From Bacteroidales bacterium (lineage in GTDB: Bacteria; Bacteroidota; Bacteroidia; Bacteroidales; UBA12077): a stretch of 64,000 bases of DNA. The stretch covers positions 1,054 through 65,053 of the forward strand of contig DATFIZ010000123.1 of assembly GCA_035269575.1 (NCBI GenBank). Direction: 5' to 3'. Below the pieces are notes generated by a model, which was not told the origin of the DNA, made no database searches, and saw only the letters and a list, made by a program, of their open reading frames with translations. Positions 1 through 64,000 of this stretch are shown here, one piece after another; position 1 is the first letter of the stretch; the number at the start of each line of letters is the position of its first letter. The position numbers and the translations under genes are program-made.

Positions 1-2298
1 ACTTATTTTATAGGCTAAACTATATTTATTAACCGCTGAAATTGAATCACCTCCGCCAATTAAGGAAAATGCTCCTTTATCGGTTGCCCGTGCCACAGCC
101 ATAGCAATTTTTAATGTCCCCATCGAAAAGTTTGACATTTCGAATACGCCAATTGGACCGTTCCATAAAATAGTTGATGAATTTTCTATGACCTGGGTAA
201 ATTGGTTGGCCGATTTTATGCCAATATCTAATCCCATCCATCCATCTTTTATTTTATCAATCTCGCAATGTTCAATGTTTGCATCGTTTTTAAAATCATC
301 AGCTATAATACAATCGGTAGGCAAATAAAGGTTTACTCCATTTTCTTTGGCTTTGGCCATAATTTTTTGGGCTGTTTCAAGGTGATCTCTTTCTACCAGG
401 GAATTTCCGGTATCTCCACCCAATGCTTTAATAAATGTATACACAATACCTCCGCCAACAATCAGATTGTCAACTTTTTCAAGCAAAGCCAGGATAATAT
501 GGATTTTGGTAGATACCTTGGAACCCCCAATAATGGCCGTAAACGGGCGTCTGGCTTGTTTTACCACTTTGTCGATATTGTTTATTTCATTTTCTACCAG
601 GTAGCCCAACATCTTGTCGTTTGGGAAAAATTTTGCAATAGTATAAGTTGATGCATGTGCACGATGAGCAGTCCCAAAAGCATTAAAAACGTATGCGTCG
701 CCCATTTCAGCCAGTTGACGGGCAAAATTTTCATCTGCCTCCGTTTCTTCTTTATAAAAACGCAGGTTTTCAAGCAGCAGACACTCTCCTGGTTTTAGTT
801 CTTTAGCAGCTGTTTTTGCTTCATCACTCAGGCAGTCAGGGGCAAAATTTATCTCTCTGTCGAGCGATTTATTTAGAAAAGGCAAAATATGTTTTAACGA
901 TAAGTTTTCATCATATTTTCCTTTTGGTCTTCCCAGGTGTGTTAAAAAGATTATGGAGCCCCCGTCGGCTAAAATCTTACGAACCGTGGGCAGTGCAGTT
1001 ATAATTCTGGTTGCATCAGTTATTTCTTTTCTTTCATTAAGGGGTACGTTGAAATCAACGCGCATTAAGACTTTTTTTCCTTGAAAATTATACCGGTCGA
1101 TGGTTAGATTCTGTTTTATCGCCTTAATACTTGGTAATTCTTTTCCTTCGATATATTCAAGCAGAGCTCCACCTGCAGTTGAAATATAACTAATTTTATG
1201 TGCTAAACTGTATTTGTTAACAGCAGCAATCGAATCCCCACCTCCGGTTAATGAATAAGCTCCTTTGTCAGTAGCGCGGGCAACAGACATTGCTACTTTA
1301 AGTGTACCCATTGAAAAACTTGGCATTTCAAAAACGCCGATAGGACCATTCCAAAGAATTTTTTGGGAATTTTCAATTACCTCAGCAAATTTATTGGCCG
1401 ATTTTATTCCAATATCCAGGCCCATCCATCCGTCAGGAATATCCATGATATCGCAATGTTTTACGTGGGCATCGTTTTTAAATTCATCGGCAACAATGCA
1501 ATCCGTAGGCAGATATAGTTTTACGTTATTCTTTTCAGCTTCTCTAATGATTTGACGGGCAAAATCAAGGAAATTATCTTCCACTAATGAATTTCCAATA
1601 TTTCCACCCATGGCTTTAGCAAAGGTAAAACCAATTCCTCCGGCTATAATCAGGTTGTCTACTTTTTCAATTAACGCTTCGATGATATGGATTTTGGTTG
1701 AAACTTTTGACCCTCCCAAAATGGCAGTAAAAGGATGGATTGGTTGGTATAAGATTTTATCAATATTCTGTATCTCATTTTCTACCAGATAGCCAAACAT
1801 ACTGTCTTTAGGGAAATGCTTTGCTATAGTGTACGTTGATGCATGAGCTCTGTGTGCTGTGCCAAATGCATTATTTATGTATGCATCCCCAAGCCGGGCA
1901 AGTTTTTCAGCAAACTCTTCATCTGCTTCGGTTTCTTCATTATGGAAACGTAAATTTTCAAGTAATAATACTTCACCGGGTTTAAGATTGCTGGCCAGCT
2001 TTTCAGTCTCTTCTCCAATACAATCCGGAGCAAATTTCACCTCACGGTCAAGCACTTTTTTTAAATAAGGAAGTATAATTTGTAAAGACATTTTTTTGTT
2101 ATACATACCTTTAGGTCTTCCGAGATGAGTTAACAGAATGATTGCTCCTCCTTCGGCTAATATTTTTTGAATGGTGGGGATAGCTGTAATAATTCGGGTA
2201 TCATCGGTGATTTCAAGATTCTCATTTAAAGGGACATTAAAATCTACACGCACGAGAACTTTTTTCCCTGAAAAATTATAATTGTCAATAGAATACAT
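1..2298 (-). CDS. pgk: Phosphoglycerate kinase, tandem in-frame PGK-PGK fusion (module A 2298-1108, module B 1107-1; the last ~27 codons of module B lie beyond the window edge)
   Basis: I translated all 766 minus-strand codons from ATG 2298-2296 to position 1 and found no stop. Module A reads MYSIDNYNFSGKKVLVRVDFNVPL...THLGRPKG...GGSKVSTKIH...WNGPIGVFE...GGGDS...YISTAGGALLEYIEGKELPSIKAIKQN. It runs directly into module B: LTIDRYNFQGKKVLMRVDFNVPL...THLGRPKG...GGSKVSTKIH...WNGPIGVFE...GGGDSISAVNKYSLAYKIS. The ORF is missing from the track because its stop codon lies left of the window. Confidence 0.9.
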   Translation of the reverse strand, partial: MYSIDNYNFSGKKVLVRVDFNVPLNENLEITDDTRIITAIPTIQKILAEGGAIILLTHLGRPKGMYNKKMSLQIILPYLKKVLDREVKFAPDCIGEETEKLASNLKPGEVLLLENLRFHNEETEADEEFAEKLARLGDAYINNAFGTAHRAHASTYTIAKHFPKDSMFGYLVENEIQNIDKILYQPIHPFTAILGGSKVSTKIHIIEALIEKVDNLIIAGGIGFTFAKAMGGNIGNSLVEDNFLDFARQIIREAEKNNVKLYLPTDCIVADEFKNDAHVKHCDIMDIPDGWMGLDIGIKSANKFAEVIENSQKILWNGPIGVFEMPSFSMGTLKVAMSVARATDKGAYSLTGGGDSIAAVNKYSLAHKISYISTAGGALLEYIEGKELPSIKAIKQNLTIDRYNFQGKKVLMRVDFNVPLNERKEITDATRIITALPTVRKILADGGSIIFLTHLGRPKGKYDENLSLKHILPFLNKSLDREINFAPDCLSDEAKTAAKELKPGECLLLENLRFYKEETEADENFARQLAEMGDAYVFNAFGTAHRAHASTYTIAKFFPNDKMLGYLVENEINNIDKVVKQARRPFTAIIGGSKVSTKIHIILALLEKVDNLIVGGGIVYTFIKALGGDTGNSLVERDHLETAQKIMAKAKENGVNLYLPTDCIIADDFKNDANIEHCEIDKIKDGWMGLDIGIKSANQFTQVIENSSTILWNGPIGVFEMSNFSMGTLKIAMAVARATDKGAFSLIGGGDSISAVNKYSLAYKIS

Positions 2299-2411
2299 GA
2301 TTTGTGCTTTTTAGGTATTTGAAGGGATAAAGATATAAAAACTGAAATAATTATTTAAATATTAATTTTTCAGATATTTTCTTTATTTAACAGATATAAA
2401 TTGTTTATTGT

Positions 2412-2419
2412 TATTTTTG
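2412..2419 (+). promoter_or_regulatory. Candidate Bacteroidota -7 promoter box (TATTTTTG, consensus TAnnTTTG) for holB
   Basis: Exact match to TAnnTTTG, 40 nt upstream of ATG 2459. The motif is short and the DNA is AT-rich, so chance matches are expected. Confidence 0.3.
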
Positions 2420-2458
2420 TTGATAATAATTTATTTTATCTATTAATGAACCGTTTAT

Positions 2459-3586
2459 ATGCAGTTTAAAGAAGTTGTTGGACAGCAAAAAATTAAGGAG
2501 CAATTAGTTTATACGGTTAAAGAAAATCGTATTAGTCATGCCCAGTTGTTTCTGGGGCCTGAAGGATCGGGCAACCTGGCTTTAGCGATTGCTTATGCTC
2601 AATATATTTCATGTAATAATAAGCAGGGAGATGATTCTTGTGGCATTTGTTCATCGTGTCAGAAATTTAAAAAGTTGATTCATCCTGATCTACATTTTGT
2701 TTTTCCTGTAGCTACTTCTCAGGCTGTAAAAAAAGACCCTGTTAGTGATGATTATATTAACCAATGGCGAACAGCTATTATTGAAAACCCCTATTTTAAT
2801 CAACACAAATGGTTTGAAATCATTGAGATCGAGAATAAACAGGGTTTTATCAGTAAAAATGAGAGTACTGAAATTTTAAGAAAGTTAAATCTAAAAACGT
2901 TCGAATCAGAATACAAATTTATGATTATTTGGTTGCCTGAAAAAATGAATATTTATGCAGCCAATAAATTATTGAAGTTTATTGAAGAACCCCCTGAAAA
3001 AACACTTTTCTTTTTGGTGTCAGAAAACTCTGAACAAATTATTCCAACCATATTGTCCCGCACACAATTAATCAAAATCCCTAAAATTGATAATGATAGT
3101 TTACGCAGGGCTATTTGCGACCGGGCAGAAGTAACCCCCAAAAAGGCTGATGATATTGTTCATTTAGCCAATGGAAACTATTTTGAAGCTTTGAGTATAA
3201 CCTTTAGCCGGGATGAGGATAATGAACATTTTGAAAGGTTTAAAAACCTTATGCGTCTGGCATACCAATGGAAAGTTGTTGAAATTATAGATTGGGTGGA
3301 TGATATTGCACGGATTGGAAGAGAAAAACAAAAAGGATTTTTAGCCTATTCAATACGATTATTACGTGAAAACTTTATGTTAAATATTAATCGTAAGGAG
3401 ATTGTATATCTTGCTCATGAAGAGTACGATTTTTCTGAAAATTTTTCTCAGTTTATTCATCAGGAGAATGTGGGTAAGTTATATGAAACGTTTAACAAAG
3501 CTTATGGTGATATTAGTATGAATGCGTATAATAAAATTGTTTTTCTGGATGTGGCTTTAAAAATTGTAAAATTGATTAAAAAGTAA
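2459..3586 (+). CDS. holB: DNA polymerase III delta-prime subunit (clamp-loader AAA+ protein)
   Basis: 375 aa. N-terminus HAQLFLGPEGSGNLALAIAYAQYISC, followed by Cys cluster CGICSSCQKF and ILSRTQ sensor motif. This matches the HolB-like layout. Confidence 0.85.
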   Translation: MQFKEVVGQQKIKEQLVYTVKENRISHAQLFLGPEGSGNLALAIAYAQYISCNNKQGDDSCGICSSCQKFKKLIHPDLHFVFPVATSQAVKKDPVSDDYINQWRTAIIENPYFNQHKWFEIIEIENKQGFISKNESTEILRKLNLKTFESEYKFMIIWLPEKMNIYAANKLLKFIEEPPEKTLFFLVSENSEQIIPTILSRTQLIKIPKIDNDSLRRAICDRAEVTPKKADDIVHLANGNYFEALSITFSRDEDNEHFERFKNLMRLAYQWKVVEIIDWVDDIARIGREKQKGFLAYSIRLLRENFMLNINRKEIVYLAHEEYDFSENFSQFIHQENVGKLYETFNKAYGDISMNAYNKIVFLDVALKIVKLIKK

Positions 3587-3685
3587 AATTAATTACTTTT
3601 GTAAACTGAATGACTCTTAAATTAATTGAAATTTCTTGATTAATTGATAAGAATAAATGGAAGAGAGAAAAAAGGAGAGATTGTT

Positions 3686-4846
3686 ATGAATAATAAAGAT
3701 AAAGAAGATAATACGCCGATTACAAATATTTCTCAATGTGGATGTATTCAACCCGAAAATTGCAGTAAGTTGGAGACATTTGACTGGTTAAAGTCTGTTC
3801 CGCAGGTAAAACAAAAAATTGATATTGTTGAAGTACACTTTAAAAATACACGTAAAGAGTTTTATGTAAATACGAATGGAATACGATTAAAAAAAGGGGA
3901 TATAGTGGCGGTAGAGGCATCACCAGGTCATGATATTGGGGTTGTTTCCTTAACCGGAGAACTTGTTTACCTCCAGATGAAAAAACAGGGTATTAAACCA
4001 ATCGAGCAGGAACTAAAAAAAATATACCGAAAAGCAAAAGCAGCTGATTTGGAGAAATGGTTCGAGGCTGTTATGTTGGAGCATAAAACAATGCTTAAAG
4101 CCAGAGAAATTGCTTCAGACCTAAAGCTTAATATGAAGATTGGGGATGTAGAATACCAGGGTGATAGAACAAAAGCTGTTTTTTACTATATTGCTGATGA
4201 GCGGGTTGACTTTAGAGAATTGATTAAAGTGTTGGCCGAGACTTTTAAAATAAGAATTGAAATGCGTCAGATTGGCGCTCGTCAGGAAGCTGGCCGGATA
4301 GGTGGTATAGGACCCTGTGGACGAGAGCTTTGTTGCTCAACCTGGATTACCAATTTTGTTTCGGTTACAACAAATGCAGCCCGATATCAGGAACTTTCTT
4401 TAAATCCTCAAAAATTAGCCGGGCAGTGTGGAAAACTAAAATGTTGTTTAAATTATGAGCTGGATTGTTATATAGATGCTCAAAAAGACTTTCCTTCACT
4501 AGATATTGTTCTGGAAACAGAAAAAGGCCCGGCATATCATAACAAGACGGATATTTTCAGAAGAATTATGTGGTATTCATTTGATCGGGAAAATGTGGTG
4601 AATATTACTCCTGTCCCTGTTGACCGGGTTAAAGAAATTATTGAGTTAAATCAAAAAGGGCAAAAAGTAGATGCTCTGATTGATATAACTTTACTTGAAG
4701 AGAGAGGGCTGGATTATAAGAATGTAGTAGGACAGGAAAGCCTCACGCGTTTTGATGAAAAGAAGGGAAAGAGACGAAAAAGAAAAGATAAAAAAACAGG
4801 AAATAGAAAAAAACGTCCCAAAAATGATAAAAGACAAAAGAAATAG
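3686..4846 (+). CDS. PSP1 domain protein (RicT/YaaT-like)
   Basis: Shows the PSP1 C-terminal pattern: VFYYIADERVDFRELIKVLAETFKIRIEMRQIGARQEAGRIGGIGPCGRELCCSTW...CGKLKCCLNYE. I prefer ATG 3686 over the track's TTG 3644. The Lys/Arg-rich C-terminal tail overlaps the gldH start. Confidence 0.8.
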   Translation: MNNKDKEDNTPITNISQCGCIQPENCSKLETFDWLKSVPQVKQKIDIVEVHFKNTRKEFYVNTNGIRLKKGDIVAVEASPGHDIGVVSLTGELVYLQMKKQGIKPIEQELKKIYRKAKAADLEKWFEAVMLEHKTMLKAREIASDLKLNMKIGDVEYQGDRTKAVFYYIADERVDFRELIKVLAETFKIRIEMRQIGARQEAGRIGGIGPCGRELCCSTWITNFVSVTTNAARYQELSLNPQKLAGQCGKLKCCLNYELDCYIDAQKDFPSLDIVLETEKGPAYHNKTDIFRRIMWYSFDRENVVNITPVPVDRVKEIIELNQKGQKVDALIDITLLEERGLDYKNVVGQESLTRFDEKKGKRRKRKDKKTGNRKKRPKNDKRQKK

Positions 4847-5303
4847 TCTCATTTTACTCGTTGGTATTTTCATGTTTTTTTCATGCGATTCCAATAGAGT
4901 ATATGAAAAAAACAGAAAAATTTCGGATCTTAAATGGAAGTTAACGGATACTATTATATTTGAAGTGCCCATTGAAGATACGATAAATCCTCATAATATT
5001 TATTTTAATGTTAGAAATTCTTCGAAGTATTCCATGCAAAATTTGTATGTTTTTATTCATACAAAAGCACCCAATGGTGTGACACTTACTGATACTTTTG
5101 AGTGTTATTTAGCCGACGAGAAAGGGAAGTGGACAGGTAGCGGTTGGGGTGATTTATATGATAATCAGTTTATTTATAAAAGGAATATTCGATTTCCTGT
5201 TTCGGGTATATACACTTTTAAATATGTCCATGGCATGCGTAACGAAACACTTCAGTATATCTCAGATGTAGGAATTCGGATTGAAAAAGTTAATCTGCGT
5301 TAG
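4824..5303 (+). CDS. gldH: Gliding motility lipoprotein GldH
   Basis: Start at internal ATG 4824 (MIKDKRNSLILLVGIFMFFSC, a lipobox). NVRNSSKYSMQNLYVF...DTFECYLADEKGKW...ISDVGIRIEK resembles Flavobacterium GldH as I recall it. The holB-PSP1-gldH order is typical of Bacteroidota. Confidence 0.8.
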   Translation: MIKDKRNSLILLVGIFMFFSCDSNRVYEKNRKISDLKWKLTDTIIFEVPIEDTINPHNIYFNVRNSSKYSMQNLYVFIHTKAPNGVTLTDTFECYLADEKGKWTGSGWGDLYDNQFIYKRNIRFPVSGIYTFKYVHGMRNETLQYISDVGIRIEKVNLR

Positions 5304-5323
5304 AGAGAAAAAATTAACAGGTT

Positions 5324-6022
5324 GTGGCAAAAAAAAAGTTACAAAGGTTTGCTGAGATGTTTACGTTCGAGCATGTTGTGCAACCTCCCTATGACGAAGT
5401 ATTTCGAAAGGATTACCCTTTAAAAGGAAACTGGAATCACTCATTTTTCAAAAACGATTACCCGATTATATTAGAATTAGGATGCGGGAAAGGTGAATAT
5501 ACCATTGGATTAGCACAACAGAATCCGAAGAAAAATTTTCTTGGAATAGATATAAAAGGAGCCCGCATGTGGTGTGGGGCAAAAACTGCTCAACAGGAAA
5601 AGCTTGATAATGTTGGGTTCTTAAGAACAAGAGTTGATTTTATAGCTTCTTTTTTTGCCCCCAACGAAATTGAAGAGATTTGGATTACATTTCCCGACCC
5701 CCAGCCCCAAAAATACTATAAGCGACTTACTTCAACAAAATTTCTGAGATTTTATAAAAATTTACTGAGTCCCAATGGATATATACATCTCAAAACTGAT
5801 AACAAAGCACTTTATTTGTATACCAAAGAAATAATTAAGGTTAATAAACTTGAACTTATAGTAGATACGGATAATTTGTATAATTCTAATGTTGACGACT
5901 CTGTTTTAGCGATAAAGACTTTTTACGAGAAAAAATTTATTGAGAAGGGGCAACCAATACATTACCTTAAATTCAAATTAAATAATACAGAAGATTTTGA
6001 AGAGCCGGAACAAAAAAAATGA
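5324..6022 (+). CDS. trmB: tRNA (guanine46-N7)-methyltransferase
   Basis: SAM-binding motif ILELGCGKGEYT and ITFPDPQPQKYYKRL (FPDPxxK-type motif). GTG start. Confidence 0.85.
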   Translation: MAKKKLQRFAEMFTFEHVVQPPYDEVFRKDYPLKGNWNHSFFKNDYPIILELGCGKGEYTIGLAQQNPKKNFLGIDIKGARMWCGAKTAQQEKLDNVGFLRTRVDFIASFFAPNEIEEIWITFPDPQPQKYYKRLTSTKFLRFYKNLLSPNGYIHLKTDNKALYLYTKEIIKVNKLELIVDTDNLYNSNVDDSVLAIKTFYEKKFIEKGQPIHYLKFKLNNTEDFEEPEQKK

Positions 6023-6353
6023 ACGCTTTTTCGAGAAGGTGTATAATGTAGCTCGAGAAATCCCTTTTGGAAGAGTTACCAGTTACGGTGCAATTGCTTC
6101 ATATCTGGGTTCTGTGAAATCGGCAAGGATAGTGGGATGGGCAATGAACAGTGCTCTCTCTGAAAGAAAGTATGTTCCCGCACATCGCGTGGTTAACCGA
6201 AACGGGTTGCTTACTGGTAAACATCATTTTGGAAACACTAATACAATGAAGCAGCTTTTAGAGAATGAGGGAATTGTGGTAAAGGAGGATCGAATAGTTG
6301 ATTTTAATAAAATTTTCTGGGATCCCTCCAAAGAAATACCCCTGTTAAAATAA
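5997..6353 (+). CDS. MGMT-family DNA-binding protein without the acceptor cysteine (alkyltransferase-like, ATL)
   Basis: FGRVTSYGAIASYLGS...ARIVGWAM...VPAHRVVNRNGLLTG. The PCHRV active-site motif of O6-alkylguanine transferases reads PAHRV here. TTG start overlaps the trmB end by 26 nt. Confidence 0.75.
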   Translation: MKSRNKKNERFFEKVYNVAREIPFGRVTSYGAIASYLGSVKSARIVGWAMNSALSERKYVPAHRVVNRNGLLTGKHHFGNTNTMKQLLENEGIVVKEDRIVDFNKIFWDPSKEIPLLK

Positions 6354-6445
6354 ACTGGTTGCTTGTAGTATAAGAATTTGTTAGCTGATAATGAGTTGTG
6401 TTTTATAAAACCGATATGTTTTATGGTCAGAATATAAATTATATT

Positions 6446-6453
6446 TATCTTTG
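6446..6453 (+). promoter_or_regulatory. Candidate -7 promoter box (TATCTTTG) for apbC
   Basis: Exact TAnnTTTG match, 37 nt upstream of ATG 6490. Confidence 0.35.
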
Positions 6454-6489
6454 CACCGTTAATTTAAATTAAATAAAAATAAGTAAATC

Positions 6490-7605
6490 ATGTCATATAG
6501 TAAAAAACAAATTTTACAAGCCTTACGAAATGTGAAGCATCCCGAAACAGCCCAGGATGTTGTTGCAATGGGAATGGTTGATGATATCTGGATTGAAGGC
6601 GACCAGGTAGGTTTTACCCTAAGCTTCAAACGAGCAAATGATCCTTTTATCAATTCTATGAAAAAGGTTTGTGTGCAGGCGATCGAGAAATATTTTGGTG
6701 CTAAATTAAGTGCCAAAGGGAACGTTCAAGTAAAAACACCAGAAAAAAAATCAGCCCCTCAACCTTCGCAAAATACTGCCTTAAAAGGGATTAAAAATAT
6801 TATTGCAGTTGCTTCCGGGAAAGGAGGTGTTGGTAAATCAACCGTTGCAACAAATTTAGCGGTTTCGTTAGCTCAAACAGGAGCTAAAGTGGGATTAATA
6901 GACGCAGATATTTATGGTCCTTCTATTCCTAAGATGTTTAATGTTGAAGGAGAAAGACCTATGGTTCGGAAAGAGGGAGAAACAGAGGTTATTACTCCGG
7001 TAGAAAATTATGGAGTGAAAATGCTATCCATTGGGTTTTTTATAAATCCCGATGATGCTTTAGTTTGGAGAGGTCCTATGGCAACCAATGCATTAAAACA
7101 GCTCTTACTTCAGGCTGAATGGGGCGAATTGGATTATATGGTTGTTGACTTACCTCCCGGAACAAGTGATGTTCATCTAACCCTTGTACAGGAAGTATCT
7201 GTTACCGGAGCAATTATTGTGAGTACTCCTCAGGATGTTGCTTTAGCCGATGCCGTTAAAGGTATAAAAATGTTTACCGGAAAACATATTAATGTTCCTG
7301 TATTAGGACTTGTTGAAAATATGTCTTGGTTTACACCCGAAGAATTACCTGAGAATAAATATTATATTTTCGGAAAAGATGGTTGTAAGAACCTTGCGGA
7401 AAAGCAAAATATTCCTTTACTTGGTCAAATCCCAATTGTTCAAAGTATTCGTGAGGGAGGGGACAGTGGACACCCTGCAGCGTTAGACTGGGATTCAATT
7501 GTAGGTAAGGCATTTAAAGAGGTAGCTTTATCGGTTATTAAAGCTGTTGATAAGAGAAATAAAGACATGGAACCAACAAAGAAAGTGGAAATTAAGCATA
7601 AATAA
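6490..7605 (+). CDS. apbC: Mrp/NBP35/ApbC-family iron-sulfur cluster carrier ATPase
   Basis: N-terminal DUF59-like segment, deviant Walker A VASGKGGVGKSTVATNLA, and DLPPGTSD switch motif. Confidence 0.9.
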   Translation: MSYSKKQILQALRNVKHPETAQDVVAMGMVDDIWIEGDQVGFTLSFKRANDPFINSMKKVCVQAIEKYFGAKLSAKGNVQVKTPEKKSAPQPSQNTALKGIKNIIAVASGKGGVGKSTVATNLAVSLAQTGAKVGLIDADIYGPSIPKMFNVEGERPMVRKEGETEVITPVENYGVKMLSIGFFINPDDALVWRGPMATNALKQLLLQAEWGELDYMVVDLPPGTSDVHLTLVQEVSVTGAIIVSTPQDVALADAVKGIKMFTGKHINVPVLGLVENMSWFTPEELPENKYYIFGKDGCKNLAEKQNIPLLGQIPIVQSIREGGDSGHPAALDWDSIVGKAFKEVALSVIKAVDKRNKDMEPTKKVEIKHK

Positions 7606-7632
7606 GAAATTAACTAAATTAATTGAATTACA

Positions 7633-7881
7633 ATGGATGTAGAAAAGAAGAAAGAACTGGAAAAAAAAGTAAATGAAACCATTGACATGGTAAGGCCTTA
7701 CCTGGTTGCTGATGGTGGAAACATTGAGTTTGTTGAACTTACTGATGATATGGTTGTTAAGGTTCAGTTGTTAGGAGCTTGCGGGGCTTGCCCTTTTAGT
7801 GTCCAAACCTTAAAAAATGGAGTAGAACAGGCTGTAAAAAAACAAGTTCCTGAAATAAAAGAAGTTATTTCTATTAACTAG
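7633..7881 (+). CDS. NifU-like (Nfu C-terminal domain) Fe-S assembly protein
   Basis: 82 aa with VRPYLVADGGNIEFVEL...GACGACP, a CxxC motif. Confidence 0.85.
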   Translation: MDVEKKKELEKKVNETIDMVRPYLVADGGNIEFVELTDDMVVKVQLLGACGACPFSVQTLKNGVEQAVKKQVPEIKEVISIN

Positions 7882-7896
7882 ATATCGGGGATACAA

Positions 7897-7932
7897 ATAA
7901 AAAATGGATGTGTAAAAACATCCATTTTTTTA
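7897..7932. terminator. Bidirectional Rho-independent terminator between the convergent nfu-like gene and the 7934-8308 gene
   Basis: Stem ATGGATGT (7904-7911) pairs with ACATCCAT (7918-7925). An A-run lies upstream and a T-run downstream. Confidence 0.75.
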
Positions 7933-7933
7933 T

Positions 7934-8308
7934 TTAATTATTTCCTTTTTCTTTAAAATAAGCCCGTGTAAGTACTTTCTTTAACTCCCGCTCTAAAATT
8001 TTGTGGGTGATAATTTCGGGTACCGATTGAAAGTTTTGTTCTGGGGCAGGCTTGATTAATTCTTTTTGGTTTATATCAATCTGATAAAGTAAGGACATTA
8101 ATTTTTCATAATTATCATTTAATAATTGCTCAATATAAACGCTAAGTTGAGTAAATAACTCCTCATAAGCCAGGCTGGTATTTCCTGAAAAAAAGACCTC
8201 CATCCCAAACATAGCAAAATCTTTGCGAACCTGTTCGGCCGTGAGTAATACAAATTTTTCTTCTTCTTTTGAGCGGTCCAATTGATTTTGGCTAATCAGC
8301 TGACTCAT
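7934..8308 (-). CDS. Hypothetical protein, 124 aa
   Basis: Long ORF in an operon-like array, overlapping the upstream gene by 17 nt. I recognise no motif. Confidence 0.6.
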   Translation of the reverse strand: MSQLISQNQLDRSKEEEKFVLLTAEQVRKDFAMFGMEVFFSGNTSLAYEELFTQLSVYIEQLLNDNYEKLMSLLYQIDINQKELIKPAPEQNFQSVPEIITHKILERELKKVLTRAYFKEKGNN

Positions 8309-9302
8309 TATTGTCTTTTTTGGGTTTTTGCAATGTATAAAGGATTGCTTCCAGCTGTCTTAAATAATCTCGTTTTTTAAATTGTGGAGCATAAACGAAG
8401 GCATCAAAATTTAAAACACGATTATCTTCATTATCTACAATTGTAAAAGTAACAAAAGGCCCTCCCATGAAATCATTTCTCACATGCCATAATCCGCGTG
8501 TTTCGATAATATCAATACCATTCACGTTAATTTTTCTTCGAAGATAATCGGTTTCATGTTCAACAGCCATATAAGAGTTTCTTGAGGGTCCTGGAACAAA
8601 TCGTTTGGTAAACTGGTCCCGTTTAGCAAAAATTAAACCTGTAGATAATTCGATTTCCGGCATTGGGTAGGAATATACTAATATTCCCTGAGTCAGATCC
8701 CCATGTCCGCGACTTTCTATCCAAACAAAATCTGTTGTATCAACATCTAAGGAGTAACCTCTGGGAACCGTTAACCGATAACCAAATTTTTCTTCTAACC
8801 GATCGCCTATGGTTATTTCTTCGAATTTTTTATAACCCTGAGCATAACGCTCCATTTCTTTTTCTAAAATACGTTCAACAATAATATCCCCCCTTTTTCT
8901 TATTAATTCCAATAATTCTTCTTCATTAGGGGCAACTACATTGATAATCATCTGAGGTTTAGCCCAAATATTTTTTTGAACCGCTATTTGCGGTTCTTTG
9001 TAGCTTTTATTTACTTTAACGGCGACTAATGTTCGGTGTGTTTTGAAAATATTGGTAAAAGCACTGTGTGGAATATGTGTAAGGTCAAACATGGGTTCGT
9101 CCTGAGGTAAGGCAGGACATGAGGCTATAAATCTTTTTTTAAATTCCTGACCAATTTCAGCATTCCAGTAATCATTATCAATTACCAAAACAACTTCCCC
9201 TGCTCTTCCTGTTACATTGGGTAATGAACTAGAAGGATCCTTGTCTTTACATGATTCTAAAATAAAGATTAACGGAATAAGTAAAAAAACTATTTTTTTC
9301 AT
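8292..9302 (-). CDS. Lipoprotein of unknown function (possibly DUF4837-like)
   Basis: Signal peptide plus lipobox (MKKIVFLLIPLIFILESC). 336 aa. The family assignment is from memory only. Confidence 0.65.
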   Translation of the reverse strand: MKKIVFLLIPLIFILESCKDKDPSSSLPNVTGRAGEVVLVIDNDYWNAEIGQEFKKRFIASCPALPQDEPMFDLTHIPHSAFTNIFKTHRTLVAVKVNKSYKEPQIAVQKNIWAKPQMIINVVAPNEEELLELIRKRGDIIVERILEKEMERYAQGYKKFEEITIGDRLEEKFGYRLTVPRGYSLDVDTTDFVWIESRGHGDLTQGILVYSYPMPEIELSTGLIFAKRDQFTKRFVPGPSRNSYMAVEHETDYLRRKINVNGIDIIETRGLWHVRNDFMGGPFVTFTIVDNEDNRVLNFDAFVYAPQFKKRDYLRQLEAILYTLQKPKKDNNESAD

Positions 9303-9319
9303 GCTCCTTAAATTTAGGG

Positions 9320-10726
9320 TTAATTATTCAGATATATTTTTAGTTTTAATCCGGGTTTTAAATCATTTTCATTATAAATATTATTCTCTTCTTTTAATTC
9401 AGAGATTGACTGACAATTAAATTTTTCGGCGATACTCCAAATGGTATCACCTTCTCTGACAATATAATAAATAAAACGATCAGTAGAGTCTCTTTGTTGT
9501 TTGGGCATGAGTTTTTCTTCTTCAATACTTCGGGCAAGAATTGGATCAACCCATATATCTAGTTTTTGCCCAACGTTTAAATTATTTGTGGGTAAGCTAT
9601 TCCATATTCTTATATCCTCAATCGTACAATTATATTTTATGGCAATTTTATGAAAGTATTCACCTTTGGAAACCTCATGAGTAATCTTAATTTTTCCGGC
9701 TTTATCTCCTGCTAAAACCATTTTATGGTCGAATTTTTCCGATTTTCTATTTGAGTCTAAGATTTCTGATTCATTTTTAACAAACAAACCTACTTTATTG
9801 GCTGGTAAAACAACCGTAGCTCCTTGTTTTAATTTGGGAATATAATCGAGCTTATAAGCTGGATTTAAGTATTGAAGTGTTTCAACCGGAATGTCTATAT
9901 ATTCAGCAATGCGTTTAAAAGAAGTGGCCTGGTTTATTTTTACTGTATCAACATCTAAATGGATAAAAGGAGAGCGTATAGGTTTAATGTTATGATCTTT
10001 ATAGTGATTCATTACATAATTAACCGCAATAAATGCAGGAACATATCCATTGGTTTGGTCGGGGAGGTAAGGTTCAATTTCCCAGAAGTTGGTTTCTCCC
10101 CCCGAACGTATAATTGCATTTCGGACAACTCCCGGCCCTCCATTATATGAAGCTAATGCAAGTTGCCAGTCGTTATATATCCGATATAAATATTGTAAAT
10201 AAGCGCAAGCAGCTTCGGTTGATTTGTAAAGATCACTTCGTTCATCAATATAGGAGTTTACTTCTAAGTCGAACATTTTACTGGTATTAATTTTAAACTG
10301 CCAAAGTCCTACAGCGGCCGATGAGGATACAGCCCTTGGATCTAAAGCAGATTCAACAATAGCAAGATATTTCAGCTCAAGAGGCAAACGGTATTTGTCG
10401 AGCATTTCTTCGAAAACAGGAAAATATAATTCGGCCAGACCGATAATTCTGGCCAGATGTTCGCGACGTTCAATGGTGTAAACATCAATATACCGGCGTA
10501 CCCGTTCGTTATATTCAAGTTCGATGGGAGTAAGATTATTGAGTTCTGCGATTTTATATTCGTATACAAGATCCGGAAAAATGGGGATTGAATCTTTTTT
10601 TCTTCTCTTCTTACTACTGTCTTCTTCTGTTTTTAGATCAATATTATTTGTAGCATAGCTGTTTAATTCAGCAAAATAAAAAAAGATAATTAATGTAAGG
10701 GTTACTATGCGAATCAGATTATTCAT
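9320..10726 (-). CDS. Lytic murein transglycosylase (SLT domain) with C-terminal LysM repeats, MltD-like
   Basis: SLT catalytic region LKYLAIVESALDPRAVSSSAAVGLWQF...YNGGPG. Two LysM-like repeats follow (HEVSKGEYFHKIAIKYNCTIEDIRIWNSL and YIVREGDTIWSIAEKFNCQSISELKEEN). Confidence 0.85.
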   Translation of the reverse strand: MNNLIRIVTLTLIIFFYFAELNSYATNNIDLKTEEDSSKKRRKKDSIPIFPDLVYEYKIAELNNLTPIELEYNERVRRYIDVYTIERREHLARIIGLAELYFPVFEEMLDKYRLPLELKYLAIVESALDPRAVSSSAAVGLWQFKINTSKMFDLEVNSYIDERSDLYKSTEAACAYLQYLYRIYNDWQLALASYNGGPGVVRNAIIRSGGETNFWEIEPYLPDQTNGYVPAFIAVNYVMNHYKDHNIKPIRSPFIHLDVDTVKINQATSFKRIAEYIDIPVETLQYLNPAYKLDYIPKLKQGATVVLPANKVGLFVKNESEILDSNRKSEKFDHKMVLAGDKAGKIKITHEVSKGEYFHKIAIKYNCTIEDIRIWNSLPTNNLNVGQKLDIWVDPILARSIEEEKLMPKQQRDSTDRFIYYIVREGDTIWSIAEKFNCQSISELKEENNIYNENDLKPGLKLKIYLNN

Positions 10727-10784
10727 AATTAATTGTTATTTTTACTCGGCAAATCTCGGTATTATTTGGTAAAAATAATATTTA

Positions 10785-12188
10785 TTACATTTTATTCATT
10801 AAATAATTCGAAAAAGCAAAAAGATTTTTTTCATCAAATTTTTTAGCCATAACTTGTATTCCAAAAGGCAGATTTGATGGATGCTTCCCGATGGGTAAAG
10901 AAATAGCAGGGTTTCCGGTTAAATTGGCATGCATAAGATAAATATCTTCCAGAAACATCGATTCCGGATTCTTGTCTCTTTCTTTAAATTTAAAAGCTAC
11001 ATCAGGAGTTGTCGGACTTATGATAAAATCATATGTATCAAATATTCGGTCTGTTTCGATTTTAATGAATTGCCGTATTTTCAATGCTTTTTTATATAGC
11101 CTTTCGTTATGCTTATGTAAAATATACGTGCCGGTAAGGATACGTTGTTTTACCTCTTTGCCAAATCCTTCAGTACGGCTTTTTGTAATAAGGTCATCCG
11201 AATTCTTCCTGTCCGAAGACCGGTATCCAAAGTTTACACCATCATAACGGGCAAGGTTCGACATAGCCTCGGCAGGAGCCAATACATGAAATGTAGGGAC
11301 AATATAATCGAGCCAGGGGAATGAAATTTCGTTTACTTGTATAGCGCTGTTTTTTAAAAAATGGATGACCCTTTTCATATTCTTGCGGATATGATTGTCG
11401 AGTGCAGGATATAGCATAGTTTCTTTTAAAACAGCAATTTTAAAAGGTTTACTATCTTGGGATAAATTATTAAAGGATTGAAGAACATCTGGTTTAAGGG
11501 TTGTGTCTTTTTTGTCAGGTCCTGCAATAATTTCCAAAATGCGGGCATTATCCTCTATGTTTTTTGTTAGTATCCCTATTTGATCGAATGAAGAGGCATA
11601 AGCAATCAACCCCCAGCGTGAAACCATTCCGTAGGTTGGCTTTAGTCCAACCAATCCGCAAAAGGATGCAGGCTGTCGCACTGATCCGCCGGTGTCTGAT
11701 CCGAGAGCAGCCAGGCAGCAATCAGCAGCTACGGCTGCTGCCGAACCCGACGAAGAACCTCCCGGTACTTTTGTATTATCCAGAGGATTTAATGTTTTTC
11801 CAAAAGCCGATTTTTCGCCACTGCTACCCATCGCAAATTCGTCGCAATTGGTGCGGCCAATGATGATAGCGTCTTCGGACAAAAGACGTTCAACAGCGGT
11901 GGCACTATAAGGAGACACATAGTTTTCCAGAATTTTTGAAGCAGCAGAAACTTTATGATTTTGATAACAGATTGTATCTTTTATGGCAATTACAAGCCCT
12001 GCCAGTTTTCCTTTGTGTATTTTTTGATCAATTATTTTTGCTTTTTTAAGAGCCTCACTGCCAAACACCTCAATAAAAGCATTGAGGTGTCTGCTTTTCC
12101 GGATGTTGTCTAAATAATAATTTACTATTTCGGAGACAGTTAATTCTCCGCTTTTTATATTAGCCTGTATTTGTGATAAAGATCTCAC
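10785..12188 (-). CDS. gatA: Asp-tRNA(Asn)/Glu-tRNA(Gln) amidotransferase subunit A
   Basis: Amidase signature GGSSSGSAAAVAA...GSDTGGSVRQPASFCG. 467 aa. GTG start. Confidence 0.9.
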   Translation of the reverse strand: MRSLSQIQANIKSGELTVSEIVNYYLDNIRKSRHLNAFIEVFGSEALKKAKIIDQKIHKGKLAGLVIAIKDTICYQNHKVSAASKILENYVSPYSATAVERLLSEDAIIIGRTNCDEFAMGSSGEKSAFGKTLNPLDNTKVPGGSSSGSAAAVAADCCLAALGSDTGGSVRQPASFCGLVGLKPTYGMVSRWGLIAYASSFDQIGILTKNIEDNARILEIIAGPDKKDTTLKPDVLQSFNNLSQDSKPFKIAVLKETMLYPALDNHIRKNMKRVIHFLKNSAIQVNEISFPWLDYIVPTFHVLAPAEAMSNLARYDGVNFGYRSSDRKNSDDLITKSRTEGFGKEVKQRILTGTYILHKHNERLYKKALKIRQFIKIETDRIFDTYDFIISPTTPDVAFKFKERDKNPESMFLEDIYLMHANLTGNPAISLPIGKHPSNLPFGIQVMAKKFDEKNLFAFSNYLMNKM

Positions 12189-12281
12189 GAGAATATGTTT
12201 TAGTTAATTAATTGGTCTCGTGGAACATCCATATTATATTCATTCCCATTTTCTGAGTTTTAGTGCATGGATGTTTCATAA

Positions 12282-12321
12282 AATAAAAAAACCTGCCGAT
12301 TTCGTATTAAAAAGGCAGGTT
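12282..12321 (-). terminator. Rho-independent terminator downstream of tatA
   Basis: Minus-strand hairpin ACCTGCC (12320-12314) / GGCAGGT (12297-12291), followed by a U-run (plus-strand A-run 12284-12290). Confidence 0.7.
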
Positions 12322-12340
12322 AATCAATATGTTCATTTTG

Positions 12341-12550
12341 TTATTTTTGAGATTCTTCGTTTGATTTTTCTTCTTTTTTATCTTCCTCTGGTTCGTCTTT
12401 GGTTGCTTTTTTAAATTCTTTCATTCCCTGACCCAGCCCTTTCATCAGTTCAGGTATTTTACGGCCACCAAAAATTAGAAGCACCACAAGGACAATTAAA
12501 ATAATCTCCCAGGGTCCGGGCATTCCTAAAATAATAGATGATAATAGCAT
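12341..12550 (-). CDS. tatA: Twin-arginine translocase TatA/TatE family subunit
   Basis: 69 aa. One N-terminal TM helix, then [25 protein letters not shown] and an acidic tail. Confidence 0.9.
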
Positions 12551-12592
12551 TTGCTTCTGGTTTTAAGTTTATTCAAAAGTAATGAATTTTTA

Positions 12593-13918
12593 TCATTTAT
12601 TTAAAATATGCCTGAAAATATCGTTCCCATTTGCATAAAGTAATAATGACAACAGGATAATCATTCCGGTAATTTGTGCATACTCCATAAACTTATCACT
12701 AGGCTTACGTCCGGTAATCATTTCATATAATAAAAACATAACATGCCCACCATCTAAGGCAGGTATAGGTAATATATTCATAATGGCCAGAATAATAGAC
12801 AGAAAAGCAGTTAGATTCCAAAATGCCTGCCAGTTCCAAGTACCCGGGAAAATTTTTCCGATGGTAATAAATCCTCCTAATGATTTATAGGCTTCGGTTT
12901 TTGGCGAAAAAATGAGCTTTAATTGTTTCAGGTAACTGCTAAAAGTTTCAACGCCCTTGTTTATCCCTGCGGGTATTGACGCCAACAGATCATACTCTCT
13001 GCTTTCAAGTTCAAAGAAACGGGATATATTTCCATTCGGAACTACTCCGATGAGTCCATTTTCAGGAACAGAAACTGTAAAATCCAATGTATCACTATTT
13101 CGCAAGGCAGATATAGTTACCTCTTTATTTTTATAATTAGCCAGGGTATCTCTAAATTCATCAAAAAAATCTATTGAGTGATTATTAATCGCCACCAGTT
13201 TATCATCTACTTTTAATCCGGCCTCTTTTGCGGGTGATTCTTTAGTAAAACCTCCCACATAAAAAGGAAGTCGAGGGATAACAAAACTGGTAGTATTCAA
13301 TAATTCAGGAATAATCCGGTCGGGGACAGGTATTTCTCTTTTGTTCCCGTCCCTTTCAACTTGAATGGTTTGCACCTCTTCGAGTACAATATTGGGCACG
13401 ATTTTGTAAAAATCTACAACGGGTTTATTGTCCAGAGCAATAATTTTATCTCCATCCTTTAGCCCAATATCCTTAGCCAGCGAGTCGGCCATAATTCCAT
13501 ACTTTACATTTTTAGTAGGGAGATATTGGTCGCCCCAGGTGTAAAGAATAGCAGAATAGATGATGAGAGCTAAAATAAAATTAACTAAAACACCACCCAG
13601 CATAATGAGCAACCGTTGCCAGGATGGTTTCGATCTGAACTCATGTGGTTCGGGCGGTTTATTCATCTGTTCTTTGTCCATCGATTCATCAATCATCCCG
13701 GAGATTTTAACATAACCGCCTAAGGGTAACCAACCCATTCCATATTCTGTTTCACCAATTTTCTTTTTAAAAATCGAAAACCAGGGATTAAAAAAAAGGT
13801 AAAATTTTTCAACCCGTGTTTTAAATATCTTAGCAAATAAAAAGTGTCCAAACTCGTGTAAAATAACCAAAATGGATATGCTTAATAAGAATTGTCCTGT
13901 TTTAACTAATACTTCCAT
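12593..13918 (-). CDS. rseP: RIP (site-2) zinc metalloprotease RseP
   Basis: HEFGHF zinc motif at the N-terminus, PDZ-like central part, and C-terminal NILPIPALDGG motif. Confidence 0.9.
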   Translation of the reverse strand: MEVLVKTGQFLLSISILVILHEFGHFLFAKIFKTRVEKFYLFFNPWFSIFKKKIGETEYGMGWLPLGGYVKISGMIDESMDKEQMNKPPEPHEFRSKPSWQRLLIMLGGVLVNFILALIIYSAILYTWGDQYLPTKNVKYGIMADSLAKDIGLKDGDKIIALDNKPVVDFYKIVPNIVLEEVQTIQVERDGNKREIPVPDRIIPELLNTTSFVIPRLPFYVGGFTKESPAKEAGLKVDDKLVAINNHSIDFFDEFRDTLANYKNKEVTISALRNSDTLDFTVSVPENGLIGVVPNGNISRFFELESREYDLLASIPAGINKGVETFSSYLKQLKLIFSPKTEAYKSLGGFITIGKIFPGTWNWQAFWNLTAFLSIILAIMNILPIPALDGGHVMFLLYEMITGRKPSDKFMEYAQITGMIILLSLLLYANGNDIFRHILNK

Positions 13919-13939
13919 CTATCTCCTCTTTTCTTCGTT

Positions 13940-15088
13940 TTAAATTAATGATTGCGTAAATTCTCGTGTTTCCTGATCTGTTTTTATCAATTGTTCTAAA
14001 TCGGGATGTTCTATATAATCAATTTTCTGCATTGATTGTTCAATGATATCTGTCATTTGGCAAAATCCAACCTTATCTTTTAAAAATGATTCAACAGCCA
14101 CTTCGTTAGCTGCATTAAGAATACAGGGCATGTTACCACATTTATCCATCGCGGCTAATGCCAGCGAAAGGTTTTTAAAATTTTTGATATCCGGTTTTTC
14201 GAACGTCAGCTCAGGGTAATCCCAAAAGCTAAATCTTGGGAAATCACTTTTAAATCTTTCCGGGAATCCTAATGCAAACAAAATGGGCAACTTCATGTCA
14301 GGAAGCCCCATTTGCGCTTTAATAGAGCCATCTTCGAATTGTACAGCAGAATGAATAATTGATTGAGGATGAACAACCACTTCGATTTGGTTTGGATTCA
14401 GACCAAACAACCAACGTGCTTCAATCGCTTCAAACCCTTTGTTCATTAGCGTAGCCGAATCAATGGTTATTTTAGCGCCCATATCCCAGTTTGGGTGTTT
14501 AAGTGCATTTTCTTTGGTTACCTTTTGCAGGTAATCGTAATCCTTCCCACGAAAAGGACCTCCCGAGGCCGTTAAGTAAATCTTCTCGATTTTATTTTTT
14601 CCTTCCCCAACCAGGCATTGAAAAATGGCCGAATGTTCGGAATCTACCGGATAAATACTGGTTCTGTGGTGAAAAGCCAATTTTTGAATCATCTCACCGG
14701 CAACCACTAAGGTTTCTTTATTGGCTAAAGCAATCGTTTTTCCGGATTTTATAGCATTTATTGTGGGTAGCAACCCGGAATATCCCACCATAGCTGTTAA
14801 AACAATATCAATGGTATCCATCTCCACTATTTGAGCTATAGCGTCTGAACCGGCATAGATTTTAACCGGAAAGTTATTTAGTGCATCAACCAGTTCGTTG
14901 TATTTGTTTTCATTTGCAATTACAATGGTATTAGGTTTAAATTTCTTGGTTTGTTCAATTAAAAGATGGGCATTGTTATTGGCTGTTAATACTTCAACCT
15001 CAAAATGCTCAGGATTTTGCTCAATAACATCTAAAGTTTGTGTTCCGATAGAACCTGTTGAACCAAGTATAGCAATTCTTTTTTTCAT
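13940..15088 (-). CDS. dxr: 1-deoxy-D-xylulose 5-phosphate reductoisomerase
   Basis: ILGSTGSIGTQTLDV NADPH motif, ...LANKETLV..., ...DSEHSAIFQC..., and HPNWDMG. 382 aa. Confidence 0.95.
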   Translation of the reverse strand: MKKRIAILGSTGSIGTQTLDVIEQNPEHFEVEVLTANNNAHLLIEQTKKFKPNTIVIANENKYNELVDALNNFPVKIYAGSDAIAQIVEMDTIDIVLTAMVGYSGLLPTINAIKSGKTIALANKETLVVAGEMIQKLAFHHRTSIYPVDSEHSAIFQCLVGEGKNKIEKIYLTASGGPFRGKDYDYLQKVTKENALKHPNWDMGAKITIDSATLMNKGFEAIEARWLFGLNPNQIEVVVHPQSIIHSAVQFEDGSIKAQMGLPDMKLPILFALGFPERFKSDFPRFSFWDYPELTFEKPDIKNFKNLSLALAAMDKCGNMPCILNAANEVAVESFLKDKVGFCQMTDIIEQSMQKIDYIEHPDLEQLIKTDQETREFTQSLI

Positions 15089-15109
15089 TAATAATTCCCG
15101 GAAATCTTT

Positions 15110-15973
15110 TTAAAATGCAACATAATCTTCAGGGTCTAAAGGAGTTCCATTGTGCCAAAGTTCAAAGTGTAAATGGGGTCCACTGGTTAATTCACCCGAA
15201 TTGCCTATAATAGCAATTGCTTCACCTGCAGTAACATGATTACCAACTTTTTTTAATAACTCTGAATTATGTTTGTATATAGAAATAATATTATTTTCAT
15301 GTTGAATTTGAATAACATATCCGGTTTCCAGGGTCCAGTTTGCCATAGTGATAACACCTTCTAATGCAGCAACAACAACCTTGTTCGAAGCGGCTACAAT
15401 ATCCGTCCCAAAGTGATTGATATTAGGATTAAATGAATTGGTTACTAATCCTTTAACCGGAGGAAAAAAATGAATACTGGAAAAGTCTGTTGTATTTGAT
15501 GAATTGTTGAGAACCGAAAGGTTGTAAATTTCCTCCTGTTCAATTTGTTGCCTTAAGATAGAATCGTGTTCTGATCGGGAAAAAACTATCTCATCATATC
15601 GTAAGGTCGTATCTTGTGAGTTTTCGAAACTTTCTGGAACTCCACCACGGATAATCTGGTTAATACTGGCAAAATAACGATCGCGCATTTCCAGCTCATT
15701 TTCCAAAGAATCTAATTTATAAACATTGTTAATGATATTTCTACGCATATTTCCATCCGGGTAACCGGGGATAAACTCCCTGATTGGGGTAAAAGCAATT
15801 AATACTGTTACTCCGGCAATAAGGAATATTAATGCCGATCCTACGATTGAGAAAACGTTAAGTCTTGATAAACGCAAAAACCATACTTCTTCAAAAGTGT
15901 CGTCATTATAAATAATTAAACGATACTTATGTCTTAATTTATTGGCAATTCGTTTCTTTTTTTTCTTTACCAT
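15110..15973 (-). CDS. M23 family metallopeptidase (membrane anchored)
   Basis: N-terminal TM helix. C-terminal LytM/M23 motifs HFGTDIVA ... GNSGELTSGPHLHFELW. Confidence 0.85.
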   Translation of the reverse strand: MVKKKKKRIANKLRHKYRLIIYNDDTFEEVWFLRLSRLNVFSIVGSALIFLIAGVTVLIAFTPIREFIPGYPDGNMRRNIINNVYKLDSLENELEMRDRYFASINQIIRGGVPESFENSQDTTLRYDEIVFSRSEHDSILRQQIEQEEIYNLSVLNNSSNTTDFSSIHFFPPVKGLVTNSFNPNINHFGTDIVAASNKVVVAALEGVITMANWTLETGYVIQIQHENNIISIYKHNSELLKKVGNHVTAGEAIAIIGNSGELTSGPHLHFELWHNGTPLDPEDYVAF

Positions 15974-15997
15974 TTAAGAATCTGATATTTTATCCTG

Positions 15998-16005
15998 CAA
16001 ATATA
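15998..16005 (-). promoter_or_regulatory. Candidate -7 promoter box (TATATTTG on the minus strand) for the M23 peptidase/dxr/rseP array
   Basis: Exact TAnnTTTG match, 25 nt upstream of ATG 15973. Confidence 0.3.
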
Positions 16006-16144
16006 TAAGTTTTTAAAGAAGAAACCATTTAAAAAAATAAATCTACGAAGATAGGTTAAACGAATAAAACTTTCGTTAGAAACAATAAGCTTTAGAAAGA
16101 TGTAAAGAAAGTGGAAAAAAATTTGTTTTTTATGAATCATTGGT

Positions 16145-16152
16145 TAAATTTG
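16145..16152 (+). promoter_or_regulatory. Candidate -7 promoter box (TAAATTTG) for the initiator tRNA gene
   Basis: Exact TAnnTTTG match, 50 nt upstream of tRNA position 1. Confidence 0.35.
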
Positions 16153-16201
16153 CCACCGCAATTGAGTAGGAAACGTTCTTAAAAAAACATTAAAAATATA
16201 T

Positions 16202-16274
<73 letters not shown>

Positions 16275-16279
16275 CTTAT

Positions 16280-16315
16280 AGCGCCTGTCACTTATGTGTC
16301 GGGCGCTTTTTTTTA
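16280..16315 (+). terminator. Rho-independent terminator after tRNA-fMet
   Basis: AGCGCCTGTCAC / GTGTCGGGCGCT stem (12 positions with one mismatch and one G-U), loop TTAT, then T8. Confidence 0.8.
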
Positions 16316-16324
16316 CTTAAAAAA

Positions 16325-17314
16325 TTATAACTCAATCTCCAATATTACTAAATAGGTCGTTTGGTTTGGGCTAAAATTATTGTCGGTAATAAATAAAATA
16401 TGTCTTCCGGTATGTGCGAGGGTCATTCCTTCGAAATTATAGCTTGGGTACCGGGTAAAGTTCTTTTCAATGGTACCAAAATCGATTAAGGTTTCAGGAG
16501 TCAAAAATTGGGTGCTGTCGGGTATCCTCTTTTTAAAAGCTAAGATGTTGCCGGCCGTTTGTAAGTTTACCTTATTTATAGTTACAATAGACTGGTTATT
16601 GGTCCATGCACGTTCCATAATCAGTAACATGGAGTCATTTAGTGTTAAAATTTCGCTTACCCCGTTATCTCCAGAAGGATTAACTAATGGATAAGCGTAT
16701 TCATTAACTATTTTATCGTTTTCTATATCATACTCAAAAATACTGGTAAAGGATTTATCTTTTTGATTATACTTTTTTCGTTTATCTTTTTTAAATGGTC
16801 GTTCCAGTGCAAAATACAAACTTTTTTTGTCTGTAGACAAGGTCAATCCTTCATACCCGCTATTAACCCGCATAACATTTTTTAATGATGGAATTGCATC
16901 TATTTTCAGCATATGCCCTTCAGAGAATTTAAAAACGGAGGTGCTTGTATTTTGTTCGTCAGAAACAAAGAAATAAGATAAACTGTCAATTACACGAATT
17001 CCCTCTGCTTCAAACTTCAAATCATTAAAAACAAGGGTATCTGTTATTTGGTAATGGATAGTTTCTTTTTCAATATCAATTTTTAATGTATAAATTCGAA
17101 ATGGAGGTTTGTCGGCCACTGTATAATAAATATTTTCGATCCCTGAATATTCTATTGCAGAAAGACCGCCAAAATCGGTATGCTTGTCAAAATTATTATT
17201 TGAATCCATGATTTTTACTAAAACAGGATCTTGTTTAATTTTCAGCTGTCCTGTTGCGGTAAATGTGGGAATCAATAAGAATAGAAGTAGCTGAAACAGA
17301 AGAACTTTAGTCAT
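16325..17314 (-). CDS. Secreted phytase-like (esterase-like activity of phytase family) beta-propeller protein
   Basis: Signal peptide. Recurrent motifs GGLSAIEY, EAEGIRV, GYEGLTLS, NFEGMTL and ITDNNF recall the Phytase-like family. The assignment is from memory. Confidence 0.55.
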   Translation of the reverse strand: MTKVLLFQLLLFLLIPTFTATGQLKIKQDPVLVKIMDSNNNFDKHTDFGGLSAIEYSGIENIYYTVADKPPFRIYTLKIDIEKETIHYQITDTLVFNDLKFEAEGIRVIDSLSYFFVSDEQNTSTSVFKFSEGHMLKIDAIPSLKNVMRVNSGYEGLTLSTDKKSLYFALERPFKKDKRKKYNQKDKSFTSIFEYDIENDKIVNEYAYPLVNPSGDNGVSEILTLNDSMLLIMERAWTNNQSIVTINKVNLQTAGNILAFKKRIPDSTQFLTPETLIDFGTIEKNFTRYPSYNFEGMTLAHTGRHILFITDNNFSPNQTTYLVILEIEL

Positions 17315-17377
17315 TGCTTTTTGGTTTTATAAATTAACCTAAATATAGTAAAATACATGCTGTATTTAAAATTATTA

Positions 17378-17385
17378 TAATTTTG
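17378..17385 (+). promoter_or_regulatory. Candidate -7 promoter box (TAATTTTG) for glsA
   Basis: Exact TAnnTTTG match, 22 nt upstream of ATG 17408. Confidence 0.35.
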
Positions 17386-17407
17386 TTCATTTATTAAAGA
17401 TAATACC

Positions 17408-18325
17408 ATGAAAAATTATCAGGAAATCATTGAGGAGATATACCACGAGATTAAACCTTTAACCAAACAAGGAAAGGTTGCAGATTATATTCCTGCTCTG
17501 GCACGGGTTAACAGGGATAAACTTGGGATTTCTGTTTCTATGATTACCGGCGAAACCTATTGTGTAGGAGATGTGGAAGAAAAATTTTCCATTCAAAGCA
17601 TTGCCAAAGTCTTTAGTTTGACGCTAGCCATGGCCAAACAGAATGAAAAAATTTGGAAACGGATTGGTCGTGAACCGTCTGGAAATGCTTTTAATTCACT
17701 GGTACAGCTTGAATACGAACATGGTATACCGAGAAATCCTTTTGTCAATGCAGGAGCATTGGTTGTAACCGATATCCTAATTAGTAATTTAGATAATGCA
17801 TATACCGATTTTCTGGATTTTGTTCATAATCTCTGTGTATCCGCTGATATTGATTATAATGAAGAGGTTGCCCAATCAGAGAAAGAAACGGGGTTTACGA
17901 ATGCAGCTATGGTGAACTTCCTGCGAAGTCATCACAATATTGAAAATGATGTCAATCAGGTTCTTGATGTATATTTTCATCACTGCTCCATTGATATGAA
18001 TTTGAAAGAATTATCCCGGTCATTTTTGTATTTGACCAACCATGGAGTAATCCCCTGTAGTAACCAACGAATATTAAACCAAAGTCAGGCTAAGCGGATT
18101 AATGCTTTAATGCTTACCTGTGGCACGTACGATGAAGCAGGCGATTTTGCTTATTTAACCGGAATTCCTGCTAAGAGCGGGGTGGGTGGAGGTATCGCTG
18201 CCATTATTCCCAATAAGTTAAGTGTTGCTGTTTGGGGACCAGCACTAAATGAAAAGGGGAATTCACTAGCCGGAGTTAAAGCCCTTGAATTATTTACTAC
18301 CAAAACGGGGATGTCCATATTTTAA
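17408..18325 (+). CDS. glsA: Glutaminase A
   Basis: GKVADYIPALA, FSIQSIAKVF (Ser-x-x-Lys), NPFVNAGA and PAKSGVGGGI motifs of the serine-dependent glutaminase family. 305 aa. Confidence 0.9.
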   Translation: MKNYQEIIEEIYHEIKPLTKQGKVADYIPALARVNRDKLGISVSMITGETYCVGDVEEKFSIQSIAKVFSLTLAMAKQNEKIWKRIGREPSGNAFNSLVQLEYEHGIPRNPFVNAGALVVTDILISNLDNAYTDFLDFVHNLCVSADIDYNEEVAQSEKETGFTNAAMVNFLRSHHNIENDVNQVLDVYFHHCSIDMNLKELSRSFLYLTNHGVIPCSNQRILNQSQAKRINALMLTCGTYDEAGDFAYLTGIPAKSGVGGGIAAIIPNKLSVAVWGPALNEKGNSLAGVKALELFTTKTGMSIF

Positions 18326-18464
18326 AGATCTTAACTTTTAGATATAATCAGGTATTTACTTATAAAAAAGAGCTGCTGCCTACTAATATTTATTTATTCG
18401 TCAAAATTTGTTAACTTGTTCAACCTTTAAACGTTATAATTGATTGAATATAAATATGATTTGA

Positions 18465-20747
18465 ATGGCTAAAAAAGGTACAATATTATTAATAATGGTT
18501 CTTTTTTTTACCTCTCTTTCGGCTCAAAACTGGAATGAAATTTATTACCTGGAGAATGAGGCAGAATATTTACTAGAAGAGAAAAATTTTGAGAAAGCGA
18601 TTGAAAAGTATCAAAAGATATTAAAAGAAATACCTGATAATTCTTTTATTAAATTTAAGATAGGGCTTGTCTATTTAGAAATGGATAACCAACAGGAAAA
18701 AGCGATAACAATCCTCGAAGAAATAGTGGAAGATGTGTCTCCCGATTTTAATCCCCGCGATATTAGAGAAATAAGAGCTCCTCTTGAAGGATATTTGTAT
18801 CTTGGGTTAGCCTATCATAAAAACAACAGATTAGATGATGCTAAAAAGATGTATATGAGGTATAAAGAGAGTATATCATCCGATCATTATAACTATCTGC
18901 TAGTTAATCAGTATATTGAGAGCTGCAACAATGCTCAGAAAATGATGAGTAACCCTGAACGTTTTCAAACCGATAATCTTGGAGATAAGGTAAATGATGA
19001 TAATTCGAATTTTAATGCTGTTTTTTCGGGTGATGGGAATACTATGATTTATACTTCTTATACCAAAAACTATATAGATATTTTTCAATCCAAGAAAAAT
19101 GGTGACCGTTGGAGCTCCCCAAAAAATATAACAAATCAGGTAAGCAAAAAATATTATCTTAAAACATCATCTTTGTCTTACGAAGGGGATGAGCTGTATT
19201 TAGCAACCGACGACCCTGAAGACAACGATATTTTTGTCAGTTATTTAGACGGCAGACAATGGACAAATGCTGACAAATTACACAAGACAATAAGCCACAG
19301 AAAAAGTAATGAAACGCATGCCAGTTTGTCGCCAGATGGGAGCACTTTATATTTTACAAGTAACCGTGACGGAGGATTTGGAGGATTGGATATTTACAAA
19401 TCTACAAGAAATGAAAAAGGAAAATGGAGTGATGCTGAGAATCTGGGACCAAAAATAAACACCTCTTTTAATGAAGAAACACCTTTTGTGTCAGGTGACG
19501 GGAAGTATCTGTTTTTTAGCTCAGAAGGACATAATTCAATGGGAGGGTATGATGTTTTCTATATTAATTTATCCAATCCGGATAAAGTTATAAATAGGGG
19601 ATATCCTGTGAATACCACTTCCGATGATTTATTTTTTGTTCCGACCGACTCTCTAAGCTCAGGATATATGGCAAGAGTTGAAGATGACAGTCGGGGGAGA
19701 AAAGATATTTACAAGATTAACATTCTACCGGATATCTTTTTGCAAGGAGAAATTTATAATTTAGCAGATGGCGCTATTATTGAAAATGAAGATGTTAAAA
19801 TAATACTAACAGACAAGGAAAGAGAAACTATAGTTCAATCGCAAGATGTTGATAAAGGCAATTTTAGTATAAAAACTTCCCCGGGGATTTATACAATTTC
19901 AATTACAAATGATGATTTTGAAACTTATGAAAAAGAAATTATTATTCCGGATGATTATGATAAAGAACTATTAGCACTGAATATCGAGTTACAGCCAAAA
20001 ATGGCAGAGAAAGATCTTATAGCTGAAGAAATAGCGGATTCTGCCAAGACTGGCGAAATGACTGATTATTTAGCTATGGAAGAGACTAAAGCAGAGGAAG
20101 AACCAGTTAAACACTCAGAAGTAATTAAAGAGAAAGAAATAGAAGAGCCGATTGAGCTTCCTGAACGAACGACAGAAAAAAAATTCGCACAGAGAGAACA
20201 AATTGTTTCTGAAGATTCTGTATCGCCTTCAAGTGATGTTTTAACCGATAATAAAGTGTTAGCTAACGAGCCAAGGACAAACTTACCGATAGGTACTAAA
20301 ACTTTTTCTGTTCAGCTTATGGCATTAAAAACACCGGTTAAGTTGAGTTATTTTAAGGATATTAAAAATATTACCTTAACGAAATACCCGGATGGTTTTT
20401 ACCGCTATACTGTTGGTCTTTCTACTAGTTATGAAAAAGTTCAAAAGCTTCAATTAAATATTCATAAGCTTGGTTATAAAGATGCGTTTATAAAAAAGAC
20501 TAACTTTTCTGCAAATTATACGATTCAACTTATGGCTTTAATAATACCGGTTGATTTAACTTATTTTAAAAATCTGCCAATGGTTTCTGTTCGTAAAGGG
20601 CCGGATGATTTTTATCGATATACTACCGGACATTATGGGTCATACAGTGAGGCAGAAGTAGCGCTTAATAATTTAAATAAGATAGGATATGACGGTGCTT
20701 TTATAAAAAGAATAAGTAATGATAATAAGCTAATGGTTGAAAATTAG
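18465..20747 (+). CDS. Secreted multidomain protein: TPR, TolB-like PD40 repeats, CarboxypepD_reg-like beta-sandwich, acidic linker and two C-terminal SPOR-like domains
   Basis: Signal peptide, then TPR-like helices. PD40-like repeats follow (FSGDGNTMIYTS, LSYEGDELYLAT, LSPDGSTLYFTSNR, VSGDGKYLFFSSE). A Glu-rich linker leads to two copies of the pattern (F/Y)(S/T)(V/I)QLMAL...P(V/I)xL(S/T)YFK...(Y/G)PDxFYRYT(V/T)G...(V/A)...GY(K/D)xAFIK(K/R). Confidence 0.75.
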   Translation: MAKKGTILLIMVLFFTSLSAQNWNEIYYLENEAEYLLEEKNFEKAIEKYQKILKEIPDNSFIKFKIGLVYLEMDNQQEKAITILEEIVEDVSPDFNPRDIREIRAPLEGYLYLGLAYHKNNRLDDAKKMYMRYKESISSDHYNYLLVNQYIESCNNAQKMMSNPERFQTDNLGDKVNDDNSNFNAVFSGDGNTMIYTSYTKNYIDIFQSKKNGDRWSSPKNITNQVSKKYYLKTSSLSYEGDELYLATDDPEDNDIFVSYLDGRQWTNADKLHKTISHRKSNETHASLSPDGSTLYFTSNRDGGFGGLDIYKSTRNEKGKWSDAENLGPKINTSFNEETPFVSGDGKYLFFSSEGHNSMGGYDVFYINLSNPDKVINRGYPVNTTSDDLFFVPTDSLSSGYMARVEDDSRGRKDIYKINILPDIFLQGEIYNLADGAIIENEDVKIILTDKERETIVQSQDVDKGNFSIKTSPGIYTISITNDDFETYEKEIIIPDDYDKELLALNIELQPKMAEKDLIAEEIADSAKTGEMTDYLAMEETKAEEEPVKHSEVIKEKEIEEPIELPERTTEKKFAQREQIVSEDSVSPSSDVLTDNKVLANEPRTNLPIGTKTFSVQLMALKTPVKLSYFKDIKNITLTKYPDGFYRYTVGLSTSYEKVQKLQLNIHKLGYKDAFIKKTNFSANYTIQLMALIIPVDLTYFKNLPMVSVRKGPDDFYRYTTGHYGSYSEAEVALNNLNKIGYDGAFIKRISNDNKLMVEN
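20296..20712 (+). repeat. Tandem duplication encoding two SPOR-like domains (20296-20498 and 20514-20712) inside the 18465-20747 CDS
   Basis: The two ~67-aa protein segments align by eye: FSVQLMALKTPVKLSYFKDIKNITLTKYPDGFYRYTVG...GYKDAFIKK versus YTIQLMALIIPVDLTYFKNLPMVSVRKGPDDFYRYTTG...GYDGAFIKR. Confidence 0.6.
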
Positions 20748-20772
20748 TGATTAAAAAAATAATAGAAGATTC

Positions 20773-21279
20773 CTATTCGTCTTTTTCAAGCAGTTCAAAA
20801 TCTTTTTCATGTCCGTTTCTTTTAATGGTTTCCCAGTATTTTTGGGATATTTCACCCACTTTACCTGTAATACGATTTTTAACTTTTAAACGTTGCTGAG
20901 ACTTAACATTTAATTCAGTCTGGATAAATTCAAAGGGTATATCTAGAATTGATTTCAGATCCTGTCCGACTTCTAAAGCCGATTCGTCGCCCTCTTCGTA
21001 AGTATAAGTTACTTTCATATCATACCCTTCCTGGTATTTGTTATCAAGCGTTTTAAGCAAATCGCTCAGGTGTTTGGTAGAACAACTATTAATGTAAGAT
21101 AAAGACAAATTTATTTGGGTGAATGTTGCAGGATTTTTAAGGTATCTTAAGATCCAGTTATCTATGGGGTTAAAAAAAATCAGGACATTTTCAGGCATTA
21201 ATCTTCCGGAAATTTCAATCAATCCTTTTTCTAAATGGACATAAGGAGTATCTAGTTGTTGTTCTACAGTAAGACTCAT
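20773..21279 (-). CDS. SiaC-like (DUF1987) protein with a ~45-aa charged C-terminal extension
   Basis: DTPYVHLEKGLIEISGRLMPENVLIFFNPIDNWILRYL...INLSLSYINSCSTKHLSDLLKTLD...KVTYTYEEGDE matches the DUF1987/SiaC pattern as I recall it. I prefer ATG 21279 over TTG 21297. Confidence 0.7.
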   Translation of the reverse strand: MSLTVEQQLDTPYVHLEKGLIEISGRLMPENVLIFFNPIDNWILRYLKNPATFTQINLSLSYINSCSTKHLSDLLKTLDNKYQEGYDMKVTYTYEEGDESALEVGQDLKSILDIPFEFIQTELNVKSQQRLKVKNRITGKVGEISQKYWETIKRNGHEKDFELLEKDE

Positions 21280-21379
21280 GAATAATTTGATTTGCAATAT
21301 TTATATTTTTACGTAATTTTTAAAGATAAAGTTTCTCCTTCCAAAATACAAAATATGGACTGTAGAATGTAGTGGAGGA

Positions 21380-24300
21380 TTAAATTTTTAATCCTGAAAA
21401 CCGTTCTTGAAGGTTTAATGATTCAAGATAGATAATCCCTTTCCTTAACAAGTCGAAATATAGGGCTAAGTAGAGAATCCCACAGCCAACCCACATCATA
21501 AAAATATTATACCAAATGGTTTCTATCTTAACTTGATTAATAATTTTTATCGGCGCATAAAAATGTGCTCTGCCAATGTTTGATGTTGGATTCATAAAAA
21601 CAGGGTCTTTTTTCTGAATTAAGGCATCATGGGTTTCATAAATTTTATTAATCTCATTCCGGTTAAGTAAGATGTCGGCTAAATCTTTGTTATAATATTT
21701 TTGCTTAAAGTTAACAAACCCATCTTTTCCAAGTTGTTTTACCAGTTTATTATAAGTACTGTCTTTTCGTTCATTGGCTTTTTCCATTTCATTTAGCAAG
21801 TTCATCTCAATATAATACAGGTATCCGTAGGCATGCTCCATGACATCTTCATTAAAATCCTTATGATTAAGCATTTGAATATATTCAAATGGGGGGAGAT
21901 TGGTTTCTCTAATCATATTTATCATTTCGTTCGAAACGATTTTTAAATCCCTCACGAATGCAGCTGAATCCATTCTGCTATCTTTTCTGCGCATGCACAA
22001 TTCAAGCTTATTCCTTAGCCGGGGAATTAAAAAAGATGTTTTATAATCGGTGGTACTAATTATTTGTTCATCCTCATAAAAGTTTTTTTCAAATTTATTA
22101 TTTTTAAACTGGTGTACAGTTAATGCTTCGTAAGCCCACCGTGTAGTCATCAGGTTACCAATAAAAGGAACATATTTTTCGGATGAAATGCTTTTATGCA
22201 GATCATCGAAATGGATCATAGCACCACCCAGTAAAAGTTGTGGTACTAAAATTAACGGGATGAGAATATAAATCGCTATTACGGAGTCTAGTCCTGATGA
22301 AATATTTAATCCGATGAGATTTCCCATACAGGCTGCTGAAAAAAGAATAAGCCAGAAAGGAAGTAACATTCCTTCTATTTCGAGAATTGCATTACCAATT
22401 AATGCATATAAAAAGGTTTGAAGAGCGGATAAAGCAAAAAGGAAAACGATTTTTGAGTTAATGTAGCTAAACCAGCTTAAACGTAGAAATGACTCCCGTT
22501 CAAGGATTTTGCGGTCTTTAATAATTTCTTCGGCACTAACGGTAAGTCCCAGAAATAGAGCCACAACAACAGCCATAAATAAAAATACAGGGAGATTTTT
22601 ATTCTCGCCAAAAACATATCCGTTAGGAGTTATGTATTTAGTGAAGTATCCTAAAATTAAAGCTAAAAGGGGAGCTTCCAGCAGGTTAATAATAAGGTAT
22701 TGTTTATTGGTTAATTTAGACAAAAGATTTCGCAAACTAAATACCTTGAATTGTTTCAGAAAATTAGGTACTTTAAACTCCGAGTCGGGTAATCTTATAT
22801 CTTCAGATTTAGGATCAATTTTTTTCTCAATATTTTCCTGATATCTAAAATACCAGGTTTCAGGTTTTATTTTTCGTTCATGTGTTTCTTTACCATATTC
22901 ATCAATTTTTTTCTCTTCAACAATTTTTAATATCAAGTCTGGATTGATTGTTCCACAGCAGGAGCATTCGCTTTCGGCAGCATTAACCAATGACGTAATG
23001 GTTTTGAAATAAACAATGGCATCAACCGGATTTCCCTGGTAGATTGGGTATCCTCCTTTATCCAACACCCATAGTTTGTCGAAAAGTTTAAAAATTTCAG
23101 ATGATGGCTGATGAATATTTGCAATAACCAGTTTACCTTTGTGGGCTTGTTGTTTAAGAAGGTTCATTACTTTCTCAGAATCCATGGAAGAAAGGCCGGA
23201 TGTAGGTTCATCAACAAACAGCAGAATGGGTTCGCGCATGAGCTCCAACCCGATGTTTAATCGTTTACGTTGTCCACCACTAATAAATTTATTTAAAGGG
23301 TTGCCTACGCGCAAATCTTTAACTTCAAATAAATCAAGGTCAAAGAGAACTGAGTTTACTTTTTCAATAATCTGGTCGTCAGTATAATCACTAAAACATA
23401 ACTGAGCGTTATAATATAAGTTTTCAAAAACAGTAAGTTCTTCAAAAAGCAGATCGTCCTGGGGTACAAAACCAATAATTCCGGTTAAAGAAGTACTTCC
23501 TGAATGAACATTATAGCCATTAATTTTTACTTTTCCATGGGTAGGTTTTAGTTTTCCGCTCAACAAATTTAGAAGCGTAGATTTTCCTACGCCGCTACCA
23601 CCCATAATTGCAATCATTTGTCCGGATTGTTCGGAGAAGTTGAATTTTTGGATTCCGTTTTTACTGTTTTTAAAATGAAACTCTACCTCATTGGCCGAAA
23701 AAGTAATGTGGTTTTTTTCTGCATCACGAATAAAATAAGCAGCTATATCGTAATAATAAATCGATTCAATATTTGGACCTTTGATAATTGATCCTTTCTT
23801 AAAAAAATAAGTACGCCCGGCAATAATTTTTTTACCATCGATAAAAAGATTAAGTTCCCCGGAATATCGAAAAATGAAAGATTCTATGGATTGAATATAC
23901 AATACTATAATTTGACCATATAAATTTTGCCTGTATAAATGTTTGTACCTGGGCTCGGCTTTTGTGTTTTTTTTCTTCATTATCCAGGCCAGATTATCCG
24001 ACCATTCGATAATCTGGTTGTCAATAACCAGCACATTTTCTTTATCTAGTTTTTTCGGATTCCCATCGAATATAAATGTTTTGAAGTTATTAAATTCATT
24101 TTCTGATAAACTGAATGACCGTGCGACAGTTTTTATAAATTCAAATTCTTCATCGGTAACAATATGGTCTTCATAAACAAATTCAAGAAGCTGAAGAAAT
24201 ACAATCACCCGTTCGTTTCTCAATAATCCATTTTTTATTTGACGGCACACATTTGATATTTGAAAAGAAATAAGCGAGTTATTATCTTTTAAGTCTTTCA

Positions 24301-24502
24301 CATCATCGGCATCTAACTCCCGCTGATAAAATTCATGATAATTGTCAAATAATTTTAAATATTCTTGAATTAACTTACTATTTAAGTAACGGGCGAGGTA
24401 ACTTTCAACAATTCTACGCCCTTTATCACTAACGCCATCTTTATTAACATTAGCCACAATGGCAAATAAGTGAATTAATGCATTTAATATCGATTCGCTC
24501 AT
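21380..24502 (-). CDS. ABCG-type (ABC-2) fused ATPase-permease with an N-terminal TerB-like domain and an uncharacterised beta-rich middle domain
   Basis: Walker A GGSGVGKSTLLNLLSGK, signature ISGGQRKRLNIG, Walker B LLFVDEPTSGLS, and H-loop IHQPSSEIF (typical of White/ABCG). Five TM helices are followed by a ~220-aa loop and a last TM helix. The N-terminal ~150 aa carry two helical repeats with (D/N)(G/H)x(V/I)(S/T)D motifs. I prefer ATG 24502 over TTG 24523. Confidence 0.85.
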   Translation of the reverse strand: MSESILNALIHLFAIVANVNKDGVSDKGRRIVESYLARYLNSKLIQEYLKLFDNYHEFYQRELDADDVKDLKDNNSLISFQISNVCRQIKNGLLRNERVIVFLQLLEFVYEDHIVTDEEFEFIKTVARSFSLSENEFNNFKTFIFDGNPKKLDKENVLVIDNQIIEWSDNLAWIMKKKNTKAEPRYKHLYRQNLYGQIIVLYIQSIESFIFRYSGELNLFIDGKKIIAGRTYFFKKGSIIKGPNIESIYYYDIAAYFIRDAEKNHITFSANEVEFHFKNSKNGIQKFNFSEQSGQMIAIMGGSGVGKSTLLNLLSGKLKPTHGKVKINGYNVHSGSTSLTGIIGFVPQDDLLFEELTVFENLYYNAQLCFSDYTDDQIIEKVNSVLFDLDLFEVKDLRVGNPLNKFISGGQRKRLNIGLELMREPILLFVDEPTSGLSSMDSEKVMNLLKQQAHKGKLVIANIHQPSSEIFKLFDKLWVLDKGGYPIYQGNPVDAIVYFKTITSLVNAAESECSCCGTINPDLILKIVEEKKIDEYGKETHERKIKPETWYFRYQENIEKKIDPKSEDIRLPDSEFKVPNFLKQFKVFSLRNLLSKLTNKQYLIINLLEAPLLALILGYFTKYITPNGYVFGENKNLPVFLFMAVVVALFLGLTVSAEEIIKDRKILERESFLRLSWFSYINSKIVFLFALSALQTFLYALIGNAILEIEGMLLPFWLILFSAACMGNLIGLNISSGLDSVIAIYILIPLILVPQLLLGGAMIHFDDLHKSISSEKYVPFIGNLMTTRWAYEALTVHQFKNNKFEKNFYEDEQIISTTDYKTSFLIPRLRNKLELCMRRKDSRMDSAAFVRDLKIVSNEMINMIRETNLPPFEYIQMLNHKDFNEDVMEHAYGYLYYIEMNLLNEMEKANERKDSTYNKLVKQLGKDGFVNFKQKYYNKDLADILLNRNEINKIYETHDALIQKKDPVFMNPTSNIGRAHFYAPIKIINQVKIETIWYNIFMMWVGCGILYLALYFDLLRKGIIYLESLNLQERFSGLKI

Positions 24503-24540
24503 GAAATTCTTATTTAGGAGCAAAATTTAAGAAATTATCT

Positions 24541-24580
24541 AAAATAAAAAAAGCTCATGAGTATATTCCCCACGAGCTTT
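24541..24580 (-). terminator. Rho-independent terminator after the 24601-25440 lipoprotein gene, 38 nt before the ABC transporter ATG
   Basis: Minus-strand hairpin AAGCTCGTG / CATGAGCTT (one mismatch), followed by U7AU4. Confidence 0.65.
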
Positions 24581-24600
24581 TGGGTTTAATTATTTTGGTT

Positions 24601-25440
24601 TTATGAGACAATTTGTGTTCGTAAAATATTTGTTTCTTCAATAATTTGATTTAATTGTTTTTCTGTAATTCCTGTATCATCGATATTGTCATAAACCTTT
24701 TTAATGGGATTAAGATCCTGCATTAATTGTTGGATGGTTTGATGGTCTTTATGCTTTGTGAGTAATTCGAATAGTTTATTTAACGAAGATTTTTGCTCCA
24801 TGATGATTTTAACGAAATCAGGGTTATTATAAACTACTTCTGTAATATTGCAGGAAATATACATTGCTTCAACCCAGCTGCCCGTTAAAACAAGTAACGA
24901 AAGATCTTCTTTATTGTTTTTAACAAGGTACTCATATGTGTCATAAAAAGAGTTCGTTATTAATTCAATTAGTTCATCTTTATTATTAATATTTGCTTCT
25001 ACTTCATCAATAAATCTTCGATTAAAAGCACTGGTAATTCCCAGCTCTTTAATTAAGTATTCGGATGCTTCCATGTAATTCATTACATCCTGTTTCATTT
25101 GGTATGTACTGGCATAACTTAGATCTGCACTATAAACACCTAAATTAAGTGCCTGATCTTTATCTGTAAAATATTTATTAACATTTTCTTTTTCATTAGT
25201 AATGCCAATAATATAGCTGGCTTCAATTTCATTTATCATTTCAGTAACTTCAAATGCAGTTGGCAATGGATATACCACTTCGCGAATTGTTTCTTCTACT
25301 TCTTCACGTTCCAATTTACGGTCTTTTGTACTGTCTGCAGTTTTGCTCTTTTCTCCTTTACAGTTGACTAAAGTAAGTATAATTACTCCGGACAATATCA
25401 GGAGGGATACTTTTTGTACAAATGGTTTTAGTGTTTTCAT
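24601..25440 (-). CDS. Lipoprotein of unknown function (predicted all-helical), 279 aa
   Basis: Signal peptide plus lipobox (LTLVNC). The rest is rich in amphipathic-helix-like sequence. I recognise no motif. Confidence 0.65.
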   Translation of the reverse strand: MKTLKPFVQKVSLLILSGVIILTLVNCKGEKSKTADSTKDRKLEREEVEETIREVVYPLPTAFEVTEMINEIEASYIIGITNEKENVNKYFTDKDQALNLGVYSADLSYASTYQMKQDVMNYMEASEYLIKELGITSAFNRRFIDEVEANINNKDELIELITNSFYDTYEYLVKNNKEDLSLLVLTGSWVEAMYISCNITEVVYNNPDFVKIIMEQKSSLNKLFELLTKHKDHQTIQQLMQDLNPIKKVYDNIDDTGITEKQLNQIIEETNILRTQIVS

Positions 25441-25536
25441 GGGCTATGTATTTTTGTTGATTTTTAATTTGTTTGCTAATAATGTTTTTAAAGAGTAATG
25501 TAATATTATATCTTTTAACTAAAATTTATCTCAAAT

Positions 25537-26430
25537 TTATAATAATTTTCTGAATTTGAAACCCAGAATCTCTATTCTCTTTGCAATAAATCCAAATAAA
25601 ATCGTAGAAAAAAAAGTTATAGAACCATAAACCACTGAAACCATTGCTATATCATTATTGTTTAGTAATGATTTAGCGACAAAAATCCCGATAATACTGT
25701 TTTTTAAACCGACCTCAATGCTTAGGGTAAAATTATTTTTCCCCCCGAGCCTTAAATATCGGGCAAAAAGATAAACTGCGGTCATTGAAACAAAATTAAG
25801 CAATAAGGCCCAGGGAATAAGGCCCAGATTTTTGCTCAGATTATTATTATTAGCTTTATTATCGAAAAAAATAATTCCTATAAATGCAAACAATAGAATT
25901 AGCGGAAGGATTATTTTTAATGGCTTTTCGGCTTTTATGGCTAATCTGAAATGATAATATCTGATGAGCATTCCTATAAATGTAGGAATCAGGATGGTTA
26001 CTAAAATATCAAAGATAGTATCGAGAAAGGGTAAATGAATATTGCGTTCAACCCCAATAAAAATAGTTAATCCCAGGTTAACAATTAAGGGAAGTGTAAC
26101 TAAAATAATAAGACTGTTTATTGCTGTTAGAGAGATGGATAAAGCAAGATTTCCCCGAAGCATGTGGGTAATAAGATTCGTTGCGGAACCTCCGGCACAA
26201 GCCGTAATAAGAATAAAACCTACTTTGGTGTATGGATCAAGATGAGTAAATCCAAAGAGCAGAAAAGTTACTAATGGCAATAAAATTACCTGGCTAAATA
26301 TTCCGGCTAAAATGGGCCTGGGGTATCGTATAACATTGGTAAAATCCCGCTGGTCAAGGGATAATCCCATCCCCATCATTATAATGGCTAATGAGGCCGG
26401 TAAAACATATGTAGAAAAAAATGCTTCCAT
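25537..26430 (-). CDS. Bile acid:sodium symporter (BASS/SBF-like) family transporter
   Basis: Polytopic membrane protein. N-terminus LAIIMMGMGLSLDQRDFTNVIRYPRPILAGIFSQVILLPL is typical of the family. Confidence 0.8.
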   Translation of the reverse strand: MEAFFSTYVLPASLAIIMMGMGLSLDQRDFTNVIRYPRPILAGIFSQVILLPLVTFLLFGFTHLDPYTKVGFILITACAGGSATNLITHMLRGNLALSISLTAINSLIILVTLPLIVNLGLTIFIGVERNIHLPFLDTIFDILVTILIPTFIGMLIRYYHFRLAIKAEKPLKIILPLILLFAFIGIIFFDNKANNNNLSKNLGLIPWALLLNFVSMTAVYLFARYLRLGGKNNFTLSIEVGLKNSIIGIFVAKSLLNNNDIAMVSVVYGSITFFSTILFGFIAKRIEILGFKFRKLL

Positions 26431-26490
26431 TTAAGCAACGAAGTTAACTAAGAATAACTAAATATTAAAATTCTTAGGGGTTTACCTTAA

Positions 26491-26524
26491 AACAAAAAAA
26501 GGAGGAATAATTAGTATCCCTCCC
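26491..26524 (-). terminator. Rho-independent terminator after the 26547-27161 gene
   Basis: Minus-strand hairpin GGAGGGATA / TATTCCTCC (one mismatch), followed by U7. Confidence 0.6.
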
Positions 26525-26546
26525 GGTAAAATCAGAACTCCCAAAA

Positions 26547-27161
26547 TTATTTTTGAGTGTTTTTATCTTTAATGGTACAGCCAATGGCTTTTGTAAAATC
26601 AGGATTTGGTTTTTTCCCTTTTAAAAGAGCAGTAACTGCATCGTTTAAATATTTCGTTTCAACAGCCGACGCATCTTTGTAATTATCATCAATGGTTCCG
26701 ATATAGGAAACAATAAAGTTGCCATTTTCTTTATTTAAGAGGTAAACGTGTGGAGTTCTTTTAGCTCCGTACATCTTATAAACCTCTTGTGTTTTGTCCA
26801 GAAGGTATGGAAACGGGAAGTTTTTTTCCCGAGCTCTAACCTTCATCTTTTCGAAAGAATCCTCAGGGACTAATTCAGAATCATTAGGGTTAATCGCAAT
26901 TACAGGGTATCCTTTGGATCTGAATTTTTTATCTATTTCAATAATTCGATCTTCGTAAGCTACAGCATATGGGCAATGATTACAAGTGAAAATTACAATC
27001 GCACCGTTTTCTGCGGGAGCATAATTAAAGAGTGATATATACTCTCCATCTACGTTTTTAAGGTTAAAATTTTCTGCATTATCTCCTACAGAATAACCCT
27101 GGCTTAATGCCGGAGAAAATGATGCCAATATGAAAAAGCTTAAAATTACAATTTTTTTCAT
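26547..27161 (-). CDS. Exported thioredoxin-fold (redoxin-like) protein with a CNHC motif
   Basis: Signal peptide, FTCNHCPY active-site-like motif, RTPHVYLL, and conserved C-terminal IGCTIK. Paralog of the 30736-31314 product. Confidence 0.8.
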   Translation of the reverse strand: MKKIVILSFFILASFSPALSQGYSVGDNAENFNLKNVDGEYISLFNYAPAENGAIVIFTCNHCPYAVAYEDRIIEIDKKFRSKGYPVIAINPNDSELVPEDSFEKMKVRAREKNFPFPYLLDKTQEVYKMYGAKRTPHVYLLNKENGNFIVSYIGTIDDNYKDASAVETKYLNDAVTALLKGKKPNPDFTKAIGCTIKDKNTQK

Positions 27162-27192
27162 GATACTTTTTTTAAGTTAAACAATGGTTTTA

Positions 27193-27684
27193 TTATTTAT
27201 TAATGATTTGATGTAATGTTGATTCCAATTCTTCGAAAGTAAAAGATTGTTCGTGAAAAACACGATTGTTTTTATTGTATATTAAAGTTGCAGGAATAGC
27301 TCCCGACCAGTCTTTGCTAACTTTGTCAATCCAGGAGTTACTATTCGGATCATCTAAAATAATGATGGTTGGTTTTATTTTATGTGCTTGAGCAAAACGT
27401 TCAATCTTAGCTTGTAAATTCTTACCAAAGTCGAGACTTACTAAAATTATTTTTATTTTTCTATCTTTATATTTCTCATGGAGCTCATTAAATGCCGGCA
27501 TTTCTTTTACACAAGGGCTGCACCAGGTAGCCCAGAAGTTAACGATATAAGTAGTATCATTTTGTTTTTCAAGAACAGGGCTAAAGCTTTCAAAATTGTA
27601 AACAGGATACTTTTGGGCAAATAAGGAAAAAGATGCAATAGAAAGAAAAAGAATCAAAAATATAGTTTTTAATTGGCTCAACAT
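27193..27684 (-). CDS. TlpA/ResA-like thiol:disulfide oxidoreductase (exported)
   Basis: Signal peptide from ATG 27684. WATWCSPC thioredoxin motif. Confidence 0.85.
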   Translation of the reverse strand: MLSQLKTIFLILFLSIASFSLFAQKYPVYNFESFSPVLEKQNDTTYIVNFWATWCSPCVKEMPAFNELHEKYKDRKIKIILVSLDFGKNLQAKIERFAQAHKIKPTIIILDDPNSNSWIDKVSKDWSGAIPATLIYNKNNRVFHEQSFTFEELESTLHQIINK

Positions 27685-27855
27685 GATTTTTATAACTTTA
27701 TAACATCTAACATATGATATTAGAAAATTGTTTACCAAAACCAGGTCTTAATTTAATTTTGACTTTTCTAAGATGAACGGAAATTAAACTTTTCGAATCC
27801 AATTATAGTCTAAATATTTAGTTTGTACTTTTTTAATGAAACATAAACCCTTACT

Positions 27856-30492
27856 ATGATGAGATTTTTTAACCAGCAGATTTTAAAATGGACTGTTGTG
27901 ATGACCTGGGTCATCTCAATAAGTGTATTAAACACAAGTTTTGTAAAAGCTCAGAATATTCCTGCTCCAACCGACCATTTTGGTTTTTATCCGGGGACCG
28001 ATAAAATGCTTTTCAATTACGAAAGTCTAATTTCTTATCTTAAGAAACTGGACGAAGCATCGGATAATGTTACTATGCAGAAGATAGGCCTTTCGCCTAT
28101 GGGAAAACCGATGTATGTGATGCTTATTTCTTCGGCTAAAAACATTCAAAATCTTGATAAATTAAAAGAGATAAATAAAGAACTTGCGCTAAATCCACAT
28201 TTGACAGCTAAAGAACAACAAGAATATATCCATCAGGGGAAAGTGTTTTTTCTTTTTACTTTATCCATGCACTCAAATGAAGTTGCCCCATCTCAGGCAT
28301 TACCTTTAATTGCTTATGAGTTAATTACATCTACCGATGATGACATTAAAAAACAACTAAATGATGTTGTTTATATGGTGGTTCCAAATCATAATCCCGA
28401 CGGGATGAATATGATTGTTAATCACTACAACAAATACAAGGATACAAAATACGATGGGTCATCCATGCCGGGTGTTTATCATAAATATGTAGGACACGAT
28501 AATAATCGTGATTTTGTAGCGCTTACCCAAAGTGATACCAGAGCCATATCCAGATTTTACAGTAAAGAGTGGTTTCCACAGGTGATGGTCGAAAAACATC
28601 AGATGGGTTCAACCGGACCACGATATTATGTTGCTCCTCCACATGACCCTATTGCCGAAAATATTGATGCTGGAATTTGGAACTGGATGAAAATTTTTGG
28701 TTCGAGAACAGTAACCAAAATGACTGAGGAAGGATTGGCAGGGGTTACCCACAGTTATCTTTTTGATGATTATTGGCCGGGATCTACAGAAACCTGTATC
28801 TGGAAAAACGTAATTGGAATGCTTACCGAAGCTGCGAGTGTTAAATATGCTACACCTATTTATATTGAACCTAATGAGCTGCAAGCCAGAGGAAAAGGAA
28901 TAAGCGAATATAAAAAGAGCATAAATATGCCCGATCCATGGGAAGGTGGTTGGTGGCGATTAAGTGATCTGATGAAATATGAAATTTCATCGACTAAAGC
29001 ATACCTCGAAACGGCTTCCATTCATAAAAATGAGATATTGAAGTTTAGAAATGATTTATGTAAGAAGGAAGTTGAGAAAGGAAAGAATGAGCCTCCCTAT
29101 TTTTATGTTTTCCCAAAAGATCAACACGACCAAAGTGAATTAGTCCATTTGGTTAATCTTTTAAATGAGCATGGCATAAATGTTTATGAATTAAATAAAA
29201 ATATTATTGTTGATCAAACAGCATTTAATAAAGGCGATATTATTATTCCATTAGCCCAGCCATTCAGAGCTTTTATAAAAGAGATGCTTGAATCGCAGAT
29301 ATTTCCTGCCAGGCATTATACTCCAGGTGGAGAGATGATTAAACCTTATGATATTACTTCATGGTCTTTGCCTTTGCACAAAGGGGTTAAGGTTTTTGAA
29401 ATCAATCAAAAGAAAGCACTTTTTGAAAATTCATATCAATTAGTTGATACTCCCTATAATTTATTTGAACCCTCAAATAAGGAGTTTAATGCTGTCTTAC
29501 TTACCGCAAATCATAACAATAGTTATCAGGCTGTTTTTGCGGCTTTAAAAAATGGCAATAAGGTGGAGCAAATACTCGAAAATTACGAGCAAAATGGCAT
29601 CAAAGCACCTAAGGGAAGTTTTATTGTTTATACTTCGAAGAATGATGATCCCGTGTTTAACCAACTAAACTTTTCTCCTGAATATTTAGATTACGAGCTA
29701 AATGTAAAAACAAAGGCGGTTAATTTGCCAAGAATTGCTTTAATAGAAAGTTATTTTCATCCCATGGATGCCGGATGGACGAGATATGTATTCGACACAT
29801 ATAATATTCCTTTTACCGTGTTAAATCCTGATGAAATTAAAGATGTAAAGCTTAGTAAAGATTTTGATGTAATTGTAATACCCGATGAACAAAAATCAGT
29901 ATTAGTGGATGGAAAGTATAAATCAGAGAACAGACAGTATTTTATGAAATATCCACCAGAATACCTTAAGGGCATGGAAAAGGAAGGTTATGAAAAATTG
30001 CTTGAATTTATCCATGATGGAGGTAAAGCCATTGCATGGAGAAGTGCAACGGAGTTGTTTAGTGGTATGCAAAGTATTGATCTGGATAAAAATATAAAGG
30101 AAGATTTTGAGTTTCCGGTAAAAGATATTTCGAGTGGCTTGATAAAAGCAGGCTTTTCCTCACCGGGTTCGTTATTAAAGGTACAATTAGACACCGATCA
30201 TCCCATAACCTATGGAATGCCCGAAGAGGTTGGAGTGTTTCATCGTAGCAGTCCTGTTTTTACTACCTGGCAACCTTATTTTGATGTAGACCGAAGAGTG
30301 ATTGGGACATTTCCGGAAAGAAATATTTTAATGAGCGGATATGCTGATAATGAAGAAAAAGTGGGGAATAAATCATCGATTGTATGGCTAAAGAAAGGAA
30401 AAGGGCAGGTTGTGCTGTTTAGTTTTAATCCTCAGTTCAGGGCATCTACTCCGGTAACCTATAAACTTTTATTTAATTCAATACTGTTATAA
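27856..30492 (+). CDS. M14-family zinc carboxypeptidase with a large C-terminal extension (secreted)
   Basis: Signal peptide. Zn-ligand and M14 motifs LSMHSNEV, VPNHNPDG and GHDNNRDF. 878 aa. Confidence 0.85.
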   Translation: MMRFFNQQILKWTVVMTWVISISVLNTSFVKAQNIPAPTDHFGFYPGTDKMLFNYESLISYLKKLDEASDNVTMQKIGLSPMGKPMYVMLISSAKNIQNLDKLKEINKELALNPHLTAKEQQEYIHQGKVFFLFTLSMHSNEVAPSQALPLIAYELITSTDDDIKKQLNDVVYMVVPNHNPDGMNMIVNHYNKYKDTKYDGSSMPGVYHKYVGHDNNRDFVALTQSDTRAISRFYSKEWFPQVMVEKHQMGSTGPRYYVAPPHDPIAENIDAGIWNWMKIFGSRTVTKMTEEGLAGVTHSYLFDDYWPGSTETCIWKNVIGMLTEAASVKYATPIYIEPNELQARGKGISEYKKSINMPDPWEGGWWRLSDLMKYEISSTKAYLETASIHKNEILKFRNDLCKKEVEKGKNEPPYFYVFPKDQHDQSELVHLVNLLNEHGINVYELNKNIIVDQTAFNKGDIIIPLAQPFRAFIKEMLESQIFPARHYTPGGEMIKPYDITSWSLPLHKGVKVFEINQKKALFENSYQLVDTPYNLFEPSNKEFNAVLLTANHNNSYQAVFAALKNGNKVEQILENYEQNGIKAPKGSFIVYTSKNDDPVFNQLNFSPEYLDYELNVKTKAVNLPRIALIESYFHPMDAGWTRYVFDTYNIPFTVLNPDEIKDVKLSKDFDVIVIPDEQKSVLVDGKYKSENRQYFMKYPPEYLKGMEKEGYEKLLEFIHDGGKAIAWRSATELFSGMQSIDLDKNIKEDFEFPVKDISSGLIKAGFSSPGSLLKVQLDTDHPITYGMPEEVGVFHRSSPVFTTWQPYFDVDRRVIGTFPERNILMSGYADNEEKVGNKSSIVWLKKGKGQVVLFSFNPQFRASTPVTYKLLFNSILL

Positions 30493-30519
30493 CCTTAATC
30501 AGCAACAAATATTTTTTTA

Positions 30520-30552
30520 CTGCAAGGGTAATAATCCTTGCAGTTTTTTTTT
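30520..30552 (+). terminator. Rho-independent terminator after the M14 peptidase gene
   Basis: CTGCAAGG (30520-30527) / CCTTGCAG (30536-30543), followed by T9. Confidence 0.85.
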
Positions 30553-30735
30553 ATAAAAAAGTCTATCTCCTGATTATTTTATTGTATGTAAAATTTACTC
30601 TTATGATTTTCCAGGAACATTTTTGGGATATAGATGTTATAATACTATCATAACAACTGATTTGAGGAAATACATGTTTTTTTATTTTCTATTTACTAAG
30701 ATATTTAAAATATAAATCTTTAAAAAGGAGGAAAA

Positions 30736-31314
30736 ATGGCTTTTACATTACAAATTGGTGAAAAAGCACCTGAATTTAATTTACCGGCAACCAATGGTAA
30801 AAATTATAAATTGTCTGATTTTACTGAAGACACGATAGTCATTTTTTTTACTTGTAATCATTGTCCATATGTTTTGGGTTCGGATGAGATTACCCGTAAA
30901 ACGGCAGAAAAATATAAAAGCCAGGGAGTTCAATTTATAGGAATTAACTCAAACAGCAAAAATACCTATCCGGAAGATAGTTTTCCGAATATGGTAAAGC
31001 GTATGGAGCAGTACAATTTCCCATGGATTTATCTGTATGATGAATCGCAAGAGATTGCCGAGGATTATGGAGCGTTAAGAACACCACATTTTTTTGTCTT
31101 TGATAAAAGCAGGAAGTTGATTTATACCGGCCGTGCTATCGACAACCCTAAAGATCCTTCGAAAATGACCATTAACGATTTAGAAAGAGCGTTGGACGAA
31201 CATTTGGCTGGTAAAGAAATCTCTGTTCAGGTAACTAATCCAATAGGTTGTAATGTAAAGTGGGAAGGTAAAGACGCTCACTGGATGCCTGCTGATGCAT
31301 GCGATCTAGTTTAA
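30736..31314 (+). CDS. Cytoplasmic thioredoxin-fold (redoxin-like) protein with a CNHC motif
   Basis: No signal peptide. [16 protein letters not shown], and C-terminal IGCNVK. Paralog of the 26547-27161 product. Preceded by AAGGAGG 6 nt upstream. Confidence 0.8.
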
Positions 31315-31578
31315 CGAAACCGCTCCTTTTACTTTATTTTTTTTATTTTTTTGATTGCCTTCAATATATTGGTCAATCCTACTCAGGTCTTCCAAGACTT
31401 CTATTTTTGAGATTTCATTGGTTGAGATAGAATAAATAATTTCAATAAAAAAATCATCAATTGTATAAAGATTGTTAAGATCATCCCCTTTCTTTATTTG
31501 CGTAATATGTTTCCCTTCAGTTATGATAGCCAATCCTTGTTCAGCAAGCGACATATTATTGAATTCTTTTTTTGTCAT
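31306..31578 (-). CDS. Hypothetical protein (~90 aa from ATG 31578)
   Basis: ORF only, with no motif. The track start is TTG 31626. The 3' end overlaps the convergent 30736-31314 gene by 9 nt. Confidence 0.45.
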
Positions 31579-31710
31579 ATTTAATGTTTTATTCAATATA
31601 TTATTTGTTATTCTAATATAGAACAAAGAAATTTTATTATTGTTCTATTATCAATACTACAAAAGTTTTTTCCTTTTATGGGTAAAGGGCTTGGTAATTG
31701 TTATGCAAAA

Positions 31711-31962
31711 TTACACTTCAACTCCTTCAAGTTGCGCAAGTATTTGATATGCTTCCTCTGCCGAATCTCCACAAACCAGCTTTTCAGGCTTAAACCCTGA
31801 ACATATAAGAGGCCTTTCCGGCGAGTCAAATATTTTGCAATTCATATTGCTGTCCAGGTGTATACAACGCACCCCTGCAGGCTTGCCACCGGTCATTCCG
31901 GGGATAGACGAAGAAATAGACGGGTAAATACAACAAGCTCCACACCCTTTACGACACTCCAT
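31711..31962 (-). CDS. YkgJ-family cysteine-cluster (zinc/iron-chelating) protein
   Basis: 83 aa beginning CRKGCGACC, with further Cys residues (CIHLD, NCKIF, LICSGF). Confidence 0.75.
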   Translation of the reverse strand: MECRKGCGACCIYPSISSSIPGMTGGKPAGVRCIHLDSNMNCKIFDSPERPLICSGFKPEKLVCGDSAEEAYQILAQLEGVEV

Positions 31963-32106
31963 AATTTTTCAATTTGGATGCAATAATACAAATTTCTAAA
32001 GGGTGAATCTAATAATTTTTGAACCAAAAGTTACAATCCCCTGTTAAGCAACAATTATTACGAATTTTATTTAATAACTTTATACGATCTTTTAATTTAA
32101 AATTTT

Positions 32107-32799
32107 ATGGAATTTAGCGAACCTTTAATACATGGCCGTTTAATCAAACGATATAAACGATTTTTAGCTGATGTTCAATTGGATAATGGAGAAATTATTA
32201 CTGCCCATTGCACGAATTCGGGCTCTATGAAAAGTTGTTTGGAAGAAAATGCCGAAGTGTATTTGTCACCGGTAAATGACCCTAAACGAAAAACGCAATT
32301 TACATGGGAGATGATAAAAATTAACAATCATTGGGTGGGGATCAATACAAATAATCCTAATCGGCTGGCATTTGAGGCTATAAGTCAGGAAAGAATTGAA
32401 ATACTTAGAGGATATACCGAAGTTTCGCGCGAAGTAAAATTTAGTGACAGCCGATTTGATGTAATGGCTAAAAATAGCGTGGAAACCTGTTTTGTCGAAG
32501 TTAAAAATGTTACGTTTAAAGAAGGAAAATATGCCCTGTTTCCCGATGCAGTGACAACAAGAGGGAAGAAACATCTTGAAACATTAATCAAGGTAAAAGA
32601 AGAGGGGATGCGTGCTGTGATGCTTTATATTATTCAACGAATGGATGTGGAGGTTTTTGCTCCTGCAAAAGACATCGATCCCGACTACGCTAAAACACTT
32701 AAAAAGGCATATCATAATGGTGTTGAAATAATTCCTTTACAGGCTCAGGTAACACCCAGAAATATTGAGATTGTTGGTGAATTGCCGTTTGAAATCTAA
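32107..32799 (+). CDS. sfsA: Sugar fermentation stimulation protein A homolog
   Basis: GRLIKRYKRFLADV...AHCTNSGSM...RFDV...VEVKNVT...FPDAVTTRGKKHL pattern. 230 aa. Confidence 0.9.
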   Translation: MEFSEPLIHGRLIKRYKRFLADVQLDNGEIITAHCTNSGSMKSCLEENAEVYLSPVNDPKRKTQFTWEMIKINNHWVGINTNNPNRLAFEAISQERIEILRGYTEVSREVKFSDSRFDVMAKNSVETCFVEVKNVTFKEGKYALFPDAVTTRGKKHLETLIKVKEEGMRAVMLYIIQRMDVEVFAPAKDIDPDYAKTLKKAYHNGVEIIPLQAQVTPRNIEIVGELPFEI

Positions 32800-32820
32800 A
32801 ATTGCTTAAACAAATACAAA

Positions 32821-32853
32821 AAATCCCTTAGTGCAAAGCATTAAGGGATTTTT
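32821..32853 (+). terminator. Rho-independent terminator after sfsA
   Basis: AATCCCTTA (32822-32830) / TAAGGGATT (32842-32850), running into a T-run. Confidence 0.8.
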
Positions 32854-32857
32854 ACTG

Positions 32858-32928
32858 AGGTCGGTGGCGGATTCGAACCGCCGTACGTGGTTTTGCAGAC
32901 CAGTGCCTAGCCACTCGGCCAACCGACC
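32858..32928 (-). tRNA. tRNA-Cys (GCA)
   Basis: Minus strand reads GGTCGGT TG GCC GAGTGGCTA GGC A CTGGT CTGCAAA ACCAC GTAC GGCGG TTCGAAT CCGCC ACCGACC T. This folds as a cloverleaf with a GCA anticodon. There is one C-C mismatch at the top of the anticodon stem. Confidence 0.85.
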
Positions 32929-32991
32929 GTTATCGGATTGCAAAAATAGAAAAATTTTCCTGAATACTCAAAAAAACCTTTCTATTATTTA

Positions 32992-33351
32992 TTACCGGCT
33001 TAGTGTAACGCTTACTCTTTCCATCTTACCTCCCATGGGAGGATTCATCTTTGAAACTTTAACCGTAGCTTTCTTTATGGTATGGAAATGATGATATAAT
33101 GCATCTAATACCCTACCTGCAATATGTTCCAGTAAATGCGATTTAGTTTGCATTTGTTCTTTCACCAGGTTATAGGCTGCCTGATAATTCAATGCATCTT
33201 TTAAATCGTCTGATTTGGCAGGAACCTGCATATCTGTTTCAATCGTTAAATCAACCAGAAAGCGGTTACCTACAATTTGCTCTTCTTTAAAATGCCCGTG
33301 ATAGGCATAAAACTCCATGTTTTCTATCTGAATCAATCCCATGGTAATCAT
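32992..33351 (-). CDS. folB: 7,8-dihydroneopterin aldolase
   Basis: IQIENMEFYAYHGHFKEEQIVGNRFLVDL...ALNYQAAYNLVKE...LLEHIAGRV. 116-119 aa depending on the start (ATG 33351 or 33342). Confidence 0.85.
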   Translation of the reverse strand: MITMGLIQIENMEFYAYHGHFKEEQIVGNRFLVDLTIETDMQVPAKSDDLKDALNYQAAYNLVKEQMQTKSHLLEHIAGRVLDALYHHFHTIKKATVKVSKMNPPMGGKMERVSVTLSR

Positions 33352-33434
33352 TTTTAAAATTTTTCAAATTTAAATCTATAAATCGGGTTTTACATATTTT
33401 TAAAACATTTTATACAGCATTGAATAAAATCATT

Positions 33435-33442
33435 TACTTTTG
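33435..33442 (+). promoter_or_regulatory. Candidate -7 promoter box (TACTTTTG) for glnS
   Basis: Exact TAnnTTTG match, 50 nt upstream of ATG 33493. Confidence 0.35.
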
Positions 33443-33492
33443 TAAGATTGTAGGGATAGATAATTAATGACCGAAATAAAATATATTTTTTC

Positions 33493-35199
33493 ATGAATAC
33501 CGAAAACAAAGAAACAGAAGGACGTAAATCATTAAACTTTATCGAAAGTATAGTTGAGGAAGATTTAAAAAACAATAAAAACAATGGAATTGTCTGTACC
33601 CGGTTTCCGCCCGAACCCAACGGGTATTTACATATCGGGCATGCCAAATCCATTTGTTTAAATTTCGGTCTTGCCCAGAAATATAATGGAAAAACAAACC
33701 TGCGGTTCGACGATACCAATCCCGAAAAGGAGGAAGTAGAATATGTTGATTCCATTAAAGAGGATGTACGTTGGTTAGGATTTGAATGGGAAGGTGAAGC
33801 TCGTTTTGCTTCCGATTATTTTGATCAGCTTTACGAATGGGCTGTAAAATTGATTAAGGATGGAAATGCTTATGTTGATGATCAAACCCCTGAAATTATA
33901 GGTAAGCAACGAGGTACTCCAACGCAGCCTGGGGTTGAAAGCCCACACCGGAATCGTCCTGTTGCAGAAAGTCTCGATCTTTTTACGCGCATGAAAAATG
34001 GTGAATTTAAAAGTGGCGAAAGAGTTTTACGTGCCAAAATTGATATGGCATCACCCAATATGCATATGCGCGATCCGATTATGTATAGAATTCTGCATAA
34101 AGAACATCACCGTACGGCTGATAAATGGTGTATTTATCCGATGTATGATTTTGCTCACGGCCAGTCGGATTATATTGAAGGAATTACACATTCTGTTTGT
34201 ACGTTGGAGTTTGAAGTACACCGGCCTTTGTACGAATGGTTTTTAAATCATTTGTATACCGAAGGAACCATAAGGCCCAGACAGATTGAATTTGCAAGGC
34301 TCAATTTAAGTTACACCATCATGAGTAAACGAAAGTTGCTTGAACTGGTACAGAAAGAGATTGTTAGCGGATGGGATGACCCGCGTATGCCAACCATTTC
34401 AGGTTTGCGACGAAGAGGGTTTACACCCGAATCTATTCGCAAATTTGCCGATACTATTGGTGTAGCCAAGCGCGACAATGTAATTGATGTAGCTTTACTT
34501 GAACATAGCTTGCGGGATGATCTGAACAAGAAAGCTCCTCGTGTAATGGCTGTTTTAAATCCGTTGAAAATTGTGATTACTAATTATCCTGAAGATAGGG
34601 AAGAATATGTAACCATTGACAATAATCCTGAAGATGAAAGTATGGGAATCCGAGAAATGCCGTTTTCGCGAGAGATTTATATTGAACAGGATGATTTTAT
34701 GGAGGATGCCCCTAAAAAATTCTTCCGTCTGGCTCCCGGGAAAGAAGTACGCTTAAAAGCGGCATATATTATTAAATGCGAAGAAGTAATTAAAGACTCC
34801 GGAGGAAATATTACAGCGTTGCATTGTACGTATGATCCTGAATCGAAAAGCGGTAGCGGAACCGAAGCAAGTAAACGCAAGGTAAAAGGAACATTACACT
34901 GGGTGTCGGCAAAACATGCTTTGTCGGCAGAAGTAAGGCTGTACGATCGCTTGTTTAGTGATCCTGACCCTTCGGGACATAAAGACAAAGACTTTAAGGA
35001 ATTTATCAACCCCAAATCATTAAAAATTTTAACAAACTGTAAAATTGAACCCGGATTGAAAGATGCAAAACCGGAATCGAAATATCAGTTCCAGCGATTA
35101 GGATATTTTTGTGTGGATAAAAAAGATGCACAACCCGAGAAGTTGGTTTTTAACCGGACCGTTCCGTTAAAAGATTCGTGGAGTAAGAAGAATAAGTAA
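33493..35199 (+). CDS. glnS: Glutamine--tRNA ligase
   Basis: Class I motifs: HIGH ([14 protein letters not shown]) and KMSKS-like (IMSKRKL). 568 aa with GlnRS-type N-terminus [11 protein letters not shown]. Confidence 0.95.
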
Positions 35200-35259
35200 T
35201 ATATTAAGTCATACTTAGTCAAACATAGTGTGACAGGTTCAATGTGAAAAGTTAATTAG

Positions 35260-35303
35260 AAAGTTGTCATCCTGAGCAAGTCGAAGGATGAACAACTTTT
35301 TTT
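35260..35303. terminator. Terminator hairpin between convergent glnS and the DUF4197 gene
   Basis: AGTTGTCATCC (35262-35272) / GGATGAACAACT (35286-35297), followed by T7. It overlaps the stop codon of the minus-strand gene. Confidence 0.7.
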
Positions 35304-36045
35304 ACCCAAATACTTTTTTCAAAATATCGTTAACCCTTGCTACAGGGTCTTTGCGGATTTGCTTTTCTTCTTCAGCTATTTTTATAAATAAGCCATCTAA
35401 TGCCTTTTGGGTAAGATAATCTTCCAATTGGATATTTACAGGTTTGTAACCTCCAATTTGTCCCACCATTGAGTTGGCAAAGTTGTTCCAGGCACCGGTT
35501 AAGTTATTCCATGTTTCCGCTGCAGAGATATTCCCCACTAAGTTTTTATTGACTGAAGACTTAATTTTAGGTTGATATAAGGTATATAGCTGCTGGTAGG
35601 TCGTTTTTCTCAGATAATGGGTGGCAGCGGTATCTGCACCATTTAAAATGCCCAAAGCATCTGAAATAGTCATGGATGTGATACTTTGTTTAAAAACAGG
35701 TGCTGCTTCCTTTGAGGCATCCTCGGCAGCACGGTTAATACTTAAAATTACTTTATCAGTTAGTTGTTCACCACCCGGAATTTTATTCACATTTTCGAGG
35801 ATCACATTTGCCTCTTCAGGGAGTAAAATTTTCAGGGCCTCATTTTTATAATATCCGTTTACCTTTGATAGTTGGTGCACGGCGGTATCTGTACCAACGC
35901 GTAATGCTTCTTTGAGGCCTTTGGCAATGTCTGATTTTGTAAGTGTAGCGCTACTCTCTGTTGAAGAAAGGACTTTTGCCGCCTGCTCTAATTCTGCGCA
36001 GGATAATAAGGATAACAACACGAAGTAAATGACTGTTTTTTTCAT
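35302..36045 (-). CDS. DUF4197-like lipoprotein
   Basis: Lipobox LLSC, then LTKSDIAKGLKEALRVGTDTAVHQLSKVNGYYKNEALKILLPEE, the pattern I associate with DUF4197. Confidence 0.7.
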   Translation of the reverse strand: MKKTVIYFVLLSLLSCAELEQAAKVLSSTESSATLTKSDIAKGLKEALRVGTDTAVHQLSKVNGYYKNEALKILLPEEANVILENVNKIPGGEQLTDKVILSINRAAEDASKEAAPVFKQSITSMTISDALGILNGADTAATHYLRKTTYQQLYTLYQPKIKSSVNKNLVGNISAAETWNNLTGAWNNFANSMVGQIGGYKPVNIQLEDYLTQKALDGLFIKIAEEEKQIRKDPVARVNDILKKVFG

Positions 36046-36082
36046 CGGTAAAAAATTTTGGATGTGTTTACAACAAATTTAA

Positions 36083-37002
36083 TTAAAAATCAAACAATCC
36101 GTTAACCGATAGATATTTTTCTCCTGTATCATAAGCAATAGTTAATATTTTCGAACCTTTTGGGATATTCTGTAAATATTGGTTTATGGCAGCAAGCGAT
36201 GCTCCTGTTGAAATCCCTGCAAATAATCCTTCCATTTTTGCTGCTTTTTGAGCAAATATGAAAGCATCATCGTGTATTACACGTATCGTACCATCCAGAA
36301 TATTCATATTTAAATTTTTGGGTATAAATCCGGCACCAATACCTTGAATTTTATGTGCTCCGGGTTTGTACCACGAATAACCTGAGAATTTTCCGGCTCC
36401 ACAGCATATACTTTTAAATTCTTGTATTTGGTTTTTAGCACTTCTCCAATACCCGTAATATGACCACCACTGCCTACACCGGTAATAAAATAATCAAATC
36501 CTTCGGGGAAATCATAAAAAATTTCAAGAGCGCTTGTTTTACGGTGTATTTCAGGATTTGAACGATTTTCAAATTGCATTGGTATCCATGCATCGGTGAT
36601 TTCATGACTTAGTTTAGCAGCCTTTTGTATAGAGCCTTTCATCCCGTCTTCTTTCGGAGTTAAAACAATTTCGGCTCCATAAGCTGCCATAATCTGAACC
36701 CGTTCTTTCGACATGGATTCGGGCATAACCAATATTAATCGGTAACCTTTAACAGCAGCAACAACGGCCAGGCCTATCCCTGTATTACCGGAGGTAGGTT
36801 CTATTATTGTACTTCCCTCTTTTAATGTCCCCATTTGCTCGGCATTTTCAACCATAGCCAAAGCAATGCGATCTTTTATACTACCTCCCGGATTGTCTTT
36901 TTCTAATTTAATCCACACTTCGTGATGAGGGAATAGCTTTTTTAATCTTAAATGGGGTGTATGCCCTATGGTTTGTAAGATATTTTCAACTCTCATAATC
37001 AA
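36083..37002 (-). pseudogene. cysK: Cysteine synthase A (O-acetylserine sulfhydrylase) interrupted by a -1 frameshift
   Basis: Track ORFs 36310-37002 and 36083-36307 are the N- and C-terminal parts of one CysK. The PLP-binding GGSIKDR and the GNTG and [10 protein letters not shown] motifs are in the first part. The canonical [19 protein letters not shown]...[10 protein letters not shown] appears only after shifting frame at coding-strand ACAAACCC (plus-strand TTT 36364-36366). One extra A would restore the frame. Confidence 0.8.
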
Positions 37003-37008
37003 CTTACT

Positions 37009-37845
37009 TTAAATGACAAAATTGATGGGTTCGTTTACGTTTTCATTATGTACTTTAATTTCACTTACATTATAAACAACAGAACGGGGGGCGACACTTT
37101 TAGTTAACCAAACATTTCCGCCAATGACACTATTGTGCCCGATTACTGTTTTTCCTCCTAAAATAGTTGAACCACTATAAATAATTACATTATCTTCAAT
37201 GGTGGGATGTCTTTTAGTTTTTGCTTCGCTTTTTTTAACATTTAATGCACCGATGGTAACCCCCTGATAAATTTTAACATTATTTCCTATATCAGATGTT
37301 TCACCAATAACAACACCCGTCCCATGATCGATAAAAAACGACTTCCCTATTTTTGCTCCAGCATGAATATCAATTCCCGTATTTGTATGTGCATATTCAG
37401 ACATTAGCCTGGGAAGAACTGGCACACTCAATTCATATAAAGGGTGTGCTAACCGATAGGTCATGATGGCCTGAAAGCCCGGATATGCTGAAATAACTTC
37501 TTCTAAAGAATAGGCTGCCGGGTCAAATTTCTGAATGGCTTTGGCATCTGAAATTAACTGATCGTATATAGAAGGTATTTTTTGAAAATATTCTTCTACA
37601 ATTTCATTAATTTGTTTTTTTAACACAGGCTTAACTGGCAATAATAGTTCTTTTAATGATAGTTTCAGGTGGTCCCAGGCAATATCAGTTTTTCCTGGGT
37701 TTATAGTTACCTCTTTGCAAACAGGAAATAATAAATTTGATAAGTCAGTTAAAAATTTATGTGCCACTGGTTTTGTAGGATAATTACTGGACATTTGCTG
37801 ATTAAAAGCATACAGTCGTTTTAAAAAGTCTTGTGATTCCATCAT
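37009..37845 (-). CDS. cysE: Serine O-acetyltransferase
   Basis: Left-handed beta-helix hexapeptide region GIDIHAGAKIGKSFFIDHGTGVVIGETSDIGNNVKIYQGVTIG...HPTIEDNVIIYSGSTILG, plus a helical N-terminal domain. Confidence 0.9.
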   Translation of the reverse strand: MMESQDFLKRLYAFNQQMSSNYPTKPVAHKFLTDLSNLLFPVCKEVTINPGKTDIAWDHLKLSLKELLLPVKPVLKKQINEIVEEYFQKIPSIYDQLISDAKAIQKFDPAAYSLEEVISAYPGFQAIMTYRLAHPLYELSVPVLPRLMSEYAHTNTGIDIHAGAKIGKSFFIDHGTGVVIGETSDIGNNVKIYQGVTIGALNVKKSEAKTKRHPTIEDNVIIYSGSTILGGKTVIGHNSVIGGNVWLTKSVAPRSVVYNVSEIKVHNENVNEPINFVI

Positions 37846-37861
37846 CTCATTTAATTTTTAC

Positions 37862-37893
37862 TAAAACAAAAAACCCTTCCAATGTGGAAGGGC
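37862..37893 (-). terminator. Rho-independent terminator 16 nt upstream of the cysE ATG (attenuator terminator; it also ends tcdA read-through)
   Basis: Minus-strand RNA reads CCCUUCCA-CAU-UGGAAGGG, followed by UUUUUUGUUUU. Confidence 0.75.
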
Positions 37894-37923
37894 TCTATTA
37901 TTTATCTATATAATTATTTTAAA

Positions 37924-38001
37924 TTATAAAATGTACAAACCCCTCCATAAGAATATCTTACAGCAACAATAAAGGTTTATATTTTTATAATTGTTAATCA
38001 T
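37924..38001 (-). CDS. Candidate cysteine leader peptide, 25 aa: MINNYKNINLYCCCKIFLWRGLYIL
   Basis: Minus-strand reading: ATG 38001, TGT TGC TGT at 37968-37960, TAA at 37926-37924. It lies between a TAnnTTTG box and the terminator that precedes cysE. It is below the 60-aa cut-off of the ORF track. Confidence 0.5.
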   Translation of the reverse strand: MINNYKNINLYCCCKIFLWRGLYIL

Positions 38002-38020
38002 AAATCTGTTTATATCAGTA

Positions 38021-38028
38021 CAAATATA
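38021..38028 (-). promoter_or_regulatory. Candidate -7 promoter box (TATATTTG on the minus strand) for the cys leader/cysE-cysK transcript
   Basis: Exact TAnnTTTG match, 19 nt upstream of the leader-peptide ATG. No such box fits between the terminator and the cysE ATG. Confidence 0.4.
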
Positions 38029-38054
38029 AATTAAATTAGTTTAATAACAAGTTA

Positions 38055-38777
38055 TTAATTTTCAATCATATCACGAATAACTACTGATGCACAAAAACAT
38101 CCGTAGATGGGTGGCATATAAGAAATTGTTCCAATCGTTGATTTTTTATTTTCACCCGGTTCATCAACGATAACGGCACTCTCATCAGCTTTTTCTTCAG
38201 AAAAAACTACTTTTACACCTTTCGAGATGCCTAATTTGCGTAATCTTTTCCTGAGCAGGAAACCTAACCGGCAATTATAGGATTTTGAAATATCTTTAAT
38301 CTTAAGTTTAGTAGGATCCATTCGACCTCCCGATCCCAAAGAGCTTACAATTTTAAATCCTTTTTTTCTTGCATGATAAATAAGATAAACTTTTGGAGAC
38401 AACGTATCAATAGCATCAACCACATAATCGTAAGGTTTGTTTAGGATATCAATCATTTGGTTATCTTTAACAAACGCTTGTATACTATTTATTTTGAGTT
38501 CGGGATTAATATCCCGCAATCGCTCACTTAAGATTTGTGTTTTGGATTTACCCATTGTGCTTTCAAGTGCAATGAGTTGTCGGTTCTTGTTTGACGGATG
38601 AAGTGTGTCGCCATCAACAATGGTTAGTTCGCCAATCCCGGCTCTGCACAAATTTTCAGCAGCATAGGCTCCCACTCCGCCCAGACCAACAATAAGAATA
38701 TGGGCATTTTTTAATTTATTAACCTTTTCTTTACCAATTAATAATTCTGTACGTTCCTGCCAATTTTCTGTACTCAT
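38055..38777 (-). CDS. tcdA: tRNA threonylcarbamoyladenosine dehydratase (ThiF/MoeB/HesA-family E1-like)
   Basis: ILIVGLGGVGAYAAENLCRAGIGELTIVDGDTLHPSNKNRQ nucleotide-binding motif. 240 aa, which fits TcdA/CsdL size. Confidence 0.8.
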   Translation of the reverse strand: MSTENWQERTELLIGKEKVNKLKNAHILIVGLGGVGAYAAENLCRAGIGELTIVDGDTLHPSNKNRQLIALESTMGKSKTQILSERLRDINPELKINSIQAFVKDNQMIDILNKPYDYVVDAIDTLSPKVYLIYHARKKGFKIVSSLGSGGRMDPTKLKIKDISKSYNCRLGFLLRKRLRKLGISKGVKVVFSEEKADESAVIVDEPGENKKSTIGTISYMPPIYGCFCASVVIRDMIEN

Positions 38778-38824
38778 AAATTAAATGATTTTAGCAAAAA
38801 ATAAATCTTCATATATTGAAAGCA

Positions 38825-38832
38825 CAAATTTA
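38825..38832 (-). promoter_or_regulatory. Candidate -7 promoter box (TAAATTTG on the minus strand) for tcdA
   Basis: Exact TAnnTTTG match, 48 nt upstream of ATG 38777. Confidence 0.35.
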
Positions 38833-38925
38833 AAATTTCTATCTATTTTATTTATTGTTGCTCTTTTATTGCCATTGCCTTCAGCTTCAGCTGACGGAAA
38901 AGAGATTAAACAAAGAACTAAGGTT

Positions 38926-39615
38926 TTAGCCGGGGTTATTATTTCTCAAAAAATTTTGTAAGTTATTCACCAGCTGTAATTTAAGCTCGTCGACACGAAT
39001 CATCATCTTTTCAGCCGCAATCTGATACATCTCTTTTATTGAAATATTAAAATCATCGGTTTCAAGAAAGATTCTGTCTTTCGGCAGTTGATGAAAAAAT
39101 TGATTTATTCTTGAATTTTCATTTTTAATATGATGACAAATAGATAAATAAAACCCATGATCAATAAAATCCAAAGCCATCTGCTGGCTGCCGGTAAAAT
39201 TATGGATTACCCAATTAGCGCTGGGTCGTGTATCTTTTTTTAATTTTAGGATTTCATTATGTGCTTTTACCGAATGAATAACCAAAGGTAAATGATGCTT
39301 TTCGGATAGTTCGATATGTTTTTTAAAAACCTGAAATTGCGTTTCCCACTGAACACCTTTCAGTTTATCCAGTCCGGTTTCGCCAATAGCAATTATTTTT
39401 TTTGCAGATATGAGTTTTTTGAGTTTCTGGGCTATTTGATTTAATGCTAGCTGATCAGCATGCCAGGGATGTAGCCCGGCAGTAAAAAAAATCTTACCAC
39501 TATCATCTGTGGTAAGATTATCCTGCAAAAACAAACTTTGAATAACAATTTCGTTCTCACCGGGTATCTGTTGATGAGCGTGAAAATTTAAGTAGTTATC
39601 ACCAGAAAGATGCAT
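38926..39615 (-). CDS. TatD-family metal-dependent hydrolase
   Basis: Metal-ligand pattern: N-terminal HAH, GETGLD, VIHSV and LETD. Confidence 0.75.
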   Translation of the reverse strand: MHLSGDNYLNFHAHQQIPGENEIVIQSLFLQDNLTTDDSGKIFFTAGLHPWHADQLALNQIAQKLKKLISAKKIIAIGETGLDKLKGVQWETQFQVFKKHIELSEKHHLPLVIHSVKAHNEILKLKKDTRPSANWVIHNFTGSQQMALDFIDHGFYLSICHHIKNENSRINQFFHQLPKDRIFLETDDFNISIKEMYQIAAEKMMIRVDELKLQLVNNLQNFLRNNNPG

Positions 39616-39632
39616 AAATAATTAATCATTAA

Positions 39633-41165
39633 TTATTTTTTTATACGATCAACCCCTGTCTGAATTCTTTTCAATGTTTCTTCTTTTCCTATAAGTTCAG
39701 CTATTTCAAAAACGCCCGGACCTATGCCGGCTCCCACGAGTGTTAATCGTAAAGGATTCATGATCTGCCCCATACCTATTTCTTTTTCTTCCATTAAAAT
39801 TTGTACTTCTTTATTCATTGAATCCTGATTAAAGTCGTCTAATGCTTCAAAGCGTTTTTTTAATTCTGTTAATAATTCAGGAGTATGTTCTTTCCACCTT
39901 TTTTTCACCACTTTAGGGTCATATTCTTTGGGTGACTGAAAAAAGAACCAGGATTGTTCCCAAAAATCCGAAACAAAATGTGCTCGTTCTTTAATCAGCT
40001 TTACAATTTTAATAACATAAGCATCATTAACGGTAATTCCTTTTTCTTTTAATTCTTTTTGAAATTGTCGGGCTAATTTTTCATCGGAACGAGCTACCAG
40101 GTATTTATGATTAAACCATTTTGCCTTTTCAGGATCGAACCGGGCTCCACCTTTTTGTACTTTTTCAATATCAAAAGCAGCGATTAATTCACGCATAGAA
40201 AATATTTCTTTTTCGGTTCCCGGATTCCATCCAAGCAATGTAATCATATTTACAAATGCTTCTGGAAAATAACCATCTTCGCGATATCCTCTTGACACTT
40301 CTCCTGTTTTAGGATCGGTCCACTCAAGGGGAAATACAGGGAACCCCAGAGCATCACCATCACGCTTGCTTAATTTCCCTTTACCATTGGGTTTTAACAA
40401 TAAGGGCAGGTGGGCAAACTCCGGCATCGTATCTTCCCAGCCTAAAGCTCTGTAAAGCATAACATGTAGAGGTAATGAGGGTAACCATTCTTCACCACGT
40501 ATTACATGAGAAATTTTCATAAAATGATCATCGATAATATTGGCCAGGTGATAAGTAGGCATTCCATCAGATTTAAATAATACTTTATCATCCAGCTGAT
40601 TGGTATTTACCTTCACCGTTCCGCGAATTATATCCTCGACAACAATATTTTCGTTTTCGGGCATTTTAAATCTGATTACATAAGGTTCCCCGGATTGAAC
40701 TCTATCTTCGGTCTCTTCTTCGCTTAAGGAAAGCGAATTTTTCATGCGGTCCCGGGTAAGTGCATTATATTGCTGTACACTGTTTTTCTCATTTTTAAGG
40801 CGTTCGCGCATTGCTTCAAGTTCTTCTGCTGTATCGAAAGCAAAATATGCATTTCCTGTTTCTACAAATTTCTCGGCTATTTCTTTGTAGATTTCTTTAC
40901 GGTCTGATTGACGATAGGGTCCATAAGGGCCACCTTCTTCAACTCCCTCGTCAATTTGGATACCACACCATTTTAAGGATTCAATAATGTAATCCTCTGC
41001 ACCTTCAACATATCGTGCCTGGTCGGTATCTTCAATGCGTAAGATGAAACTTCCTTTGTGTTTTTTGGCAAAAAGATAGTTAAATAAAGCGGTTCGTACA
41101 CCTCCCATATGTAATGGTCCTGTTGGACTGGGGGCAAATCTTACGCGCACATTTCGGTTATTCAT
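39633..41165 (-). CDS. gltX: Glutamate--tRNA ligase
   Basis: RFAPSPTGPLHMGGVRTALFNY (HIGH-type) and KLSKRDG (KMSKS-type). 510 aa. Confidence 0.95.
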   Translation of the reverse strand: MNNRNVRVRFAPSPTGPLHMGGVRTALFNYLFAKKHKGSFILRIEDTDQARYVEGAEDYIIESLKWCGIQIDEGVEEGGPYGPYRQSDRKEIYKEIAEKFVETGNAYFAFDTAEELEAMRERLKNEKNSVQQYNALTRDRMKNSLSLSEEETEDRVQSGEPYVIRFKMPENENIVVEDIIRGTVKVNTNQLDDKVLFKSDGMPTYHLANIIDDHFMKISHVIRGEEWLPSLPLHVMLYRALGWEDTMPEFAHLPLLLKPNGKGKLSKRDGDALGFPVFPLEWTDPKTGEVSRGYREDGYFPEAFVNMITLLGWNPGTEKEIFSMRELIAAFDIEKVQKGGARFDPEKAKWFNHKYLVARSDEKLARQFQKELKEKGITVNDAYVIKIVKLIKERAHFVSDFWEQSWFFFQSPKEYDPKVVKKRWKEHTPELLTELKKRFEALDDFNQDSMNKEVQILMEEKEIGMGQIMNPLRLTLVGAGIGPGVFEIAELIGKEETLKRIQTGVDRIKK

Positions 41166-41210
41166 GTTAAAATATTTTTATGGCTGTTAAATACTTTCCT
41201 TATTTCTTAA

Positions 41211-41218
41211 CAAAAATA
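41211..41218 (-). promoter_or_regulatory. Candidate -7 promoter box (TATTTTTG on the minus strand) for gltX
   Basis: Exact TAnnTTTG match, 46 nt upstream of ATG 41165. Confidence 0.35.
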
Positions 41219-41371
41219 AAGTATTCTTAAGTCTTTACATAATGCAATGTAAAGATATTTTGTGATACAGGCATTGATGTTGTACAACAAAATAATAGAT
41301 TATGATTAATTTGTAATCTTTTGTATATTCGAGCGCGAAATTAAAATTAAAAAAGAAACAATATTTTCAAT

Positions 41372-42322
41372 ATGAAGAACATATTAATTACAGGAGCATC
41401 AGGACAGATAGGTTCTGATCTTACGATTGAGTTGAGACGATTATTTGGTAATGATCATGTGATTGCTTCGGATATTAAACCCGGAACACCTGAAATAATG
41501 CAAGGAGGTCCATTTGAGACCCTGGATGTAATGGATAAAAAACGGATTGTTGAAGTTGTTGATAAATATAACATCACAGAAATATACCACCTGGCAGCCA
41601 TTCTTTCCGGCAATGCAGAAAAAAATCCAAAGTGGGCATGGGATATCAATATGACCAGTTTATTTAATGTATTGGATATTGGTAAAGAAAAAGAAATAAA
41701 AAAAATATTCTGGCCCAGCTCAATGGGTGCTTTTGGTCCTACAACTCCGCCCATTGATACGCCTCAATTAACCATAATGGAACCATCAACGGTTTATGGT
41801 ATAAGCAAATTAGCGGGCGAACGATGGTGCGAATATTATTATAATAAATATGGTTTGGATGTAAGAAGCTTGCGTTATCCGGGTTTAATCAGCTGGAAGA
41901 CCGAAGCAGGAGGTGGAACTACAGATTATGCTGTAGAAATTTTTTACGATGCCATTACGTGCGGAAAATATGAATGTTTCCTTTCTGAAGACATTGCATT
42001 ACCGATGATGTATATGGATGATGCGGTAAAAGCAACGATTCAGCTTATGGAAACGGATGCTAAAAATGTAAGGGTACGTTCAAGCTATAATTTAGGAGGG
42101 ATAAGTTTTACTCCGAAAGAAATTACCGATGAAATCAAAAAATATATCCCTGAATTAGATGTAAGCTATAAGCCGGATTTCAGACAGGAAATTGCAGAAT
42201 CATGGCCCCGCAGTATAAGTGACGTAGCAGCTCAGCAAGACTGGGGATGGAAACATGAATTTGATCTGGGAAAAATGACGAAGGTGATGATTGATAATAT
42301 CAGGGAGAAGTTAAAAAAATAG
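41372..42322 (+). CDS. NAD-dependent epimerase/dehydratase-family protein, probably SDR-type L-threonine 3-dehydrogenase
   Basis: ILITGASGQIGSDLTIELRRLFGNDHVIASD Rossmann motif and YGISK catalytic YxxxK. The size and N-terminus resemble the UDP-glucose-4-epimerase-like threonine dehydrogenases. No kbl gene is adjacent. Confidence 0.65.
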   Translation: MKNILITGASGQIGSDLTIELRRLFGNDHVIASDIKPGTPEIMQGGPFETLDVMDKKRIVEVVDKYNITEIYHLAAILSGNAEKNPKWAWDINMTSLFNVLDIGKEKEIKKIFWPSSMGAFGPTTPPIDTPQLTIMEPSTVYGISKLAGERWCEYYYNKYGLDVRSLRYPGLISWKTEAGGGTTDYAVEIFYDAITCGKYECFLSEDIALPMMYMDDAVKATIQLMETDAKNVRVRSSYNLGGISFTPKEITDEIKKYIPELDVSYKPDFRQEIAESWPRSISDVAAQQDWGWKHEFDLGKMTKVMIDNIREKLKK

Positions 42323-42335
42323 ACAGATAAAAATT

Positions 42336-42363
42336 TAAAAACCCGGCTTTTGCCGGGTTTTTG
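42336..42363. terminator. Terminator hairpin between the convergent 41372-42322 gene and nrdJ
   Basis: AACCCGGC (42340-42347) / GCCGGGTT (42352-42359), flanked by an A-run and a T-run. Confidence 0.8.
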
Positions 42364-42422
42364 CTATGATTTGATATCACAGCCTTTTTTTGCAAATATT
42401 GGAAATATAAACTACAAAATTT

Positions 42423-45014
42423 TTATCCGCATTTAGAGTGGCCACAATCCTGGCAGATTAAACAACCTTCCTGATAAATAAGAGATTCAGCACCACATTC
42501 AGAGCATTTCGTTCCAACTTTGGGTTTGGTTCCATTCGGAATATATCTTTTTAAAGCGCGTTCTACTCCATTTTTCCAGGTATTTATGGTCTTACTGTCT
42601 AATCGTAACGAAGCAACTAATCCAACCACATCAGGAATTGGCATTCCGTGGCGTAAGACCCCTGAAATTAGCTTGGCATAATTCCAAAATTCTTTATTAA
42701 ACATATGAGATAAACCACCCAAAGTATTTTCATATCCGAATTTATCGGTGTATTGAAAATCATATCGGCTATTGCCCGCTTTATCTTTAACTTTAATAAT
42801 TCTGCCGCGATTTATGGATTTTGGAATAGGGAAGATTTCTTCATCGGCAAGACCGGTAAATATTTCGTAAGGCCTGTCATCTTTAATTCCCACAAAGGCT
42901 ATCCATTTCTCGTCGTTATTATTAAAACGAATAATCTCGGCATCTAAAATTTTGGGTCTTTTATGCGATGTTTCGAGCTCTACAGATCCATTTTTCTTTT
43001 CTTTTTTGTTCGATATAAGAACCCCGGATCGTGAACCTTCTCTGTAAACGGTAACGCCCTTACAACCGCTCTCCCAGGCTGTAATATATAGTTGTCCAAC
43101 AAGGTCTTCGGTTGCATCTTCGGGTAGGTTAATGGTAACACTTATTGAGTGGTCGACCCATTTTTGTATCCTACCCTGCATTTTTACTTTGCTTACCCAA
43201 TCTACATCATTAGCAGTGGCTTTATAATAAGGTGTTTGTTCTATAATTTTTTCAATATCATCATCCGACCTGGTTTTTACTTCTGCAGGATCATAACCAT
43301 TTATCTTCAACCAGTCAATAAATTTGTGATGGAAAACATAATATTCTTCCCACGAATCACCTATTTCATCTACAAAAGAAACGTGTGTGTCGGGGTCGTT
43401 GGGATTTACTTTTCTTCTGCGCTTGTATACCGGACGGAAAACAGGTTCAATCCCTGATGTTGTTTGAGTCATCAGGCTTGTTGTTCCGGTAGGAGCAATC
43501 GTTAACAGGGCAATATTTCTACGACCATATTGTACCATATCAGCATATAATTGCTCATCTTGTTCTTTTAGACGCAAAATAAAAGGATTATCTTTTTCTT
43601 TTTGTGCATCATAAATTTCAAAAGCTCCACGTTCTTTTGCCATATTCACTGATGAACGATAAGCAGCCAGGGCTATTGTTTTGTGTATTTCTTCAGAAAA
43701 GTCAACGGCATTTTCGCTACCATAACGTAATCCTAGTGAAGCTAACATATCGCCTTCGGCGGTTATTCCAACGCCTGTTCGTCTTCCTTCAATAGCTTTG
43801 CTTCGTATGTTTCGCCATAACTTATCTTCTACTCTTTTTATTTCGTAATCTTCCGGATCCTTTTCAATCTTATGAAGTATTGCATCAATTTTTTCAATTT
43901 CTAAATCGATGATATCGTCCATTATTCGTTGAGCGTATCCAACATGTTCTTTAAATAGTTCGAAATTAAACTTTGCTTTATCGGTAAAAGGATTATCAAC
44001 ATAGCTGTATAAATTAACGGCTAATAAACGGCAGCTGTCATAAGGGCATAATGGAATTTCTCCACAGGGGTTAGTAGACACAGTTCTGTATCCCAGATCG
44101 GCATAGCTGTCGGCAACTGATTCATTAATGACTGTATCCCAGAATAATATTCCCGGCTCAGCGGATTTCCATGCATTATGCACAATTTTTTTCCAAAGTT
44201 TCTGTGCATCAATGGTTTGTTTGAATGTTGGTTCCTTTGATTCTATGGGGTATTGTTGGAGGTATGGTTTATTTTCCACTACCGATTTCATAAATTCATG
44301 ATCGATACGAACCGAAACATTGGCACCGGTAACTTTGCCGGTTTCCAGTTTTGCATCGATGAATTTTTCCGCATCGGGATGTTTGCTCGAGATGCTTAAC
44401 ATGAGCGCTCCTCTGCGGCCATCTTGTGCTACTTCGCGTGTTGAATTTGAATAGCGCTCCATAAAAGGCACTACGCCGGTTGATGTAAGGGCACTATTTA
44501 ATACCGGACTGCCTTGAGGGCGTATATGAGAAAGGTCGTGCCCTACACCGCCTCTTCTTTTCATTAACTGTACCTGTTCCTGGTCTATTTTCATAATTCC
44601 GCCATACGAATCGGCCGGATTATTATGCCCAATAACAAAACAATTAGATAATGAAGCAATTTGGTATTTGTTTCCAATACCTGACATGGGTCCGCCCTGG
44701 GGAATAATATATTTAAAGTCTTTTAATAATTGGTAGATTTTTTCTTCGTCCATTGGGTTTGGATAACGCTTTTCAATTCTTGCAATTTCTTTTGCCAAAC
44801 GATGGTGCATTTCGTCGGGATTTTTTTCAAATAAATTCCCGAACGAATCTTTTAAAGCATATTTATTCGCCCAAACTCTTGCTGCCAGGTCATCACCCTT
44901 AAAATACTCTTTTGAGCTTTTAAAAGCTTCGTCAAAAGTATACGTCTTTTGTTTTGTTTTCTCCTGAGAAGCTTCGCGTATTTTTCCGTCAGTTGCCATT
45001 CCTTTTACATACAT
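42423..45014 (-). CDS. nrdJ: Class II (adenosylcobalamin-dependent) ribonucleotide reductase with a C-terminal Cys-rich zinc-finger tail
   Basis: About 860 aa. ARVWANKYALKD N-terminus, active-site region STNPCGEIPL, and C-terminal CSECGAESLIYQEGCLICQDCGHSKCG. The start is ATG 45014 or 44999; the track uses TTG 45023. Confidence 0.9.
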   Translation of the reverse strand: MYVKGMATDGKIREASQEKTKQKTYTFDEAFKSSKEYFKGDDLAARVWANKYALKDSFGNLFEKNPDEMHHRLAKEIARIEKRYPNPMDEEKIYQLLKDFKYIIPQGGPMSGIGNKYQIASLSNCFVIGHNNPADSYGGIMKIDQEQVQLMKRRGGVGHDLSHIRPQGSPVLNSALTSTGVVPFMERYSNSTREVAQDGRRGALMLSISSKHPDAEKFIDAKLETGKVTGANVSVRIDHEFMKSVVENKPYLQQYPIESKEPTFKQTIDAQKLWKKIVHNAWKSAEPGILFWDTVINESVADSYADLGYRTVSTNPCGEIPLCPYDSCRLLAVNLYSYVDNPFTDKAKFNFELFKEHVGYAQRIMDDIIDLEIEKIDAILHKIEKDPEDYEIKRVEDKLWRNIRSKAIEGRRTGVGITAEGDMLASLGLRYGSENAVDFSEEIHKTIALAAYRSSVNMAKERGAFEIYDAQKEKDNPFILRLKEQDEQLYADMVQYGRRNIALLTIAPTGTTSLMTQTTSGIEPVFRPVYKRRRKVNPNDPDTHVSFVDEIGDSWEEYYVFHHKFIDWLKINGYDPAEVKTRSDDDIEKIIEQTPYYKATANDVDWVSKVKMQGRIQKWVDHSISVTINLPEDATEDLVGQLYITAWESGCKGVTVYREGSRSGVLISNKKEKKNGSVELETSHKRPKILDAEIIRFNNNDEKWIAFVGIKDDRPYEIFTGLADEEIFPIPKSINRGRIIKVKDKAGNSRYDFQYTDKFGYENTLGGLSHMFNKEFWNYAKLISGVLRHGMPIPDVVGLVASLRLDSKTINTWKNGVERALKRYIPNGTKPKVGTKCSECGAESLIYQEGCLICQDCGHSKCG

Positions 45015-45444
45015 TTTAAGCAATTTTTTATAATGAGTTTATTTTTTGTTGATTATGTTCTATAACACTTTAAGAAAAGGTAATGCTAATTTAAACATAG
45101 TTGAAGGTTCGGGCAAGATGTTTTGGTTTGTATTTTTCAACATTTCATTGGAGTTATTAACTTTAGGTTTTAAAGTGCTGTAGTACTTGTTATTAAAGGA
45201 TTACAGCGTCATAATAAAAAAGAATTACATATGAAAATAATGTTCATTTTTTATTTGCACAACGATTGTTAATAACCTTAAAAACCTCTGTTCTTTTAAT
45301 GGTTTGAGGATGATAAAAATTTTTTAACGCAGAGATATTTGTTGTTTGTCCGGATGTTAAGTTGCTTAAATTGCGAGTTTTATCACTATATTCTTTAAAA
45401 AGGAAGTGTTGAGATTGTTCGGGTTATTTGGATTATACCCGGGA

Positions 45445-45483
45445 CGAAAAAAATAAAGGCTGTCCAAAAAATGAACAGCCTTT
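45445..45483 (-). terminator. Rho-independent terminator after the TonB-receptor/lipoprotein pair
   Basis: Minus-strand hairpin AAAGGCTGT / ACAGCCTTT (plus 45455-45463 and 45475-45483), followed by a U-rich run. Confidence 0.8.
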
Positions 45484-45508
45484 AGATTATAAAGCAGAAG
45501 AATTATAT

Positions 45509-47461
45509 TTATTCTATTCTTCTCATACCATATTTACCATAAACAGTTTCCGGTTCGTCTGCATAATCAGTATGTTGTGTGAACTCCGGATCTGGTCCGT
45601 CTTTTGTACACTGGAAATGTATAGTATAATAGTTCTTAGATAAATCATTTTCGTAGGTATAGAATGTTACATAATAGTGAACATCTACTCCGCTAACAGT
45701 CGCTGTGGCTTCCGGATATTTTTGTTTCAGCAGTATATCAATTGCTTCAGGTAACCTTTTCCAGGTTTCATCAATGGCTTCATCTTGTGTTAAACCGTCA
45801 AATCCGGGGATATTATATTCATTTCTTTTACCCAATCGAAGATCAAAATTTGAATAATATGAACTTGCTCCGTAATAAAATTCACCCGTTCCGTAAGAGT
45901 CGATATAATCCTGGCTGACTTCATTTTTTACATAATCAACAATGATTTGATAATCGGCCCCTGACATGGTGAATTCAATGGTTGGATCGAAAACCCAATT
46001 CTCTCCATTATGAATAAATTGCTGGGTTGTTTCATTAATATAATTGTAAAGTGACTGCCACTCCCCATTGGTGTATGTATATTCATCGGCTAAGGTTAAT
46101 GTACCTTCAATTCCTGTATAATAATCGTATATGATAATTTTAGTAATCCCTTCGCCAGCAGCAGGATACATTGCTTTTAATAAATTGGGCAAGTAATCCC
46201 GTGGACTTTCATCACTGGAGAAACTGTTGTAATCTCCGGGAGCTCCCATTGCATCATAATCCTTACTACTTAGATGATAAACATCATCAACGATCATCCA
46301 TGAAGATCCATCATATTCATAGATATCATATTTGGTATAGGGTGTTTTTTCGTCTGTTACCACATAGCCAGGGTCATAAACTCTTACTGTAACATCATCA
46401 ATTTGCATGGTAGTGGTTATATCACCATCTCCACCAGTATATTTAAAAGCAATATAAACATTGCCTCCAGTATAAGTATCCAGAGTAATATTCCCGGATT
46501 CAACCCAGGAACTGGCATAGCCACCAGAATTTCCTGTTGATAAGGTTGGATTCAAATTTACCCATGTAGCCGTATTTGGGTCTCCGGTTCCGGTATAATC
46601 AGTAGAGATTAAAACTTCCAAGGGATCTCCATTATTATATCCATCTTTACTTTTGAAATTGAATATTGCTTCTGGATAATCAGTCAGGTCTACAACAGGG
46701 GTAATTAGCCAGCTAATATTAGATGGTTCTTCTGAACCATAGGCACTCATTTGTACATATAAATTGTTATCATACTCTCTGCCTTCCCAGGTTTCTGTGC
46801 CCACTTCATTAAAAACCATCCAGTTGTCAATATCTATTGATTCATAAGGGATTACCTCATTAAATTTTTCTTCAAAATAAATTGGATAGTCGCTTTCAGT
46901 CATAACAGGATCTACATCACTGTACTTATATTTTATAATATAGATTTCATCTTCAACCGCATCTGAAATACTATCATTTAAAACATCTGGAATAAAGAAA
47001 TCAGGATTGTATTCAGGATAAAAATAACCTGCTGTTCCAACAAACTCATTAACTGAATTGTAGTAATTTGATGTAAATTCTATTATTTCGGCATTAGAAT
47101 AAGTGGCCAGTTCGTCCGGAATATCAGCTATATAATTAAAGGTTACATTCGCTGCAGAATTCTTATTGAGTGCAGGAAATAAATCGGACAATAAATAAGG
47201 AACATAATCTGCCCCGGCGAAACTGTCATTGAATGCTTTAAAATTAGAAAGGTATTCAGCCCAGGTGGAATCCTGTGCGTTCTCAGCATCAGCTAAAGCA
47301 TAGGATGTTAATGTTTCATAATCGTTAGAAGTCAGCGTATATTCAATATTTTCATAATAGGGTTCCACTTTTTCGTCTAATTCTTTGTAGACATCATCCA
47401 TTTGTTCACAAGACCAAATGGATACTAATAAAATCGAGGTTAATATTAATATTTTTTTCAT
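45509..47461 (-). CDS. Surface lipoprotein (650 aa) with a central MAM/choice-of-anchor-J-like beta-sandwich; not SusD-like
   Basis: Lipobox SIWSC. The central region WMVFNEVGTETWEGREYDNNLYVQMSAYG...ISWLITPVVDL...LEVLISTDYTGTGDPNTATWVNL...YIAFKYTG...MQIDDVTV recalls choice-of-anchor J. The protein is acidic and Tyr/Asp-rich. Its start lies 13 nt downstream of the receptor gene's stop codon (12-nt gap). Confidence 0.65.
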   Translation of the reverse strand: MKKILILTSILLVSIWSCEQMDDVYKELDEKVEPYYENIEYTLTSNDYETLTSYALADAENAQDSTWAEYLSNFKAFNDSFAGADYVPYLLSDLFPALNKNSAANVTFNYIADIPDELATYSNAEIIEFTSNYYNSVNEFVGTAGYFYPEYNPDFFIPDVLNDSISDAVEDEIYIIKYKYSDVDPVMTESDYPIYFEEKFNEVIPYESIDIDNWMVFNEVGTETWEGREYDNNLYVQMSAYGSEEPSNISWLITPVVDLTDYPEAIFNFKSKDGYNNGDPLEVLISTDYTGTGDPNTATWVNLNPTLSTGNSGGYASSWVESGNITLDTYTGGNVYIAFKYTGGDGDITTTMQIDDVTVRVYDPGYVVTDEKTPYTKYDIYEYDGSSWMIVDDVYHLSSKDYDAMGAPGDYNSFSSDESPRDYLPNLLKAMYPAAGEGITKIIIYDYYTGIEGTLTLADEYTYTNGEWQSLYNYINETTQQFIHNGENWVFDPTIEFTMSGADYQIIVDYVKNEVSQDYIDSYGTGEFYYGASSYYSNFDLRLGKRNEYNIPGFDGLTQDEAIDETWKRLPEAIDILLKQKYPEATATVSGVDVHYYVTFYTYENDLSKNYYTIHFQCTKDGPDPEFTQHTDYADEPETVYGKYGMRRIE

Positions 47462-47473
47462 AATAAATTTTTA

Positions 47474-50032
47474 TTAAAAGTTAACTTTTAAACCAGTAGA
47501 CCATGTTCTGCCAAAACCATACCATACTAACGCAGAATGCACATTATGATAATCTCCGTCTGTTGCATCCGCAATATATTCAGTATCAAATGCATTGTTT
47601 AGGTTTGCATAAAGCGTCGTATTAAAATCACCTACTTTAAACTTATAACTTAGGTTGACATCAAATAAGTATGCATCGGGCATTTGCCATGCATCAACTT
47701 TGTCTTCTTCAGTTGTTCTGTTCTCAGGATTAAAATCGGCAAAGTTTTTTCCATAATAGTTAAAATCTGCCCCCACTTTAAGTTTAGGCAGTATTTCATA
47801 ATTTACAGACAAAGCACTTGTTATTTGAGCGGAATTACCAACATGAACACCTTCCAGGTATGCATTATAAGTCCCCTGTAATACTTGATTTTGATCGTAT
47901 AGCTCAAAGTCAACATCATTAGACCATACCCAATCGCCATACGAGAACATTCCTTTAATATCGAGCTTGTTAATTGGCCTGTAGGCTACCTCAACTTCAA
48001 CTCCCTGGTGTAAAGCATTTATTCCCGGGATATTTGCGGTATAATCACCAAACGATTTAACTAATCCTTTATCTTTCCACTCTGTTCTGTAAAAGTTTAT
48101 TTTAGCATTAATAAAGCTGGTTGAAAAACCATATCCCAGTTCGAAAGTAATGATGGTTTCATTTTTGGCATCCTCGTTAAAGTCGTTCGTATAACCTAAA
48201 AAAGCATTTCTAAAATAAGGAGCCCTGGAAACATAACCTCCATTTGCAAATACATTATGATTTTCATCAATATTATAATTTATTCCACCTTTAGCATTAT
48301 AAGACCAAAATCCAATCCAGTCTGATACCTGTTCTTCAGGGGTATATTGAAAATAGTCCGTTCTTCTGTAACTATTATTTGCACCCGATAAAGAAATGAA
48401 CGCGGAATATTCATCCTTAACATATTCGCCTTGAACGAACAGGCCTGCCCATAATACTTCGCCTAGGTTGTAATAATTTACATAGTCTCCCTTATAGAGA
48501 GGCGTACCAGGATCTCTGTTTATATTACTGCTGTTTAGGAAATATTTACCTCCCAACAAATCTTCAATTTGGTAAGCATGATACCCTTTGTAATACCGTC
48601 CATCAAAACCACCCGTGATTTTAATGTCTCCTAACTGGTTGGTATATGAAGAAAGAACTCCGTACCAATCGTGAGAATTAATACCATTTGCAATTATTGC
48701 TGTTGATCCATTAACCGCATTTTCATTTTCCTGAATAACAGCATCATAGTCCAGATATCCCTCCGGAGTTAATTTTGTATCATCGTAGGGGCGGCCTGTG
48801 TAACGATCAATACCTAACCAATTCGAATTAGGTCCGTACACTCTTCTTCCACCACCATCAGAGATAGATGCATAGACGGCTGTAGAAAGATTTGAGTTTT
48901 CGTTTATCGTCCAGTAGTGATTTAAAGAAATTTGTGGTTTATGGTAGTAATTATAGGCGTATCCGGTATTATAAATTTCTCCATTACGGTATCCAAAGTC
49001 TGAGTTCCATTTAAGTCCTTCGGGATGTTCTCTGTAATCCTGGATATAGTGTTGGTTGCTTCTTTGGTTATGCCATTGTGGCGCACCAAATGCGGTTAAT
49101 GAAATTCTATGATTTTCATTGATAATTTTTGAGATATTTCCAAAATAGGACCATCCTTCAAAATTTGTCGCTTGAATATATCCATCACCATAAGTTCTGC
49201 CGCCGGCAAAAGTTATGGCCCAGCCATTATCCATTAGCCCTGTTGATAGTGTTAAATTTTGTTTTCTGTAGCCATCGTTTCCAATTCCATAATACACAGA
49301 ACCTCCTTTTTCTGCTTCGGTACTTTGAGTAATAATATTTATCGTACCTCCAACTGATGATAAAGCTAATTTAGACGCTCCAAGACCACGCTGAACCTGC
49401 ATAGATGCTGTAACATCAGATAGTCCGGCCCAATTTGACCAGTATACCTTTCCACTTTCCATATCATTTACGGGTACTCCATTAATTAAAACCCCAATAT
49501 TGTTGGAATCAAAACCTCGTAAATAGATTCGGCTATCTCCAAAACCACCCCCTTGTTTAGTGGCATAAACACTGGGTGTAGATTTTAAAATTTCGGGATA
49601 TTCCTGTGTCCCTAGTTTTTCCTGAATTAGTTCAGGCTTAATGGTTGAAACGGCAACCGGTGTTTCCCGGTCTTTGGCAAAAGAAGAGATAATTCTCACT
49701 TCTTCAAGACCAATTGCGTCGGCATCTAAGGCAACGTTGCCTAAGTCAATATCCTGCCCGGATGTTGCAGAAACAGTTTTAGTCTTTTCAATGTATCCAA
49801 CATAAGAGAAGATTAGTTTTTGCTCACCCGAAGGAACGGTAATGGAAAAGCTTCCGTCAAGTGCAGAGGCAGTACCAATGGTTGTTCCTTCTACAACAAC
49901 TGATGCACCAATTAAAGGTTCGTTGGTGCTGGCATCTGTTAAGACACCTTTTACTTTCGTTTGACTGAATGATGCAAAAGAGATAAACATCAAAGCCACG
50001 ATTAGAATTTTAGTTTTCAGAATTTTCATCAT
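47474..50032 (-). CDS. TonB-dependent outer-membrane receptor with an N-terminal CarboxypepD_reg-like domain
   Basis: Signal peptide. VKGVLTDASTNEPLIGASVVVEGT domain, plug region (IRISSFAKDRETPVAVSTI...RGFDSNNIGVLINGVPVND), beta-barrel, and C-terminal aromatic residue (LKVNF). Confidence 0.85.
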   Translation of the reverse strand: MMKILKTKILIVALMFISFASFSQTKVKGVLTDASTNEPLIGASVVVEGTTIGTASALDGSFSITVPSGEQKLIFSYVGYIEKTKTVSATSGQDIDLGNVALDADAIGLEEVRIISSFAKDRETPVAVSTIKPELIQEKLGTQEYPEILKSTPSVYATKQGGGFGDSRIYLRGFDSNNIGVLINGVPVNDMESGKVYWSNWAGLSDVTASMQVQRGLGASKLALSSVGGTINIITQSTEAEKGGSVYYGIGNDGYRKQNLTLSTGLMDNGWAITFAGGRTYGDGYIQATNFEGWSYFGNISKIINENHRISLTAFGAPQWHNQRSNQHYIQDYREHPEGLKWNSDFGYRNGEIYNTGYAYNYYHKPQISLNHYWTINENSNLSTAVYASISDGGGRRVYGPNSNWLGIDRYTGRPYDDTKLTPEGYLDYDAVIQENENAVNGSTAIIANGINSHDWYGVLSSYTNQLGDIKITGGFDGRYYKGYHAYQIEDLLGGKYFLNSSNINRDPGTPLYKGDYVNYYNLGEVLWAGLFVQGEYVKDEYSAFISLSGANNSYRRTDYFQYTPEEQVSDWIGFWSYNAKGGINYNIDENHNVFANGGYVSRAPYFRNAFLGYTNDFNEDAKNETIITFELGYGFSTSFINAKINFYRTEWKDKGLVKSFGDYTANIPGINALHQGVEVEVAYRPINKLDIKGMFSYGDWVWSNDVDFELYDQNQVLQGTYNAYLEGVHVGNSAQITSALSVNYEILPKLKVGADFNYYGKNFADFNPENRTTEEDKVDAWQMPDAYLFDVNLSYKFKVGDFNTTLYANLNNAFDTEYIADATDGDYHNVHSALVWYGFGRTWSTGLKVNF

Positions 50033-50080
50033 TGAATTGTTTAAGGTTTGGGTTTATTTTTAAAGTTTAAAACAAGAATA

Positions 50081-50088
50081 CAAAAGTA
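50081..50088 (-). promoter_or_regulatory. Candidate -7 promoter box (TACTTTTG on the minus strand) for the TonB-dependent receptor; a second copy lies at 50105-50112
   Basis: CTACTTTTG occurs twice, 24 nt apart. The proximal copy is 48 nt upstream of ATG 50032. Confidence 0.35.
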
Positions 50089-50257
50089 GAATTTCTTGGA
50101 ACATCAAAAGTAGAGAAAATATTAATTAATTATTAAATTATCAGACAAGAATATATTAACAGATAACCGGATTTTTTAGTCTGCTATAAGTGTTGCTATA
50201 AAGGGTTTTTGTGGTTTTTTTAAATTAATATGTTAATAAATGTTAATATTTTTATGA

Positions 50258-51496
50258 TTAAGTAGTATTTATTGTTTTGAGAATTTTTTCTGTAGCCCCG
50301 GTTTTTTGTTTTACAAATGTTGACGCAATTTCCCCTTTTTCACGGATAAGATTTTTATCACTCATCAACCTTTTAATGGTATGTTCAAAATCACTGTAAT
50401 TTTGAATCGCTATAGCACCTCCCTCCTGGACCAGGTCAACAGCTTCCTGGAATTTTTCGTAATTTGGACCAAAAATTACAGGTAAACCGTACGTCGCTGC
50501 TTCTAATACATTATGGATTCCTTTGCCAAAGCCTCCGCCAATATATGCTATATCACCATACCTGTATAACGATGATAAAAGCCCGATGCAATCTACAATT
50601 AAAACATCGGCCTCCTCTATATTGTTTATGTTAGCCTCTGAATATTTGAAAACCTTTTTATGGGAGTCAAAAAGTTTTAAGATTCGTTCAATATTTTCAG
50701 CGTTTACTTCATGTGGAGCAACAATTAATTTAAATTTTTGAGTCGTTTGGTTGTAATAGTTAAATATAATTTCTTCATCAGGTTTCCATGTGCTTCCTGC
50801 AATAAATACTCCTGAGTTATTTTTGAATTTTTCGATTAATGGAAGTGCTTTTGATTGTTTGGCGATGGCAGATACCCGATCAAACCTGGTATCTCCCGTC
50901 ACCGTAACGTTATTGATATCAATTGACTGTAGGAGGTTTTCTGATTGTTTATTTTGAACAAAAAAATGGCTGAAAAACCGAAGCATTTTTCGATATTGTA
51001 GATTAAATGGCTTAAAAAAGCGTTGTTCTTTTCTGAAAATCCCGGAAATCAGGTATAACGGAATCTTACGCATGAATATCTCTCGTAAGAAAAAATACCA
51101 GAATTCGTATTTTATAAAAAAGATGATGTCTGGTTTAACCAGATTTAAAAATTTTTTTGCATTATACGGAGTATCAAGAGGCAAATAAAACACATAATCG
51201 GCATGTTGGTAATTTTTGCGAATTTCAAAACCCGAAGGCGAATAAAAAGTAAGTAATATTTTATAGTCTCTATACTTTTCTTTAAAAGCTTCTATTAGCG
51301 GGCGACCCTGCTCAAATTCACCTAACGAAGCGCAATGAAACCATGCTGTTTTACTTTCCCTGCTTACGCGGGATTCAATGCTTTTTAATAATTTTTTTCT
51401 TCCGCGGATCCATAACTTAGCTTTGCGGTTAAATAGCGATGCAATTAATACTACAAAATAATATAGGTGAATACCTAAAAGATATATTCCGGTCAT
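50258..51496 (-). CDS. waaA: 3-deoxy-D-manno-octulosonic acid (Kdo) transferase
   Basis: N-terminal membrane anchor. WFHCASLGEFEQGRPLIEAFKEKY motif and GT-B C-terminal half (GGGFGKGIHNVLEAATYGLPVIFGP). Confidence 0.9.
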   Translation of the reverse strand: MTGIYLLGIHLYYFVVLIASLFNRKAKLWIRGRKKLLKSIESRVSRESKTAWFHCASLGEFEQGRPLIEAFKEKYRDYKILLTFYSPSGFEIRKNYQHADYVFYLPLDTPYNAKKFLNLVKPDIIFFIKYEFWYFFLREIFMRKIPLYLISGIFRKEQRFFKPFNLQYRKMLRFFSHFFVQNKQSENLLQSIDINNVTVTGDTRFDRVSAIAKQSKALPLIEKFKNNSGVFIAGSTWKPDEEIIFNYYNQTTQKFKLIVAPHEVNAENIERILKLFDSHKKVFKYSEANINNIEEADVLIVDCIGLLSSLYRYGDIAYIGGGFGKGIHNVLEAATYGLPVIFGPNYEKFQEAVDLVQEGGAIAIQNYSDFEHTIKRLMSDKNLIREKGEIASTFVKQKTGATEKILKTINTT

Positions 51497-51508
51497 GAAT
51501 TTTTTCTA

Positions 51509-51516
51509 CAAATTTA
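51509..51516 (-). promoter_or_regulatory. Candidate -7 promoter box (TAAATTTG on the minus strand) for waaA
   Basis: Exact TAnnTTTG match, only 13 nt upstream of ATG 51496. This implies a very short leader. Confidence 0.3.
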
Positions 51517-51749
51517 AAGGTCTAATTTATTTTTTTTGTTGTTTTTATTGGATAATTATCGCATTTGTTTTAATCTGCTGTTTATTAAGAAGTTAGGATT
51601 GGGTGTTTTTATCTGTATCGCTGTATATAGGATTAATATTGACTTTTGTTGACATTAATTTTATTTAAAATATTTGTTTTATGAATATTTTTTATATTTT
51701 AGCCCATAAATATGGATTTCTTGATATCCTAACCCTAAAATTTAAATCC

Positions 51750-51787
51750 AAAGGTCTTCTTCAAAATGAAGGCCTTTTTTTATTTTT
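51750..51787 (+). terminator. Orphan plus-strand terminator-like hairpin in the waaA/outer-membrane-protein intergenic region
   Basis: AAGGTCTTC (51751-51759) / GAAGGCCTT (51768-51776, one G-U pair), followed by T7AT6. No annotated plus-strand gene ends here. Confidence 0.5.
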
Positions 51788-51987
51788 TAAATTAAACTCA
51801 TTCAACATTTCTAAAATAATTCCGTTCTTTAAACGAATTCATTTATAATTTATGAATGAATCTTTTAACGAAAAATCATAATTATAATAATTAGTTTATT
51901 TTTATTTTTTGTTAAGGTTAACCTGTACTATTCATAAATGGTTGAAAAGAAAATTTTAATGAATACATCTGGTGAAATGCTTATCTT

Positions 51988-51995
51988 TAAATTTG
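51988..51995 (+). promoter_or_regulatory. Candidate -7 promoter box (TAAATTTG) for the 52012-55464 gene
   Basis: Exact TAnnTTTG match, 16 nt upstream of TTG 52012. Confidence 0.3.
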
Positions 51996-52011
51996 TTTAA
52001 AAATCCGGGTA

Positions 52012-55000
52012 TTGAAACGATATGGTTTTGTAATATTATTAGTTATTGTTTCTTTGAGTTCTTATGCTCAAAATTATAGTAATTTACGTTCGAAAATTAT
52101 TACGATTAAAAACGATACTATACAAATTGATACCTTAAGTATTATCCCGGGTTCAGCTATTTTGTCTGCTCAGAATAAAATCTTTTCCGACACTTTATAT
52201 CGTTTCAATTATGCTCAATCTATGCTTATAGTATCTCCCAAACTGGCTTCGGATATTAAACAAATATCTGTCACTTACAGGGTGTTCCCTATCGACTTTT
52301 CTTCAACATGGTATCACCGAAAACAGAGTGACTTTGAACTTGCCGGACCGGTAATGCTAAAGTCAGAAAGTGATTTGCCTTCTTCAAATACAAATTTTTT
52401 TACCGATAATCGACTGGATAAAAGAGGAAGTATATCCCGGGGGGTTACTATTGGCAATAATCAGGATGCCGTACTTAACTCAAGGCTGAGTTTACAGTTA
52501 GATGGTAAAATAGGTGACAACATGAACCTGCTGGCTGCTATTTCTGATGAAAACATTCCGGTACAACCCGAGGGAAGCTCTCAGCAGATTCAGGATTTTG
52601 ATAAAGTATTTATTCAATTATATAACGAAAAGTTTAAACTTGTAGCCGGCGATTTTGAGATATCCAGACCGGTGGGATATTATATGAACGTGAACAAAAA
52701 AGCGCAAGGGGGACTTTTAAATGTTAAATTTCAGGGAAAACAAAAAGCATCAAATGTTTTGGAAACAACTGTTAGTGGAGCCGTTTCCAAAGGAAAGCTC
52801 TGCCTTAAAAAATTTCAGGGGCAGGAAGGAAATCAAGGCCCTTATAAACTAACAGGTTGTGAAAACGAACAGTTTATTATTGTGCTGGCAGGGACAGAAA
52901 AAGTTTATATCGATGGTAAATTGCAGGTTCGTGGAAAAGAGAATGACTATACGATTGATTATAATACAGGAGAAGTTACGTTTACTGCTAACGAACCTAT
53001 AACTAAAAATTCCAGGATTACCGTAGAATTCGAGTACTCAGAGAAGAATTATGCACGGTTTATGCTGTATAGTACGAACACTTACAGGAACGAAAAGGGG
53101 AAATTTTGGTTTAATGTTTATTCTGAGCAGGATAGTAAAAACCAACCTTTAAACCAGGACTTAACACAAGAACAAAAGGAAACGCTGGCACAGGTAGGCG
53201 ATAATATCCAGAGTGCATTTGTTCCTTATGTTGACAGTGTTGATTTTAGGAATGATTATGTACTTTACGAAAAAACAGATACAATAGTAGATGGGATAAG
53301 TTATGAGATTTACAAATATTCGACTCATCCCGAAAGGGCTTTTTTCCGGGTAGGATTTAGTTTTACCGGACAACAACAAGGGAACTACATACAAGCGAAA
53401 AGCAGTGCCAACGGGAAAGTTTATACCTGGGTAGCACCAGTAGAAGGTGTACCACAAGGGAACTATGAGCCTGTGAGGTTGCTGGTTTCACCCAAAAAGC
53501 AACAAATGGTTAATGTGGGTGGCGATTTTAGAATGAATAACACAGCACATTCTTTTTTTGAAATTGCTGTAAGTAATTATGATATGAATACTTTCTCGGA
53601 AAAAGATAACACCGATAATATCGGGTATGCATTGAAATTAAACGTGGAGAAATCATTATTGAATACCGATACCCTTAAAAATCGTTTAACTGCAGCGGTA
53701 AGCTATCAATTAATCAATAAGAATTTTACACAAATAGAACGATTTCGTCCTGTTGAATTTGAGAGGGACTGGAACATCGAATTTCCGTTTTTTAATGATG
53801 AACATTTTGCTGATTTAACCCTTCATTACAAACATAAAGAATACATAAACGGGCAATACCAGTTTGCTCTGCTTAACAGTAAAAGCGAATACGAGGGATT
53901 GCGAAATGTTTTACATACATCATTCCGTAAATCGGGATATCAATTCCGGTTAAATTCAAGCTTGCTCAATACAAAGTCTGAAAGAAAAGAAACCCGGTTT
54001 ATCAGATATGTAACAGAAATTTCTAAATCATTTAGCAAATTAAAGATTGGTTTTGAAAATGAGCTGGAACATAACGAATGGATAGATATGTTGACTGACA
54101 GTTTATTAAACAACAGCTTTAATTTCTCTTCGTATCGTTTTTATATTCAAAACTCCGATTCATCTGTAAATCAGTTTAGTGCAGGATACTTGCTAAGGAA
54201 CGATTTGTTGCCTAAAGATAATCAATTGAACAGGGCTATGCAGTCGGAAGATTTTCAGTTAGGGTTCGGATTACTGAAAAACCCGGCAAGCATTTTAAAG
54301 ACAAATATCAACTACCGGAAATTAAAAGTCCTGGACTCTTCTTTAACCAACAATACTGAAGAGAACACGATTACGGGGCGAGTAAGTTATAAATTCCGAT
54401 TATTTAAAGGAGCTGTTACTTCATCGTTATTTTACGAAGCCGGCTCGGGGCTTGAACCCAAAAAAGAATATTCGTACCTGAGAGTTGCAGGAGGTCAGGG
54501 TACTTACACATGGACTGATTATAATAATAACTCGATTGCAGAGCTGGATGAGTTTGAGGTGGCAAAATTTCGGGATGAAGCGAACTACATCAGAATTTAT
54601 ACGCCCGGGAATGAGTATATAAAAACCTATAAAAATGAGTATAGTCAGGTTTTAAATATCAGGCCCGAAACGATTTGGAAAGATAAAGATGGCCTGCGGA
54701 AGGCATTATCAAAATTCACGAACAGCTTGGCTGTGTTAATGAATCGAAAATCAACCAATACGGATATACGTCAAAGCTTAAATCCTTTTGGCTTTTCTGA
54801 TAACGATTCAACCCTGGTGCATTTAAACCAGAATGTTAGAAACACCCTTTCTTTTAATCGGTCAAATACCAGGTTTGGAATAGATTACATTTATCAGCAA
54901 AATAAAAATATATCATTGTTAACAAATGGTTTTGATGAACGAAAGAGTATGCAAAACGGGATTAGGGTTCGTTGGAATTTCATTTCAGTTTTCACCCTGC

Positions 55001-55464
55001 AGAATGAATTTGAAGCAGGGACCAAAGAATATTTTTCGGAATTTTTTAGTGCTAAAAATTATCAATTAGACATTACGCATAATGAATTAAAAATTCAGTA
55101 CCAGCCAGGATTTCAAACGAAGATGGAATTAAACTACCGCTACTCAGAGAAAGTAAATACCGAGGCTATGGAAAAGAGTATGTCGCATAAAACAGGAGCA
55201 GAGATTAACTATACTTTTACGCAAAAAGGGAATATATTAATGCAAGCTAATTATATAAAAATAGACTATAATGAAGACAGTAATACCTCGTTGGCATACG
55301 AAATGCTTGATGGATTAAAACCGGGTAATAATGCTACATGGAATATTTCTTTTCAGCGTAAACTGGGTGGATACCTGGAGTTAAACCTAATGTACAACGG
55401 GCGTTATTCCGAAAGCATCAAAACAATACATACAGGGAGTATACAGTTACGCGCCTATTTTTAG
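52012..55464 (+). CDS. Large (1150 aa) predicted outer-membrane beta-barrel protein of unknown function
   Basis: Signal peptide (VSLSSYAQ). Long stretches of alternating-hydrophobicity strands. C-terminus ...GSIQLRAYF ends in Phe, as in OMP beta-signals. I recognise no catalytic motif. Confidence 0.7.
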   Translation: MKRYGFVILLVIVSLSSYAQNYSNLRSKIITIKNDTIQIDTLSIIPGSAILSAQNKIFSDTLYRFNYAQSMLIVSPKLASDIKQISVTYRVFPIDFSSTWYHRKQSDFELAGPVMLKSESDLPSSNTNFFTDNRLDKRGSISRGVTIGNNQDAVLNSRLSLQLDGKIGDNMNLLAAISDENIPVQPEGSSQQIQDFDKVFIQLYNEKFKLVAGDFEISRPVGYYMNVNKKAQGGLLNVKFQGKQKASNVLETTVSGAVSKGKLCLKKFQGQEGNQGPYKLTGCENEQFIIVLAGTEKVYIDGKLQVRGKENDYTIDYNTGEVTFTANEPITKNSRITVEFEYSEKNYARFMLYSTNTYRNEKGKFWFNVYSEQDSKNQPLNQDLTQEQKETLAQVGDNIQSAFVPYVDSVDFRNDYVLYEKTDTIVDGISYEIYKYSTHPERAFFRVGFSFTGQQQGNYIQAKSSANGKVYTWVAPVEGVPQGNYEPVRLLVSPKKQQMVNVGGDFRMNNTAHSFFEIAVSNYDMNTFSEKDNTDNIGYALKLNVEKSLLNTDTLKNRLTAAVSYQLINKNFTQIERFRPVEFERDWNIEFPFFNDEHFADLTLHYKHKEYINGQYQFALLNSKSEYEGLRNVLHTSFRKSGYQFRLNSSLLNTKSERKETRFIRYVTEISKSFSKLKIGFENELEHNEWIDMLTDSLLNNSFNFSSYRFYIQNSDSSVNQFSAGYLLRNDLLPKDNQLNRAMQSEDFQLGFGLLKNPASILKTNINYRKLKVLDSSLTNNTEENTITGRVSYKFRLFKGAVTSSLFYEAGSGLEPKKEYSYLRVAGGQGTYTWTDYNNNSIAELDEFEVAKFRDEANYIRIYTPGNEYIKTYKNEYSQVLNIRPETIWKDKDGLRKALSKFTNSLAVLMNRKSTNTDIRQSLNPFGFSDNDSTLVHLNQNVRNTLSFNRSNTRFGIDYIYQQNKNISLLTNGFDERKSMQNGIRVRWNFISVFTLQNEFEAGTKEYFSEFFSAKNYQLDITHNELKIQYQPGFQTKMELNYRYSEKVNTEAMEKSMSHKTGAEINYTFTQKGNILMQANYIKIDYNEDSNTSLAYEMLDGLKPGNNATWNISFQRKLGGYLELNLMYNGRYSESIKTIHTGSIQLRAYF

Positions 55465-56681
55465 AAGGCAGCCATCAATAGATCAATATCTTTAGATGGT
55501 ATTCCAAAATAATTTCCAATACGCGAGTTGGTTAATATACCATTGTAAACATAAACACCATGCCGTAATCCCATGTCGTCTTTCATCTTTTTATTCATCC
55601 CGCCTGCTTCGGCAATGCTCAATAAAAGAGGACTAAACACATTACTTAAGGCTATGGATGCAGTACGTGCCACTCGTGAAGCAATATTGGGAACGCAATA
55701 ATGAATAACGCCGTGTTTGGTATATACGGGATTGGAATGAATCATACATTCAGATGTTTCAATACATCCACCCTGGTCAATACTTAAATCAACAATAACA
55801 GCTCCCTTTTTCATCTTTTTAACCATATCTTCGCTAATAAAATGTTGAGGTCCTTTTTCTCCAAAATGAACAGCACCTATAACAACATCGGCAGACTTTA
55901 GGTGTTTTTCAATAACTTTAGGATGAAATACAGAAGTAAACAGGCGCTGTGAAAGGTTGGTTTGTAATCGTTTCAACTTAGTAATAGAGCGGTCGAATAT
56001 TTTAATAAATGCCCCGAGTCCAAGAGCTGCCCTTGCAGCATATTCGGCCGCTGTTCCGGCACCTAATATTAGAACTTCGGTGGATGTTATGCCGGTAACC
56101 CCGCCAAGCAAAACACCCTTTCCTTCGTGAACATTACTTAAATATTCGGCAGCAATTAGGATTGAGGTTGTTCCGGCAATTTCACTCATTGAACGAACAA
56201 CCGGGTAACAGTGGTCTTTATCTTTTAGTCCTTCGAAAGATATGGCTGTTATCTTTTTTTGCATTAATTTACGGATATATTCTTCAGACTGTGATAAAAA
56301 GTTAAGCGATGAAAAAAGTATCTGGTTGGTTTTAAATAGTTCTAGTTCTTTAATGGTGGGGGGTGCAATTTTTAAAATAATATCACATTGATAAACATCT
56401 GACTTTTTAGTAGCAATTTGTCCACCACACTCGCTATAATCATTGTTGGAATAATTGGCCGCAACACCGGCATCGTTTTCAATAATTACTTCATGTCCGT
56501 TATTTACTAAAAGCTCAACGGCTTCGGGGGTTAATCCTACACGACTTTCATATTTTCTGTATTCTTTCGGGATTCCGATAACTAACTTTTCTGTTTTTTT
56601 CCCAATTTCAAGCATCTCTTCTTGCGGGAGCAGGCCAGTATTTCCAAAAGAATAGTTTTTTTGTTCTTTTTTATCCGACAT
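55461..56681 (-). CDS. ald: Alanine dehydrogenase / PNT-family NAD(H)-dependent dehydrogenase
   Basis: ESRVGLTPEAVELLVNNGHEVIIE N-domain and VLILGAGTAAEYAARAALGLGA Rossmann motif. It has a ~35-aa N-terminal extension relative to typical Ald. Confidence 0.7.
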   Translation of the reverse strand: MSDKKEQKNYSFGNTGLLPQEEMLEIGKKTEKLVIGIPKEYRKYESRVGLTPEAVELLVNNGHEVIIENDAGVAANYSNNDYSECGGQIATKKSDVYQCDIILKIAPPTIKELELFKTNQILFSSLNFLSQSEEYIRKLMQKKITAISFEGLKDKDHCYPVVRSMSEIAGTTSILIAAEYLSNVHEGKGVLLGGVTGITSTEVLILGAGTAAEYAARAALGLGAFIKIFDRSITKLKRLQTNLSQRLFTSVFHPKVIEKHLKSADVVIGAVHFGEKGPQHFISEDMVKKMKKGAVIVDLSIDQGGCIETSECMIHSNPVYTKHGVIHYCVPNIASRVARTASIALSNVFSPLLLSIAEAGGMNKKMKDDMGLRHGVYVYNGILTNSRIGNYFGIPSKDIDLLMAAF

Positions 56682-56704
56682 AAGGCATTCTGATTAATAC
56701 TAAT

Positions 56705-56738
56705 ATTGAAGAAGCCCAAAATAGTATTTTTTTGGGGC
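56705..56738 (-). terminator. Possible weak terminator after tsaE
   Basis: Minus-strand hairpin GCCCCAAAA / TTTTGGGC (bulged), followed by UUCUUCAAUAUU. The U-run is interrupted. Confidence 0.35.
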
Positions 56739-56781
56739 ATAATCAAGTATTTTTTAAGGGATATTTTGGGGGTGATTTTTT

Positions 56782-57198
56782 TTAGTGAATATTTATGGTG
56801 CGACTACCATCTTCATTTTCCACCATTTGAACAAACACAATATGATCGGGTAAAATTTCTGCAACTTTATCCGGCCATTCTATAAAGCAGTAATTTCCCG
56901 AGTAAAAATAGTCTTCATAACCAAAATCAAATACCTCTTCAATTTTTTCTATTCTGTAAAAATCAAAATGATAAATAGTATTTCCATTGCTGGTTTGATA
57001 CTCGTTTATTAAAGCAAAGGTAGGACTTGTAACAATTTCAACAACCCCTAACTCATTACATAAAGCCTTAATAAAAGTCGTTTTTCCTACACCCATAGAA
57101 CCAAAAAATGCAATTACCTTTTTGTTTTGTATGAGCCGTAAAAATTTTTCGGCCACCACATTTAAATCTGATAATGATTTTAACACTAATGAATTCAT
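56782..57198 (-). CDS. tsaE: tRNA t6A37 threonylcarbamoyltransferase complex ATPase subunit TsaE
   Basis: 138 aa. Walker A FFGSMGVGKTTFIK. SPTFALINEY and HFDFYR motifs. Confidence 0.9.
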   Translation of the reverse strand: MNSLVLKSLSDLNVVAEKFLRLIQNKKVIAFFGSMGVGKTTFIKALCNELGVVEIVTSPTFALINEYQTSNGNTIYHFDFYRIEKIEEVFDFGYEDYFYSGNYCFIEWPDKVAEILPDHIVFVQMVENEDGSRTINIH

Positions 57199-57220
57199 AT
57201 ATGCAAGGTAGCAAAAAAAA

Positions 57221-58783
57221 TTAAAAGTTGGGAGTTAATTTGATAAATGGGATAATCATCTCTTCCATTGATATTCCGCCATGCTGAAATGTGTCTTTGT
57301 AATATTTTACGTAATAGTTGTAGTTGTTTGGATAGGCTAGAAAGTCGTTATTTAAGGCAAAAATGTATGATGTGCTGATATGTGACTTGGGTAAATGAAT
57401 TTTTTCTGGATTTGGGACTCCATATACTTCTTTGGACTTGTAATTCAGGCTTTTCCCGTTTTTGTAGCGTAAATTGGTCGATGTGTTTTTATCACCCACT
57501 ACTTTAATGGGATTTTTAACCCTTATCGTTCCATGGTCTGTTGTGATAAAAATTTTAACTTTCTCTTTTTGTAATTCTTTTATTAATGAAAACAATGGCG
57601 AATGTTTAAACCAGGATAAAGTTAGCGATCGGTAAGCCGGTTCGTCATTTGCAAGTTCACGTATCATCTCAATTTCAGTACGGGCATGCGAAAGCATATC
57701 AATGTAGTTGTAAACCAGAATGTTGAGCTGATTATTTAGAAGGTCCTGAATATTTTCTACAATTTTTTCCCCTTTTTTAAGTTGATTTACTTTTTCATAA
57801 GCGTATTTGTATTTTTTACTAAATCTTGATAATTGTTTTTCAAACAACTCTTTTTCTCTTAAATTTTTTCCCCCTTCTTCCTCATCATTTAACCATAAAT
57901 CAGGATATAGATTATTAATTTCAGCAGGCATTAATCCTGCAAAAATTGCATTTCTTGAATATTGAGTAGCTGTTGGTAATATACTGCAATACAACTCCTC
58001 GTTTTCTACTAAAAAGTAATCACTAATTAAAGGTTGTATCAACTTCCATTGATCGTATCGGAAATTGTCAATAATTATTAAGAATACTTTTTCACCTTTA
58101 TCCATTGCCGGGAAGATACGATCTTTAAACAGGTTAGGTGAAAGAATTGGTTTGGACTCTTTTTTTTCAGTAAACCAGGATTCGTAATTTTTTTGAATAA
58201 ATTTACCAAATCCTTTGTTTGCTTCGCTTTTCTGCATTTTGAATACTTCCTGCATACCCGAGTCCTTATTTTCTTCAAGCTCCAACTCCCAAAAAACAAG
58301 TTTTTTATATAGCTCAACCCATTGGCTAAAAGAGTTAGCCTCTGAAATTTGCATTCCAATTTTTCCAAACTCAGACTGGTAAGATGAAACGGCTTTTTCA
58401 GAAACCAATCGTTTGGTATCCGTATTTTTTTTTATGCTTAATAAGATTTGCTTTGGGTTTACCGGCTTTATTAAATAGTCAGCTATTTTTGAACCAATAG
58501 CTTCGTCCATGATATCTTCTTCTTCACTTTTGGTAATCATAATTACCGGGATCGCGGGTTTTTCTTCTTTAATAATGTTTAATGTTTGTAATCCGCTTAA
58601 TCCGGGCATATTCTCATCGAGAAAAATCAGGTCGAAGTTCTGTTCTCGTATCAGTTCAATCGCATCGTCCCCATTACTGGCAGTTACAACATCAAACCCT
58701 TTTTCTTTAAGAAAAATGATATGAGGTTTTAATAAATCAATCTCGTCATCGGTCCAGAGTATCTTTAACTGCTTCATTGGCAT
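57221..58783 (-). CDS. porX: Response regulator with a PglZ (alkaline-phosphatase-like) output domain, PorX-type T9SS regulator
   Basis: Receiver domain ILWTDDEIDLL...DLIFLDENMPGLSG...IMITKSEEE...KP. C-terminal PglZ-like part with SILPTATQYSRNAIFAG and ITTDHGT. ATG 58783 or 58777. Confidence 0.8.
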   Translation of the reverse strand: MPMKQLKILWTDDEIDLLKPHIIFLKEKGFDVVTASNGDDAIELIREQNFDLIFLDENMPGLSGLQTLNIIKEEKPAIPVIMITKSEEEDIMDEAIGSKIADYLIKPVNPKQILLSIKKNTDTKRLVSEKAVSSYQSEFGKIGMQISEANSFSQWVELYKKLVFWELELEENKDSGMQEVFKMQKSEANKGFGKFIQKNYESWFTEKKESKPILSPNLFKDRIFPAMDKGEKVFLIIIDNFRYDQWKLIQPLISDYFLVENEELYCSILPTATQYSRNAIFAGLMPAEINNLYPDLWLNDEEEGGKNLREKELFEKQLSRFSKKYKYAYEKVNQLKKGEKIVENIQDLLNNQLNILVYNYIDMLSHARTEIEMIRELANDEPAYRSLTLSWFKHSPLFSLIKELQKEKVKIFITTDHGTIRVKNPIKVVGDKNTSTNLRYKNGKSLNYKSKEVYGVPNPEKIHLPKSHISTSYIFALNNDFLAYPNNYNYYVKYYKDTFQHGGISMEEMIIPFIKLTPNF

Positions 58784-58846
58784 AAAAAAATTTAAATGCA
58801 ATTTATAAAATAACAAATAATAATGATTATCAAAACGTATTTTAAA

Positions 58847-61549
58847 TTAATCGGGATAATTGTTTCTAAAGTATATTAAATAATCACCCACAGATTTTTC
58901 TTCGAAAAGTTTTTCAAGGTTTTCTTCTGATATAATAAAATGCTGAAATTCATCTGATTTTATATCTCTAAAAATAGTTTTTTCTTCTATGGTAAACTGA
59001 TTATGATATTCTTTGGCTTTTTGAGCATTGTCAAAACGCTTAACAAGAATAATTTCAACAAATTCGTTTAGGCTATTATTATCGATATCATAATTTTCCT
59101 GAATAAAGAAATCGAGATTAAAGTTAATGAGATTAAATCTTAGTTGATTGATATCTGCTGATTTATTTATAGCAATACCCAATAAATGTTTACTCTCAGG
59201 ATTATAGTCATAAATTTCTGCAATCTCTTTCAGTTTTTCCTGAGTGATTTGTTCTGCGACATCATCGGTTTTTTCTTCATCACCGTGACTTGTCTCATCT
59301 TTATCATTAAATTGTTTTAGTTCGTTAGCACGGATAGTAGCTAGCATTTCTTCAGATAAGTTAGCCACAGGGTCGGCAGAGAATTCATCGATAATTTTTT
59401 CCAGTTCTTTTTTTATGGATGAGGCCCCATATAACTCACCCATTGAGAGCGTTTTGATAAACCTGTATTTAGGCTCATATTCGGTATGTTTATATTTTTT
59501 AAGCGCCTGATTGCTGCGCTGGATAACCTCTCTGTATTTTTTGTTTTTATATAGATTTAACGTTTGTGTATAATCATTTTTCTTTTCCTGTTCTTCCTCT
59601 TCATATTGTTTAAAATAATTAGGGTCGAGGAGTACTTTAGCATGCTTTGATTCAGGATAGTTCCTGATAATCATATTTTTATATACATTAGCCTGGCCCT
59701 GGTTGTTTTGTTGCTGATAAACTTTATATAAACCGTAATAAGCAGCAACTTTATATTCACTTTCCGGGTAACGATCGATTAATTCTTTATATGCATCAAT
59801 GGACAGGGAGTAATCTTTTAAATCATTACGGTATACTTCTCCCAGATTGTACAGGGCATTTTGTATTTTTTTATGCGAGACCTGCATTGCAGAATCTGTT
59901 AGAGGCAATTCTACAAGATAATATTCGGGTTTATTATCATCGAGTCCTTTTCTTGGGTCAAGAACTTCATCGCTTAGTTCATCCTGGTTAATTTGTTCAA
60001 TGCCTAATAATTGCTTGCTGGATCTACGCCAGTTGTCTTCCAGCTTTCGGTCTCCCCATTTTCTTCTAAATTCAGGCTCTCCAAAACTTTTTGCATCCTG
60101 ATTGTAGAAATACCATTTGCCGCTTTGATTATTTATTGCATAATTGCGATTGCGATTTCCCGGATAAATCTCCTGGTTATTGCGTTCTCTTTCTCTGCTT
60201 TGTTTTTCGGCTTCTTCTGTATTACGTTGTTGTATAATTTGTTGGATAAATCTTTTTCGTTCACTTTCGCTCATGGAAGCTACCTTTTGTATACTATCCT
60301 GGTGTTGTACTGTTTTTAGATTTTTAACCAGTTTGGATAGATAGGTGTTTTTTCTTGCCAACACTTTGTAATCCGGGAATTCAGGATCAAGCGATACAAT
60401 AGCACTGTCGAAGTAGGCTTGTGATTCCATGTAATTATGTTGATCGAAAAAAGTGTTTGCCAGTGCCAGGTAGGTTAATCCTTTTTGATTTCTATTACCC
60501 ATACTGTTTTGTGCAGATAATTGATAATATTTTATGGCTTTATTTATATTTTCACGATTCATTTCTAATTGCCCCAGCGCATAATAGATTTGATCCTGAT
60601 AGTCATCATTTTTTTCGTCTTTAAGCATTTTTAAAAGCTCTGCTTCTATGGTTTTCCCCGAGCGTTCGCTTCCTGAAAAAAGTGTAGCCCTCTTTATCTT
60701 TGAGTTAAAGGTCATCTCATAGGGCGGATTCATTTTAATTACTTTCTCATATAGTTTCGATGCTTCGTTAAACTGGTTAAGTTCTTCTTTAATCTGAGCC
60801 TGGATAAATGTTAGTCGTAATTTATCTTTTTTCTTTTTGGCTTGTTGCAAGGCCTCCTCAACAAATGGTCCGGCTTGTTTAACCATGTTTTGTTTAAGAT
60901 AGAAGTCTGCAGCCGTTAAGTTTCTTTCGTAGGTTATGTCTTCTGGATATTCAATGTCGGTTAAAATCAGGTCTAAGTATTCTTTTGCCTCCCGAAAATC
61001 TCTTAACTCGACGTTTGCCCTGACTAACCAATTGTAAGCAAGAAAACGTGTTTTTTTATCTTTAAATTGATTAATAATGTAATTAAATGTTTGTATGGCA
61101 CTCTGATATTCTGTTTGGTAGAAAAATGCCTTTCCCATTAACAGGTAAGCATCATCAATAAAAATATTGTATTCGTTTTTATTGTAAAATTCTTTATCTT
61201 TTGATGACAGGATGCCCTTTCCCTGATCGGGTTTGGCCGTTATGGAATGCATTTTTATAGACTTGCTCGATTTTTCAATCGTTCGATCCATTTGGGGTTT
61301 TAAACCAGCTGCTATTTCTTCATCGCCATACGTAAATATGGATAAAATTCTCGAGTAATCATCCTGATAACTTTCCCGGTATTTTTTAACCCCCTCTTTA
61401 AAACTTTCGCCTCCGTTAAAAAGGATATTGTATTTTGTGGTTAATGCATGATAAAACCGTGTTAATCCGGTATTCTTCTGTGTTGAACAACCCACCAGGA
61501 AAAACAATATTATTAAATAAAAAAAATAACTCCTTCTTATTTTTGTCAC
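58847..61549 (-). CDS. porW: TPR-repeat periplasmic lipoprotein, PorW/SprE-type T9SS component
   Basis: Lipobox LVGCS followed by TQKNTGLTRFYHALTTKYNILFNG, an N-terminal pattern I associate with SprE/PorW. Multiple TPR-like repeats. 900 aa. GTG start. Confidence 0.7.
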   Translation of the reverse strand: MTKIRRSYFFYLIILFFLVGCSTQKNTGLTRFYHALTTKYNILFNGGESFKEGVKKYRESYQDDYSRILSIFTYGDEEIAAGLKPQMDRTIEKSSKSIKMHSITAKPDQGKGILSSKDKEFYNKNEYNIFIDDAYLLMGKAFFYQTEYQSAIQTFNYIINQFKDKKTRFLAYNWLVRANVELRDFREAKEYLDLILTDIEYPEDITYERNLTAADFYLKQNMVKQAGPFVEEALQQAKKKKDKLRLTFIQAQIKEELNQFNEASKLYEKVIKMNPPYEMTFNSKIKRATLFSGSERSGKTIEAELLKMLKDEKNDDYQDQIYYALGQLEMNRENINKAIKYYQLSAQNSMGNRNQKGLTYLALANTFFDQHNYMESQAYFDSAIVSLDPEFPDYKVLARKNTYLSKLVKNLKTVQHQDSIQKVASMSESERKRFIQQIIQQRNTEEAEKQSRERERNNQEIYPGNRNRNYAINNQSGKWYFYNQDAKSFGEPEFRRKWGDRKLEDNWRRSSKQLLGIEQINQDELSDEVLDPRKGLDDNKPEYYLVELPLTDSAMQVSHKKIQNALYNLGEVYRNDLKDYSLSIDAYKELIDRYPESEYKVAAYYGLYKVYQQQNNQGQANVYKNMIIRNYPESKHAKVLLDPNYFKQYEEEEQEKKNDYTQTLNLYKNKKYREVIQRSNQALKKYKHTEYEPKYRFIKTLSMGELYGASSIKKELEKIIDEFSADPVANLSEEMLATIRANELKQFNDKDETSHGDEEKTDDVAEQITQEKLKEIAEIYDYNPESKHLLGIAINKSADINQLRFNLINFNLDFFIQENYDIDNNSLNEFVEIILVKRFDNAQKAKEYHNQFTIEEKTIFRDIKSDEFQHFIISEENLEKLFEEKSVGDYLIYFRNNYPD

Positions 61550-61680
61550 AGATAAAATAGATTTTTTTATTTGCTAAAATAACTCAAATTTTAAACAAAT
61601 AGTATGTAAAGAATTAATTTCCCTTTAAACAGGAATGATAAACGAGTTTTTTTGATTAAAAGAAATTTAGAGCACAGAAT

Positions 61681-64000
61681 TTACCGCGTCATTAAATATC
61701 CTCCTTTATCACCCCCTTCGGGGCCTAGTTCGATTAAGTAATCGGCTGCTTTATATAACCATGGATGATGTTCAATAATATAAAGCGTATGCCCCAGGTT
61801 ACGCAAATTTATCAATACTTTTAATAGTTTCTCTATGTCATAGAAATGGAGGCCTGTTGTAGGTTCATCAAATAAATACAGGCATTTTTTATGGTTTTGT
61901 TTGATTAATTCTTTGGCCAGCTTTAATCGTTGGGCTTCACCGCCGGAAAGAGTAGTTGCTGACTGACCCAGCTTTAGATGATCTAATCCCAAATCGTTTA
62001 ACAACTGGAATGATGTTTTTAGCTTCTCTTCGGAAGCAAATATCTCTGCTGCTTTATGTATCGTCATTTCCAGAATATCAGAAATGGTAAAATCATTCCA
62101 CTTGACTTGCAGTATATCCCGGCTAAACCTTTTCCCTTCACATATTGGGCAAGGGGTCCATACATCCGAAAGAAAATCCATAGCAACCTTTAACTGTCCC
62201 TGTCCTTTACAGTTTTCACATCTTCCCCCTTTTGCGTTAAAGGAAAAATGTGTTTTTTTTAGATTTTGATTTTTAGCAACTTTTGTCGAGGCAAAGAGTG
62301 CTCTTATTTCATCATAAATGCCAAGAAATGTTGCCGGTGTACTTAGTGGGTTGTTCCCAATAGGTGTTTGATCCATGGTTAGAATGCTATCAAATGCTTC
62401 AAAGCCCCGGATAGATTTGCAATTTATGGCGCTTTTTTTATGGGCCGATGAAGCAATTACATCAAACAATAAGCTGGATTTCCCACTTCCGGAAACTCCT
62501 GAAAAAACCGTTAATCCATTGATGGGTAATGTTAAATCTAAATTTTTAAGATTGTGGGCTTTTGCTCCTTTTATTCGTAACTTAAAATCTAATTCCAGAT
62601 TGGATTTTTGGATTTCGAATGAATAATTGTCCTGCAGGTATTTTGCTGTTAGCGTTTTATTGTTTTTTATGAATTTTTCAAGATTGCCTTCACCTATTAA
62701 TCTTCCACCTTTATCACCCGCCTTAGGACCTAATTCAATGATATGATGTGCCGACTTTATGATGTTCTCATCATGCTCAACCACCACAACGGTGTTATTT
62801 TCTGCAAGTTGGTGCAATAGTTTAATCAGGTTTTGTGTATCTTTTGAGTGCAAACCCACGGTAGGTTCATCCAAAACATAAGTGATTCCGGTTAATTCAC
62901 CACCGATTTGAGCGATCAACCTTAATCTTCTTCCTTCCCCTCCGGATAAGGTTCTAGTTCCCCGTTGAATGCTTAAATAGCCAAGCCCGATATTTTTCAT
63001 GGCCTTTAATTTCTCTTCGCATAAACGTATTATTTCTTTACTTATTCGTTGTTCTGAATTTGATAAAAATTTATTTAGGTTCTTAAAAAAAAGTATCGCT
63101 TCAGTGGTTTCCAGCGTGGCAAGATCTGCAATATTTTTACCGGCAACCTGGTATTTTAACGCTTCCTTGTTTAATCTTGAACCATTGCAATGATGGCATT
63201 TTATTTCTTTCATTAAAGCGGTTACGTCAGCACCTCCTTGCTTGTCATGTTTTCGAACGTATTCATCGTTAATATAATGTGTAAGTCCAGGCCATTTTCC
63301 TTTAAACCGGTGAATGCCTTCTCTGTTTTTACGTTTATAGTGCCAGGCTACCTCATATTCTTTATTCCCGGTTCCATATAATGCGATTTCTTTGGCTTTA
63401 TTACTTAAATCTATCCATGGTTTTGAAAAATCAATTTTTTGTTCTAACCCAACAGCATCTAAGGTAGCCATATACTGGCCATACGGATCGCCATAAAACT
63501 TGCCGGTTTTATTACCGTTCATGGCACCATTTTTTAATGGCCGTTCCGGCCGGGAAATTAACCGTTCGGGATCGCAGGTTAATTCAATCCCTAAGCCATT
63601 GCATACAGGACATGACCCCGCCTGATGATTAAATGAAAAATGATTGGAAAGCAGGGTGCATTTTTTCCCTTTTGGGTCTTTTGAAATCCTGGAATAGATT
63701 AATCGATATAAATCGTATAACCCCGTAATGGTACCAACTGTAGCCCTAGGATTGCGTGTAATCGATTTATTGTTAATGGCAATCGTTGGCGTTAATCCTA
63801 AACTTTCCACCATGTCAGGACGGGGCTTTTGTTGGATTAAACTTCTTGCATATGTAGAAAAACTTTCGGTAAACCGCAATTGCCCTTCGGTAAACAGCGT
63901 ATCGAAAGCCAATGAAGATTTTCCGCTACCACTAACTCCGGTAATTACGGTTAGCTTATTTATGGGAATTCTAACATCAATTTCTTTTAAGTTGTGTGTT
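61681..64000 (-). CDS. uvrA: UvrA-family ABC ATPase lacking the UvrB-binding domain (class II UvrA paralog); N-terminus beyond the window edge
   Basis: The frame stays open from 63912 to 64000 (THNLKEIDVRIPINKLTVITGVSGSGKSSLAFDTLFTEGQ). Two ABC modules (LSGGEGRRLRLIAQIG...VLDEPTVGLH and GVSGSGKSSL...LSGGEAQRLKLAKEL...LFDEPTTGLH). Zn modules CPVCNG, CHHCNG, and CENCKGQG...CPICEG. Confidence 0.85.
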   Translation of the reverse strand, partial: THNLKEIDVRIPINKLTVITGVSGSGKSSLAFDTLFTEGQLRFTESFSTYARSLIQQKPRPDMVESLGLTPTIAINNKSITRNPRATVGTITGLYDLYRLIYSRISKDPKGKKCTLLSNHFSFNHQAGSCPVCNGLGIELTCDPERLISRPERPLKNGAMNGNKTGKFYGDPYGQYMATLDAVGLEQKIDFSKPWIDLSNKAKEIALYGTGNKEYEVAWHYKRKNREGIHRFKGKWPGLTHYINDEYVRKHDKQGGADVTALMKEIKCHHCNGSRLNKEALKYQVAGKNIADLATLETTEAILFFKNLNKFLSNSEQRISKEIIRLCEEKLKAMKNIGLGYLSIQRGTRTLSGGEGRRLRLIAQIGGELTGITYVLDEPTVGLHSKDTQNLIKLLHQLAENNTVVVVEHDENIIKSAHHIIELGPKAGDKGGRLIGEGNLEKFIKNNKTLTAKYLQDNYSFEIQKSNLELDFKLRIKGAKAHNLKNLDLTLPINGLTVFSGVSGSGKSSLLFDVIASSAHKKSAINCKSIRGFEAFDSILTMDQTPIGNNPLSTPATFLGIYDEIRALFASTKVAKNQNLKKTHFSFNAKGGRCENCKGQGQLKVAMDFLSDVWTPCPICEGKRFSRDILQVKWNDFTISDILEMTIHKAAEIFASEEKLKTSFQLLNDLGLDHLKLGQSATTLSGGEAQRLKLAKELIKQNHKKCLYLFDEPTTGLHFYDIEKLLKVLINLRNLGHTLYIIEHHPWLYKAADYLIELGPEGGDKGGYLMTR

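Follow-up and report, generated by a model that had tools for sequence, protein, structure and literature searches.

The analysed window, i.e. the whole stretch of 64,000 nucleotides, carries on its minus strand a cysE gene, for which 578 relatives were found and which is the first regulated gene of an operon with cysK as its second member (Table 1). The cysK gene of the window is frameshifted, being split by a 1-nt deletion between positions 36370 and 36369, and it is intact (304 aa) in the related loci L282 and L283; it is the next gene after cysE in 17 of the 19 leader-bearing loci checked. Upstream of the operon lies a co-directional ThiF/TcdA-like gene, which ends 53 nt ahead of a short upstream open reading frame (uORF). 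The leader containing this uORF has an identical sequence in four independent assemblies.

Table 1. Features of the cysE leader and the flanking genes (positions in the window)
Feature	Position	Strand	Details
ThiF/TcdA-like gene	38055..38777	(-)	Co-directional with cysE
Putative promoter	38021..38050	(-)	TTG (38050-38048), 19-nt spacer, Bacteroidota-type -7 box TATATTTG (38028-38021)
Leader peptide uORF	37924..38001	(-)	MINNYKNINLYCCCKIFLWRGLYIL; 25 codons and stop; ATG 38001-37999, TAA 37926-37924
Cys run	37960..37968	(-)	TGT TGC TGT, codon positions 12-14; proposed sensor of the Cys-tRNA(Cys) supply
Helix 1:2 (anti-antiterminator)	37922..37992	(-)	Hairpin of the uORF itself; -18.3 kcal/mol (RNAfold)
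Region 2	37937..37947	(-)	UGGAGGGGUUU; shared strand, partner is region 1 or region 3
Antiterminator 2:3	37885..37947	(-)	37947-37937 with 37895-37885; 11 bp; -18.9 kcal/mol
Intrinsic terminator 3:4	37863..37896	(-)	AGAGCCCUUCCA / CAU / UGGAAGGGUUUU; U-run to 37863; -16.5 kcal/mol
cysE (serine acetyltransferase)	37009..37845	(-)	278 aa; Pfam SATase_N and Hexapep; ATG at 37845
cysK (O-acetylserine sulfhydrylase)	36083..37002	(-)	Pfam PALP

The uORF is the sole ATG-initiated short ORF with at least three consecutive Cys codons (CCC) on either strand of the 64-kb window, and 11 further codons follow its Cys run. A preliminary description of this DNA had reported the -7 box, the 25-codon ORF, the three Cys codons and, within the ORF, the antiterminator strand UGGAGGGG (37947-37940); direct reading of the minus strand, together with translation of the ORF, reproduced all of these at the same positions. 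We also considered that the Cys run might be read in a Leu frame (UUG UUG CUG). This was rejected, since no ORF of that frame in the window opens with an ATG and the genes behind the leader serve cysteine synthesis.

Orthologous uORFs were found in six related loci (L081, L001, L082, L002, L083 and L084), and in the first five of these a TAnnTTTG box is located 11-24 nt 5' of the uORF ATG. In the window the -7 box lies 19 nt 5' of this ATG, from which a short 5' UTR is inferred: transcription would start a few nucleotides past the box, leaving about 12 nt ahead of the uORF, although the start has not been mapped. A sigma-70-like scan also flagged TTGTTA-16-TATATT at 38050-38023.

The uORF is followed by an intrinsic terminator with the core arms CCCUUCCA (37892-37885) and UGGAAGGG (37881-37874), separated by the loop CAU and continued by the tail UUUUUUGUUUU (37873-37863); a terminator scan scored the hairpin at 37896-37870 with 12 pairs, 5 of them G-C. 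A perfect hairpin with a U-run had been described here, and its position is correct. The gap to the cysE start codon is indeed short, but comprises 17 nt (37862-37846) and not 16 nt as previously given, and the claim that no promoter separates the terminator from cysE holds.

Region 2 begins 13 nt past the last Cys codon and stops 10 nt short of the stop codon. Its pairing with region 3 produces an antiterminator, which encloses a small AU hairpin and excludes the terminator, as had been suggested on the basis of 8 bp; the duplex is now extended to 11 bp. Helix 1:2, on the other hand, had not been mentioned before. In this predicted hairpin the core of region 1, AUAAACCUUU (37980-37971), which directly precedes the Cys codons, is joined to GGAGGGGUUU, the Cys codons themselves fall in and beside the apical internal loop, and the UAA stop is part of the 3' strand. 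The helix was predicted independently in L001, L082, L002, L083 and L084 despite sequence changes. Its support across the family is moderate (mean z = -0.99; 35 of 49 leaders below zero and 14 below -1.64). According to the folding models, 1:2, 2:3 and 3:4 are three mutually exclusive helices of similar stability.

It had been proposed that a ribosome stalled on the Cys codons would free region 2, and that a ribosome at the stop codon would block the antiterminator. Folding of the nascent transcript (without region 4) is in agreement with this: whichever of the three Cys codons the ribosome occupies, the lowest energy (-18.9 kcal/mol) belongs to the antiterminator, which is lost with the ribosome on the stop codon. 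Folding with a masked ribosome footprint, which had been recommended as a check, thus gave the predicted switch in the co-transcriptional window, but not in the complete leader at equilibrium, where the terminator persists even if a ribosome masks the Cys codons. A kinetic switch, like that of other attenuators, would consequently be required.

The module was recovered from each of the 7 closest cysE loci (at least 60% identity). In total, 24 of 161 cysE loci have it, and some 85% of those sampled from Bacteroidota do not. A conserved uORF with a Cys run in relatives had been named as a check on the proposal, and the 7 closest loci all carry 3-4 Cys codons with synonymous TGT/TGC variation. 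Cys runs in relatives span 3-8 codons, again with TGT and TGC exchanged synonymously. A terminator 21-35 nt past the uORF stop was found in 20 of the 24 loci with a poly-Cys uORF versus 5 of the 111 cysE loci without one (Fisher P = 1e-15), and a 5' arm containing CCCUU(U)C is kept in 20/20 of the terminators that follow poly-Cys uORFs. In a sample of 953 kb of related loci, read on both strands, 13/23 CCC-sORFs fell in the 140-nt sense window 5' of cysE, with 0.27 expected (Poisson P = 5e-18).

These data bear on the possibility that the hairpin is only the terminator of the co-directional ThiF/TcdA-like gene, that the Cys-rich sORF is coincidental, and that cysE is expressed from an unrecognised promoter or by read-through. 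The same-strand position of the upstream gene, so near to the uORF, would permit this, and a simple scan scores the terminator on the opposite strand as well. However, the U-run ends merely 17 nt short of the cysE ATG, the module follows sulfur genes and not the upstream gene, and the enrichment of CCC-sORFs at this position was stated as about 100-fold (counts of 13 versus 0.27 expected). Moreover, the module recurs next to upstream genes that are unrelated; since 19 of 48 leaders have a divergent one, the hairpin is more than the terminator of that gene. We find this explanation hardly credible.

The complementarity of region 2 to region 3 was confirmed by duplex energies. In the window the 2:3 duplex reaches -15.3 kcal/mol versus -8.0 kcal/mol for shuffled sequences (z = -3.9). 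It beats the shuffles in 20/20 leaders (mean z = -2.06), and in 32/32 leaders (mean z = -2.49) of a set assembled without any antiterminator requirement. With their cognate partners, regions 2 and 3 are more stable by 2.0 kcal/mol than in non-cognate pairs (z = -7.5), and beyond the conserved CCCUU:RRGGG core 2.19 pairs are formed versus 1.32 in permuted combinations (P < 1/2000).

Covariation in the leader helices, the other comparative check that had been put forward, failed to reach significance. In alignments of the 7 closest leaders only (MAFFT and covariance-model alignment), column-wise covariation was not significant either for helix 1:2 and the terminator, where 79.6% of cells are paired versus 38-58% with slid partners, or for the antiterminator, where 84% are paired and a slide of -1 still gives 79%. 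This is partly due to misregister and to purine/pyrimidine tracts, which can pair in several registers. Because the alignment places L002, L083 and L084 out of register, the per-sequence energetics and the comparison of cognate with non-cognate pairs were used instead.

Poly-Cys leader sORFs are also found before cysteine and sulfur genes of actinobacteria (Seliverstov et al. 2005, PMC1262725; Canestrari et al. 2020, bioRxiv 10.1101/834739). They share with the cysE leader the consecutive Cys codons, which are regarded as sensors of cysteine via the Cys-tRNA supply, a role demonstrated in mycobacteria. The actinobacterial sORFs, however, are leaderless, lack an intrinsic terminator and act translationally, their Cys tract pairing with the downstream Shine-Dalgarno region. 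The cysE leader, in contrast, has a terminator/antiterminator pair and 11 codons after the Cys run, and assigns no role to the Shine-Dalgarno region; in the predicted folds its Cys codons pair inside helix 1:2 and not with the cysE start region, and no Shine-Dalgarno sequestration is evident in the leader. With a terminator present and the Cys codons paired in helix 1:2, it does not meet the definition of the mycobacterial leaderless sORF.

It can still be asked whether the poly-Cys uORF acts on translation or mRNA stability in the mycobacterial manner (bioRxiv 10.1101/834739), or encodes a functional Cys-rich micropeptide, the terminator being unconditional in either case. Four of the 24 cysE uORFs (L014, L026, L099 and L119) would suit this idea, as they have no recognisable terminator and their Cys run is at the very C-terminus. 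In the remaining 20, though, a canonical hairpin with a U-tract stands at a fixed distance, and region 2 is complementary to the arm of its own terminator. Outside the Cys run the peptides are unconserved between lineages and vary in length from 13 to 45 residues, which counts against a functional peptide. Together with the absence of evident Shine-Dalgarno sequestration, this leaves such a mode of action improbable.

A third explanation treats the reading frame as incidental and the leader as an RNA that binds a ligand or a protein, i.e. a riboswitch or a protein-dependent antiterminator. The leader is strongly structured (-42.3 kcal/mol; z = -5.4 versus 200 shuffles) and its terminator/antiterminator alternatives resemble the expression platform of a riboswitch. 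Nevertheless, no Rfam 15 family reached its gathering threshold in an E-value scan of positions 37000-39000, in the whole window or in 11 related loci. The best scores, obtained by Phe_leader (25.2 bits, gathering threshold 55) and PyrG_leader (25.8 bits, gathering threshold 65), concern the terminator only, and the Bacteroid-trp covariance model does not match the leader. A conserved aptamer-like core is lacking; what is kept is the Cys run, the frame from ATG to stop and the three helices, and nothing else. Furthermore, TGT and TGC are swapped synonymously while the codons always remain Cys, and the alternative Leu frame of the window offers no ATG-started ORF. We regard a binding RNA as very improbable.

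The distribution of the module was determined with a pattern scan for the uORF and terminator in 185,579 species genomes, in which gene content was ignored. Among the 35 clean matches, 32 are labelled as Bacteroidota or Ignavibacteriota and 3 as 'uncultured bacterium'. The genes behind them encode CysE (15), CysK-like proteins (7), sulfite reductase (5), PAPS reductase, a MetY-like protein (Cys/Met PLP enzyme), a DsrE-like protein and others. Cultured carriers are Runella limosa DSM 17973, Runella salmonicolor S5 and Foetidibacter luteolus YG09.

The locus therefore has what is expected of a leader-peptide attenuator, i.e. a uORF with tandem Cys codons, an intrinsic terminator, a mutually exclusive antiterminator and helix 1:2. 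The design reappears ahead of cysteine and sulfur genes in many members of the Bacteroidota and Ignavibacteriota, so that it most probably represents an on/off switch that senses cysteine and has not been described before. We estimate at roughly 85% the probability that cysE-cysK is controlled by a cysteine-specific classical leader-peptide transcription attenuator belonging to an undescribed family of these two phyla. The preliminary description had arrived at a cysteine-responsive attenuator from this locus alone, and the occurrence of the module before other sulfur-assimilation genes supports it, the response in vivo being inferred. This interpretation is strongly supported by genome comparison, without experiment: neither transcript ends, nor the start site, nor a response to cysteine has been measured, and no transcriptome from a carrier was located.

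In the mechanism that we propose, transcription would begin just past the TAnnTTTG box and the emerging uORF would be translated at once. If Cys-tRNA(Cys) is scarce, the ribosome is inferred to stall on the CCC run, covering region 1 and the Cys codons and leaving region 2 free; once region 3, GAGCCCUUCCA, has been transcribed, region 2 would pair with it, no terminator would form, and RNA polymerase would read into cysE-cysK. If cysteine is plentiful, the ribosome would reach the UAA, located in the 3' strand of helix 1:2, 10 nt past region 2, and would either occlude region 2 or let region 1 re-pair with it, so that the 3:4 terminator forms and transcription ends in the U-run, 17 nt short of cysE. 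Without any translation, helix 1:2 would form first and termination would follow too. The mechanism presupposes a sufficiently tight coupling of transcription and translation in Bacteroidota, which is an assumption.

To our knowledge, cysteine has long been missing among the classical terminator-type leader-peptide attenuators. The cysE leader resembles these systems (trp, his, leu, thr, ilv and pheA of E. coli/Salmonella, and Bacteroid-trp) in its sORF with tandem codons for the end product, in the overlapping helices 1:2, 2:3 and 3:4, of which region 2 is freed by a ribosome stalled at the regulatory codons, and in the intrinsic terminator placed immediately before the first biosynthetic gene. 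It differs in sensing cysteine, which is outside the classical set, and in belonging to a family that appears to control a regulon (cysE, cysK, sulfite reductase, PAPS reductase and others) in Bacteroidota and Ignavibacteriota. Neither in sequence nor by covariance model is it similar to the leaders of Rfam (Phe_leader, 25 bits versus 55).

Among Bacteroidota, leader-peptide attenuation as such has been reported for the trp, his and ilv operons and for aromatic ones; examples from Flavobacterium psychrophilum are its his and ilvE leaders and its aromatic leaders (PMC9723704 and its supplement). For cysteine, uORF-mediated attenuation was described as previously unknown by the authors of the mycobacterial study, whose own system is translational (bioRxiv 10.1101/834739). 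Besides the mycobacterial sORFs, the nearest known case is uORFC-8-2, a motif in front of cysS of Rhodobacterales (Brewer et al. 2021, PMC8632094). Like the cysE leader it combines tandem Cys codons with a terminator and U-run, and it too is only predicted to be a ribosome-mediated attenuator. It belongs to Alphaproteobacteria, its sole target is cysS (a tRNA synthetase gene), and its Cys codons, two in number (positions 14-15), are part of the first stem. The cysE leader, with biosynthetic targets in Bacteroidota/Ignavibacteriota and three Cys codons at positions 12-14 by the apical loop, does not correspond to uORFC-8-2 in gene, taxa, or number and position of Cys codons.

The statement of the preliminary description that no cys leader peptide is known from Bacteroidota remains valid for Rfam 15 and the searchable literature. 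A broad attenuator survey by Lopatovskaya et al. from 2010, said to include Bacteroidetes/Chlorobi, was outside the scope of that search. The comparison of genomes suggests that the cysE leader belongs to a new and widely distributed family of leader-peptide transcription attenuators of the classical type, which would supply the textbook terminator/antiterminator form of cysteine attenuation. The surprise is limited, since the attenuation mechanism itself was already known.

We know of essentially nothing on how Bacteroidota regulate cysteine and sulfur assimilation, and they are not known to use CysB, CymR, S-box or T-box control as the model phyla do. It is conceivable, although we would not yet favour it, that poly-Cys attenuation is the main cysteine/sulfur-responsive system in a large part of the Bacteroidota-Ignavibacteriota lineage, i.e. 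a regulon based on RNA and ribosomes. Its targets may include cysE, cysK, sulfite reductase, PAPS reductase and MetY-like enzymes, and also the less obvious 1-Cys peroxiredoxin, DsrE-like protein, beta-carbonic anhydrase and uptake proteins. If so, poly-Cys leaders would fill the role of CysB, CymR or T-box/S-box systems in other phyla, and the non-biosynthetic targets could tie thiol and redox physiology to the charging of Cys-tRNA. The comparative data set of more than 50 examples and the cultured carriers are available for testing. The family could also be of use in annotating sulfur-regulated genes of uncultured Bacteroidota/Ignavibacteriota, and as a compact cysteine-responsive genetic part.

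Several Cys-rich matches proved not to be uORFs. In L011, L062 and L066 the apparent CCC matches derive from coding regions upstream, read out of frame or at the end of a gene. In Chitinophagaceae a pseudo-peptide of the form CCAGWxIN...CCRSTAG, located 300-380 nt 5' of cysE, was considered as a second Cys-rich or tRNA-like element; no tRNA and no Rfam match was detected in this region, and it was rejected as the out-of-frame 3' end of an upstream gene, presumably cysN-like judging by the motif LCWMD...YLLQINSR in that 3' end (no family library was run). The cysE gene of the Chitinophagaceae with this pseudo-peptide is located inside a sulfate-assimilation operon.

Reading of 37700-38300 on the minus strand reproduced every feature coordinate of the preliminary description, which had proposed a cysteine-responsive attenuator upstream of cysE-cysK; the one difference is the distance from the U-run to the cysE start codon, 17 nt rather than 16 nt. 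The first ORF downstream of the leader encodes a serine acetyltransferase (cysE; Pfam SATase_N plus Hexapep) and the second an O-acetylserine sulfhydrylase (cysK; Pfam PALP family). A simple terminator scan ranked the hairpin preceding cysE (12 pairs) first within 35000-41500. Across both strands of the 64-kb window, no short ORF other than the uORF, a proposed leader-peptide ORF, starts with ATG and has three Cys codons in a row. The 175-nt leader folds with -42.3 kcal/mol (z = -5.4 versus dinucleotide shuffles).

Features of the cysE-cysK leader, its surroundings and two related leaders
Feature	Position	Strand	Basis or remark
-7 box TATATTTG	38028-38021	-	sequence reading
uORF MINNYKNINLYCCCKIFLWRGLYIL, 25 codons	ATG 38001, TAA 37926-37924	-	sequence reading, ORF listing
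Cys codons TGT TGC TGT	37968-37960	-	sequence reading
Region 2 segment UGGAGGGG	37947-37940	-	sequence reading
Hairpin CCCUUCCA-CAU-UGGAAGGG	37892-37874	-	sequence reading
U-run UUUUUUGUUUU	to 37863	-	sequence reading
cysE ATG	37845	-	sequence reading
Helix 1:2	37992-37922	-	RNAfold
Antiterminator 2:3	37947-37937 with 37895-37885	-	11 bp
Mini-ORF ATG AGA TGA	37842-37850	-	overlaps cysE start codon
cysK	36083-37002	-	1-nt deletion at 36369-36370; 230-aa + 74-aa ORFs
tRNA-Cys (GCA)	32857-32928	-	ARAGORN
Weak R1 match	42282-42371	+	
Weak R1 match	45446-45531	-	
Weak R1 match	51707-51787	+	
C-terminal-Cys uORF, locus L099	about 412-540 of the locus		upstream of cysE
C-terminal-Cys uORF, locus L119	about 286-420 of the locus		upstream of cysE

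The two-codon mini-ORF at the cysE start codon (ATGAGATGATGG) is not conserved in the related loci L081 and L001 and is therefore probably fortuitous.

Three helices can be formed by the leader. Helix 1:2 (anti-antiterminator), which the preliminary description did not include, is the uORF's own long hairpin (-18.3 kcal/mol): its pairs join AUAAACCUUU, which lies directly 5' of the Cys codons, to GGAGGGGUUU, and the last Cys codon together with AAG to CUUAUGG; the UAA stop lies within the 3' strand. The mutually exclusive antiterminator 2:3 proposed earlier can indeed form, and it is longer than the 8 bp assigned to it (-18.9 kcal/mol including an enclosed small hairpin). As the terminator 3:4 amounts to -16.5 kcal/mol, the three mutually exclusive helices are of similar stability, which corresponds to the layout of a classical attenuator.

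Folding was repeated with a 27-nt ribosome footprint masked, on nascent RNA extending to the terminator loop, i.e. before region 4 is made. Whichever of the three Cys codons the ribosome was placed on, the antiterminator was the minimum-energy structure of this RNA, whereas with the stop codon in the A site it was not. No such switch was seen in the complete leader at equilibrium, where the terminator won in every masking case, the Cys-codon ribosome included; the decision must therefore be kinetic, like that of known attenuators.

Relatives were collected with the CysE of the window from a one-genome-per-species scan and metagenome contigs (160 loci, 161 with the window). A poly-Cys uORF (ATG start, at most 70 codons, at least three consecutive Cys codons, within 330 nt upstream of cysE) is present at 24 of the 161, and at all 7 loci with CysE identity of at least 60%. 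Peptides of these closest loci include MITNYYKNTNLYCCCKISLREGLSIL (L081), MIANYKNINLCCCCKFYLWRGLYIL (L001), MNKNYKNITLCCCKLCLWRGSYVL (L082), MKNLNVNIMNCCCCKIFLQKGSICIY (L002), MKRINVHIDCCCCKIAYRSGMYLYF (L083) and MIYKIANNTLCCCCINLCRKGLLCRFK (L084). The Cys codons interchange synonymously (TGT/TGC), and in distant lineages the peptides are unrelated, sharing the Cys run alone (e.g. MTKFKSYMACCCAATFGAMPGPFF, MRMNFLATCCCCCYPSFPEKGQALVGI, MQAAFFNTCCCLHS), which makes it unlikely that the uORF encodes a functional Cys-rich micropeptide. In 80 genome loci (953 kb, both strands counted) there are 23 CCC-sORFs, 13 of them within the 140-nt sense-strand interval upstream of cysE (0.27 expected, P = 5e-18).

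A hairpin with a U-tract follows the uORF stop by 21-35 nt in 20 of the 24 cases, always with CCCUU(U)C within its 5' arm. Among cysE loci without the uORF, a terminator-like hairpin occurs in the last 120 nt at only 5 of 111 (Fisher P = 1e-15), and one of these five (L006) carries a two-Cys variant of the leader. The gene directly after cysE is cysK in 17 of 19 leader-bearing loci. At seven Chitinophagaceae loci a seemingly conserved Cys-rich "peptide" 300-380 nt upstream of cysE was rejected, being the 3' end, read out of frame, of the gene that cysE directly follows, which we take to be cysN-like from a motif recognised by eye; cysE has no leader of its own here and would lie inside a sulfate-assimilation operon.

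A gene-blind scan of the species-genome collection used the pattern TGTTGYTGYTGY-N48-78-CCCTTY-N3-12-RARGGG (four Cys codons, then both terminator arms), with no condition on genes or antiterminator. It found at least 120 loci, with 122 matches among those listed. The 74 without a short ORF and without a U-tail, mostly from other phyla, are the expected chance matches. Another 35 are clean: a short ORF starts with ATG and stops ahead of the hairpin, and the tail is rich in T. At least seven further Bacteroidota matches missed the filters narrowly. Among the matches listed, 32 of the 35 clean ones carry a Bacteroidota or Ignavibacteriota label (Chitinophagales, Saprospiraceae, Runella, Flavobacteriales, Rikenellaceae, Bacteroidales, Ignavibacteria, Melioribacter) and three "uncultured bacterium". 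Fifteen of the clean matches have cysE as their first downstream gene, seven a cysK-like PALP enzyme, five a NIR_SIR sulfite reductase (~700 aa), and one each a PAPS reductase and a Cys/Met-metabolism PLP enzyme; one clean match (L164) has no ORF of at least 80 residues within 400 nt downstream. As genes played no part in the pattern, their association with the module counts as independent evidence that it senses cysteine or sulfur status. The notion that the hairpin merely terminates the upstream ThiF-like gene is contradicted, since the module tracks sulfur genes and recurs where the upstream gene is an unrelated one, with divergent orientation in 19 of 48 cases.

Five clean matches precede genes not obviously devoted to cysteine biosynthesis, one each for a 1-Cys peroxiredoxin (AhpC/TSA), a beta-carbonic anhydrase, a DsrE-like protein, a PBP-like binding protein and a large outer-membrane-type protein (922 aa), a hint that the regulon may extend more broadly across sulfur and thiol functions.

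For the antiterminator, the segment from 3 nt past the Cys run to the terminator was paired with the terminator's 5' arm, with 300 dinucleotide shuffles of that segment as a control. The duplex of the window reached -15.3 versus -8.0 kcal/mol for shuffles (z = -3.9). Negative z was obtained for 20/20 cysE-derived leaders (mean -2.06, P < 0.05 in 10) and for 32/32 pattern-derived ones, in which no antiterminator was required (mean -2.49, P < 0.05 in 18). Pairing starts most often 12-13 nt past the last Cys codon in the former set and at 4 to 22 nt in the latter. Variable bases beside the conserved core co-vary, as in the related loci L182 (AGCCGAAGGGA/ACCCUUCGGC), L248 (AACGAAGGGUA/AACCCUUCGU), L245 (CAGAAAGGGA/GCCCUUUCU) and L265 (GGCGGAAGGGUUUUG/AAAGCCCUUUUGC). 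When 49 non-redundant leaders were compared all against all with double centring, cognate 2:3 segments paired 2.0 kcal/mol better than non-cognate ones (z = -7.5, reached by 0/5000 permutations), and contiguous pairing past the CCCUU:RRGGG core averaged 2.19 pairs versus 1.32 with permuted partners (P < 1/2000). Column-wise covariation counts on the seven closest sequences alone were not significant. Support for helix 1:2 is clear within the group of the window but only moderate across the family (mean z = -0.99).

A purely translational mechanism of the mycobacterial style explains neither the canonical terminators nor the cognate 2:3 complementarity. It might still apply to four cysE leaders (L014, L026, L099 and L119) with the Cys run at the extreme C-terminus of the uORF (e.g. 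...SGRGNCCC*) and no recognisable intrinsic terminator between uORF and cysE; these may represent a different, perhaps translational, cysteine-sensing variant. A riboswitch is also unlikely, as there is no aptamer-like core, Rfam 15 contains no family matching the leader, and what is conserved is a reading frame together with its Cys codons and stop. Support for a cysteine-sensing attenuator comes from conservation, from the association with sulfur genes, from the energetics and from the partner-specific complementarity of 2:3; to this model we assign a probability of roughly 85%; its behaviour in vivo has not been shown. Cultured carriers make the model directly testable.

Leader-peptide attenuation as such is a classical mechanism, and the novelty here lies in the specificity for cysteine, in the phylum and in how large the regulon is. 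As the preliminary description stated, such attenuation exists in Bacteroidota, where it is documented for trp, his, ilv and aromatic operons (PMC9723704 and supplement), and poly-Cys uORFs act in mycobacteria, as leaderless sORFs with translational action (bioRxiv 10.1101/834739, which states that cysteine uORF-mediated attenuation had not been described previously). Candidate cys leader peptides without terminators are known from Actinobacteria (PMC1262725), and a terminator-type leader with two Cys codons was predicted upstream of cysS in Rhodobacterales (PMC8632094). In contrast to the present element, none of these Cys-codon leaders is from Bacteroidota and none has terminator control of cysE/cysK. 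No description of the element, or of any Bacteroidota cys leader peptide, was found in the literature searched, although a broad survey that could contain a prediction of it (PMID 20198868) lay outside our coverage. Given this and the lack of an Rfam family, we regard it as a new, widespread family of a known kind of attenuator.

R1, a covariance model built from the seven closest leaders, also gave three weak matches in the window (21-28 bits, E = 0.015-0.2), which are probably ordinary terminators fitting only its terminator half.

The leader sequence is identical across four independent assemblies from different samples. The deletion splitting cysK (CGTGGTACAAACCC in the window) is shared by one other assembly (L281); two more (L282 and L283), with an identical CysE protein, read CGTGGTGACAAACCC and have an intact 304-aa cysK. 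The split reflects an assembly error or else a strain-level pseudogene. A tRNA-Cys gene is located on the operon's strand, some 3 kb downstream of cysK.
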